The position numbers and the translations under genes were made by a program. A stretch of DNA of 64,000 bases from Vitrella brassicaformis CCMP3155 (Eukaryota; Protista; Chromerida), in the NCBI GenBank assembly GCA_001179505.1, contig CDMY01000477.1, positions 248,001 through 312,000 on the forward strand, in the 5' to 3' direction. The notes under the pieces are model-generated. The model did not search any database, was not told where the DNA came from, and was given only the letters and a program-made list of their open reading frames with translations. Below, piece by piece: positions 1-64,000 of the stretch (positions are counted from its first letter, which is position 1; each line of letters starts with the position of its first letter).

Positions 1-1943
1 TGAAGGCACAGCACATCCACATGTGTGTGAACGTCGGCCCAAATACCGGCCGTCGGTGAGGACTTTGGAGATGACCTCCTTGAGCTTCTGGTGCTGTCTT
101 CTGAACTTGCGCAGGTCCTCGATGCGCTCCTGCAGGGCCGTGTGCTCGCAGTTGAGCTTCGGCGGGGGCCGCTCGGACGTGCCGCGCTTCTTGACTTGCT
201 CACGGACCAAATCCTTGAAGTTGCGCACCTATCACACACACACACACAGAGAGGGAGGGAGGGTGTGTGTGTGTGTGTGGTGAGTGTCTTCTCATTGGGT
301 GACGTACTTCGTCTTCCCAGAGTCTGAAGAGTTCGTTGCATCCCGCCGTGGCGTGGTCGAACTCCTCATACTCGAGCTGCATCAAACGCTGAGACGACAA
401 CACCTACACACACAAACACACACACACACACACATCCATTCACCCCCTCCCCCTCTCTCTGTGTGTGGTGTGTGTTGGTTGCCTTGAGTATCTGTGCGGC
501 GAGGTCTCTGGAGACGGCCTCCACGAGGTTGAATGCCCGCAGCAGGGGGTAGAGCGTGGCGTTTTTGATCTTGCGCATGTGGCTGAAGATGGACCTGATG
601 GAGTAGGTCAGCTGGTCGACGGTCGTCGCCGCCAGGAGGTCGTTGATGGGGAAGTCGCGCATCAGGATGATGATGTTGCTGACCTTCTCCATGGCAGGCT
701 TCAGCCCTGACACATCCCACACACAGATATATGTGTGTGTGCGTGTGTGGGTGTGGGTGTGGGTGTGGGTGTGTGTGCCTGCCTGTGTCGGCTTCGAAGG
801 AGATGGTCGCGAGGAAGCGTTTGGCCTGTTTGAGCAGGTTGAGGGTCAGCTCGATCTCGGGCGTCTGCAGCTGCTGGTGCGCGTGGTTCAACGCCCGCTC
901 CAAACCCAACCAAAAGTTGATCTCCTGCATCGCACTACCTGTCGTCGGATCCCTACACACACACACACGCCATGACAGCCACCCCCTCTCTCTCTCTGTG
1001 TGTGTGGGGGGGGTGCACCTGCTGAGCCGTGTGACCTTCTGAATCTCCTTGATCCATCTGTTGACACCCGACTGTATCTGGTTGAGGAATGAGGGGTCCT
1101 CGAGCCGCTCTGCGAAGTCCTCGACGCGCAGTTTGGTGCCCTTGGACTTGGACCGCGCGGCGGCCTCGCGGATCTCGGGGTCGACCGTCAGGCTGATCTC
1201 GGGAATCTCAACGTTCTGCTGGCACTGCACACACACACCACAAAGAGGGAGAGGGAGAGCGAGAGGGAGAGGGGCATATAGTATGTCTGTGGGCGTGGTC
1301 ATCCTCTCTCTCCCTCTCTCTGTGTGTGTGTGGTTCTTTCTCTGACCTGCATGCAGGACATGGCGAGTTCTGCGATTTTCTTCTGGACGTTGGGTATGCC
1401 GATCTTGGTCTCGTCCTGGCCCTTGCTCTCGTCGTCGCCCCCCTCGCTGCGGTACGTGTTGAACAGAGGCGCGAAGCTGTTCTGCAGGTAGGTATGCACC
1501 AGCTCGAAGGGCGAGCTCTCGTTGTCCATGTAGCCCAGAGTGATCATCTGCAGCTGCCCACCGATGTGCCGCAAAGACGACTGCCGGCCGCCAGTGAGGT
1601 CCTGCTCACCGGCCCTCTCCCCCGCCCCGCCGGTGTCCACCACGTTAAACCCCGGCCGCTTGGCGAAGGCGATGATCGTGGCGCGGGAGCCCTTGAACGA
1701 GACCTCCAGGTCGAGAAAGAGCCGGTGCTGCGGCTCCTCGTCGGCCTTCTCGCTCTCAGTCTGGAGGATCTCCTTGCCGACAACAAGGGTGTGGATCTGC
1801 GCGTCGGCGATGAACTGCTGGATCTTCTCGCCGTCCTTGCGGCCGGTGAGCAGCCGCATGAGCTCCTCTCGGGAGCAGTCGAGGACGGGCGGGCAGACGG
1901 CCAGCAGGAAGTCGATAACCGGGGCCTTATTGATGCCCTCCAT
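1..1943 (-). CDS. DYNC1H1: Cytoplasmic dynein heavy chain, 5' part (N-terminal tail; spliced, continues off the window)
   Basis: Exons give MEGINKAPVIDFLL..., FELVHTYLQNSFAPLFNTY, NQIQSGVNRWIKEIQKVTRL, DPTTGSAMQEINFWLGLERAL, FPINDLLAAT, YPLLRAFNLVEAVSRDL, matching the DHC_N1 region of cytoplasmic dynein 1; GT-AG introns between blocks. Confidence 0.92.
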
Positions 1944-2350
1944 GGTTGTGGCCAGATGTCACAGATCCGACGGACACGAAAGTGCGATGGTCAACGGGCC
2001 GACTACTTCAGCAGCAAGGACGGGGCAAAAAGGGCGTCACAAGGCGTCACAGGGCGACGGTCCCGCAAGGACCGGCAGACAGTCGGTCGGGTGGACTACT
2101 CGAAAACGCACCACACACGTACTGTACGGTACGGTGCGGTAGGAGGGATCTCTCCTCAGCGATAGATGGCGGACAGGTGTCCACAAAAGCGTCAGCTACG
2201 GTGAAATTCCAGATCTGAATCGCGAGCTTGTGGCCCGGATGCGAGCTAAGCTCGTGGGCAAAAGAGGAACCAGAAAACGGCCTTTGTTATGGGCGCATAT
2301 CGGCGCATTTGATGCATGATGGTGGGCAACATATAGATCTGGCACGCGTG

Positions 2351-5147
2351 ATGGCCGCTGACTCAGAACGTGGTGAATGTGGGAGTGCTGAGCCTCGTGT
2401 AATGCCGATGGTGGTGCAGCCTCGCCTGTGGCTGCTGGTGGGATGCGCCCTGCACTACTTCTTCAGGTCCATGAGCCTCGCTGACACACACACGCACAGA
2501 GGCAATCAGCGAAGTACTCACACACAGTCCTGCCTGACTGCTCTGTGTGTGTGATTGCAACAGTACTGGGTGTTATCTGGGGTGGGCGGCAATGATCAAC
2601 ATACTCAAGGTACAACCGCCGTGGCGCACAAGCAAAGCATTTGAATACCCTATGAGTCAGTCGTGCATGTGTGTGTGTGCGCGTGTGTGCGTATGTGTGT
2701 CTGTCATCTATGAGTGTGTGTGTGCAGGGCGAGGCGCTGTATCGTCACCTCTGTGAGCCGTCCCTCTCCCTCGCAAACCCCGAAGAGGCGGCACTGCTGC
2801 TGCGGCACGAGAGCTGCTCCGCCGAGGATGTGCGCCTCAACTTGATGTTTGTCGTCATGAGTGCCCTGGGCATGTGCGCAACGCTGCCCTTGGGCTTCCT
2901 TATTGACAGATTACCAAAGTGGATTGGGAGGGGTGGGGGGGTTGAGGTGCTGGTGTGGATAAGTGTGTTGGTGCGGTGTGGTGGGTTCAGGTGCTTGTGG
3001 GTGTATCAGCTGCTGATTGCGTGTGGTCCTGCGCTGGTGGGGATGGGCACGCTGATGCCCCACGTGCAGCGCCATGTGGACCTCATTTTCATCGGATTCT
3101 GCCTCCTCGTCCTGTGAGCCCATACACGCACACGCACACGCACACGCACAAAGAGAGAGAGAGAGAGAGAACACACACGCACAGAGGGGCAACATGACCT
3201 TCCTCCCCTCTCCCTCTCTCTCTCTCTCTCTGTGCGTGTGTGGGTGTCTGTGTGTGTGTCTGTGTGTGTGTGTGTACCCATCCATTCAGCCCAGGTGGAG
3301 CGGTCTCTTTTGTCCATTTCCACGTGGCCAACCTGTTCATGAACTCATTTGCGATCGTCATGACCATCCTCAGTTCGGCGTACGGCTTCTCGGCCTTCCT
3401 CTTCCCCGTCTTCCACGCCCTGTGGGCCAACACGTCAATGCGGCTGACCCACATCGCCTTCGGATACGCGGCAATATTGTTCGCCTTTGTACCCTTCTGC
3501 CTCGTTCAGGTCAGCCACAGAGAATGGCAGGCAGGTGGTCACATGTCGAACATCCCTCTCTGTGTGTGTGTGGGGTTGTTGCAGCCCGCAGCCCGCAGTG
3601 AGGCAGGAGATCGTGTCGGCTTTGAGTGGCGCAAGGGCGGCTTCTACCTTACCGCAGACACCCCACAGGAGCAGCGCGAGCAGAAGAGCCATGAGGAGCA
3701 GCCACAAACCGATGACCCAAACCAGGTGGGCGACTGTCACGGCCAGCCGTCATCCGACAGGTGTGGCGTCGAGTCGTGCTCGCGGCCGGCGACCATCGCC
3801 ACGAGCACACCCGGCGACTCCTTCCCGTCGCCGCCCTTTACCTCTCGTCACTTGTCTGACTCCGCCCCTGACTCCGCCCCAGTCTCCCCCCTGCCCCCCA
3901 TGGCTGATGTGAGGAACCGGCGGGTCATCCGGCAGATGTTTGACCCGGGGAACCTCATCATGCTCGCACATCTCACCTACTGGTGCGCAGAGGATGGGTG
4001 GGGTGGGTGGATGGGAGGGAGGCACTGAGTGAATGCCATGTGTGTGTGTGTGTATCGTGTGCACAGGATGTTTGTGCTGCAGTTTTATTTGAGCACTGCC
4101 AACATCCAGCTGGGCGTCATGACGGGCGCCAACGAGCTGGAGACCGTCGCGCAAGAGAGGAGGGCGGCGGGGGATGCGGCAGACGACGACACGGACTTTG
4201 CGGCCAAACTGGAGGCAGCTGAGTCGTCGAGGGCGTTATGGACCTCTGTGCTGGGCTGGATCATACCATGGTGAGTGGTGAGGAGGGGGAAAGAAGGCAG
4301 GCAATGTGTGTGTGTGTGTTCGTGTGTGTGGTTTGTGCAGGGCGTGGCTGGTGACTTTGTGTGTGGCGTCTCTGATGAACCGCAAGGGCGTCGTTGCGGG
4401 CTACTGTGTGCAACACACGGTAGGGTAGGCACACACATGTGACAAACCAAACGTGCCCCCCCGACACTCATCATCGACTGTCTCTCTCTGTGCCAGTTTG
4501 GTCTCCTTCACTGTGCCTTGGCGGCGACGATGGTGCTGGCCGTTCAGCCGCTGACCTTTGTCCTTTACGCGACCGCACTCGACGCCCTATATGCCGTCTA
4601 TATCACGTTCATAGGTACCCACCCACCCAGCCACCCACTCCACCGCACGCACATTTCGACTGTATGTGTGCAGGTCTTGAGTATGGCTTTGAGCACTCAT
4701 CGACGCTTGGAGGCTGGCTCTTTCTGGTGCGGTCAAGACAGAAATGACAGACACATCGATCCCTGTGTCATCTGTCGATCGGTCCTCAGGTGTCCGGTGC
4801 CCCTCTGCTGCTCATCAACCCTCTGCTAGAAGCCATCGTACGCCAACACACACACACACACACACACAGACCACCACCAGGGAGAAATGTGCGTACGATC
4901 TTATCTCCTCCCTTTGTGTTTGGTATGTGCGATGCAGCTGGAGTGGGGTGCCCCTTTCCAGGCGCTCAACCTGGTGTTTCTGGGTGGCGGTTGTGTCGCG
5001 TCGCTGTCGGTCCTGTGGCTGCAGAGGTACGAGGCCAGCAAGAGGGGCGGCGGCGGCGGCGGCGAGAGGGGGGTCGGTGCGCCACCCGCCATGATACGCA
5101 GGGGCATCTCGATGCTCTTTAGGGGCAAGAAGAGGGGCTGTAGATAG
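2351..5147 (+). CDS. MFS transporter, SLC43/LAT3-like (multi-exon)
   Basis: Hydrophobic exons: GCYLGWAAMINILK, EDVRLNLMFVVMSALGMCATLPLGFLIDR, FHVANLFMNSFAIVMTILSSAYGFS, LQFYLSTANIQL, LWTSVLGWIIPW, VQPLTFVLY; start codon uncertain (2312 or 2351). Confidence 0.72.
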
Positions 5148-5569
5148 ACGGACTGCTGGATGGATGGATGGACAGACGGGAGCACTGCCTGCATGCCCAG
5201 CCTGACTCAATCAGCCTGTTTTAGTGAGGCATGCGGTCCGGTCGGATGGATTTAATTCTCAATGATGCTTGGCTTGGAGCTGTAGATAGACTGTCCAAAC
5301 CATTATTGAGAGTGTCAGCCGCAACCTTTTTCGCTGAGACTGGATGACATTTCGTGAGACCTGAGGCGGACGGACATGAGATGTACTTGAGGTCACGAAA
5401 CAAGTGAGACGGGTGACAAGTGTCTTCCCGTGTGTGTGTGCGCATGTGGGGCACATACATCAAGTAAATAAATGCCACATCAGCGTTCCACAAAGGGACG
5501 GCAGGCACAAACACACGACACGTCATTCATCCGACAAAAACTCATCATCCCCTCCCCCAACGGTGCTAG

Positions 5570-7647
5570 CTAAATGAGTCCCTGTGTCTTGAGCATCACT
5601 TCCAGCTCCGACACTCTCGTGCCGTCAGCCAACGTCACCAGGCGGCCGTCACACGGGGCGTGGTACTCGGGCGTCGGTTGGGACAGCAGCTGATGGAAGG
5701 CCTAAACAATACACCACACAACGACAGTCTGTGCGGGCATGCCCCGCAGTCGGATGTGTGTGTGCGAGTGTTCACCTTCTGACATGGCCAGTACTGGAGA
5801 TTGAGTGCCTGCAGCTCATCTCTGACAATCTGGACCCTCTCCTCGGTCACAAAGAGAGCTTTTGTGAGGGTCCAGTCGCCCAGCGTGTTGGCGGCCATGT
5901 CGGCGGTGTAGTCAAGCAGGGGCTTCCTGAAGATGTCTGTGTACTCGAGGGCCGTCTTGAGCAGCGCATCCTTGACAATCTCAAACGACACGCCACGCTA
6001 CACACACACAGCAGGACAGCCACAAGAAGATACACAGATGCGGGCGATCCACTTCCTTGAGCGGCTTGCCGCTGGCATAGTTGGTCGACGTGGGCGGTCA
6101 ACTGGAGCTGGTCCATGTAGTGCACAATGTTGTTCTTCCTGTAAGGGAACGGAACAAGTGACACACACACACATACACACACACACACTCTCGTGTACGC
6201 ACACAACAGGTGCACGCGCAGCCTTCGGTTGACGTGTGTGCGTCACCATGCATTGCGGCTCAAGAACTCGTATGGCTTGCTGGTATGCACTTGCTCAGAC
6301 GGCTTCACTCGGCCGATGATGCTCTCACCGAAGAGCCGCCCGCCCGCACGGATGACGGCCTGAGTGCAGGTCGGCAGAATGCGGGGCTGGAAGTAGAAGA
6401 ACCACGGATCGTGATGGACGCAGCCTTGTTTGCCCAGAACAGCGGCTCCAGAAAGGAATCGGTCTTGATAAACGGAAGAATGGGGGGAGGAACCCGCCCG
6501 TTCGTCTTGGCAACGATCTTGTAGATGACGTCTTCAATCGCCTTGGACACCACACTGACGACGGAGGCGTAGAGTGAGCGGGCGGACTCAGTCGAAAGGC
6601 CACTCAGGTCCTTGAAACGGGTGGTATCCTCCATCGACAGGCGGGCCAAGCGGAACGACGGGCAGATGATGAGAGCAGGACGGCCTTGTCTGCTTGGATA
6701 TGCCATCGCGCCCTCAACAGCAGTCGACGGGTGGCACTCTTCGTCATCAACAGACCAGACCAGTACGATATCAAGATAAGTGCCGTTCAACAGGTCCACT
6801 TTGAAGGCCAGCAGCACCTTCTCGACGGGATGGCTGGCCACCTCGCTGATGATTTGGTCCTCTCGGCGCCGCTGCAGCTCGTAGAACTCATCATCGTCCA
6901 TCATGCCGCCGATGTACTTGATGCGAGTCACGTGTGCGCGCCGATAGGGCGGCAGGCCAGCCGTCGCCTGGCAGACCTTCTTGTGCTTGGCGCGCCAGTG
7001 CTGAATCTGGCATTCCTTCCCACAGTAGCTGATGAGATGGCATCCATTGCAGTCGGAGAGTGACAGCACGGCAGGGGGCGACTTGCCGCACATGCCGCAG
7101 CGCTTCGGTGATGGATAGGCAGCCGAGGCATTGAGGTGGTGGACCTTGTAGCCAGGCATCTCTGACACACACAGAAACAGGGAGAGCCAGTGCGGTTGTG
7201 CATTGCCTGGTTGTGCATTGCCTCTCTGGCCATTCCCGGCACCCACCGTCATAGTTGAAGGGCATCGTGTCGCCGTCAGTCGCCCCAGCCACGCGAGGAC
7301 TGGCAGCACTCGAGCTGGCGGCTGTCGAGCCGGGCTGATTGGCCTCCTTCTGCTGGCTCAGGGGAACCTTGTGGCCAGGCATCTCTGATGACACACACCA
7401 AGGACACAAGCAATGTCTGTTCTTCAGCTCCTTTACGGCCTCGGCTGCGTTTCCGCCCACCAGCAGAGGTGAAGGGCACGTCAGATGATGCAGTCACTTC
7501 TGGCTGTTGCTGCTGCTGCTTCTTCTGCTTGTCCACGGCCATCGCGGCCATCGCTCTGCTGACACCAGCTGTCGGTCCTTCATCGTCAGATGAGTCGCTC
7601 AGGTCCAGGTTGTCCCAGCGGCTGTAGTCGATTGGCTTCCCAGACAT
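5570..7647 (-). pseudogene. Cdc37-N-motif + MYND zinc-finger protein, copy 1 (frameshift near 6402-6406)
   Basis: MSGKPIDYSRWDNLDLSDSSDDE start; CGMC..CNGC..YCGKECQIQHWRAKHKKVC MYND finger; homologous to 14476-16368 throughout; 7-nt deletion relative to copy 2 gives a premature stop at 6305. Confidence 0.7.
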
Positions 7648-8135
7648 CGTCTGTCAGACCTCTCTGTTTCGCAGATGTGAGGATTCAGCACCTTGCCCCA
7701 CTCACAGATCACACCTCTTTCTCTTCGTTGGGCTCCTCTTTCTTCTTCCCCTTCTCCAACCTGCGAGCTTGGCCCTGAAACCTGGCACTGGCCAGGAAAC
7801 GCTGGTTTTTCTTTGGGTCGTTTCCACTTGTGTGTGCACCGTCTAATGTCCTTCATACCTGCGCTTGCAATCGTATTGCAAGTGACCAGAGTCGGCGCAA
7901 AGTCGCTTAAAAGTCAATCGACGAATCATGGTCCATCCATCCACACCTCCTATGTCCGACCGACAAAGCCAAGGCCTTTCCTCTCATACGCATCAATCAA
8001 CACTTACCAGCCAGGCAGCCAGCTTCACACACAAACCTGCCACAAATGGGTGATGCACTACGCACCATTCGCCCGCCTCTCCTCGGCTGCTCGCTCTATG
8101 TACACGTCTGTTTGTCTGTCTGTCTGTCTGTCGGT

Positions 8136-10012
8136 CTATCTATCGTCGGCCTCGCTGCACATCATGGCCGAGCCGCCCGTTGTCTGTCGGTATCTGTGGA
8201 AGTATGAGTGGATGGCGCACCCCACAGAGAGGTACACGATGGCGTAGATGACGGCGGCGTTGGAGAAGCCCACGGACTGCACCAGGAAGCCGCCCACGAA
8301 CGCCCCAATCGCCGCACCCAAAGATATCGACGCGTTCTCGTACATCGATGCAGTGTTGCTCACCTGCACACACACAGACACAGACACATACACATACAGC
8401 CGGGCAGAAGTGAGAGAGACATTGCACAGTCACACGGTACCCACATACACACACGAACACCCGCTTCCTTGCCTGCATTTTGTCTAGGTGTGTCTTGGTG
8501 CGGAGGGCCTTGATGAGGATGGGCAGGCCCGGCACGATGCAGAGGGCCAGGCCGGCCCCCAGGCACACGAGGCTGCTGAGGAGGGACACCCAGACGCCCC
8601 GCAGGTAGACGTTGACCCGCTTGATCCAGCTCGTGAACCCCAGGGCGTATGTGAGCTTGTCCAGGGCGCCCATGAGGAGCGACCAGGGACCGACCAGCAG
8701 GAAGGCCGCGAACAGCACAAAAAGCGCCGTGAGCAGGCAGGGCCACTCGTAGCCGCGGTCTGCATGGCTGCCCACCAGCAGAGAGGACAGCATCACACTC
8801 GTCAGCAGCACGGCGAACACCTGAATGCACACACATGTATCCATGGAGGGAGGAATGGAGGCACACACAACGCACACACACACACACACATGAGGGAATG
8901 TGTGTTGTGTGCTGCGGTGTGGCTGTGCTGTCTCGTGTTCCGCTGACCATGCCGACTTCTACGGATTTCTGCAGGCCTAGCATCGTAGTGATGTGTTCGG
9001 CCAGTAGGGGCTGCACGAAGCCAAGGGCCGAGCCAGCCATGAGCAGCGCCATCAGCACATACGGCACATCCGACACCACAAATCGACTGCTATCGTACTC
9101 GGAATACGCGTGGGGCAGAAAGGGCGACAGTTGCAGGGAGCCGCTCTCCTGTGCGCCGAGGAGGGCGTCAGCCTCCGAGCTCGTGTCGTCGTGATCTTCC
9201 TGCTCGTGGCTGCTGGGGGTCGTCGCCATCATGCTGCTATGATCTATCTCGCGCACACTGAATGGACGCTGCACACGGCGGGCGGCCAGCGGCGAGCCGA
9301 ACACCCAGTTCATGAGCACCAGGTCGGCGAATATGAACGCCCCGGCGACCGTATAGGGCAGGTACATGCCGCCGATGTCGTACAGGCCGCCGCCCACCAC
9401 CACGCCGAAGATGCCGCCTCCCAGGTATGACAGCAGCCGGATGCCGCTGGTGCGGTTCTCGTAGCCGGGCACACGCTCGAAGATGACGGCGAATGAGAGG
9501 ACCATGTTGATCCCCGCACAGAGCGACATGACGGTGCCGAAGAGAAATAGCAGAAACAGCACCTCGAGGGGGCGGGCCGTGGCGAGAGAGCCGCTCCAGC
9601 CGACGCACACTGTGGTTATCGAGTAGACGAGTGTTGCGATGTAGAGCACCATCAGGCGGCCGTGTTTGCTGGCGAGGGAGGGGGCGCTGATGGAGCCGAT
9701 GAATTGGCAGCAGGTGAAGGAGCTGAACAGCACTCCCGTCACCCAGGTGGGGAAGCCGAGGGCGCTCCGGAGGTGCTCGGGGACGAATGCTGAGGGCATC
9801 TCGAACATCCACCCATTCATGGCCACGTTGAGCGCAAACTGGACCAGGTAGCAGGCGAGCACCGACAGTCGACGCCCAGTAGGGGCACGAATGGGAAGGA
9901 GCTGCACCTGAGGGATGCCGTCATCCGCATGATCTTTGCCTTTGCCGTCCTCCTCCGAGGGAGAATGTGAGCCATCGCTAGCGAGGGTCGTGTGGGAGGA
10001 GGATCTCGCCAT
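8136..10012 (-). CDS. MFS transporter (SLC18B1/DHA1-like)
   Basis: Long first exon MARSSS...LACYLVQFALNVAMNG...GVLFSSFTCCQFIGSISAPSLASKHGR...GGIFGVVVGGGLYDIGGMYLPY; later exons ALGFVQPLLAEHI and SLGAAIGAFVGGFLVQSVGF. Confidence 0.85.
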
Positions 10013-10084
10013 TATCGTGCCAAAAAAAAGACCTCTCTCTCGTGATTTCCAATGCGCATGTAAACACTCACGCCCCAGGCCCTG

Positions 10085-13000
10085 ATGCGTCTGCTGCCTT
10101 TTCTCCTTCTTCTGAGCCAATGGGACGGCAGACTGTTTCGGTGGATGCCCAAGAGGAGGGCATCTGCACTGCAGATCCAGCCATCCCACATTCACCTCTC
10201 ATCCATGGAGTTCTTCTCGGTGAGGATCCGTTGGCCGGTGATGAGAACGACAGCACGGACTTCGTGAGTCGTGGCTGCTTCCGCGTCACGAATGTCCAAG
10301 ACAAGAATGAGAACAAAAACCCGGACAAACTGGCACCGGATGACTGCTTCAACTACTGCCTTGTAAGCAGAAGAAGCCCATCCACGAGGGACACACATGC
10401 CTGCTGTCATCAAATGCAATTTTTTGCCACGCAGAGAGACTCTCAGGCAAAGTACTTCGGTGTGTCTGATGGCGGCCGATGCTGGTGCGGCACGATGTAC
10501 GAGAGCGAGGAGAGGGATGATGTTGACTGCGGCGCGCTCTGCAAGATTGACATTGAGACCGGGGCAAGCGAGCCGCGAATGAGGTGTGGCGGCGACAAAG
10601 GGCTGACAAACGTCTATGTGATGGTCAACTGCAGTAAGGAAGTGATACACACGATCGATCACAGAGAACGCGATGAGCTCTCCCTGTATCATTGCTCAGA
10701 CGCAACGGACGATGAGCCAGTCCCAAAGCCGCCAACAGGTAAGGATGACAAGAGTCCCTCTGCATCCGTCTTGCGCTTTCCATCTGTGCGGCTCTTTCAG
10801 TATATCGCCGTTATCCTGAGACATTTTGCGGCAATGCCACAGACAACGAGGCGCATGTCGGCAGTGCAGATAAGACCTGGATGGAGGGAACCATCGCACA
10901 GTGCAAGGATGCATGCGCATCCACGGCTGAGTGTGGCGGCTTCAGATACATCCAGGTGAGACAACGGCATCGTCTGTGCCGGATACGCACTACGCCTTTT
11001 GCGTCAGGCCGGCGCGTCAAGCAGCGGTGGACCTGGCGTGGAGGGTGCGGGGGGATGTTACTTCTTATTCGGCCCCCAGATGGGAGGCCCGTGGACGAAA
11101 GATGCCGACGCCATGTGCTTCACAAAGGCCGACGATGGGCTTGTGGCTCAGTGGGAATTCTCGCCAGCAGCAGGGCTGAACGATCCCACAGTCGTCGACG
11201 ATTTGGTGAGAGGAGGGGCGCGTAGAGAAAGTGCTGTCTGGTCTCACATTCATATTGTGTGTGGTCAGCTGACCACGACTGGCAAATATCCCGCCAAGCT
11301 GCATGGACAGGCAAGACTCCAAGCCGATCGTCTGTCCATCGATTTGAACGGTCATCCGCTCACACAGATGACCAGAGCGACAATGCACATCTGCGTCTCC
11401 CTTGCTCTTTTCGCGGTGCAGGTGCCGCCGACTGGGTCAGCATCCCAATGAGCAGCCTTCTTGAGAGCGATCTGTGGAAGCTTTCACCTGAGGGCTTCTC
11501 AATCGAGCTATGGCTCCAGCTGAGTGAGTCAGAGACGGCAGCTGTCCTGTTGGACTTCGGCGCATTGGCAAATGCGGGCCGTCTGACGGTCATCTGCGCG
11601 ACCGAAAATGGCACACTCAGGTCAGTTGGATGGATGTCGTCGTTGATACTATGATTGTGGCTTTGTGTTGTTTGCAGGGTGTCTTATCGCGGTGAGAGCA
11701 CTGGCTACGCATACAAGAGTGTCGACGTGGCTGCCCCAGGGGCAAATCGGCTTGTCCAGCTGGTCTTGACAGGCAACCATTCTACCCTGAGCGTATACTA
11801 CGATGGTTAGTAGGTCGAAAGACTTGCGGGTACATAGGTTGCATTTTTTGGTTGATGTCTCAGGCGATCTGAATGCAAGTGCTGGCATTGGTGTTCAGCT
11901 GCGTGAGTTACTCAGCCCAAAGTCGATGTTTGTTGTGGGCAAATCCATGGACGAGAGCGACGGCGCTCATTTGTTCAAGGGGCAGCTTGCGGTGTTTGGT
12001 GTGTACAACCGGCCGTTGGAGGATTATGAGGTCGGCATGAAGTTCAGAGACGGCTACGACAGATTGATCAACGCACCAGCCGTAATAGGCGATACACGCA
12101 GACACGCGCACATTCACTATCGAACATCAGTATGTGTCATGACGTGTGTGTGTCTCTCTCAGTTCCAAGCAAAGCCAGCCGGTCCCCCCGATGGCTATGA
12201 AAGAATTACAATAGAAACCGGGCGGGTCACCTTCGACCATGAATGGATGAATGTACCCCTGATGACCAAATTCGAAGAGCCAGTAAGGCCAAACGCACAA
12301 ACACAAGAGCCGTAGCCAGCGACAAGAGGCATGCTGGGCTGCTTTCATCAGGTCGTGATTGTCGGCCCCGCGTCATTCAATGGGAAGCACGAAGGAGTGA
12401 TCGAGCTCAACCATGTCAAAGGCACGCCGAGACGTGAGAAGAAAGACAGACGCAACCACACATAAACGCTGTTATGTATCCTTTTGGCTTACAGCTCCAC
12501 CCATGTCTCTGGCGGGCTATAATCCAGGCTGCAACGAATCGTCAGCTTACAGCGAGCCAGCTTGTATCAGTGCCGCACACCTCTACTGTCTTGACCACCA
12601 CAACGTACAAGGCGCAGCTCTTCAGAAGATGCTGCCGCTCAAGCCGCACCCCGTCATCCAAATCGCGTGCTTCCAGCCCTCAAAGTACATCAACGTCGCT
12701 CTGTCGGAGCTTATCCAAGGCTGCCAGTCCATGAGGCACATCATGACATTCAAGTGTCGCGAGGCAATCGCTGCCAAGGTGGACTGCCCGCACTTTGTCC
12801 TGCAGGGCCCAGATGAAGAAGGGGACAGAGACGTGGGTGTGGCGTGTTTTGAAGCGAAAAACAAGGGAACCATCGCCGCAAAGCGGGTGAAGCGTGCATG
12901 GGGCAAGCAAAGGTGTACCTCTATTACGGATGCTGGGCTGAGGAAACCTGGCTGCGTCAAGAAGGTGTGGCGCCGATGCTTCAAACACAAGAGACGGTCT

Positions 13001-14171
13001 GGAAAGAAGTGGCTGAGTGGCGCAGGGGTGATGGAGGGTTTTGTGAAGGGCACCTCTGTGAGCTATGCGTGTTTGATGTCGTCATGGCAAGGGCGCGTGC
13101 CTATCCAGTCCCCGGAAGACAACACGAAGGAAACGGGGTCACAGGAGGACTCATTCGCCATTCGTTTCGATGTAAGACGAGCATCTATCGAAATGAGCAG
13201 CCTCTGTTGTGTCTCTATGTGCTCGTGTCTTTGTAGGAGCCAAGGTGCCTGGATGTGTGGCACACGAAGGAAAGTGCCTCATACATGGTAGGCGGGACAC
13301 GGACAAGACGGTCTCTCTGCTTTGCCAATCTGTGTCGCGTCTATCAGGTGGTCGAGAGCGGTAGTTTCTGGCTCGGTGGCGACATGCTGGCGCATGTAGG
13401 AAGAGCACTTATCCCGGCCGATGGCAGATTCCATCGCGTGCAGTTCCCCATGGCATTCCCGGGCGGCAAAGTCCCTGTGGTCTGGACGCAGGTGCAGACC
13501 TACCAGGATGCCACTTTCGTGCACACACGCATCAAGGAGGTCAACTCCGACGGCTTCCGAGTCGGTATTGAGATGAGGGGCCGGCTCAGCCTGGCGCCCA
13601 AGATGGACACCGTGGGGAAGCAAAGTAAGTGAGGGCAATTCGAGACACGGCATTTTAATAGTGCATGTTTGTTGCAGTGGTTGGTTGGCTTGCCGTGCTT
13701 CCTGGCGAAGAAAGACTGCCCAATGGCGACGCCGTCTTTGTCGCAAACACGGTCAGGGAGACGCACCTGTGCTTTCCACGTTTGTTTGTCGTCCTGCCAT
13801 TCTCTGTCTCACAGACACTCCGTGGATGGAGGGAAACCAACAACCACTGGACCAGTGTGTCGCTCCCAGAACAGCTGATGGGTGACTCCCCTCCCTCCCT
13901 GCTCGCGGCCATACAAAGCTACAATGGTGCTGACGCGGCGACACTCCGATACAAGGATCTGACAGAGAGAGGGGTCATGATACGGCCTCAGGAGGACCGG
14001 TGCACGAAGTGGGCAGGGATGGGTGATGCGCACAAGAGAATCGATCGTGCACAAGGAGCGCGTGCAACGTATGAATGGATGGATGTGTGCAGCGACCAGA
14101 AGCATATGGTGTCCGAGGAGCTGGGGTATGCTCTTGTCGTCAAGAGCGGATACCCACGGCGGACCGACTGA
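10085..14171 (+). CDS. Mosaic extracellular-type protein: WSC + PAN/apple-like + LamG + H-type-lectin-like repeats
   Basis: SRGCF..CFNYC..YFGVSDGGRCWCG..C..C..CGG..VY (WSC); QCKDACASTAECGGFRY (PAN-like); FSIELWLQ..LLDFG..FKGQLAVFGVYNRPL (LamG); VQFPMAF..PVVWTQVQT and LLAAIQSYNGADAATLRY..EELGY (lectin-like); start uncertain. Confidence 0.7.
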
Positions 14172-14475
14172 TTGTGACTGACTGACTGACTGATCATGAC
14201 GACTCCATTAATGATGGGCGTACCGCAGAGATCAGTGTTATGAATCTCATGTATCTGCTTCGTCAATCTGATTTGCGAGTCCATCTCATATAGAGGCAGA
14301 CAACGCACAAATCGATGACCTGGCCGCTTTTCCTGGCCGGCGAGGTTTTTCCGCCAAGCTCGCAGTGTGCTGCAAAGATACTTCTGAAGCGGGGCTTAAG
14401 CGGGTGTGTGAGTCCCATAAGGTGCTGCATCCTCAGACCTGCCGAATTCTCTGCTGTTTGAAGCTCACACGCAAC

Positions 14476-16368
14476 ATGTCTGGGAAGCCCGTTGACTACA
14501 GCCGCTGGGACAAGCTGGACCTGAGCGACTCATCCGACGATGAAGGACCTTCGGCTGCTGTCAGCAAAGCGATGGCTGCTATGGCCCTGAAGGCCAATCA
14601 GCCCGGCTCGACAGCCGCCAGCTCGAGTGCGGCCAGTCCTCGCGTGGCTGGGGCGTCTGACGGGGACACGATGCCCTTCAACTATGACGGTGGGTGCCGA
14701 GAAGGGCAAGAGAGCGAATGCAGCACCGCATTGGCTCTCCCTTGCTCTATGTGTGTGTCAGAGATGCCTGGCTACAAGGTCCACCGCAGCCCCTCGGCTG
14801 CCTACCCATCACCGAAGCGCTGCGGCATGTGCCTCAAATCGCCCCCTGACGTGCCGTCACTCTTCGACTGCGGCCAATGCGGCCTCATCAGCTACTGCAG
14901 CAAGGAGTGCCAGCGGCAGCACTGGCGCGCCAAGCACAAGGAGGTCTGTCAGAAGGCCAAGAAGTTTGCTGACCTGCCGCGCTATCGGCTCGGCTACAAG
15001 AATCCCCTCAAGCACGCTTTCGGCATGATGGACGATGATGAGTTCTACGAGCTGCAGCGGCGCCGAGAGGATCAAATTATCGACGAGGTGGCGAGTCGTG
15101 ATGTGCTCACACTGTCAGTGTCCTTCAGAGCGGAACTGGTGGACAACCGTTATCTTGACATCGAACTGATCTGCGGTGTGAAGGACGAAGAGCGCCACGC
15201 GACTGCTGTGGAGGCCGCATATCCAAGCAGACAAGGCTTCCCTCCTTTTATCATCTACCCCTCGTTCCGGTTCGTTCGCTTGTCGATGGACACCACCACC
15301 CCTTGCAAGGACCGTTCGGCTGAGTCCCTCCGCTCACTCTACGCCTGCATCGTCAGTGTGGTGTCCACGACGATCCAGGGCTTCATCTACAAGATACTCA
15401 GCAAGACGGGCGGCCGGCTTCCTGTCTTCCGTCCGTTTTTCGACTTCGGTTTCTCGCTGGGTCCATTGTTCTGGGCGAACAAGGCTGCGTCCATCACGAT
15501 TGCGAGGGAGTTTGTTTTCTATTTTCGGCCCCACATTCGGGTCATCTGCGTCAAAGCCGTCGTCCATGCGTGCAATCGGTTATTCGGCGAGGACATCAAG
15601 GACAGAATGGGCAGGAATGAGAAAGTCCATGTCAACAAGCCACACGAGTACCTCTGCCGTAAGGCATGGTGAGTGTGAGGGCGGCTAGGCTGGAACGTCA
15701 CACATCGAGGGGAGCGTGGGCGCTGTGTGTGTGTGTGTCCTGCTCCACACAGGAAGAACAACATTGTGCACTACATGGATCAGTACCAGTTGACCGCCCA
15801 CGTCGACCAGCTCTGCCAGCAGCACGCCGCTCAAGTGAGCAGACGGCATCCATATCATCCTTCCCTGTATCTCATTCTGTTTGTCGTGTCTGTGTAGCAG
15901 TCTGACGTGTCGTTTGAGAGTGTCAAGGAGCTGCTCGAGACGGCCCTCCAGTACACAGACATCTTCCGGAAACACCTGCTCGACTACACCGCCGACATGG
16001 CCGCCAACACGCTGGGCGGCTGGACCCTCGCAAAAGCTCTCGCTGTGACTGAGGAGAGGGTCCAGGCTGTCAGAGAGGAGTTGGAGGCGCTCAATCCCCA
16101 GTACTGGCCACTTCACAAAGTGAGCATGGAAACGTTCAATGCACGCGGGTGTAGCGGCCTCTTTGTGCGTACTCGTCAGGCCATCCGTGAGGTGCTGTCC
16201 CAACCGCCGCCCAAGTACCACGCCCCGTGTGACGGCCGCCTGCTGACGCTGGACGACAGCCGACAGGTGTCGGAGCTCGAAGTGATGCTCAAGACACAAG
16301 GACTCATTAAGCTAGCACAAGGATGGCACAGACAACGAGGGGATGGTGACAATTTTTCTGTGGCATAA
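14476..16368 (+). CDS. Cdc37-N-motif + MYND zinc-finger protein, copy 2 (apparently intact)
   Basis: MSGKPVDYSRWDKLDLSDSSDDEG; CGMC..CGQC..YCSKECQRQHWRAKHKEVC; introns 14690-14761 and 16120-16179 plus two more in 15670-15900. Confidence 0.85.
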
Positions 16369-16589
16369 ATGACGTGTCATGTATTCAGTCAGCGAACGCA
16401 TGTACATGCCTCTGTGGTCCGAACAACTTTCTGTGTGCCATTCGTCAACCACTGTCAGTCGGTCAATCACGTCACTCGGTCAATGTTCGACACACCATCT
16501 CACGCACAGACTGCTCGACCCTATCCATCCATCCATCAGTCCCCGCTCGCCATGAGAACAATTACGCCAGCCACTCACCCACCCTCCCA

Positions 16590-17566
16590 TCAGAGGAACC
16601 TGCTCCTCTTCCACACATCGATGGGCAGCGGGTTGTCATCGGGCGGCAGCTCACGCACATCGGGCCGGGCAATAGGAGGGAAGTGGTCCGCCTCATCAGC
16701 AGACGGCAGGATCAGCTCCTCCCCATCTCCACCTGCCGCACCCTCGTGCTGCTGTTGTTGTAGTCCTTCAAGCTGTGGCTGTCTGGTCTCTTGCGCGTCG
16801 ATGTGGCCGTCATCAGCCACGCCGATGTCACGAAATGTGTCGGGCAGCAACTCACCACAGCTGCACAAACGGCACACACATGGACAGCTTGGTTGGATCA
16901 CTCTTTCGATCTGCCTGCCCCCCCACACACATACCGGTAGATGGTGACGGGTCTCCTGGGTCTGCCCATCACTGTGCCGACATCTTCGATGGCCTCGAGG
17001 GCGTCCCAGCCGTCGATGAGCTGCCCGAAGACAACGTGCTTGCCGTCAAGCCACGGACAGGGCGCGAAAGTGATGAAGAACTGGCTGTTGTTGCTGTGCC
17101 GACGGCGCGTCTTGGCCATCGACAGCACACCCCTGAATGATCAATTGCACCCATTGTGTCACACATACAAACACGGGCAGCTGTCCGCTGTCTGCCCCTG
17201 TGTGTGTCTGAGTGCACTGTCTGACCTCTTGGAGTGTTTGTAAAGGAACTTCTCGTCCCTGAAGAACTGCCCGTAGATGGACTCCCCGCCATGCCCGTCG
17301 CCCATGTTGAAGTCGCCACCCTGGCACATGAACCCAGGCACCACTCGGTGCACCGGCACACCCTTGTACCACCGAGGCCGCAGGTAGTAGCCCAGCCCGG
17401 TCTCGCCAGTGCACAGGCACCTGAAGTTCTCGGCCGTGATGGGCAGCTCGTCGGCGAACAGCTCGAAGACCAGCCGCCCGACGTCCCGGCCGCCCACACT
17501 CATGTCCAGAAACACACGGGGAGAGGGCACCTTCGGGAAGCGGGAGGCCAGGCTGCTTCCACTCAT
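16590..17566 (-). CDS. Cyclophilin-type peptidyl-prolyl isomerase with acidic C-terminal tail
   Basis: [69 protein letters not shown]; 3 exons. Confidence 0.95.
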
Positions 17567-17712
17567 CTCCTCGAGCAGATCAGCACGATTCTGGTGACGA
17601 CATCACGTAGCAGCTGCCGTCAGCACCAGATCTCCGCGTTTCGGTTGATCCATTTTTGTTGTGGCTTCAAGCTCGCATTCGGCGCAGATCTCTCGCCGTC
17701 GAATTGGCACTC

Positions 17713-19908
17713 ATGATTGTACGCCGCTTGACCCGCCTCTTGTCGTCCATAACGAGAAACGGCCTGCCTCAAGCTGAAGCATCATGCACTCATTCATCTG
17801 CCGCCCACAGCACAGCTGTAGACGGCCTGCTGCCCGCCCTCGCCCGTGCCCGGCGAGATCACCGTGAACGATGCAGGCAGGATCAGAGCCTTGCAGCGTG
17901 TCCGCCGTCGCTGGCCCTCGCCCGTGCCCGGCGAGATCACCGTGAACGATGCAGGCAGGATCAGAGCCTTGCAGCGTGTCCGCCGTCGCTGGCCCTCGCC
18001 CGTGCCCGGCGAGATCACCGTGAACGATGCAGGCAGGATCAGAGCCTTGCAGCGTGTCCGCCGTCGCTGGCGTGTGCGCTGCTGCTGAGTATGTGGGCAT
18101 CTTCCCATCTGCAGCTCGACAGACGGCGGGCCTGTGTGCGGTGCGAGGAGAGCCTCGAAGCCGCACTGACGGAAGGGGAGGAGCCTCGTGCTGCTGAAAA
18201 CGGTACGCATATTCAGTAGGGAGGCAGTTGAGAGGTGGTTATGACGAGTATGGGTGGCTGTCTTGCGCTTGGTCGGTCAGATGGCGAGCCGCATCTGTTG
18301 GGCGGCAAGCAGGATGCTTACGGCGGCCTCATTGTCGACCCACAAACACTCCACAGGGACAAACAGGAGTTCGAACGAAGTACGCAACAATTAAGTACAC
18401 GTGTGTCTGCAATGCTCTGTGCATCTGTGTGTGTGTTTTGTTTTGTGTCTGCCTGTATGCAGCATTGGAGAGCTCCCTTGTCCACTGGCGTCAGGCCGGC
18501 TACAGGGGGATATGGATGAAGATACCCAAAGGTATGTCAGAATGAGAAAGAAGCAGCACACGGCAAACAGCACGGCCGCCATGACGGCTCCTGTGTTGTG
18601 TGGTGTGGTGTGGGTTTCGGAGCAGATTTGGTCCATTTAGTGCCCGTCGCTGTGCAGAAAGGCGAGTTCTCCTTCCACCATTGCGAGAGGTACCAATGCA
18701 CAGACCTAACACAAACCTACAGGCTGTCATGCCTTCGTTCGGTTGTTGATCCATGTGTCAGCGACTACATCATGCTGACGCGTTGGCTGCCGTCGTCGTC
18801 GAGTCCGCTGCCCAGCGGGGCGTCGCACCATGTGGGTGTGGGGGCGGCCATCATCAACGACCGGAACCAGGTGCTGCTGGTGCAGGAGGCTAACGGACCA
18901 CTCAAGGGCAGGGGCATCTGGAAGATGCCGACAGGTGGGTGGGTATACCTCCATCCATCCATCCACACCAACACACGTGTTGTGCGCACATCCCTATGTG
19001 TCTGCAGGTCATGTGCACAACGGGGAGAGTCTGGTGGAGGCTGCCATCAGGGAGGTCAGCCAGGCGCCGACTGGCTGGGGGCTGCACTTATTCTCTCTCC
19101 CTGTGTGTGTGTGTGTGTGTGTGAGAAGGCAAAGGAGGAGACGGGCATCGACACCGAGTTCGACTCCATCCTCGCATTCAGGCAGGCAAAGCCAATATAC
19201 GCACACTCACGCAGAGGGATTTGCGGCATCTATGCCCTGATGAGTGCATTTGTGTGTGTGTGTGTGTGTGTTGTGTAAATGTAGGGAGTCCCACGGCGGT
19301 CCGCCCGTCACGGGCGGCAAGAGCGACCTCTTCTTTGTCGTCAAACTGAGACCACTGCAAAGTGCAGAAGAGGTCAGCACGGCACCCCTGCACACAAAAC
19401 ACACACACGCCGCCCAGCCCACATGTCTTGCCATATGTGTGTGTGTGTGTGTAATGTGCAGCTGGAGATTTCGCCGCAGGACGGCGAAATCTCCGCGGCC
19501 CAGTGGGTGCCGGTGAGCCACCTTGAGAGCATCTCCAAGTTCAAGCCCGGCACCGTCTACCACACCTTCAACACACTTGCAGCCCGCTCCGCCTTACCAC
19601 ACACGGACGACCCCTCCCCCTCTCTCCCTCCCCCTCCGTCTAAGTCATCCCTGCCACACATGAGCGCCGCTAACGCCGTGCCAGCTGTCAACTACCCACT
19701 TGGTGTGGGTGGGGGCTTCGAGGCAATGCCGGCAGTAAGGCGGCTGGATGGGCCGAATGACCCGCTGTTCCTCACACACGGGGAGCCCTACAGGGGCATC
19801 CGGGGGTGGAAGAAGCTGCCGGCGGGCTTCCGCGGGAAGATCGACTCGTTCTACTTCGTGACGCCGGTCCCACCGGAGGCCGCTCACCTGCTGAGAGATG
19901 ATAATTGA
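17713..19908 (+). CDS. Nudix hydrolase (NUDT6/plant NUDT2-like) with putative mitochondrial leader
   Basis: DAYGGLIVD, WRQAGYRGIWMKIP, HVGVGAAIINDRNQVLLVQE..WKMPTG, Nudix box GHVHNGESLVEAAIRE|AKEETGI, KSDLFFV; leader MIVRRLTRLLSSITRN is Arg/Ser-rich. Confidence 0.9.
17837..18070 (+). repeat. Three perfect tandem copies of a 78-bp unit (26 codons)
   Basis: ccctcgcccgtgcccggcgagatcacc...gtccgccgtcgctgg starts at 17837, 17915 and 17993. Confidence 0.97.
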
Positions 19909-20111
19909 CCAAGATGTGGAGCTAGTGGTGGCTCTCTGGCAATTGAGGGAGGGAGGGAGGGAGGGAGGGAGAGTGACGGAATTGGCCGTTGGCAGGGCCG
20001 AGTCTCTGTCTGCCTGTTTTGCGTGCGTGTTGGGTGTGCATAGGTAGGTAGGTAGCAGTTTTGTCTGGTGTGGCAGTCAGTGACTCAATGAGTGAGTCGC
20101 AATGCGAGATG

Positions 20112-20199
20112 TGAAGCGCAAGAAGAAACTGTATTAGCTCAACCAGGGCGGCAACATCCACCACGTAGTTGAGCTACTGCAGTTTCTTCTTGCGCTTCA
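20112..20199. other. Long inverted repeat / hairpin 1 (about 32-bp stem)
   Basis: tgaagcgcaagaagaaactg (20112-20131) is the exact reverse complement of 20180-20199; tagctcaac pairs with gttgagcta inside. Confidence 0.9.
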
Positions 20200-20591
20200 G
20201 TCAGCCAGATGCATTATGTGCTCATGTGTGAACGTTCGACAGTGGCCTGGGAACACTGTTGTGTTCTCTTTGGGTGCTCGGCCGTGGTCGTCGGACGTAT
20301 TGAATTTCACTGCCTGTGACGAGCGCCAGACAGGAGACAGGGAGAACGTCCACCGAACGGGTGCGTGCCACGAGAGAATACTACAAGACCTTCCTTCCCT
20401 GAGGCACTAGAACTGGCCTCGAAGTACGACTCTACCCCCGGCAGCCGGTGTAGTGTCAGGTGTGTACGTTTGTGTCTATATGTGCTGTTCATGGCGGCCA
20501 CACACGCACTGCACTGACGTGATGCTGTCTGTACAAACATGCACATTGCATACACCCCTCCCCCCGCCGTCGCTCGATCATCTCTGTACAG

Positions 20592-20702
20592 GTGGTTTGA
20601 GATATCTGTCATGTGCTGACTGGGATGTACAGGATTAAGTGAGTCCCTCACCCACTCAATCTTGTACATGCCTGTCCCCACATGACAGATATCTCAAACC
20701 AC
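20592..20702. other. Long inverted repeat / hairpin 2 (24-bp perfect outer stem, imperfect inner stem)
   Basis: gtggtttgagatatctgtcatgtg (20592-20615) pairs perfectly with cacatgacagatatctcaaaccac (20679-20702); atgtacaggatt/aatcttgtacat inside. Confidence 0.9.
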
Positions 20703-22376
20703 TTTGTCAGCTGCGGGAGTAATCTGCTTCATGGGAGAGGGGATCGACCGCTGGTAGGGGTCCAGCACATGGATGCCGCGCTTCCAATCCAACGCACGAC
20801 CCCTGCACTCATGCCCATGCATCCATCAAACACAAAGTGTGTGGTGTCTTGATGGCCGGCTAAGTGGCTGACCTGCTGGGCGAGGCGACGAAGGGCGACC
20901 TGGACACCTCGGGGAAGTGGTGGTGCTTCATCTGGTACATCAGCAAACTCCCTGGTGAACGGACACGATACCAAGCTCCCACGTGTTGGTTTGGCGCATG
21001 TGTGTATGTGATGTGATGTTTCTTCTTCCGACCTGACACAGCGACGTCGAGATTGCGCATGTCGAAGTCGGGCAGGTCGACGGGATGCTGTGGACACAAC
21101 GACTGACTGTGACAGCTGAGCTGCCTGCCTGCCTGCATGGCTGACCTCTATCCTGAGCTTGCGCGCCTTCTGGGGTATCCCAAACGGCGCATAGTACTCC
21201 TCACGCACCATCAGACACACACCTAATCGACACACGCGCAGAAGCTGGTAAAGAAATGCAATTACTCTTCCTCTCCCGCACCCGTATCTGCGCATACCTC
21301 TTTCCTTTGTGAAGTCCTGCTGCGTGATGTCTGCGCCGCGGTAGTGCGCCGCCGTCAGGCACAGCTTGTAATGGTCCACGAACTTCATCAAGTCGTCCAG
21401 GGTCCCATACCTGCACGCCATAAAACAGCGAGCAAAGCGATCCATCAATTCGCTGTGTGGCTGTGTACCTGTGTGGCAGGTAGAACAGTGCGCCCTGCGA
21501 TGCCCTGATGGCGTCATGGTGCAGCGGGTCCACACACGTGGGCAAGAAGAAGGCACCGTGCCAATGCATCGACACCTGCACACACACGCACACACACAGA
21601 TACATATGTCCAAGGACGATGATGATGTACGCCAGGCAGCTTACCGCAGACCGCAGGAGTGTGCCGAGCAGTGCAGGGTCCTCAATGTAATCGAACACCA
21701 GCATCAACCTGCACACAACACAACACACGCATACAATACATTCTCCCTCCTCCCATGCGGCCCATATCTGGCTGGCTGGCTGGCTGGCTGGCTCGCTGAC
21801 AGACTGACCGTGGGTCGCCGAAGGCGTCTGTTGGTGCGGGCATGTCGATCTCGCCGACGATGCCGCCGTCGAACGACTTGAGGTGCGCCACGCGCCGCAG
21901 CAGCTTCTGATCCACCTGGTACCACCCACCCTCCTCCATCCAAATGCCATGGTCACTCGGCAGCGCATCTCTGCACGCAAACAAACGAGAGAGGGAGGGA
22001 GGGAGGGAGGGAGGGACATTCATCGTGGGGGGAAGGTTCTCTCTGCGTTAATGAATGCGTACGTGGTGAGGACGCGCTTGAAGACGTATTTGTCGCTGAG
22101 TTCTCGCAGGAGCTTCCAGCCCGACACCACACAGGTCTCCTTGCGCAGCCGATAGCTCCTGTTGGTGCTCAGCTTCATCAAGTGCTCGATGACGGGATCA
22201 TGCGCAGACACGATCTTCCTCTTGCGTGGTGGGCCGGTGGCCGTCACGGCCCTGCTGAGGGCCGACAGCTCATCGGTTGATGGCGGGGTAGCATTGCGGC
22301 GATGCCCTGGCGTCAGATCTTTGGGCAGATGGGCGAACTTCTTGTATACAATGCGCGATGCTGTGCGGGACGACAT
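20694..22376 (-). CDS. SpoU/TrmH-family (SPOUT) RNA methyltransferase, probably organellar
   Basis: IVSAHDPVIEHLMKL..ETCVVSGWKLLREL, LMLVFDYIEDPALLGTLLRSA, CVDPLHHDAIRASQGALF, NLDVAVSGSLLMY; last exon GRALDWKRG..DKVV* inferred. Confidence 0.8.
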
Positions 22377-23186
22377 CTCGATTGATGAGTTATGCTGCAC
22401 CACCAGAACAGATGACGTAAGGAATGACTTCCCTCGGCGAGAATTGGAGACGGGACGAGAAATTCGAAATTCGAGACAGAAATTTCGGCCCGCTTTCCAT
22501 TTTTCGCCTCCGCAGCGCCTTTCACCCTTCTTTCGGCCACAGATGCCCCGCTTCTTCTTCTTTCCATCTGGTTTTTGGCTTGTGTGGTCCGCTCCATCAC
22601 CCTCTACCCCCCACAACTCGTCCGGTTTTGTCTGCCACTTCCTTCCACTACCGCCGGGCCACGAGCAAGGCCTCCTCCGCCGGTGGCGCCCTGCCTTTTG
22701 CCGAACGGTGGCGACTGCCTGACGCCTGTCTGGCGTCAACTCAAGTGCGCGTACGGCTTCTTTTGCCTTCAAACTTTGAGCATCCTCTCAGGTGAGTAGA
22801 CATGTCATGTCTTTGGGTTGGCTGTGGTGATGTTATGGTGTATGGATGATGTTCAAGGATGACTGCATAGTCTGTTTCATTGCTGTGGTGATCTCACTGT
22901 GCCCTGTTGGCATGCTTGTGTGCAGCAGATGAAACTATGGGTTTTCCTCTTGATGGCCTCGAGCAGCTTCCCTTCTTCTGTGTGTACCTTCCCTTGTGTG
23001 TGCAGAATTGGATTTGCAGGATAGACCCTTCTTCTGTGTGTCCCTTCTTCTGTGTGTCCCTTCTTCTGTGTGTCGCGAGGGCATTGAGCAATGCAATGAC
23101 ATGCGAGGGCATCGAGCAATGCAATGACATGCGAGGGCCTCGAGCAGCTTCCCTTCTTCTGTGTGTCCCTTCCCTTGTGTGTGCAG

Positions 23187-24620
23187 AATTGGATTTGCAG
23201 GATAGACGGCCGGCCCTGGGGAGCGGGACCTTCGGCTTGGTGAGACGAATGGAGAACAGATTCTTGTCATGGTGTTAATCGAGTGTGTGAAACAGGTTGA
23301 GGAAGAACGGCTACGTCAGACGAGGGTTGCCATCAAGTCAATGTTGCTGTCAATGCAGACAGGTAGGAAGCGGCGTATCTCAGCATGGCTTGATCACATT
23401 ACGTTGTTGGCTGCCTGCAGGGACAAGGCCATCAAGATGGGAAATATTGAACTTCGAGAGAGAAGTCAGAGCCTACAGGCAAGTGTGTTCACAGGAGAAG
23501 GCCGCAAGTCCGGTGTGTTGGCGCTTGGTGGCTTTGCGTAGCTATATTCGACACCAATTCATTATGCAGTGTCATGGAGTGTGCCACCACAGGGGCAACG
23601 GAGAAGCCAGGGAGGCCAACGCGAGAATCCCCCCCCACTGCATCGTGATGGAGCATATTGAATGGGGTCAGCTAGAAAGACAGCAGCAACAACAGTTGGT
23701 GTAGTCTTGCGCACCGGAGATGCCTTTCCCACAGATGTCCTGTCGAACTGCCTGCGAGAACGGCCGACGGCTGAACAAAGACTGATTTGGGCAGAGAAAC
23801 TGATATGACACAGATATCGATGCCATTCAATGACGTGTTGTTTGGTGTACGTAGGTGAGTGCAGTGGGCCATATGCATGCCTGTGGTTTCATACACAGAG
23901 ACGTCAAGCCGCAGGTGAGTACAAACAAAAAGCTTCCTGTCAACTAGAAAGATGCCTGGCTGCCTGTCTGTCTGCCTGTTATTAGAACGTTCTGATACGT
24001 CGGGCTGATCTCGAGCTCAAGTTGGCTGACATAGGGACATGCGAAAGGCTTGAGGTACGTGATGATGGTGCCAGCTGCAGTACTGGACATTTCATGTATG
24101 TCTCTTATGTGTGTGTCTCGGGTGCCACATGATGTGGGGTGTCAGCGGGACGGCTTCGTGGAACCAGAGGACGCTGGCGGGGCACCCTGCAGTACCAGCC
24201 CCGAGAGGCCCTCGCCCATCAGCCACTCAGCGACGCGGTGGATATCTGGTCTCTCGGTAAGTGCGCAAGTGCATGGGCCATTCATAGACGAGCTCCCACA
24301 TCAGCCATGTATTGTGATTGAATGTCATTCAGGGTGCTGTCTCATTGAAGTATTCGGCGGGACGGTGTGGCCGGAAGACTGCAGGAGTAATCGTTTCATA
24401 GCCGACGCCATCATGCAAGGCGCAACTCCTCTTTTGCCGAACTGGTGGCCACAGTCGGTCAAAGACATCATTCTGCCCGTGAGCTGAGCACACAAAGGCT
24501 GCGTAGATGTCTGCATTCACGTGTGTGGGTTGCGTCCAGTGTTTTGACTGCCCCCGACGACGACCATACGCCCGACAAAATACTCGACCAAGTGCGAGCC
24601 CTGGCTGTCCACAACATTCG
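23187..24620 (+). pseudogene. Ser/Thr (TKL-like) protein kinase, probably disrupted
   Basis: LGSGTFG, VAIK, FEREVRAY, HRDVKPQN, LADIG, GTLQYQPRE, DIWSLGCCLIE present; expected donor at 23803 reads AT; +1 frameshift in AAAA at 24577-24580. Confidence 0.65.
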
Positions 24621-24937
24621 TTGTACGCAAATGAGAAAGATACGCATCTATACGTCTCTATATCTCTTCACTATCCGAGTGATGTGGCCGGGGTCCTTGG
24701 CAGTGACGGTGGTTGTCGCTGCCCTGCTTTGACCTGCCAGCGTCCATGCCGCAACCGACACAGACGTGCTGCCCCTCCCACCGCCACCACCACACGGACG
24801 TGCTGCCCCATGTGTGTGCGGAAGGGATTTTGCCCAATTGTCCCTCGACGCGCCATGAACGTCAGCTTCCGTCGGCAGATATGTGTCGCATCGGCTGATC
24901 CGTGGTCTCTGTCCTTGTCTGTCTCTGTCTGCAGTTG

Positions 24938-26434
24938 GCCTCCCTCAGTCAGAGTCGACGTACGTCGATATCTATTACCACATCCACAGGTACAATTTCG
25001 GGAAGATTTCCTGTCGCCACCCGCCTCCCCTCACACCCACGGCCCTCCAATCAATCAAGAAGGAGATGATCATCGGTCTGCGCGGGATATACTTTTTTCG
25101 TCCTTGCTCACCTCACGGCGGCGCACTCGATGAACAGGCTGGGAGTGGACAACGTAAGCAGCACATCCCTATTTGGCACATTCCAAGACCCTCCCGCTGC
25201 TCCCTTTCTTAGGTCGTCAACGATGTGCTGCTCAAGAGGGAGTCGTTGATGCAGGGCTTTGAAGAGCCCAGCCCCAGCACATCCCCGCGGCCCCCTCTGC
25301 CCATTCCATCCCCTTTGCCGCCCATGCTGCCATGTGATGGTGCCCTTATGATCGACTGCGGCAACATGTTGGAGGGAGAGGCAGCCTCCACCACGGGTGA
25401 TGCACCCCGCGCAGAGATACTTGTCCGGCTGCCAGTGGAGCAAAGGCAGCAAATGGACAGCGGCAAGGTCGCCGCATTGGCGTGGGGCTGCATCACCCCG
25501 GAAATGGCGGTACTATGCCTCGAAGGGTGCCTGGAGGACGACACAATATGGGAAGACTTCGGTCTAAATCCATCGGGGAGCGCAGAGGAGCGGCGGATGA
25601 TTGAGGAGATGAAGGCGATGTACAGGCAGCATTTGGAGAGCCTGGTGGGAAAGGGTGTCGTAAATGGAGGGGAGCAAGCCATGTGTGCTGCTGCTGAGGG
25701 ACACGTTTGTAAGCTTTGCCATCGGGCAGCTGCTGCGGTACTTTGTCCCCGGCAGCAGCTATGACGACATCTACATGAAGGATTTGAGGGAGGAGAGTGC
25801 GAGTGGCGCAGTGAGCCCACAGGAGGAGGACCCTGATAAGTTGACGAGCCGAGAGGAGGTCAGGTGGGCGCGGCGCTGGAATGGGAGAGGCGAGTCGAGA
25901 CGCTTTTTTTCTGATGACGGCCTGCCAAGAAGCCTCAGTGAAGGAGGACCGTTTGCACCGCTCCACATGCGAGGAGACAATGTTCACGTCTGCCGAAGGC
26001 TTGCGCTGCAGCTCAGCCCTCTCGCGTCCCATGGGCTGCATTTTGACCCCCGTGCCCGTCCATCCCTTGAGACCCAGGTCAGAAGGCTGCACGGCGCCCT
26101 CACAGAAGCAATAAATGCTTTCCAACCCGCCACCAACCTGAGCCAGCATGAAGAGGATGCGGGCGAGTTTGTGGTTGTCAGCCACGCCGCCCATCAAGAG
26201 GCCACACAACACGCAGCCAAGTCGGAGAGCCGACCAAGCGTGCTTGACTTCGTGAAACGACTGTGGGCGAGGAGAGGCTTGTGCGGGAGAGACCAGACAG
26301 CTCAGTCGCCCAGGTCTCCCGCTATCTGTTGGTCTTGTCAGCTCAACAAGAGGCTCTCCCGCCGCACGCAGGAGCTGACTATGCAGTACCAACACATGAT
26401 CAACACGGAGGTGGGTGGGTGGGTGGGTGGTTGA
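24938..26434 (+). pseudogene. Coding-like fragments downstream of the kinase, frames discordant near 25660-25700; runs into a gap
   Basis: Long ORFs 25225-25764 and 25664-26434 with protein-like composition; no consistent GT-AG join found. Confidence 0.35.
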
Positions 26435-26734
26435 NNNNNNNNNNNNNNNNNNNNNNNNNNNNNNNNNNNNNNNNNNNNNNNNNNNNNNNNNNNNNNNNNN
26501 NNNNNNNNNNNNNNNNNNNNNNNNNNNNNNNNNNNNNNNNNNNNNNNNNNNNNNNNNNNNNNNNNNNNNNNNNNNNNNNNNNNNNNNNNNNNNNNNNNNN
26601 NNNNNNNNNNNNNNNNNNNNNNNNNNNNNNNNNNNNNNNNNNNNNNNNNNNNNNNNNNNNNNNNNNNNNNNNNNNNNNNNNNNNNNNNNNNNNNNNNNNN
26701 NNNNNNNNNNNNNNNNNNNNNNNNNNNNNNNNNN
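26435..26734. other. Assembly gap (300 N)
   Basis: N run. Confidence 0.99.
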
Positions 26735-27763
26735 CATCCCTTTGCCAGTCATTTTATACACCGACGAATGTAGGTAGATTGCTGGCTGGGTGTAGGGATG
26801 GTTTTTCACTGCCTCAACCTCGCCGTTTTCTTCCATACCATACGATGGCGGCGGCGGCAGATCATAAGCGCAAGCCATCCAACCGCGGGGGATGCGGTGA
26901 AGTCGTGTTGCCCCAGATGACTGTGATGCAGGTACCGCACAGAAGAGGCCTTGCATTGTATTGTTTATGGTGTGGTGTTTCCTTGTACTGCAGCTGCGTA
27001 AGCTACTGGCGTCGGGGTAGTTACGACGTCTCCTCACCATCTCACCTGTCAAGCTCAAGACGTGCACGCAATGCCCCTCCCTCCATCAATCCTGTGCCCC
27101 GGAGGAAGCCGCACACAAACAGCTCATCGCCATGAAGATACGCACCCTCCATCACTCACGTGTGTCTTTAATGCGAGAGGGCGGCATCAATCTGTCTTGG
27201 TTGCCTGCAGAATGAGTTACAGAAGAGATGTGCGGCATTGCAGAGATGCAATGCCGGCCTCAAACGATAACTCAAGACATGCAACTATCGCGTGCTCCAA
27301 AAGGCATGCACGTGGCCCGAAGCCCTCCATCTCACCCTTTCCCTTCCGCTCCCCGCCCTCGTCGCTCAAATACGCGTCGAGGGCAAAAGAGGCGGCAGCA
27401 TGTGTCGGTGCCTTTTCCATCCCTCTTCCTCGACGGCACACTGTGGGCGGCCATTATGGCACCGCCGGCGTGCATCAACCCTGGGCAGCTGCCTTCTTGG
27501 GGAAGTTGTGAATGAATATTGTTCGATCGGTAAGACATCTCCATAGCTTAGCTAATGAATTTGCTCCTCGATTCATCTCCTCCTTGCTGTCTCTGTCTCT
27601 TGTCTGTCAGCAAAGGTGGCTCCCGTGAATTACCGATGCCGGCAACTAGATCGGTCTCATGTCCATGATTCCCTGTGGCATTCCAGCATGGACGCCGTCG
27701 CTCTGCCTCGACACAGGTATACGAAATTAGCCTACCCTCTGCGTCTTCTGCACGCTTCCTCCG

Positions 27764-27801
<38 letters not shown>

Positions 27802-28376
27802 TGTGTCATCTAGCAGGCAATCGAGACTCACAACCTCTCGCGCCCCGGGGGCTATCCCTTCAGCCCATCATCGTACTCTGACGACCTCGAGCGGATTTTG
27901 ACTACCTCGCGCAAGTATGCGGTCTGTGGGAGGAAAACAGAACAGCAGACCTACTCACTGCTGTGTCACACATGTCTGTTGTCAGGCAGTGTGCTTTTGG
28001 AGAGGTGCTGATGGTGGAGAGCGGCCGGCGGAGTGCTGCAAGTAGACATCCCTTTGCCAGTCATTTTAGACATCGACGGAGGGCAGATTTTATACGAGCC
28101 ACAGATGCATCCATTCCTTCATTCGTGTGCGTGCGTGGACCAGTCGAACATGTCTCATTCAACCAAATGCAGTGGGTCAAGGCACAAGGCACTGATAAAA
28201 TCATCCACCCACCCACCCATATAAGCACTTACATACAACACGGAGACACGCACATGCGCCTTCCTCTCTTTGCACAATGCACTGATGTGGTGCAATGCCC
28301 CCCGCTCCCACACAGAGAGACAGTCACTACATTGAGCAAGGGAAAGGAAGAAGTACTACATTCTAGAAGACACCAG

Positions 28377-31300
28377 CTAGCCAAAGCTCTCCGTGATGAG
28401 CCCAATGTCAAACCCCTCGGCCCGCAGCCCAGCACAAGAGCCCTCCAAGCACCTCACCACGGCAGCGTTGGCGCACGCAAAAATCTTCACCTTCTGGCCG
28501 CCGGGAGACACCACACGGCAGATCTGATAACGACCACACACACGCATACGGAGACATACATTGAGGATGCGCCTGTCGGCGTGTTCTGTCTGTGGTCATG
28601 GGTGAGAAACGCACCTGTCTGAGTTCGCTGTCGAATGACGGACGAACGGAAAATTTCACATGAAGTGGGGGGTCAGCACGCTGATGGACGAGGAGAATAC
28701 ACATACATACATGTCTCGGCTGTGTCAATTCCTCAGCTCACTCACCACGTCTTTTCTCGCCCTGTGTCCCCTGATGAGCGCCTGTATCTTCTTCACCGCC
28801 TCGTCCGTCTCCTCTACCGAGTACCTTCTCGGCCTGTCTGATGCCTCGTGTGGCTGCTCGTGCCCCGATGTCGGCTGGTCCTGGTTGCTACTGGCGATGC
28901 TCTCCATCACGCTACCGAAATAAGGCGTCCTGCGCCCCACGGCTGCCGGCCCTGCACGAGCCTGATAGCTTGTCCCCACCCCTGAGTCGAGCGATACTCG
29001 AGTGACGTCGCTCCCCGCATCCCTGCCCGTAGCCTTCATGACCTCGATGGATGCCGCTTGCAAGCCAAGAAGGAACAGCTTAATATGCGGTGGAGGGGGA
29101 AATTTCGCCGTCAGGTAGATGTGCAGGGTGACGTGCGAGCAAATTAGGGGATCCTGCGCCAGCTTGACGGCTTCCTCCGCGATCCATGCCATCTCGCTGA
29201 CGTTGCGGGAAATCCAGAAGAAGTGCGATACTCGGAAGATGGTGCGCTTGCGCGTGAGTGCAATAGCTCTCCTGGACTTGCTGAGGTCTGCCCGTGGCTC
29301 CTCGGTGTCCAGATGGCGATTGAACTGACGAGGGAATACGGATAAAGGGACACACCCCGTCGAGGGACAAAAATCCGGCTTACTTGCGCTTGCAGGAAGC
29401 CGAGAAATGGCGCAATGCCGGTGGAAGTGCCGACAAAGACGACGTTCTCTTGGTACGCGCTAAACTGGGCCGGCGCGCCTGCATTCACGACACATCAATC
29501 GACGAGAGAGAGACATTTACATGCACGCACGCGGCTCACTCACCGTACGGGCCGTCGATCTTGACTGATGGATAAAAGGGCACCGTGCGCCCCTGCTGGT
29601 CGCCCGCCGCAGACGCATTCGCCTCGTCACACATTCTGATCAGCTTGGAAGTCCTGTTTACACGTTGCCGGACCCGCCAACACACACACACACTCACATC
29701 GGTCCATTCGTTGTTCATATGTGACAAATGCACGTAGCCATGTGCACGCCCATACATACGTACCAGTTGCCGGCATTGCCGATCATCAGCCGAATGTCGT
29801 CCGTCGAGTGAGGGTGTGAGCAGATGGATAAAGGGTGGTATTCAAACGCAGATATCGCCGGGCAGTTGAGAAACAACACCTGAATGGACCGATCGATAAG
29901 GAGAAGGCGTACGTTGCATGTCTGTCTCCGTGTGTATATATGTCTCCTCTTGCTTGCCTGCCCGCATTGGTATTTGAATTGGTTTGGCCGGAAGAGAGTA
30001 AGGAAGACCACTGAGTGATCCTTAGCCACAAGAGCCCACTTGATGCGCACTGGATCAGCCAACCACACCCAGCCACGCATACACACACATCCCTCCATCG
30101 CCTACGCATTATCCGTACATACCGTCCCAAGTGAAGTATCGCCAGCTGCGAAGCAGCCTGCACAAATGCACTCGCAGAGACACCATTGCACACGTCGTGT
30201 GTGTGAGTATGCAAAGAGCACCTTTCGGCTGCGTAGCAGCACATGGCCGGCCCCATGACGACCAAGGCAAGAGGGAACCCAAAATTAAGCCACCCCACCA
30301 TCCCGTGCAGACACATGACGATGAAGTACCCCCACACCAGCACCACGTGAACATACCTGCACACACAGATAGACAGAAACAGTGACACACATATGTGTGC
30401 CATGGTAAAACTTTACCAGAAAAGCTCGAAGTTCTTGTTTCTGATGGATGGCACGGAAGTGACGCCGATTGCGATGATTATCAAAGTCAACACCACTCCT
30501 GCCACACACGCACAAACAGCAGCTGACTGCAAGGGCCCCCTATGCTGCATGGATAGAGAATGACACCTGTGACGCCAGGTATGGATGCGACCACCTCCAT
30601 GTATGAAGGCACTGCGTCGAACGAGCCGTTGTTGACGGCATCGTTGATGTCCTGCAGGTGGGGATATACACGTCAACAATTATGGTGCCGTCAATGCGTG
30701 CATGTCTAACATACATCGACTTCTTTGGTGCCCGACACAGACGGCACGGTGCCCCCGCAGTGCGCAGCAATGTGGATGACAGTGAACACGAGCACCAACT
30801 GGCACACACACACACACACACACACACATAAGTGTGAGAATGTCAGACAACCCTTGCTTTTCACTGTGTCTCACTCACCTGTCCAGTGAAGATGTGGACC
30901 TCCCGATGATGGTCCAAAAGGATGGAACATCGTCTGCAGCAAGCAGAGACGGCAGAGACACATGGTGTGTACAAAAGGAGGTGCTGTCTCGCATTTTCAC
31001 CGAAAAGGTGTCCCCCTCAGCCCCGTCAAGAGGCCCCTGCACATGGACAGCACGAGAATGCCGGAGAGCACCATCAACGCCATCGCCGCGCCACGAGCAA
31101 AGAAGAGACCTGACAAAGAGATGAAAACGGACAGATCGACCAATACCTGATGAGTGCATGTTGCATCCTTACCAACTCCAAAAACAGCCATCTTGTCTCC
31201 CTGCGTCAGAAAGTAAGACCCGTACCCAACCATGGCGGCCACAGCAACGACGGCCAGCAATATCCTGACATACAGCTCCCCCCGCTTGCTCTGACCCACC

Positions 31301-33312
31301 CACGACGACAGCTCCCACGCAGTGAAGCGCGACTCCCTCGAGGCGTTGCGCACCGACAGAGACACCTCCTTCTTCATCGTCGGGTGCCCATTATCCTCTG
31401 CCTCCATCGCTGGCGGCAAAGCTATCCGCTTCACCGACGGGCTGAGCGCCGTTTCTGTGGAGGGTGGTTGTGGCAGCCCGGCGGTCGGCGCGGTCGGCTG
31501 TGCTGGTGGTGTGTGGGTGGGGATTCGGGAGAGGATCGCTTGCAGGGAGAGGACACGAGGGATGTAGAAGTTGAGGGATGATGAGGGCTGCTGCGACGGC
31601 GCGTTGGGGTCTCCCCCGCTGACGTTGCTGCTCCTGCGGAACAGCAGCGCCTCCTGGAGCGAGTTGCGTCGGCTGCCGATGACGGCTATCAGCGCGGCAG
31701 AGCTCTTCGGCTCATCCTTCGCCACACCGCCGTGCTTAAACTGCAGCAGATTTCTTCCCAAGTCGCTGATCTCATCGGGAACGTCCATCTCGGCATCGCC
31801 ATCGGCTTCGTCGTCGTCGAGGGTCGAGAAAAGTCTGTCGAGCGGGGCGACCATGCTCCTTGGCGAGAAGAGCTCTGTATGCTGCGTATGCTGCGTGTTC
31901 ATGCCGTATTGCTTGACTGACTGCTGATCGGTGGCGGACGACGTGATGATCTTGCCCAGCTGCCGATTGAGGGCGGTCAGGATGATTTGGACTGTTTCTG
32001 GTTTGAGAGAGACTTCGAATTCGAGGCACGCTTCCTGCAGCATGCTCCTCATGATATCCTCTCTCAATGTCATCTCTTCTTTGCTTGTCGTCTCGTCGCG
32101 CCTGCATTCACGAACACAGAACGATACACAATCCACAATCAGTACTTATGTGTCAGTAATTCGCTTTCTTGGCAAACGGACTTTTTCTCAGCGTGAAACG
32201 GACTCTTGTGCTATGTGATAGAACTCATCGAACGACGCGTGAAGATGCATTCCCGCAACACATGAATGCGGTCAGTACAGGGCTGATTGGTCAGACTTTT
32301 GGTTGGTATATGAGTGATTGGTGAGTGATGAGTGAGTGATTGGTTTATGCGGTTCATTCTGCTTGTGAATAGAGTGATCGGGATGGGCTGATTGCTTNNN
32401 NNNNNNNNNNNNNNNNNNNNNNNNNNNNNNNNNNNNNNNNNNNNNNNNNNNNNNNNNNNNNNNNNNNNNNNNNNNNNNNNNNNNNNNNNNNNNNNNNNNN
32501 NNNNNNNNNNNNNNNNNNNNNNNNNNNNNNNNNNNNNNNNNNNNNNNNNNNNNNNNNNNNNNNNNNNNNNNNNNNNNNNNNNNNNNNNNNNNNNNNNNNN
32601 NNNNNNNNNNNNNNNNNNNNNNNNNNNNNNNNNNNNNNNNNNNNNNNNNNNNNNNNNNNNNNNNNNNNNNNNNNNNNNNNNNNNNNNNNNNNNNNNNAAA
32701 CCAATCACTCACTCATCACTCACCAATCACTCATATACCAACCAAAAGTCTAACCAATCAGCCCTGTACTGACCGCATTCATGTGTTGCGGGAATGCATC
32801 TTCACGCGTCGTTCGATGAGTTCTATCACATAGCACAAGAGTCCGTTTCACGCTGAGAAAAAGTCCGTTTGCCAAGAAAGCGAATTCAGTGTGCGTGTCA
32901 GAGTGTCTCTGACCCACTTGTGTTTGTCTATGTGCGGCAGCAACGAGTGGAGCCGCTGGGGCAGGTCGAGAGAGTTCTCAAAGGACGGCTGCATGCCCAC
33001 AACCAAACACCCAAACAAACGCACAAACACACTGAGTGTCAAAACATCCTTTCCACAGCTGCTCACCATGATATCTCTCGCGTCAAGGACGTCAGGACTT
33101 AGGTGATCATCATTGCTGTCCACATAATGGTCGTTCTTGTTATTCTCGGCTGCTGCCGCAGCGTTGGATGTCCTCCGGGACGCAGCGACGGGCGCCAGCA
33201 AATCCACATACGGAGCCGCACGGTTGTCAAGTGAGGCAAAAGCAGCCGCCAGCCGGTTGCAGTCGCTCGTGTAGCCGGGTGGCAGCCTCGCCTGGCTGAG
33301 GGGCCTCTCCAT
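28377..33312 (-). CDS. NADPH oxidase / RBOH-like flavocytochrome with IQ motif (5' end may extend to 35617)
   Basis: ARGAAMAL..SMCRGLLTGLR; heme His pairs VHIFTGQ..VIHIAAH and FELFWYVH..CLHG; EYHPLSICS; GNWT; KIDGPYGAPA; GTSTGIAPF; HFFWISRN; HIYLT; terminal ITESFG*. Confidence 0.88.
32158..32886. mobile_element. TIR element (MITE or DNA transposon) with >=189-bp terminal inverted repeats; interior in a gap
   Basis: 32158-32346 is the reverse complement of 32698-32886 with one mismatch seen; CAGT direct repeat at 32154-32157 and 32887-32890; lies in NOX intron 32102-32917. Confidence 0.75.
32398..32697. other. Assembly gap (300 N)
   Basis: N run. Confidence 0.99.
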
Positions 33313-35775
33313 CTGAACTGACGATGACACAAGGTGTCCGGGATGGGGGGCGCGTCTCAATTCGGTCTGCCCCCTTCCAGCTCGCAGTGCCAGTGAGATC
33401 TGCAGCTCACGGCTTTCCTTCCCTCCTCTCTCTCTCTCTTTCCCTCTCCTTCTCTCTCTCTGTCCCTTCCTAAGTCACCTCTGTCGATGGCAAAGCGCTC
33501 GTCTACCGACGACCCCCCGCACACAGAAAGCCGATGCCGTTGGAGCCGATGGTCTTCGCCTGGCTGACTGACGAGAGAGACATGGCCGCCGTGTGTGTGC
33601 GTGTCGCGGGCTGAGGGACCAGCTGGCGGCGACATCGCCTCGCCTGATTTCATCGACACACAGCGGGACAGATCTGCCGGAGTGTGTGGCTGTGACTGTC
33701 GAGGCTGTGGGCGATGGTACGGACCGCACAGACAGACAGTCAGTCTGGGGGGGTCGGTGGACTGACAGCTGCATGGCGGCCATCTGACGTCTGTCGTCTT
33801 CGTCTGTGTGTGTGTGTGTCAGGTGCGTTGAGGCGATGAGCTGTGCCCATCGGCGGAAGACACAATCGCCTGGCCATTCGGCGTGCCGATCGACAGCAAA
33901 CGACACTGACACTCTGTGGTGTACCGACACACACAAATGGATCTCTCACACACAGATGTCTGTCTGTCTGTCTGTGTGCAGGTGTGGCTGTCTGACTGAG
34001 TGGCTGATGGCTTGGACGCGCTGATGGTGACGATGCGGCCGTCGAGTGGCGCGATGGCCCTCTCCCCCACCGCTGCTGAGTGCTGCTCGTCTTGTCTGCG
34101 TGTGTGTGTGTGTGTGAGGCAGGATGATCGGCCGATGAGTCGACGAACTCCCTCTCCCTCTCTGTCTGTCTGTCTGTCTGTCTGTCTGAGGGGGGGTTAG
34201 TCGTGTGCTGGTCGGCCTTTTCTCTGTGTGTGCTGTGTGGGGTTTGCGTGTGGGCCGTCTGCTGCCGTGAGTGTGTGCGCCGGTGAGTGGGGGGCGGGGG
34301 AAATCTGACAGACAGACAGACAGACAGACAGAGAAGGGGACGATTGGCTGATTGGCTGCACAGAGAATCGCTGTGTGGGGCGGTGTTTGGCCTGCCGTCT
34401 GTCTGTTACACGGCTGGCTGTGACGGCTGTTCGCGAGAGTGTCATTATCTCTCGTCGGTGCATCCGTCACACACGGGCGGCTCACAGACAGACAGGGGGG
34501 CCGGCACACACACACGCACACACACACACACACACGCACGCACACACACACACACACGCACACACACACACGCACACACACACACGCACCTCCCCGCCTG
34601 TCACCATGTCCACAATGTCTGTTGATGTGAAAGAGAGAGAGACTGGTGTGTCCTTATAAGCTCTGTGGGCATTGTATGCCTTCCGTCCACACACACAGCT
34701 GTCTGTCTGTCGGCCTGGCTGCCAGCTTGTGTGTGGATGGTAGAGAGAGAGGCTGTTCGGTTTTGTTTTCGCCAGCCGTCCTTTGTACGGTATTGTGATG
34801 TGGCTTTTTCCTGCATCCGTGTGTCCCTCCCTCTGTGGGCGTCTCTGTCCTCGGTCGGGAACCGGAGAGTATCGGCCCATGTTTGGTGTCGGTGCTTTGG
34901 GGTTGCGGTGTGGCGACAGAGATGCCCCCAGAGGGAAGCGGACAGACAGGATTCAATCTGCAGTGTGATGATTCCATGTCAACACACACACACATTGGTC
35001 TCTCTCTCTGTGGGTGTGGGTGTGGGTGGGTGCCCGACACATAACACAGTAAGGTGGTGGGGCCCTTTTGACATCTGTCTGTGTGTCATGATCGTACACC
35101 CCCACACACGCGGCCCACGTGTGGATGGATGGCTCAATGGCTCCGTCGCTGTGAGCATTCTGTGCGTTGTTCTGTGGGTGTGGCTACCTACCTTTCTTTC
35201 TCTGTGCCTATGGGCTGCTGCTTGGCGCATCGGTGAATGAAGTGAGGCTTTTGTGTGTGCGTGTTGGAAGGAGAGCGGGGGGGCTGTCTGGTTCCCTTTG
35301 GCGTGTATCGTGTGTTGGTGGGCTGGGTGTCGGATGCGGCGCCGCTACCGCACACAGTGAGTGATGACTGTCACTCTCTGTGTGCGGTGGCCGTCGAGCC
35401 TCCGACAGACACACACCATCCGCACCGTATGACTGACTGTGTGTTGGCGAACTGCCCGAGTCAATGAGAATGCCCTGGCACCCGTGTGTCTTAAGCTCGC
35501 ACAGCCTTGCAGGGTTTCTCGGGTTAGGGTTTGCCTGGCTACCAAGAGAAGACGCCTCGATCTGCTGACAGATCGCCATGCTGACCGCTGCGAAGATCTT
35601 GATCTACAGATGCCCATTTGACTTCCTCTGATCTACGCAAAAGGACACTTCACGCACCGCTCTCCGCAACCAAGCGGCCTCGCCGGTCGCAGACCACACT
35701 GTGTCAGTCGCGCCTACCTCGACTCCCACGTCACCACCTTTCGTCCCGAACCGTGCCCTGGGGAAATCTGTCAGG

Positions 35776-37605
35776 ATGGCATCTCGTCCGTCGCCCGACG
35801 TCATCTACGCCGAGCTGAGTGCCGAGGACAACAGCACCGAGATCGAAAGCCTCGTGAGCTGACAGATCTCTCTCTCTGGCTCTGGGTGGATGCTCTCGTG
35901 TCCACCTGTGGCGTGTGCATGTCTTGTCTGCGTGTCTGTCTGTGTGTCTGTCTGTGTGTGTGGGTGTCCGAATGGCTCACTCAGTGCACGCAATGCTGGG
36001 AGAACGGCAAGACCAGAATCATGCTCACCAAGATCCCCTACTTCAAAGGTCACAGACAGACAGACAGACAGACACACACAGAGAGAGAGAGAGAGAGAGA
36101 ACGCCCTTATCCATCCATCCATCCCCTGTGTGTCTGTCTGGTTAACTGACGCTTGATGCATGTAGAGGTGATATTGATGTCGTTCTCATGTCCTCACTGT
36201 GGCTTCAACAACAACGAGATTCAGCCGGGAGCGCCCCTGCAGGTGAGGGAAAGTAGATGAGTAAACTGGCACATAACACATGTGTGTCGTGTCCACCTGT
36301 GTGTGCAGGACAAGGGCTGCAGGATCGAGCTCAAAGTGGAGAGAGCGGAGGTAGGTACCTGTCTGTCTGTCCAGATCTATGTTGTGTGTACGTCACGTGT
36401 GTGGACGTGTGTGTGGCTGTGGCTGTGGTTGTCCTTGTGGCGGGTCGTGGCTGCAGGATCTGAACCGGCAGATCATCAAATCGGAGCACGCCACCTTCAA
36501 AATCCGTATGTGTGTATGTGTGTGTCACACACGCACCCCCATTTGACAGAGAGGGGAGTGCTGCTGCCGCGCTGCTGTGCTGCTGTGCTGCAGTTGAGAA
36601 TGAGTTTGAGATCCCGCCCACCACACAGAGAGGCATCTCGTCGACCACCGAAGGCATGATCGCACAGGTCAAGTACACAACACAACAGCACACCACGCCA
36701 TACGCACAACAAACTGATGCCTGCGTGTGAGTGATTGTCTGTCTGTCTGTCTGTCTGCAGGCCGCCGCCAATCTGGAGAAGGATCAGCCTGTCAGACAGC
36801 ACATCGACCTCGACACGACGGGCAAGATCCAGGGCGTCATCGACACACTCAAAGCCATGGCCGCAGGCCAACAGGTGCGCCACACACACACAGCGATACA
36901 TAGATGTGCGCGTGCTGTGTCGGCGTGTCCACCCATCCATCCATCCATCCATCCGTCAGCTGCCCTTCACTGTCGTGCTTGACGATCCGGCCGGCAACTC
37001 GTTCATCGAATGTATGTCAGCATACACACGTGAAGCCGACACACGATTGTGCTGTGCACAGGGAGCGCTTCCCTCTCTCTCTCTCTTTTTCTGTGTGTGT
37101 GTGTGTGTGTATGCAGCCATCGGCACGTCCGACACACGACTGTCCAAGACGCTCTACGAACGCACCAGAGAGCAGCTGCAGGCAAACACACACATGGATG
37201 GATGGATGGATGGACCACACACGTGTGGCGTGTGTGTGCGTGTGTGTGTGTCTGTGTGTGTCTGTCTGCCCTGGCAGGAAATGGGCTACAACGTGCCACA
37301 AGCCAACGACACACACACGGCTGCCACGGCGGCCCCGCCCCCTCCCAAACACGGTGCTGATCTGCCCGATCATCTTCGCGCGGCCAACTGGGACTTCTCC
37401 AAGAGCATTGAGGACAACATCGATAAGAGGGTATGTGCTGCTGTGTTGTCTTGTGTAGAGCAGAGCAGAGCAGCCGCACTACAGACATTACAGGGGCACA
37501 CACTTCACACACACTTGTATGGCTACGTGTCACATGTGTGTGTTGGATGGATGGATGGATGGATCAACAGAGGGAGGAGGAAGAGTCCGGCAACATCGGT
37601 AAACA

Positions 37606-37641
<36 letters not shown>

Positions 37642-39233
37642 AAGAAAGAGAATGCCCATCCCCCCACCCCACAGAACAGACGCACAAATGGTCCATCTCT
37701 GTCCGGTTGTCAGGTCGTGATGAGGCCTTGTTCTTTGAGGTGGACTGCCACCACTGTGGCACAAAGGGGCGGCAGGACATGTGCGCCATCGGTATGTCGG
37801 TACCCTACCCCTTTGCCGCCACACAGAACACCACACCCAGCACACCATCCTCCCACTCAACAGTCAGGGAACTCATACGGGATGGGTGTTCGCAGATATC
37901 CCCGGTTTCCGCGAGTGTCTCGTCATGGCCTTCAACTGCCCCCACTGCGGCGTGCGCAACAACGAGGTGGGTGAGAGAGATAGATGCCCGACAGACAAAC
38001 ACACACAAACACACAAACACACACAAATGATGCCATATGGTTGTGTTGGTGTAGGTCAAGGCCGCCGGTGCGATCGGCGATAAGGCCAGGCGGTGGACTC
38101 TGCGCGTCACCGATCCAGAGGACCTCAACAGAGATGTCCTCAAAGTACCAGCCACCACCACACCACGCTAGCCACCACACACACATTCTCCGCTCTGATT
38201 GTATTGTGCGTGTGTCTGTGCGTGTGTGCCGTTTCGTTCGTAACGACAGTCTGACAGCGCGGCTGTGCGGATCCCGGAGATCGACTTCGAGATGCAGCAG
38301 GGCACACAAGGTGGGCCGGGGCGGGGGGCCCTGCAGGGAGGTAAATCGGTTTTGTTGATACGTTCGTCTGTGTGTTGTGGTGTGGATGAAGGCTCGGCCT
38401 TCACGACGGTTGAGGGGCTGATTGGCAAGGTTGGTGAGAGACGCTGGCACTGTGCTGGCTGCAAATGACAAAGACTCGCCTCGCCATTCGCTCGTTGTGA
38501 CTGGTTGATTCGTTTATTTACTGCACTCAGATAGCAGATCATCTGCAGGAGAGCAACCCTTTCACAGGTCTGTCTGAGATGGTGGCTGGCATCCATCCTT
38601 CCACCCATCAATCCCTCTCTGCGTGTGTGTGTGGGTGCAGGTGATTCGAGCGCGCAGAATGAGCTGTCCGCCTTTACCCAGACCATCGATGACCTCCGGA
38701 AGGTCAGTGTGCCACTCAGCCAGCCAGCCAGCTGGCCAGCCAGCCAACTAACTCAGCTGACACACACACACACACACACACACGACAATGTGTTTGTTCT
38801 GTGTGTGTGTCCCTTTGTGGTGTGTCCCTCCCTATCAGCTGTGCAGCGACCCGTCTTGCCTGCCTTTCACCCTGGTCCTCGACGATGCCGCTGACCACAG
38901 GTGCGGTACACTACTTACACCGACAAACCAACACCTTCCCATTCCCACCCACCGGCCTCTCTGTCTGTCTGTCTGTCTGTTAGCTTCATTGGGCGGCGCC
39001 ACCCAGAGAGGCCGCAGGAGGACGACCCGGGTCTGACGAGCGAGGTGAGAGAGCAAAGCATGGGGTGTGGCGTGCCCTTCCTTCAGTCAGACAGAAAGGA
39101 TTGTGCTGTGTGTGTGTCGCGACATGGGGGATGGATGGATCGGCAGGCGTACGATCGCACAGAGGCGCAGAACGACGAGCTGGGTTTGCTGCAGATGAAG
39201 ACGGAGGGGTATGAGCATGAGCAGCCGCCATGA
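35776..39233 (+). CDS. ZPR1: ZPR1 zinc-finger protein
   Basis: EIESL|CTQCWENGKTRIMLTKIPYFK|EVILMSFSCPHCGFNNNEIQ, DLNRQIIKSE, LDDPAGNSFIE, second repeat FRECLVMAFNCPHCGVRNNEVK, YDRTEAQNDELGL. Confidence 0.95.
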
Positions 39234-40444
39234 GCCGTTCGTGTCGTGTCCTTGGCTGGGTGGGGGGAGGCCTGAATGAATGAACCAATCAAGTGCGTGT
39301 GGTGGATGTACAGCGAGAGGGTCGTCAAAAGACTGTGGGTGGGACTGACTGGGGGAATGAACGGTTCACGGAGGCAGGGAGTGATTGTATAGGATAGGCA
39401 GACAGACAGACAGCTGAGAAGAGCTGAGCTGACGAAGGATTCCTCCGATCGCATTAAGCGGCTGTGCGTGGTGTGGTGGTGGGTGAATCGTGTGTGGTTT
39501 CGTGTCGTGGTTGGTGGGGGTGGGTCATAATGATAAAGAAAGTATTCATGCCTCCACACACAAGAAGGGTCCCTTCCTCCTCCACGAGCTAGCCACCACT
39601 CCACGCCACACCAAGCACACTGCACGACTGCTGACATGACACCACACCCACCTTCTGGTCCGTCCGTGCCGTGAGCTTAGCTAGCTTGCGGTCGAGAAAG
39701 CCACGGCGGCCAGTCTCCCGGGGGACACGACACGACACGACACCAACAGCAAAACCATGACCTTGGAGAAATCCATCCACCCCCCCAGCCATACATACAG
39801 GTACACACCCCTTACGGACGTACCTTTGGTAACCTACACACCGACACACACACACACAGACACGCCAAGGCCGTGCCGTGTGGTGTGCGTGTGTGTTGCC
39901 GATCGTCACGACAGCCGTAGACACACAATTGACCCTCCCTCCTTTGTCGGAAGGAAGCTAGAGTGTGTCGTCGCCCAGCCCACCACGACCGTCGGCAATC
40001 ACCCACCACACCAGTACACAGACACCCACACACAAACCAGGGATCGTCAGGGATCGGATGGATGTCACGCATTGCATCGCACCGCCCCGCACCCTGCAGG
40101 CGACTAAGAATGCACACAGAGAGACACGTGTGCGCCGGCATCAACCAACCGCCCAGAGACGACAAGGGAGATATCGCGGACGTCTGCGGCAGCTTGACTT
40201 GATGTGGTGATCCGGACAGACAGACAGACAGACAGGCAGACAGACAGGCAGGCAGGCAGACAGACAGGCAGGCAGTCGGACGGACAGACTTGTGTGTGGA
40301 GGACAAGACGTGCGAATTGTCAGCAAGCAAGAAGTGAGCAGGATTGATGACTCCCTCCCCTCCCCCCTCACACACACACTCACACACACACACACCCAGG
40401 CAGCACATAGCTAGGGAAAACCTCTTGCTGTCGAGGCGGCACGG

Positions 40445-40476
<32 letters not shown>

Positions 40477-40895
40477 CATAGATACACACATCACACACAT
40501 ACGTCCGTACGTGTGACCGACATGCACATGACATGCAGATAAATAAACGATTGCGCGAAAAAGTACTGACTGAGAATGAATGCGTTAGATAGACAGGTAG
40601 AGCTGCCATGGATACACACCCCCACCCCAAACACGGTCCATCCATCCACCACACCGACCCGCCGGTGGCCCACCCGATAGACTCCCTCGTGTGTTTCGTT
40701 CATTAATTCAAAGCCACAAACACCACACCACACCCTTCCCCTCCCCCTCCCTCCCTCCCTCACTCCCTCCCTCCCAGCCCCCACCACCTCCCCTCCCTCC
40801 CTGTAGCCGACTACTTGTACGCAACAACAACAACAACAACAAGACCGACGACAAGACGAAGCAGCAGCAGCGCAGCCCAGCCGTGCTTGGATGCG

Positions 40896-43800
40896 TTAGA
40901 ACCGCCCCGTCAGAGGCCGCGCGACCCCTCCCAGGCCGCCGCCTCCCAGGCCTCCCATGGCTCCCATATTGCCATGGCCACCGTGCCCCGTCCCACCACG
41001 AGGGTATGGGTATGGGGGCAGGGCGGGTGGGAGTGCGTCGGGTGGGTTGGTCATGACCACCTCCCCCACATCCCGCTCCTCGCCGCTGTCGTCAGCGTAG
41101 CCGTACTCGCCCCGGCTGCTGGCCCCGAACATCATGCCATTCACACCCCCTCTCTGCTGCTGATAGTGGTGGTGGTTGTGCTGCTGGTGGTGGTGGTGGT
41201 AGTTGCTGTTGTGCTGCTGCTGGACGGGCATGGGAGGAATGGGGAGATGGCGGTTGGCAGAGGGGGGGTGGCGCAGCCCCGCCGGCCGCTGCATCGGCAT
41301 CGGCGTCTGCATGTCTCGCGTCGTCATCTGTGGTGTCGGCATCTGCCGATCGCGGCTGAGGTCCCGGCTGCCCCCCACACCCACACCCATACCCACACCC
41401 ACACCCAGATGCCCACTGTTGCTGTTGCTGTTGCTGTGGCTGTTGTTGTGGTTGTGGTTGTGGTTGTGGTGCATTGGCATCAGTGGGGAGCCGCCGAGGC
41501 CGCTGCGGTTGCTGCTCTTGGGTCTCTCGTCGTAGGGGTACACGGGGCGGCCGCCACCGAATGACGGAGGACAGAGGGGGCCACCCATGCCAGCACCAGC
41601 ACCGGCACCACCAGCGAAGCCATGAGACGGAGATGGGTTGCTGATGCGCTGCGGCTGTGAGAGTGGCTGTCGTTGAGGCTGTGGCTGTGTGTTGTTGGGG
41701 TCGTTGATCCGCCAGCCACTGCCATAGGGAGCAGCAGCACTGGCAGGGGCAGGAGCAAGATTGCCGTGGTAGCTGCCGCGAAGGGGGTTCCACATGGGCG
41801 GCATCGCCTGATGCATCGGCTGCCGTAGTGCGTTGGCACTCGCACTCGCACTGCCATTGGCCCCGTCATTGCCATCCTCATCGGCGTCCAAATCGATGAC
41901 CTCCTTCCCCGCCATGCTCTCCCTCTCCCTCTCCCTCTGTCTGTCCCTGCCGACCCCACGTCGCTGGGGCGTCAGGGGTGGTGGTGGTGGGGCCATCATG
42001 CGCTGGTGGCTGTTGAGCACCGTCGCGAAGGGCTGCCCTCCTGCCGATGCTGCTGCCGATGCCGGTGCCGGTGCTGCTGCGACGGGTGGCGCGAATGGTA
42101 CGGGCGGCGAGGTGGGCGTGATCTCTATCGGGTGGATCACTGGCTCTGATGACGGCATTGGGGCTGGTGCTGGTGCTGGTACAGACGAGGCGGGAGGCGC
42201 TGGTGGTGGCGCAGGGGCAGGAGTCGGCTCGTCATCATCATCGTCTATGACGATCGGCTCCTGCTGGTGGTGATGCTGTGGCTGCTGTGGCTGCTGCTGA
42301 TCCCCGCGTTGCTGCTCCGGTGTGTCGGCCTGGTTCTGGCTCTGCGGCGGTGGTTGCTGTGCGATGGGTGCAGGTGGTCCCTCTTCCTGCTCCCGCTCGT
42401 CAGACGGCGGTGCAGGCAGTGGCGGGGGCATCATGAGAATGGCCTGTGCAGCGGGCTGCAGCTGCTGCAGCTGAGCCATGTCACGGTCCCGCAGGGCGGC
42501 GAGGTACCTGGCGAGGGACCCGATGTGGTCGGCGTGTCTGGCGGGCTCCCTGCCCAGCAATTCGAGGGCGTCGGACACACGGCGCATCTCCTCCTGCTCC
42601 TCGGCGGTGCGCTCCTGTGGTGGTGAGGGTGGTGGCGGTGGCGGTGGCGGTGGCTGCTGCTGCTCTTGGTGGTCGGTTGGGAGGCGATTCTCGTCGTCGT
42701 GCTGCAGCTGATGTGCTGCCTCTTGCTGCTGCTGCTGCGCCGCCATGCTGGTCTCCTCGGTTCGCGGCGGCTCCTCCTCCTCCCCCTGCTGCTGCTGCTG
42801 CTGCTGGTCTCGGTTGTCCTCTAGTGCGGCCAGGCCCTCGCCGTGATCCACGTTTCCAGGGAGAGGGTCGGGGGGAGGGTGCAGGAGGGGCAGCTCTGCT
42901 TGACGCTCCTGCCCCTGCTGCTGCTCCTGCTGCTCCTGATGCTGCTGATGCTCGCCCGTGCCACTCGGTAAGTGGGTTGCCGGTGCCGCTGCTGGTGCTG
43001 GTGCCTCCTCCAGCTCCACCTCAACCTCCACCTCCCTGAAATCCACTGCCTCTCCCTCTCCGCCTCCCTCCCTCTCCATCTCCATCTCCATCTCATGGTC
43101 GGGCTGCTGGTCCTGCTGCTGCTGGTGGTCTTGCTGCATCTGATCGAGCGGACCGTCCTGGTCGTCCATGGGCAGCTGTGGCGGGGCCGGCGTGTGGTTT
43201 GGTGGGGGGGATGGTTGTGCTGATGCCGAGGGGGAGGGAAGGGGTGGCGTCTCGGCCGCCTCGGCTATCGGCCCGTCGGCCTCCGCCCCTCCCTCCGCTC
43301 CGGCGTCTGCATTTGCCTCATCGCCGACCATGGGCACTAGCACTTGTGGTGGCTCCTGATACTCCTGCTGCTGCTCGTACGGCTGCTGCTGCTCCTGCTG
43401 CTCAGCTTCTTGCTGCTGCTGCTGCTGCTGCAGCAATTGTTCTTGAAGCTGCTGTTGCTGTTGCTGCTGCTCCTGCTGCTGCTGGTGCGCGAGGAAGAGC
43501 GGGCACTGCCACGCTTGCGACGGCATGGGGGGCGGTGGGGGCGGGGAGAGGGGGTAGAAGTTGTAGGTGTGTGTGGTGCTGAGGTAGAGGGCGAACAGGG
43601 GCGCGGGGCACTCGCCGGACGCCTGCATGTCCAGCTGGGACGGCTCGGGCTGAGAGGTGCGCACCACACCAAGCGGCCTGCTCACACACATGCACACGCA
43701 CACAGAGAGAGAGAGAGAGAGACAGACGGAGAGAGAGAGAGAGATCCACAATGGCTCCCGTGTGGTGGTGGTGGTGGTGGTGGATAGCTTACGTGAATTG

Positions 43801-46800
43801 CCATATGTCGAATCCGACGCCAAATGCGCGCGGCAGCAGCAGTGCCTCGGTCTGGTCGTGTCGAAACACGGGACAGCCGCGCATGCGGATCTGATGGCTG
43901 ATCGATCAGATTCACACACACAGCACAGAGAGAGGGAGAGAGGGCTCAGCTCACGTGTCTGAGTCTGTGAGGGAGAGGGTTGGTTGCTTACAGTTTGGTG
44001 TGGAGGAGTTCCTGTGCGGTCACCTCGGCCGACGCCCAGCCCTCCGAGCGAATGAGCGCCGGGAAATCCATGTTGTTGGCGTGGATCACCTTCTGCACAC
44101 ACATGGACACATGGATGGATGGATGGATGGACGGATGTGTGTNNNNNNNNNNNNNNNNNNNNNNNNNNNNNNNNNNNNNNNNNNNNNNNNNNNNNNNNNN
44201 NNNNNNNNNNNNNNNNNNNNNNNNNNNNNNNNNNNNNNNNNNNNNNNNNNNNNNNNNNNNNNNNNNNNNNNNNNNNNNNNNNNNNNNNNNNNNNNNNNNN
44301 NNNNNNNNNNNNNNNNNNNNNNNNNNNNNNNNNNNNNNNNNNNNNNNNNNNNNNNNNNNNNNNNNNNNNNNNNNNNNNNNNNNNNNNNNNNNNNNNNNNN
44401 NNNNNNNNNNNNNNNNNNNNNNNNNNNNNNNNNNNNNNNNNNGAGTGAGTGCCTACGTCGTGGTGGATGATGAGCATCTGTGCGGTGATCTCTCTCATGG
44501 TGTTGACGACGACCTTGTTGCCGTAGACGCTGTTGAAGAAACCGATCATCTGGTACTCGAGCAGCATCCTGACCACCACAGCACACAACACACAACACAC
44601 AACATACACAACACACACCAGGATGTGCACGTGTGTGTATGTCTGTGTGTGTGTGTGTGTGTGTGAGGGGGGTTACATTTTGTCCTGGTGGTTGGTGGCC
44701 TCGTGCATCATCTGGGCCCACACCTGGACCATGTAGATAAACCACGACAGCTCCTCATCGCTCACCTGCGCACACACACACACACACAGCACAGCCCAGT
44801 ACACAGAGAGAGACAGTGCATTGCAGTCAGTGGACGGAGGGTCTGCAGAAATGTGAGCATGATGCATGTGCCCCGGTCGGTGTGTGGGGTGTGGTGTGGT
44901 GTGTCCACGAAGGCATACGCATCTCGGTGAGCCGGGAAACATCTGCAGCAGCTCCTTCAGCGAAAGCAGCACCTGCGCAGCGGTGGGCACAACACACCAC
45001 TCATGAGCCCCCTCTCACACAATAGCTGACTGACGCATTACCTGCAGGAACCGCTGCATGAGCTCGTTGCTGCCGCTCTCCACAACCGCATCGAAATACG
45101 CCCCCACAAACGCCTCGTAGAAGCTATTGCCCTCGTGGCTCATCTGACGCGCCTCTGCACTCGAGCAAACACACACACACAACCACACACACACACACGT
45201 GTGCTGCTGATCTCTCTGTCTCTCTGCTCCTCCCTCTCTCTCTGTGTCCGTCCTTACTGACGAATCCCATTTCCTTGAGGCCCTGAGCGTGGAGGCCGAT
45301 CGGCACGACAGCGTCGATCGGCTGCCGCACACCCAGGAAACACGCCCCACCATCGCCGCCGCCCCCACCACCAGCACCAGCACCATGAGAGGCGCCTGGT
45401 GCTACTCCGCCCATCATTGGAGCCACAACGCCTTCATTCAAGATAGGCATCGGGATGCCGGCCATGGCGGCTGCAGCTGCAGCTGCAGCTGCGGCGGCCA
45501 TGGAGGCGTTGTCAGCTGCTGCTGGTAGGGCTAGGGGCAGTGCTAGCGGCGGCGCTGGCGGCCCTGGCGGTGGTGGTGGTCCTAGAGGTGACGCTATGGG
45601 GCTGCCGGCTGGACCAGCACCGGGGTCGTGGCTGCACACACGCACAGACAGACAGAAATGGATGGATGGGTGCGGGCAGGAAGGGAAGGTGTGTGTACCG
45701 GATTCTGGGTCGTTTGTGTTTGTTGGCCTGTGGTTGCTGGTGCTGGGATGGCCCGCTCCGGGCCGAGTCGCTGCCCGCCTTCTTGGCCTTGCGCTTCCTG
45801 ACAACACACATGCACACACACACACACACAGAGAGAGAGGGATGGTTGGCCTGATTTCCGTGTTGTGCTCTGTGTCCCACACACGCACCCACCGCACCCA
45901 ATTCACCTGCGTCGGGACTGGTGAGCATTAGTGCCGTTCTCTTCGGGGTGGGTATTCGTGTTGATGTCGCCGCGAGCCTCTTGGTCGATTTCGTCCAGGA
46001 GGCTGTTGTTGTTGCTGTGGTCTCGCTCTCTGTCTCTGTCGCTGCTGTTGTTGTCCTCTGCGTCGCCCTCCCCCTGCCCCTCCCCCTCGGCGGCATCTGC
46101 CTCATCTGGCTGCTCCTCTGCCTGATCCTCCTCCGGCTGATCATGCACTGGGTCCTCTGCGCACCAACAGACACACACACGCGAGACAGACAGACAGACG
46201 GACAGACAGACAGAAGGAGGCGCAGATGTGTGTGCTGGCGCCCAGGTGCCTCCCGGTAGATGTTGTGTTGTGTAGACTTCCGTCTGCACCCACCTTCGTC
46301 GGCCTCCATGCCCACCTCCAGCCCCTCCTCGCCCTCTGCAGCCTCCCCATCGCCCACCCCCTCCCCATCTCCCTCCCGCAACTCGTCACGTACACGCTTC
46401 ACGGATGAGCTCGGCGCGCTGGGCGTCGAGGCATTGTTGTTGTGATTGTGGTTGCCACCACTCATGTCTTGGTCGCAGTGGTCCTCCCCGGCAGGGGAGG
46501 CGTTGGGTGGGAGGGGGGGCAGCACGGGGAGGGGAGGGAGAGGGTGGGGGAATGGGTGAGCCGGGAGGGAGTGGTGGGGGTGGTTAAAGTGATGCTGCTG
46601 CTGGTATTGCTGCTGTTGTTGCTGCTGACGCACACGCTCGAACTCTGCCAGACAGACAGACAGACAGACAGGGAGGGGGAGGGGGATCGATGGGTGGGTG
46701 GGTGCTGAATGTCAGTCAGTGTTGCACTGGACCTACCTGCTTTGATGGTGTCGATGTGCAGGAGGGGGACGAGGTCGTCCTCGCCGCTGAGTTGCTGCCA

Positions 46801-47171
46801 CACCATGCGCACGTGCGTCTCGGTCGAAGACGATGGGTCACGCACCTGAACAAACCACCACATCAATCCAATCAACACATGAAGAACCCAAGTTGGCCAC
46901 ATCATGACATGCATCCCTCTCCCTCCCTTCCTCCCTCTGTGTGTGTGGTTGACTGACATACCAGTTCTCTGAATGCCTTGAGTTCACACATCTTCCTGAA
47001 GGTCTTGTACTCGATGGTCCGCCCGTCGGGCCGCGCCTTCTCCCTCCCCACCATCCACTCACACAGGGCGTCCACCGACACCGCCGCCCCGTCGGCCACG
47101 TCGTTCTTCTTGCGATAATGCCTCTCCATGCACCGCATCAGCACCACTACCGACTCGTCGCCGCGCGCCAT
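40896..47171 (-). CDS. Large low-complexity (Q/P/G-rich) protein containing an otubain-like (peptidase C65) domain
   Basis: Exons in 43560-45330: MSHEGNSFYEAF, ELMQRFLQV, GFFNSVYGNKVVVNTMREITAQML, EALLLPRAFGVGFDIWQF, PLFALYLSTTHTYNFYP, collinear with OTUB1 motifs; long poly-Q/P final exon. Confidence 0.7.
44143..44442. other. Assembly gap (300 N)
   Basis: N run. Confidence 0.99.
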
Positions 47172-47617
47172 GAGGGATGGATCAGTCTGCCGCAGTAAGT
47201 GGCAGACGCACTCACCAAGTCAGTCGGGACACTCACTCTCTGTGGGGTGATCTGTCTACTCTGCTGCTGCTGTCCGGTTGCCGTCTCTTTTGCCGGTGGC
47301 GGTGTGGTGCCCTCAGCCGACGGGTGCTCGCCTCGCAAGACGCCGCGAGCACCGAGAGAGCCCCTGCCGCCTCGACAAGGGTGTGCACAAGGCCGGATCT
47401 ACTATAAAGCGGGCTCTATTGCACGCACACGGACACGGGGCGATGGCACAGGCCCTCCTTCACGCATTCCCGCCTGATTGCCTCTTGCGAGCCCTTGGTC
47501 GCCATCATTTCAGCTCGCATTCAAGATGGGCACCTTTTGCGGCCGCTGCGGCGTTGTGGAGCTTCGCGGAAGCTCAGGAGCCGCTTTGATCTAGAGCGAG
47601 GTCGCGGTGATTTGGCG

Positions 47618-50147
47618 ATGAAGGAGGGGCATCTGCGGCGCTTGCCGAGGGAGGTGTTGTGCGCCGTGCTGCAGCAGATGCGAGGCTTTGCGCCGCTGGC
47701 CGTCTGCACCCCAGTCATCCCGGACCAACCATGCCACGCGGGAGATCCCTTTGCAGATGATGCAGATCATCCACACGACAGCAGTTATCATCACGTCGCA
47801 CAGCTGACGCCAAGAGTCATCTCTGCCTCTCCCACTGCACAGAGGCCAAGGCGGTTCAAGAGCCGCAAAAACAAGCCGGCTCGCGCAGAGGAGTGGAGAA
47901 TGGTCGTGGCTGCATCGGCTGGATCATCGTCTTCGCGAGAGCTTGCTGAGCAGGTGGAGGCGGCGAGCAGACGCAATGACACCAGCGAGCTGCTTCGGCT
48001 ACACCGTGCTTTGGACGTCGACACGCTCGAGAAGTGGGACCTGGTCAGCGTGATGAAGGCCTTCTCTCGCGTGAGAGCGCTCGAGGCCTCCCGCTTCTGG
48101 CCTTGTGCGTGCGACCACCTCCTCGGCAACGGGCTGCTTGTGGAGCTCTCCCCGCTCGCAATGGGGTTCGTCATGAATGCGCTGGCCAAGGTGCCCAGGG
48201 CCGCCCGCAACCACCCTCTCCTTGACGCACTCTGTGGCGTGGCTGCGGCACGTCTATCTGAATTTCCCCCCTCTGCTTTGACAATGGTGCTGGCCGGTCT
48301 GGCGCAGAGGGACCACCGGACACGGGAGAGCATCTCGCTGTTCGTGGAGAGCGCCAAGAGGGCCGGGGGAATGCTTGGCGCTTTCAAGGTTGCGGAGCTG
48401 ACTCAGCTGCTGAATGCCTTTGCGAGAATGGAGGTCGTTGCCCATCATGGACAAAGCGCGGCGGTGGTTGTGGTGGATCTCTTTGCCCTGGCCTCTTCAC
48501 GCCTCGCCGGGTCGAGCGAGCGGCTCAATGCGCTTGACGTGTTTTTCCTCTGCAACTCGTTCCGCCGACTGTCGATGAGCCAACCTCACGAACAAGACCA
48601 CCTGCCGCACGAGGTGCGTCAGCGGTTTGAGTCGTCTGTGGGGGTGTTATTCGGGCGGCTGTCGCAGCGCATTCGGCAGGGTGATGTGTGTGGCGAACTG
48701 ACGCCCCAGAGCATCGCTGACATTGCCTCCGCGTTCGCAAGGTACCGGCCGAGTGACATGCGGCTCTTCCGCACTCTGGCCGAGCGCACGAAGGAATGCC
48801 ACACGTGAGAAAAGGGAAACACACACAGAGAGAGAGGGGGAGGGGGGAGGGGGGGAATGAGCGACTTCTTTCTTGCTCTCCCTCCCCTGAGCTGTGCAGT
48901 TCTTTCGACCAGAAGGCCGCTGCATTGCTGCTGGTGGCTCTGTGTGAGGTGTCCTACTACGACCCCTGTCTGCGCATGCTCATGAGCCGGCAGCTGCTGA
49001 AGCACCACGTCGGGAACAAGAACCCGATCGTCCCTCTCAGCGGCTCCATGCTGGCGCAGGTGGCACATGCGTGCAGCAAGATGGGGCAGATGGAACGATA
49101 TGCCTATGGCGCTGCACACGAGTGGAGAAATGACAGGTAATGGACCGATGGACGGATGGATGGATGGATGGATGTGTGTGTGTTGATTGGGTCTGTGCAG
49201 CTCGTTGCATCCGTGGAGCCGCGCGTCATGGTCGCTGAACCTGCACATGACCGCCTTCATCCAAGGACAAGTCGCTCTAAGGCTGGTATGCATGGGGAGC
49301 AAATTGGGAGACCAACTCACACCAAAACACGGACACACACACACACACACCTCTGTGTCTCAGGGCCAGTTCGACTACCGCCAGCTGATAAAGCTGTGCA
49401 TGGCGTCCCTCTGCAGCCCCCACCTGCTCGCGGCCCTCCCCTTCCCCCCCGACGCACCCACCGCCCCGCCACACATGGCCCTACACAGAGGCCACACACA
49501 GCCCTCACAGCTGCAGACCATGATCCGAGTGCCGCTCCTCTTCCCACTGGTCGAGAGAGCCCTGGGAGAGTGGGAAAAGACGGCCACGCAGGGCCGTGAT
49601 GGAGGCGATGCCGCTGCTGGTGGGACGGAGAGGCGGTCCCTGCTGACTGTGTTGGCGGCCGTCCAGCTGGGAATAGCTGAAGGCATCACGGCGGCCATGC
49701 GCAGAGCCTTGTCTGAGGAGGCAAGAACAGAGGAACAGGATGGAGCTGCTGCTGGTGGTGGTGGTGGTGGTGTGCTTCTCGAGGCTGGTGTCCGCGAGTC
49801 TGTCCGGCGGTTCTCGGTGTGGCAAGACCGCCGATATGCCTGGACAGAGAGAGAGGGAGAGGGAGAGTGCGCCGCGGGCAATGGCGCAGTTTGCCAGCCA
49901 GAAGCGGACACCCGCACGCACATACCGGCAGCAGGTAAGGAAGTGCATGTAAGTGCTGACTGACGAGCAGTCTGCCTGTCCCTCTTTGATCAGGTGTTGT
50001 TGGTGTTGGGTGTCTAAGGCTGGAGAGTCTCGGCGCGGCATCGGCTCTCATCAGATCGCTCGGCGACGCGCCGATGAGGCCGCCCGCATCGTCCGCTGCT
50101 CATCGCGACGTGTGGGCGATGGTCGTCAAGGCGTCCAGGGAGATTGA
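47618..50147 (+). CDS. Helical-repeat (HPR/OPR-like) organellar RNA-binding protein
   Basis: Repeats such as ELSPLAMGFVMNALAKV, EFPPSALTMVLAGLAQR, FKVAELTQLLNAFARM, LNALDVFFLCNSFRRL, ELTPQSIADIASAFARY; 3' exons uncertain. Confidence 0.7.
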
Positions 50148-50788
50148 GGAGACGACACACCAGTGAGCAACAGATACACACTTGTAGACAGGGAGATGTC
50201 GTCATGTGGTGTGTGTGTGTGTGGGTCTTCAGGCCATGTGTGGTGTCTGAGATGACTGCAGGACCATACACCATCGTGAGCGACGTCGCCGACACACACG
50301 GATGCGCAGACACACACGTGGATGGTTTGGTTTGCTGCATTCATTCAGGACATGATGGTGGTGGCTCACTCGCGCGCACACAAGCGGCACGAGGTCGTGC
50401 CGGGTGCTGTCGATTGAAGGAATGGGCTGATTTGATTGATGGGGTGAAAGACCGTCGTCGATCAGACTGCAAACGTGAGGGAGGTGCCTGGGGGGGTGGG
50501 TGCCAAGGTAGCCGGGGTGTCGATAAGACGTCAGAGAGGTTCATGCTGGACCATTCATTCAGTCATTGTGAGGCGAACGTCAAGACATTGATGGTATCAG
50601 TGTGATGCTTGCAAGAATATGTACACACACCTGTCCAACGTGGGCTCTCACTGTGCCATCGAGAAGCTAAGACTGAGGCCTTCCCCTCGACAGACAGGAC
50701 GACGCCTCGTTCTTAGCCACCCGCTGGCTCAGCAACAACCACACGTCGGATCACTTCACTTGCTTGCCAGGCCTCAATATATTCGCTA

Positions 50789-52586
50789 CTACCCGAATTT
50801 CTTGACGATCTGCAGCACGTCCTCGTCGTCCAACTTGTGACCTGTATACAGCATGACACGCACAGGTGACAGCACACGTGGTTAGCTATATCGTCAAGCC
50901 AAGTGCCGCCTGCTTGTCTACCTAACCTGCCCTTCTGCGTACACACATGACCTACCCGTGCCGACTCTCTGTGGATTGTGTTTGGTCGACCGGCCCCACA
51001 CGATGCCGTACTTGAGGTCCTTCATCAAATCCTACACACACACACACATTCATTCATGACGCGCCACGCCCGGGACACCACCACACACAGCCGCCCGCCT
51101 CTCTCTCTCGGTGTGTGCGTGTGTGTGCGTGCCCACCGCACCCTGTGTATCATCTTGATGGCGTTCTCGACTGTCCCATCACCTGCAGAGGTGCAGGCGT
51201 CATCGATACATGCATTCACACACACAGGTAGGTAGGTCTTACCTACCTCGCTGTGGTGTCAGAACTATGGGCTCAGAAAAGTCAGGAAACTGACCTGCAG
51301 GGCAGGGCAGGGCAGGGCATGCACACAACCAAAACTGCGCTGGCGTGCGGCTGGCTGAAGTTGATTGACGTGGTTTGTTTGCGGTGGGTGACTCCGACCG
51401 CACCTCTCTTTTTGGTGTACACCCTGACGAGCTCGAGGTCGTTCCAGAGGCACTCGAGCAGCGTGTCGAGGTTCCAATTCTTGTGGCATGACACAACCAC
51501 TGTGTGCGGCCTGGTGGACACACAGATGGGTGGGTGGACAAAGCCATGGACGGACGGACGGATGGATGGACGGATGGACGGATGGACGTGTGTCGCGTGG
51601 TGCGGTGGCGTGTACTTTCTGGCGAGTTCGTCGACTTGTTCGAGTGTGAGGCAGTCGATCTTGTTGTAGACGTACAGACACTTGACGTACTTGCGGTTGC
51701 CCTCTATCACGTCAATCAGGTCATCAGCCTTCACACACACACAACACACATGTCCAGTTCACCCCTGTCTGTCTGTCTGTCTGTCTGTCTGCGTGTGTGT
51801 GAGTGTGTGTGTGCGGGGTCTTTGCCGGCCGACCGTACCGTGGAGTCTTCGCGTATGACGACGTCACAGTTGAATATCTTGTACTCATGCAGCACCAGCT
51901 GCACCGTCTTGCTGTCAAGCTGACGGACACACACCAACACACATACACACGAGAGTGCCGTTGCAGTCATCGTGTCGATCGTACTCGTGTGAGCGGCACG
52001 ACGGCGTTGAAGTGAATCCCGCCGGTCTTCTTGGGACGAAAGTATATCTAAGTGGACACACATTAGCACGCACAGACACATGAGAGACCCTCGCCCCCTC
52101 TCCTCTCCCGTGCTGGTGTGATTCAATGCATCCATACGTTTGGCGGCCGCCTGTTCAGCCGAATGCCCACAGCCTCAAGCTCACTGACAGACCAGCAAAC
52201 ACACACACACAGACCACACACACAACATACCGAACATACATATTCCATCCATCCATCCAGCCATCCTCCCTCACACACGCATACACGCACACACGTACGC
52301 CTCCAATCTCTGCCGCTGGCTGTCGTCCTTGGTCGCGTCGAGCACCATGAGCACCAGGTCGGCCGACTTGCCCACGGCAATGACCTGCCGGCCTCTCCCG
52401 CGCCCCTCTGCGGCGCCCTCGATGATACCCGGCAGGTCGAGCAGCTGGATCTTGGCACCGTTGTGGTAGATGACGCCCGGGATGCACGTGAGCGTCGTGA
52501 ACTCGTAGGCAGCCGCCTCGGACTCGGTGCCCGTCAGCCTGCTCAGCAAGGTACTCTTGCCCACCTGCACACGCACATGGGCCTCG

Positions 52587-52630
<44 letters not shown>

Positions 52631-53177
52631 TGTGTGTGTCTGTGTCTGTGTGTGTCTGTTTTTGTTTACCGATGGGAATCCGATGAGTGCGACCCGCGCG
52701 TCGCCATATCTGCCGACGTCGAAGCCCTCACCTTTGCCACCGCCCTTTGACGAAGGCTCCAGCAACTGCGACCTGCAACACACAAGCCAGGCGCACAGAC
52801 CAACGAACAGACAGTGCAAGGGAGGGCGAGGGTGCGCGCACCTCAGCTTCGCCAGCTGGGCCTTGAGCCTTCCCAGATGCCCCTACACGCGCACACAACG
52901 TTGCATAGCAAGCAGGAAGATGAGAAAGATGGCTGGCTGCATCCGTGGCGCCGGCAGATCTATCTGGTGGGTGTGTTTGCGTCCGACACACACATCCCAC
53001 TCCCCCACCTCGGTGGCTTTGTTCTTCTGCGTCCTCGCCATCTCGGCCTCTATCTCCTTGATCCTCTGGTGGCAGAGAGCACACCACGGACACACAAACG
53101 ATAGCCAGATGAACAGAAAGATGAATCAATGACTCAGGTTTGCCACTGCTGTAGATAGATACCTCCAGAATGCCCAT
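50789..53177 (-). CDS. DRG2: Developmentally regulated GTP-binding protein 2
   Basis: MGILE|[30 protein letters not shown]|[36 protein letters not shown] domain ending [12 protein letters not shown]. Confidence 0.96.
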
Positions 53178-53561
53178 CTTGCCAAAACAACAAAAGCACA
53201 CAGAAGCAGCAGCGGTTTCAGGGAGCACCCAGAAGCAGAGAGAGCGGTTTCCCCAGAAGCAGCAGCAGCAGCAGGGGTGAGTTTGCGAGCTCAGAGTGAG
53301 GGAGCGATCTCTCGCAGCATTCGGCGGAAAGGCCAAAGTTCCTTACCTAGGCATCGACTCAGAAGCGGTAGATCTCTCATTTCGATTGCCGATTTTCCAC
53401 GCCGACTTCAGGCGCTGAAGTAAGATCAGGGAGGGTGAGAAGTTGAGCAGTGAAGCATCCATCCGTCCCAAAATGACATACATCATGACGCTGCTCCTTC
53501 TCTCTCTGTGTTTCTGTTGCCCGGCAGCATCAATCAATTGCCTCCTACCCGCAATTGATTA

Positions 53562-54801
53562 ATGGCATCCTCCTCGTGGCTGCTGGTGATTCTCGCCGTC
53601 TTGGCTCCCGTGATGATGGGCGCGGCTGGCCGGCACGGGTAGGGTACCGTCACGATAGACGCGTACATGCGCAGACAGACAGACATGCGAACGCACCGCA
53701 GACGCTGCCCATATGTGTGTGGTGTGGTGTTGCTTGGTGTTGCGTTGTGTGTGTTTTGGTTTGTGACATTCAGTGGGCCTGATCCGTCGCCTGTTCCGGC
53801 CGAGCCGGCCTTCGCATGGTCGCTAGTCTTCGCACAGGTGACGAACGAACGAACGAGGCAGCTGTCTGTACACACACAGACAGACAGACGCACAGCGTGG
53901 TGGGCCTCTTCTGTATATCGCGATGTGCCGCATTATTTGCTGCATTCGTTTGGCAGGAGTTCTATGAGGAGTTCATCTACGGGCCGTTCGTGCAGACCAC
54001 GGTAAGTGCAAGTGCGCATGATTGATGCACTGCACTGCACTTGTCACTGGGCTACGCTACGCTACGTCTGTCTGTCTGTCTATCTATCTGTCCATCTCTC
54101 TCTGTGCGTGCGGCTGCTTCTGTCAGACGGGCGTGTACACCTACGGTAGGTATAACGCACAGACAGAGACTCACACAGAGGGGACCACATGGGTGGACCA
54201 TACCTGTGTGTGTGTGTCCTGTGTGTGTGTGTGTCTGCAGACTGGCATTCCCGCCGATATCGCGTCGATCGGGCCAATGGCAGATTTGACCGATACTGCG
54301 GTGGGCGCACAGACAGACAGACAGACAGATGGATGGATGGATGGATTGACACCCACACCGTGTGTGTATGTGTTGCGTACCTGGCGGCCTTGCGCAGGTC
54401 CCAACGGCCACAAGATCTTCGAAGACACCCCATGCTCGCAGCTGGTGGTACGCACCTGAGCAACCGGCCATATGTGTGTCGTGCAGCCGATGGATGGCTG
54501 GCTGGATGGATGGATTCGTTCAGGTGAACGGGACGCGGTACATGCTGTACACTGACAAGCGCGAGTGCTGCATGTGCTGCGACGACCAACACGGCTGCGG
54601 CATCCTCAAACCCACCTGGGCCGAACAAGCCAAATACGTACGGACGCGCGTAGCTACTACGCAGACCCACCCCTACACGTACGTCGTGTGTGTGTGTGTG
54701 TGTGTGTGCAGGCGGGAGAGGCCCCCTATGTGCTGAGAAACGGTATGCACACACACACACACACACACACGCACCTGTGGACATATATATATATTGTGGA
54801 C

Positions 54802-54845
<44 letters not shown>

Positions 54846-55304
54846 CTGTGTGCCTGGGTCCATGGCATAGGTACGACCATCCAGGCCCACTCGTGGGTGG
54901 TCAAGGGCAACCAGGACAACGTCGTGTACGAGGCCCTCGACGGCACACTCCTCGAAATCTTCCAAAAGCCAAACGACAGACAGGTAGCTGAGCTGAGCTG
55001 CATGCGCTGTCACACAAATGGATGGGTGGATGGATGGATGGATGTCATGTGTGTGGGTGAATCGGTGCAGGTGTTCGACCCCTCTTCACTGACGCACAAG
55101 CTGGACAAGTCGGTGTTGGAGCTGCCCGACTGGTGCGACCCCACCAAGCCGTGCGACACCTTGAGCACCTGCACGGCCGTCCAGCACGCGCCGATCTTCT
55201 CTCTGATGGACTTCATCTGGCCGCACAAACAGCAGCAGCACACCAGCCCCAGCAGCCCCAGCAGCAGCTGCGCAAGCAAGAACAGGCCATCTTTGCCTAG
55301 CTGA
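53562..55304 (+). CDS. Secreted cysteine-rich protein (possibly ependymin/EPDR-like)
   Basis: Signal peptide MASSSWLLVILAVLAPVMMG; spliced frame GVYTYDWHSRRYRVDRANGRFDRYCG..RYMLYTDKRECCMCC..GCGILKPTW..ELPDWC; includes a 19-nt micro-exon at 54127-54145. Confidence 0.7.
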
Positions 55305-55842
55305 GTTGAGAGAGAGACACAGAGAGACCAGACAGGCAGGCAGACAGACAGACAGGCACACAGCACACAGGCGTCAAGCGTCCCGCGGTGTTTTTGGTTT
55401 TGGTGACATTGGTTTCTTCCGTCCGTCATGATTCTCTCGTGTGTGTATGTCAGCAGTAGTTGTGTCTGTCTGGTGTGTTTGGTGTGTGAGAGTGCGCGTG
55501 AGGCTGTGAATGCCAACAAACATGGCTGCCTGCCCTGTATGCCTTCTTATATATTTGTGTGGCTTGGTGCTTTTGTCCGTGTGTGGTGTGTGGTGGCTGT
55601 CTGCCCGTCTGGGTGTGTGTCTGCCTGTGTGTGGTGCTGTGGGTCTTTTTCCGTCCATCCATCCGTCAGTGTGTGGAGCTTTCCCGCCCACCCTCCCGCC
55701 CACAATCGATGCTGCCCAAGACCTACCTGAGACGCACTTTCTCTGGCTGCTAAGACATGCATTCAATCGTGACACCGTTAATTAATTCAACAACTATGTC
55801 TTCCAAGTGCACTGATAGATGTGTATCAACACACTACTCAAG

Positions 55843-58025
55843 CTAAAGGCTCTGCGGGGGAATGAGTCCATGCATGTGCAGCTGCACCGTCAGCTGTCTA
55901 CTGACGTGGCCGTCGGCCAGCACCACCTCGCTGCCCATGACGCGCTCGCACTCACACGAGCTGCGGCACTGGTCGTTGGGCACCGGCAGCGCCATCAGCT
56001 CCTGGATGTCAGCCGGATACTCGAGATCCATCGCGTCGAGCTCGGCTCTGCACATCACATGGACACACTGACTGAGTGGCGTCTTTGGTATGTGTGTATG
56101 TGTGTGGCATACATACTGACATGATGCCTCTGAGTTGGCCTTCAGTGATGCTGAAGTAGTGCGCCAAGGGGACCCGCAGGTAGGTCGTCTCGGAGGTGTC
56201 GCAGCTGCCTCCGTCCGTCAGATACTCGAGCAGCTGAATGAATGACACACACATACAGAGAAAACATACAGAAAGGTAAAATAAGTGGACCGTCTGTGTG
56301 TGCCTTCGTATCGTACGTTGTGTCGAAAGAGGTCGGTGAACCGGAGAGCCTCTTCGATGAGTTCCTCGCCAATGACCTCGGCAGCGCACCCTCTCTGAGC
56401 CACAATCAATCAATCAGCCACAATGAGCTCACATATGCTATGCGCTGAGGGCCAGCCAGCCAAGATGAAGCCACTCACCCACCTCGGTGGCTTTGTCGAC
56501 ACACGACTGTCGCACACCGCTGGAGATGTGGTCATTGTTGATGTGATAAACGATAGTCTCCCGCCACCGAGACCGAAACAATACCTACACACGGACAGAC
56601 AGACAGACATACCTGCAGCCAGGTTCCATCCCTCCTCACCTTTGCTGGGTCGTTGTGCAGTAGGGAAGAAAACGCGCAATCGACGCCACGGTCGAAGATG
56701 CCGATGGCCGCCTGCTGGCCGAACAGCTTCTCACACGCGCGGAAGACGGCGTCGCGGCAAACCACCATCGGATGCGGCATCACGTACCAAAAGCATCTCC
56801 GGGGGATGTTTTGGGTGATATGCTTGGTACTGGTGGCAAATTTCTGAAACCATCGACACACACGCAGTCTCCCTCCTCAGCCCGGCACCTTGCGACATAC
56901 CATCCAAAATAGGACGTCCCAAGGTCCTGTTGTGGTAAGGAAGATGAAGTCAGGAATCACCCTCGCACCATGCCGAGAGTTGCCGAGCTCCAGCATGTCG
57001 TCGACGACCTTTTTGAGCAGCAGCTGGCAGTTGAAGATAATGCCCATCTTTGACTCTTCGGAGAGAGGCGGTGCCGAGACATTGCCGATTCCCAGGGCTA
57101 TGTTGCCCTTGAACGCGGCGATGCAGGTCACCATGTTGTTGATTCCTGGGTCGACCATGGAGAAGGGCGCAACACGGAAGGTCAGATAGCTGCGGAAGGG
57201 ACCACCAAGGCGTCACATCCAAAAGACCACACCCCACACGTCATTCATACATGCATCAAACAAGACAGCGGCGCTCATACGTATTCTTCTTTCTTTGCTT
57301 ACTGTACCTGACCGCTTTTTGTGGATCACCTTGCCCCGCCGCGCCGGCCACGGGAGTGCGCCTTCGTGAAGGTTTGCTGGCGCTGTGAAGCTCAAGCCTC
57401 ATGTGGCGATATGAAGACAGCGCGGCGCACCCACTTTCGACAGTCATGCGAACGATCTTGCCCGGCTGGGCGGCTAGCGGCTCCACGATCTGGTCCATGC
57501 CGTTCTGACGCACCTCCTCGAAGATCTCAGCCTCCTGCGCGCGCACACACTCACGGGCATAAGAGTATCTAGAGGCTGCCATCAAGTAGACCTGACCCTG
57601 GCCCGCTGGATGAGGAGGTAGTGGTCCTCCGGCATGTAGCCCATGGCGTACTTGATGACCTTGGCGTTGTGATAGAGCTCACCAGCTGACTCGTAGAGGC
57701 GACCGAGGTACCGGCACTCAGACCTGTCACAGAAACAAAAGAAAGTGCACACAGCACGATGAAAATGCATCCGTCGTGGTGCATACTTAGCTGACTGACT
57801 CACTTATGCTTCTCCTTCCAATGACTCCTCTGGCACTCCTTGCCACAGTATTGCAAAACTTTGCATTGCGTGCAGCTGCCGAGTGACGCGTCGTTTTTGC
57901 CGCACCTGGCGCAACGGTCTGCCGGGATCCGGCCGCCAGCTGCGCGGACTCTCAGCTCCTACGACTGGCCGGATGTGAATGGCAGCGACTGCATGGGATG
58001 CCGAGTCACTAAAACTGGCGATCAA
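55843..58025 (-). CDS. Hypothetical spliced protein, no recognisable family
   Basis: Protein-like ORF blocks bounded by GT-AG (e.g. EELIEEALRFTDLFRHN, LLEYLTDGGSCD, KKVVDDMLELG); joins not fully resolved. Confidence 0.35.
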
Positions 58026-58216
58026 CGCAAGGATCTTGGCCGCGGATGCTCAAGGGAAGCCTCAGGCAGGTGCTTCGGTCCTCTTTATCCTCTTTCTCCT
58101 CTCCCAGCAAGCTCGCAGTTCTCTCCCTAAGACATTTCGTGAAACTGCTCGTCGCTCTGAGGTGAATGACGGATGGTGGCGAAGGAGCAAGTGCCGGAGC
58201 AAAGGAAGTCGATTCG

Positions 58217-60465
58217 ATGAGTCACAACAGCAGTGAGGGGCGCCTGCCGCTCTACATCCACAGTGGAGCATGCAACGTAGGCAGCCACACGAGGAGAGAT
58301 GGGCGCTGTCAGGTGTGTACGCTTCGGTCTCTCTCTCTCTCTGTGTGTGTGTATGTGTGTGTGTGGTTGGTGCATGGCTGCAGTATCGTCACGATTTGGT
58401 GGAGCGGTGCTTCAGCAAGAGGGCGTCGCAGATGCTGAGAGCCCCGCCTGACATGAGGCCATCGGACCCTGATGTGAAGCTGCAATGGGCCGAATACGAA
58501 TGTGCGTGTGCGCACAAGAACACGGGCAACCATATCATGTATGTGGGTGTTTTTCTGAACGTGTGTGCGGATGGATGGATGGATGTGTGCAGTGATCTGT
58601 TGGGAGCGTGTGTTGAAGGGGGAGCTCGTGTGCAACGCCTACCCCCTGCGCAAGAACCTCATCCGCAAGGCAAACCTCGCAAGATGCCTCAACAAATACA
58701 TCAGCAAGACCCCCAAGAGCCCGTTGGCTCGGTAGCCCCCCCCCCCCCCCCCCCNNNNNNNNNNNNNNNNNNNNNNNNNNNNNNNNNNNNNNNNNNNNNN
58801 NNNNNNNNNNNNNNNNNNNNNNNNNNNNNNNNNNNNNNNNNNNNNNNNNNNNNNNNNNNNNNNNNNNNNNNNNNNNNNNNNNNNNNNNNNNNNNNNNNNN
58901 NNNNNNNNNNNNNNNNNNNNNNNNNNNNNNNNNNNNNNNNNNNNNNNNNNNNNNNNNNNNNNNNNNNNNNNNNNNNNNNNNNNNNNNNNNNNNNNNNNNN
59001 NNNNNNNNNNNNNNNNNNNNNNNNNNNNNNNNNNNNNNNNNNNNNNNNNNNNNNCCCCCCCCCCCCCCCCCCAAACACACACACACACACGTGTCCCTTC
59101 ATATATCAACAACTTGTGTGTGTATCGTATCATCTTTCTGTTCGTCTTGTCTCCTGTGCAGTGCTGTGCCTGAGTCGGTGATCATTTCGATGGATGATGA
59201 CCCGTCACTGCTGCACTGGTCGCTGGCCGACGCGCGTGATGCCATGGAAAGGCCATTCGCAGCCGAGGGGGGCATGTTTGCGGCGAACCGGTGGATCCTG
59301 AAGCCATCCATGCTCGACAGGGCCGAGGAGGTGCGCACCGCACACGGCGTGGTGTGGTCAATATATGTGTGTGTTGTCTCGCGTTCGGTCAGCTGACGAT
59401 TCTCTCGTCGTATGACGAGTTGACCGACATCGTCCAGGCGAACCCAGAGATACAAGAATGGGTCCTGCAGCGGTGAGTGTGTGTATTGTGCGCGCCAAAA
59501 CACACACACGCACTGACTGATGATCCAGACATACCATGTGTGTCCCTTTTTTACACACAGGTATCTGGATCACCCTTTGCTGATCCAGCACGGCCGTAAG
59601 TTCCATCTTCGCGCGTATGTGGTGGCCGTCGGCAGCCTGCACGTGTGGGTTCTGGACGAGCTGCTGGCACACGTGGCCGCCAGACCTTACCCAATGCACG
59701 ACCTCACACAATTGGGGCTCCTCGGTCAGTCACAAACACACACACACACGGAGAGAGAGAGAGATGGATGAATAGATGGATGGATGTGCATTGGGGTGGC
59801 TGTCAGGGCACATAACGAATTTGGCATACGGCGAGCGAGACCCACTCGGGTATGACGTCACGAGGCACATGCGGCCCTTCTTCGACGACTGCATGAGGCA
59901 CAAAGAGATCCGCCCAGAGGCAGCTCAAGCCGTATTTGACCGGTACATATCTTTCCCTCTCTGGCGCACACACGCCACATGGATGGATGGATGGATGAAT
60001 GGATGGATGGATGAATGGCAGGATCAAGGCTCTCGTCGCCGAGACCTTTCGCGCCGTCCGTGGCGAGTTCCTGGGCTTCACGGCCCTCCCCAACTGCTTC
60101 GAGCTCTTCGCATTCGACTTCCTCGTCGACACACAGCACCAGCCATACCTACTGGGTGGGTACTCACACACACACAACACACACATGTACGGGAGCTGAT
60201 GTCCGTCTGTGTCATCCACCTATCTATCTGTGTGTGGTGTGCAGAGGTGAATGCCTGGCCGGATGTGACAGTGACGGGCCCGCATGTGCGTGGGATGGTT
60301 GCCGACCTCACCGAGGGAATCTTCCGTGTGGCCGTCGACCGGCTGCTTGGCGGCGGCGGCATCAGTCTTGGTGAGGGTTGCGTGGTGGGGAAGCTGCACT
60401 GCGTGCTGAGTGACAGCGGGCCGCAATGGGGGGCGCCGAACATGGCATTTGTCGATACCGACTGA
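58217..60465 (+). CDS. Tubulin-tyrosine ligase family (TTL/TTLL) ATP-grasp protein
   Basis: WILKPSM, EWVLQR|YLDHPLL..GRKFHLRAYV, HITN, NCFELFAFDFLVD..YLL|EVNAWP; interrupted by a gap; start uncertain. Confidence 0.88.
58755..59054. other. Assembly gap (300 N) flanked by poly-C
   Basis: N run. Confidence 0.99.
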
Positions 60466-60655
60466 CGATTGAATGCCAGATGTCTGTCGAGTACACTCAC
60501 TGACGCTACAGCAGCGGTGTTGAAATGTCAACACGTCAGCACGACAAGCACACACACTCTCGCACATTCATGCAGCCAACAGATATCTCTCTCTGATCTC
60601 TCGTCACAGTCAGTCATCACGCGCATCGCACGTGCCCACAGGCCACCAGAGGCAA

Positions 60656-61149
60656 TCACTTCTTGATCTCTCTGTGCAGCGTGTGTTTCTTCATGAACTT
60701 GTTGTACTTCATCAGCTCCAGCCTGTCGGGCGTGTTGCGCTTGTTCTTCTCCATGGTGTAACGAGAAGGGGGCACCCCCGCCTGCTTGGCCTCTGGAATA
60801 CACACATCATCACACCCAGCACACCACACCACGCCACGCCATATGAGATCTCATCTCATCTCATCTCTCAGTTCGCACCGTCCTCACACGGCCACCCACC
60901 AGTGCATTCAATCGTGATGTACACTCTCGCGCCTTTCTTCTTCATGGCGAGGTCCATTCTTCGCTGCTGCTGGTGATGGTGGTGGTGCTGCTGCTGCAGA
61001 TGGGGATCTGCCCGCCTGACACGTGCCGTGAAGCTGCTGCTGCCGCTGCCGACAGAGAGGGGGGGTTGGAAAGCTGATGTTGACGCATCGCTGGCAGATG
61101 CGGCCACAGCCAGTGATGATAAAGCACACAGAATGGACGGCACCTTCAT
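60656..61149 (-). CDS. rpl33: Plastid ribosomal protein L33, nuclear-encoded with bipartite targeting sequence
   Basis: Signal peptide [19 protein letters not shown], then STSAFQPP; mature [14 protein letters not shown]|[45 protein letters not shown]. Confidence 0.92.
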
Positions 61150-61320
61150 CTCCTCGCTCCTCCCAGGTTGCGAGCTATTTGAAAAAAGCTCGCACCTTGG
61201 GGCACAAGAAGTTTCTCGTGTTTGCCATCTCTGCATTCCATACTGCCCCGCGATTCCACCGTAGGGGCCCTTTCAGTGCAGTGCCCGCACGTTTGCTCCG
61301 CTATAATTGCCTTGTACAGA

Positions 61321-62514
61321 ATGAGGGGCGTTTCGAATCGCCTCTGTGAATCGTGGAATGAGAACGACTGGTGGGACGGCGGCACTGCAAAATTCAACAA
61401 GAGCAGTGCCGAGATGAGCAACGGTGAGTTTTCTGGAGAGGAACCAACAAGGCAACAGAGTGTGCATGCTCTTCTATATCTGCAGTGCGTGAGGTGTCTG
61501 CCGAGGGCCCGCCGCACACACGTGCGAAAGCTGCCGCCGCCGAAAGCGGTGGCAAGGGGGCCAGGGAGAGGAAACACAGCGAGGTGACGGCCACCGCCAG
61601 CAAAATCGGTTGGATCATATAGAGGCGAGAGACCCCTAGCTAGCGGGAGGACTGCGGACTGGTTGGCCTTATCTTGTCTGCAGCTAATGTCAACGTCACA
61701 TCAAAGCACCCATCGCATGCCAGCCGTCCCAACAACGAGTAAGCTCACAGCAATGAATCCACAGAAGCATTCATTCATCAATTCTCGTATTGTCTGGTCC
61801 TCAGTCTGTCTCCGAAGCGCCATGCTGTGGCCACCAAGGCCTCCCCCCGCCCCTCTCTCCCCAAACCCCGCCCCTCGGCCCCCTCCTCCCACCACGACGA
61901 CGGCCAGAGAATGGCTACTGTGCTGCAGCCTGTCTATGGTGGTCGGAGTGGGGCGATCCCGGAGAGGGGCATCATGCGCAAGGACAACGTGGTGAAGAAC
62001 ATTCGTGAGAAGAACGATCGTTCAAGAGGTGATAGGAGAGCTCGCGACATAGATTTGTCATTGGCACCAATGCATGTCGGTCTCATATGTGTCTGCAGGC
62101 CAGAGTGCGTTGGCCGCACCGGTCCCTGCTGGGGAGGATAGTGGGAGCAAGAAGACGACGGAGACGCACAATGCCGAGACGAACATCGGTGAGTGGAGAG
62201 CTCGCGACATAGATTTGTCATTGGCATGAATGCATGTCGTTCTCATATGTGTCTGCAGGCCAGAGTGCGTTGGCCGCACCGGTCCCTGCTGGGGAGGATA
62301 GTGGGAGCAAGAAGACGACGGAGACGCACAATGCCGAGACGAACATCGGTGAGTTAGTTAGTTCTGGAGAGGAACCAACAAGGCAACGGAGTGTGCATGC
62401 TCCTCTATTTGTGCAGTGCGTGAGGTGTCTTCGCACACACGTGTGAAAGCTGCTGCCCTCGGTCCGTGTTCAGGGCCCGAGTTACTCGAGGGCTCCATGT
62501 ATCATTGTTCTTGA
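61321..62514 (+). CDS. Hypothetical low-complexity protein built from duplicated intron-exon modules
   Basis: GT-AG introns 61424-61485, 62029-62098, 62189-62258, 62349-62416 maintain one frame; one middle donor is weak. Confidence 0.45.
62035..62354 (+). repeat. Tandem duplication, 160-bp period (70-nt intron + 90-nt exon)
   Basis: ggagagctcgcgacatagatttgtcattggca...gagacgaacatcggtgagt occurs twice. Confidence 0.95.
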
Positions 62515-63373
62515 CTATCGCTGCCTACATTTTATATTTGGCAGCAGCTTGACGTTTTTGATCGCAATGAGCAGCCCCTGCGCTTTCTGCACTGACTGTG
62601 ACTGTCAGTGTGCTTTCATCGACTGTCTGTGACTGTCAGGGTTGAATTGATGGATGGATGGATGGATGGTGCGTCATTGATTCATTCATTAAACGCTCAG
62701 TTGTTTGGGGTGGCTGGGCTGCATGGCATGTGTCGACTGTTTGACGTGACGAGTCGGTTGTGCAACAGCCAGCCGGGCCCATTCATCCTTTGTACGCACC
62801 ACTGTCTTGATCATTCCCTCGTGGCACACACACAGACCACCAAGTGCCAGCCACTCACGATTGATTAGACACACACACGGGGAAAAACTGCCTGCAGGCC
62901 ACGTGTTGCGTAGCACAATAGAGGCAGAGAGAGAGAGAGAGAATTCTGCTTAGGTGCAGGATCACCGTAAGTAGCCATAAACTGAACGGACCATTACACA
63001 CACACACACAACTACTAAGTGTGCAGTACGCAACACCCCCAATCCAATCGAATTATCTAGCGCACACACAGGAGACCCACGTGCAGCACACAAGTGACGT
63101 GACATGACACACTTTGTGTGTGTGCGACAAACACAAGTGGACAGACAGACAGGCCACAGGGCCAGTCGAGAAACAGATACACATAAATAAGGATATGGAG
63201 AGGCAGGTACACCCAGACAGACAGACACAGCGGCCCTACTCGTTTATCTGTGGTATCAATCAGCCCAGCTGAGCCTCCAGGCTGTGTGAAATACAACACA
63301 ACACAACACACACATCAGCACACACACACAGAAAGAGTGAGTGAGACACACGATGGTTCCATCCGTCAGTAGA

Positions 63374-64000
63374 TCAGTTCAGTACCCCACACACCCACCT
63401 GTTTTTGTCGAAGACTGCATCGGGGGCGAACTGTCCGTGCAGCCCTATCGGCAGGGCATACCGCAGCGGCAGCCGTCTTATCGGCCCCTTGCTGACGTCG
63501 CGCGCCTCAAAGATCAACAACTGCACACATAACACACTCACCCAGCCACCATGCCGCCGCCATGCACACAATGAGGGGCGTGTGTGTGTGTGTGCTGACC
63601 TCCGACTTCATGTCTTTGCCGTTGAAGAGATAGGCCAGGAGGTATCCGTCGTCTTCGCGCGTGTGTGGGTGGGGGTAGGGGGGTCGGCCCTTCTTGGGGG
63701 CGAACACCATCTCGCCCACAAACTCATAAGGCTTGGGCGTCCACATCTAGGTGAGTGACACACGATGGACGGACGATGGATGGACAGAGGCACGGCGTAC
63801 GTCTGTGTGAGTGAGTGTACCTTACCTGTCTCTGCTTTGTGTGGACATCCAGCTTGACGGCCGCCTGGATGGGGCCGCTCGGACCCACCTCGGTCTGCGC
63901 GCCGAACCAAACATACCTACACGCCAGCCACAGCACACGCACCAACAGACAGACACGTCAATGTGTCCTGTGGATCCCTCCCGCCCGCCCTTTTCGCACG
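63374..64000 (-). CDS. Carotenoid oxygenase (CCD/RPE65 family), 3' part
   Basis: EFVGEMVFAPK..EDDGYLLAYLFNG..SE|LLIFEARDVSKGPI..LP..LPIGLHGQF, the typical C-terminal blade with the iron-ligand His. Confidence 0.92.

What the first reader, a model, noticed from the sequence alone, without database searches (positions are those of the whole stretch)
28755..28787. Canonical IQ calmodulin-binding motif inside a NOX dehydrogenase domain
AVKKIQALIRGHRARKD matches IQxxxRGxxxR exactly. It sits at the end of a long insertion between HIYLT and the VRPSF (GRP-equivalent) motif of the NADPH-binding domain. Known Ca2+-regulated NOXs (RBOH, NOX5, DUOX) use N-terminal EF-hands, so an IQ-gated NOX would be a distinct Ca/calmodulin-to-ROS link. 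Function is inference.
Basis: partly seen in the sequence, partly recalled or inferred. Interest (0 to 1): 0.72.

Follow-up and report, generated by a model that had tools for sequence, protein, structure and literature searches.

The report
EF-hand-less NADPH oxidase with IQ motif
The alga Vitrella brassicaformis has two transcribed NADPH oxidase genes that lack the usual built-in calcium sensor and instead carry a conserved calmodulin-type IQ motif in the loop where human NOX5 docks its own sensor, so calcium control may come from free calmodulin; binding has not been tested.

Summary
IQALIRGHRAR is encoded on the minus strand at 28787-28755, inside a 193-codon exon (28746-29324) of a 1011-aa NOX-family gene of Vitrella brassicaformis CCMP3155 (CEM16473.1).

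- **Motif:** it fits the full 14-residue IQ consensus and passes Pfam's IQ cut-off only narrowly.
- **Transcription:** spliced contigs in two public runs carry the whole exon, so the motif is in the mRNA.
- **Conservation:** a 59%-identical paralog (CEM02763.1), backed by a full-length transcript contig, keeps the motif (IQALVRAHRAR) at the same place. The 71-residue linker before it is 18% identical, against 62% for the IQ helix, which matches the catalytic core.
- **No EF-hand:** none was detected in either protein or anywhere in the window.
- **Added here:** the motif lies in the NADPH-lobe loop that in human NOX5 holds the REFBD, the helix gripped by NOX5's own calmodulin-like domain.

My best reading is a "split NOX5" whose calcium sensor is supplied in trans (confidence about 0.5). 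Calmodulin binding is untested. No other NOX with this motif turned up in 1.84 billion representative proteins. The scan noted the same kind of thing on another piece of this genome (s1-205690), probably the paralog. I rate it a new variant of a known kind, of moderate interest.

The parts
28755..28787 (-). IQ core IQALIRGHRAR (protein residues 928-938). With the following K-D-V it fits [FILV]Qxxx[RK]Gxxx[RK]xx[FILVWY].
28746..28817 (-). IQ helix with flanks, VEETDEAVKKIQALIRGHRARKDV (residues 918-941). It is 62% identical to the paralog and AlphaFold2 predicts a helix at low confidence.
28818..29030 (-). Ser/Gly/Arg-rich linker (residues 847-917), predicted disordered. It is 18% identical to the paralog and full of gaps. 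Its last four codons (28818-28829) encode a conserved RRxS.
29031..29099 (-). Helix A, PPPPHIKLFLLGLQAAS... (residues 824-846). It is nearly invariant in the paralog and lies at the same offset from the YLT strand as the RBOH segment ARSALIAMLQSL.
28746..29324 (-). Single 193-codon exon: the first half of the NADPH-binding lobe (FNRH...HIYLT), helix A, the linker and the IQ. Spliced contigs cover it without any internal joint.
   Evidence: X7 records 23, 24, 25; X1 record 2
28681..28745 (-). 65-nt GT-AG intron directly after the IQ (...KDV|gtgagt). The paralog has an intron at the same position.
28615..28680 (-). Exon RADPPLHVKFSVRPSFDSELRQ, holding the GRP-equivalent VRP.
28377..28523 (-). 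Last exon ICRVV...KIFACAN...ITESFG plus the stop codon: the C-terminal strands of the NADPH lobe.
29384..31170 (-). Exons of the heme-binding transmembrane domain (four heme histidines), the FAD lobe and the start of the NADPH lobe.
28377..33312 (-). Whole coding span of the gene (1011 aa, CEM16473.1 / A0A0G4FPT2). One intron contains the N gap 32398-32697.

Best explanation
The gene encodes a NOX-type flavocytochrome: six transmembrane helices with two hemes, then FAD and NADPH lobes. It has no calcium sensor of its own.

In the surface loop of the NADPH lobe between the YLT strand and the GRP motif it carries three elements: a conserved helix A, a long disordered linker, and a complete IQ motif that runs straight into the conserved Asp and strand. 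In human NOX5 this same loop holds the REFBD, a self-inhibitory helix that is held by EF-hands 3-4 of NOX5's own calmodulin-like domain and displaced when calcium binds.

I propose that free calmodulin, or a calmodulin-like EF-hand protein, sits on the IQ helix and does in trans what the fused EF-domain does in NOX5. Calcium would change its grip, free the NADPH lobe and start electron flow to oxygen.

What is shown: the motif, its transcription, its conservation after duplication, its place in the fold, and the absence of detectable EF-hands. What is inferred: calmodulin binding, the direction of the effect, and superoxide production.
For: - **Identity:** the exon matches a 1011-aa Vitrella protein at 100%.
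- **NOX family:** Pfam Ferric_reduct, FAD_binding_8 and NAD_binding_6 all pass their cut-offs. The four heme histidines and the TM2 Arg / TM3 HxxxH are aligned with NOX2 and DUOX1. The dehydrogenase model (pLDDT 73.6) matches the csNOX5 dehydrogenase domain at TM 0.89.
- **Transcription:** GT-AG joints at 28523|28615, 28680|28746 and 29324|29384, with continuous cover of 28746-29324, appear in runs X1 and X7 from two studies. Genomic runs X2 and X3 show no joints.
- **Paralog:** it keeps IQALVRAHRAR at the same place (Pfam 20.5 bits) and its whole coding sequence stands in a transcript contig.
- **Constraint:** the IQ helix is 62% identical between the paralogs, the linker 18%, the core 60-67%.
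- **Place in the fold:** HIYLTAKF aligns to hNOX5 627-634 and the C-terminal strands to 680-708. The REFBD is hNOX5 638-661 and binds EF3-4 (PMC11088703).
- **Spacing:** from the IQ to the RP motif the paralog is one residue longer and this protein two residues longer than the RBOH segment [LIV]Q[SA]LxHAKNGVD...RP. A profile of 37 NOX C-termini aligns EETDEAVKKIQALIRGHRARKDV with eegdarsaliamlqslqhakngvd.
- **No EF-hand:** Pfam finds none, hhalign and hmmsearch against RBOH N-termini find nothing, and there is no canonical EF loop in any frame of the window.
- **IQ-like flanks:** the segment resembles the IQ repeats of Chlamydomonas RSP23 beyond the core.
Against: - No binding or activity data exist.
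- The Pfam IQ score is borderline: 20.0-22.1 bits against a cut-off of 20.3.
- The paralog has Ala in place of the consensus Gly.
- Conservation is shown only between two paralogs of one species. No other species was found.
- The mapping of the IQ onto the REFBD is ambiguous. MAFFT aligns the RBOH helix with helix A instead, and the profile alignment covers the helix only for this protein, at 9 bits.
- AlphaFold2 gives the IQ helix a pLDDT of about 50.
- A basic amphipathic helix at an inherited regulatory site could match the IQ pattern without binding calmodulin.
Confidence: 0.5

Rival explanations
1. The helix is an inherited REFBD-type self-inhibitory or docking element that works within the protein, for example against the conserved N-terminal helices or the NADPH lobe. 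It does not bind calmodulin, and the fit to the IQ pattern is a by-product of a basic amphipathic helix.
For: The loop and its Asp/strand end are shared with RBOH and NOX5. The N-terminus has blocks conserved between the paralogs, such as REDIMRSMLQEAC..EFEV and NLLQFKHGG, whose function is unknown. The Pfam IQ score is borderline.
Against: The N-terminus shows no EF-hand or other family signal. The match covers the full 14-residue IQ consensus plus the typical flanks DEA...ARK[DE]V seen in true IQ repeats. The chance of the strict pattern is 0.0008 per protein of this composition.
Confidence: 0.2
2. The IQ binds a different EF-hand protein, such as a calmodulin-like protein, a centrin or a myosin-light-chain-like protein. 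That partner serves to localise or scaffold the oxidase rather than to gate it by calcium.
For: IQ motifs in general bind light chains and calmodulin-like proteins (established knowledge). The long flexible linker would suit tethering.
Against: The motif sits directly against the NADPH lobe at the site that controls NOX5 activity. That placement is more than a tether would need.
Confidence: 0.15
3. The motif has no function: it is a chance match in a tolerated loop insertion, or the protein is a ferric/metal reductase for which calcium control is irrelevant.
For: Genome-wide, some chance IQ matches are expected. The TM5 histidine pair has 13 residues between, where NOX2 and RBOH have 12. The GxGxxP and CGP motifs deviate: GTSTGIAPF and CAN.
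Against: The motif survived a duplication old enough to leave the adjoining linker at 18% identity, while the helix stayed at 62%. It is transcribed in both genes. The nearest relatives and folds are NOX, RBOH and DUOX.
Confidence: 0.1

Closest known systems
Human and cyanobacterial NOX5 (REFBD plus a fused calmodulin-like EF-domain; PDB 8U85, 5O0X)
   Same: Same catalytic core and dehydrogenase fold. A regulatory helix lies in the same NADPH-lobe loop between the YxT strand and GRP, ending at a conserved Asp.
   Different: NOX5 carries four N-terminal EF-hands that bind the REFBD in cis. The Vitrella proteins have none detectable, their helix fits the IQ consensus, and a ~70-residue disordered linker precedes it. 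The separately reported NOX5 calmodulin site (W674...) lies after GRP, is not an IQ, and is disputed (PMC7317449, PMC8777244).
Plant respiratory burst oxidase homologs (RBOH)
   Same: They are the best sequence matches outside Vitrella, at 26-28% identity. The loop DARSALIAM[LIV]Q[SA]LxHAKNGVD[IV]VSG shares the hydrophobic-Gln core. Counted from the IQ to the RP motif, this protein is two residues longer than RBOH and the paralog one.
   Different: RBOH has an N-terminal NADPH_Ox domain and EF-hands. Its loop lacks the basic residues of the IQ consensus and has no linker insertion.
Canonical IQ-motif proteins, e.g. the IQ repeats of Chlamydomonas radial spoke protein RSP23 (PDB 7JRJ chain K)
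   Same: The 21-residue segment TDEAVKKIQALIRGHRARKDV closely resembles the RSP23 repeat LDEAATKVQAAFRGYQARKEV. All other database hits to this part are multi-IQ proteins.
   Different: Here there is a single IQ embedded in a redox enzyme's nucleotide-binding lobe, not a repeat array or a lever arm.
NOX2 (gp91phox) and the fungal NoxA/B type
   Same: Same six-helix, two-heme, FAD/NADPH architecture without EF-hands.
   Different: These are controlled by cytosolic subunits and have a short loop without helix A or an IQ.

Membership tests
NOX / ferric-reductase-domain flavocytochromes | Ferric_reduct transmembrane domain with two histidine pairs for two hemes | tested here: met
   PF01794 scores 50.3 bits against a cut-off of 28. 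H465/H479 and H557/H571 are aligned with the NOX2 and DUOX1 heme ligands. The TM5 spacing is one residue longer than in NOX2 and RBOH.
NOX / ferric-reductase-domain flavocytochromes | FAD_binding_8 and NAD_binding_6 lobes with an FNR-like fold | tested here: met
   PF08022 scores 60 bits and PF08030 23.9 bits (cut-off 22.2). The model matches the csNOX5 dehydrogenase domain at TM 0.89, and also DUOX1, NOX2 and hNOX5. Motifs deviate: GTSTGIAPF, CAN in place of CGP, and a C-terminal ESFG.
NOX / ferric-reductase-domain flavocytochromes | Reduces O2 to superoxide or H2O2 rather than metal ions | not testable with these tools
   Only indirect evidence: the nearest relatives are NOX, RBOH and DUOX, and the TM2 Arg and the HxxxH of TM3 are conserved.
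Calcium-dependent NOX (NOX5 / DUOX / RBOH / NOXC) | EF-hand domain N-terminal to the transmembrane core | tested here: not met
   No EF-hand family appears in Pfam at E<=1. hhalign against RBOH N-termini gives probability 0.1-0.2, and hmmsearch gives negative scores. No canonical EF loop occurs in six frames of the window. The paralog's cDNA shows that no exon is missing.
Calcium-dependent NOX (NOX5 / DUOX / RBOH / NOXC) | Long NADPH-lobe loop with a REFBD-type helix before the conserved Asp and GRP | tested here: inconclusive
   The loop and its ends align. Which of the two Vitrella helices matches the REFBD differs between MAFFT (helix A) and the profile alignment (IQ helix).
IQ calmodulin-binding motif (PF00612) | Consensus [FILV]Qxxx[RK]Gxxx[RK]xx[FILVWY] | tested here: met
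   IQALIRGHRARKDV fits every position. The paralog IQALVRAHRARRDV has Ala in place of Gly.
IQ calmodulin-binding motif (PF00612) | Score at or above Pfam's gathering cut-off (20.3 bits) | tested here: inconclusive
   Scores are 22.1 and 21.8 on the exon, 20.0 on the full protein, and 20.5 on the paralog.
IQ calmodulin-binding motif (PF00612) | Binds calmodulin or a related EF-hand protein | not testable with these tools
   This needs a binding assay. The structure tool folds single chains only.

The most novel reading that the evidence does not exclude
The two Vitrella enzymes are natural 'split NOX5s'. Calcium control of ROS production is kept, but the sensor is free calmodulin docking on an IQ that evolved from, or replaced, the REFBD helix. 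This would be a third route of NOX regulation beside fused EF-hands and cytosolic subunits. It could also mirror the state before a calmodulin-like domain was fused to NOX.
Probability: 0.35. Interest if true: 0.75.

Novelty: new variant of a known kind. Interest (0 to 1): 0.58.

Why it matters
A recent evolutionary study concludes that calcium dependence through fused EF-hands was the first mode of NOX control, and that EF-hand loss went together with a switch to protein partners (PMC9421330). It mentions neither calmodulin nor alveolates.

An EF-hand-less NOX that keeps a calmodulin-type docking helix at the very loop used by NOX5 would show that the sensor can be supplied in trans. That would give a simple two-part system for testing how movement of that loop starts electron transfer. 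It would also add a calcium-to-ROS link in the photosynthetic relatives of apicomplexan parasites.

The limits are that it is known from one species only and rests on sequence inference.

Tried and rejected
- **Hidden intron:** I tested whether the long open stretch before the IQ hides an intron. It does not: contigs cover 28746-29324 without a joint.
- **Vestigial EF-hand:** a first hhalign placed LDRLFSTLDDDEADGDAEMD on the RBOH EF-hand 1, but at probability 0.12. A deeper RBOH profile aligned a different segment, so I dropped the idea.
- **ESM Atlas look-alikes of the N-terminus:** noise only, scores <=0.83.
- **Other NOX with an IQ:**
  - phmmer of the exon against 1.84 billion representatives gave only the two Vitrella proteins plus multi-IQ proteins without NOX domains.
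  - Two word searches gave 46 other NOX/RBOH, none with an IQ-like pattern in the loop.
  - The JGI metagenome scan gave nothing.
  - A single-IQ NOX at about 30% identity could still fall below the phmmer threshold.
- **First structure model:** the model of TM plus dehydrogenase with 9 sequences was poor (pLDDT 57.9). The 41-sequence dehydrogenase model was used instead.
- **Joined exons:** The spliced product used is the public record returned.

Full report
**Observation.** The minus-strand ORF 28725..29192 ends with ...EETDEAVKKIQALIRGHRARKDVVSELRN*. The core IQALIRGHRAR lies exactly at 28787-28755.
- Pfam's IQ model scores 22.1 and 21.8 bits on the exon (cut-off 20.3) and 20.0 on the full protein. 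The call is real but borderline, as is usual for a 21-residue model.
- With the next three residues the segment fits the complete consensus [FILV]Qxxx[RK]Gxxx[RK]xx[FILVWY].
- The strict pattern is the only one in all six frames of the window and arises in 0.08% of shuffles of this protein.

**Gene and organism.** A phmmer search of the 193-residue exon against 1.84 billion representative proteins returned a 1011-aa protein at 100% identity and a 910-aa protein at 60%.
- Both are unnamed products of Vitrella brassicaformis CCMP3155: CEM16473.1 / A0A0G4FPT2 on CDMY01000477.1, and CEM02763.1 / A0A0G4EWD1 on CDMY01000335.1.
- Both carry Ferric_reduct, FAD_binding_8 and NAD_binding_6 above Pfam's cut-offs.
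- The nearest solved relatives are DUOX1, NOX2, NOX5 and the csNOX5 dehydrogenase domain.
- A dehydrogenase-domain model built from 41 sequences (mean pLDDT 73.6, core above 90) matches csNOX5 at TM 0.89.
- The four heme histidines and the TM2 Arg / TM3 HxxxH are in place.

**Is the motif in the mRNA?** Yes.
- Runs X1 and X7, from two studies, hold contigs with joints at 28523|28615, 28680|28746, 29324|29384, 29477|29543 and further upstream. Nearly all have CT..AC ends, which is GT..AG on the gene's strand.
- Runs X2 and X3 hold the unspliced genomic form.
- X7 records 23-25 cover 28746-29324 without any joint. X1 record 2 joins the IQ codons to the next two exons.
- The exon therefore ends after ...RKDV at a GTGAGT donor and continues with RADPPLHVKFSVRPSFDSELRQ and then ICRVV...ITESFG*.
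- These runs are not recorded as RNA. The spliced form itself is the evidence.

**Conservation.** The paralog has DEAATKIQALVRAHRARRDV at the same place (Pfam 20.5 bits).
- Its whole coding sequence stands uninterrupted in a 3185-nt contig of run ERR558152.
- That contig maps to 17 genomic exons, with an intron directly after ...RRDV, as in this gene.
- Identity along the paralog alignment:

| Segment | Identity |
|---|---|
| Transmembrane core | 67% |
| FAD lobe | 67% |
| NADPH lobe, first part | 61% |
| Helix A (824-846) | 62% |
| Linker (847-917) | 18%, with 26 gapped columns |
| IQ helix (918-941) | 62% |
| C-terminus | 60% |

- The motif is thus held as tightly as the enzyme core while the sequence before it drifted freely.
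- The only conserved island in the linker is RRxS (914-917), ten residues before the IQ core.

**Where it sits.**
- HIYLTAKF (816-823) aligns with hNOX5 627-634, and the C-terminal strands (966-994) with hNOX5 680-708.
- The human NOX5 cryo-EM study places the REFBD at 638-661 of that loop. It shows that the REFBD links EF-hands 3-4 of NOX5's calmodulin-like domain to the Rossmann fold, that calcium makes EF3-4 displace it, and that the peptide is inhibitory (PMC11088703).
- In csNOX5 and RBOH the loop reads D-x19-D, for example DARSALIAMIQSLQHAKNGVD, followed by [IV]xSG...F.RP.
- The Vitrella IQ runs into the same Asp and strand (KDVRADPPLHVKF.RP). Counted from the IQ to the RP motif, the paralog is one residue longer and this protein two residues longer than RBOH's [LIV]Q...D...RP.
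- A profile of 37 NOX C-termini aligns EETDEAVKKIQALIRGHRARKDV with the whole helix.
- MAFFT instead pairs the RBOH helix with helix A, which has the same offset from the YLT strand.
- My reading is that the ancestral helix region was split or extended by the linker. NOX5 itself has an insertion (INS3) at this spot. The IQ takes the C-terminal, Asp-proximal part. This is an inference from alignments of modest score.

**No built-in sensor.**
- Pfam finds no EF-hand in either protein.
- Profile comparisons with RBOH N-termini are null.
- The window has no canonical EF loop in any frame.
- The N gap at 32398-32697 lies in an intron, and the paralog's cDNA shows no segment is missing there.

**Mechanism proposed.** Calmodulin, or a calmodulin-like protein, bound to the IQ replaces the fused EF-domain of NOX5. 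Calcium-driven rearrangement would release the NADPH lobe.
- A complete IQ suggests binding even without calcium (general knowledge of IQ motifs), giving a resident sensor subunit.
- The conserved RRxS next to the motif could let a basophilic kinase tune binding.
- None of this has been tested.

**Rivals.** These are a cis-acting REFBD-like helix without calmodulin, another EF-hand partner used for localisation, and a functionless match. The report sections give the evidence for and against each.

**What is known.** I found no paper describing an IQ motif in a NOX: the listed papers that share the terms NADPH oxidase, IQ motif and calmodulin do not describe one, and two papers mention Vitrella with NADPH oxidase, neither on this. 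A calmodulin site in the NOX5 dehydrogenase domain (W674...) has been reported and disputed. It lies after GRP and is not an IQ.

**Relation to the scan.** Note s1-205690 on another piece of this genome describes an EF-hand-less NOX with an IQ, probably the paralog.

**Verdict.** This is a new variant of a known kind, of moderate interest, limited by its single-species distribution and the lack of binding data.

Noticed in passing
window 29879-29956 (-): One intron of this gene is GC-AG rather than GT-AG (...TGCGGGCAG|gcaagc...attcag|GTGTTG). The spliced contigs of two runs confirm the joint.
   Followed up: partly
window 28818-28829 (-): A conserved RRxS (RRYS here, RRPS in the paralog) lies ten residues before the IQ core, inside an otherwise unconserved linker. 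It may be a basophilic-kinase site that modulates binding.
   Followed up: partly
window 29031-29099 (-): Helix A, PPPPHIKLFLLG[LM]QAAS, is nearly invariant between the paralogs and is modelled at pLDDT about 75-84. It has the same offset from the YLT strand as the RBOH/NOX5 loop helix. Its role is unknown.
   Followed up: partly
window about 30290-30335 (-), TM5 (position estimated from the frame listing, not mapped to the base): The TM5 heme histidines have 13 residues between them (YVH...LHG). RBOH and NOX2 have 12, seen as a one-residue gap in the alignments.
   Followed up: no
window 32157-32324 and 32750-32917: A repeat with read depth 10-25 times that of the gene starts at 32157. Near-identical copies flank the N gap 32398-32697 in opposite orientation. 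This is a dispersed repeat or an assembly problem inside the gene's intron.
   Followed up: no
window 31000-31170 (-): The long open frame reads through KDATCTHQVLVDLSVFISLSG, but the annotated product and the paralog's cDNA skip it as an in-frame intron.
   Followed up: partly
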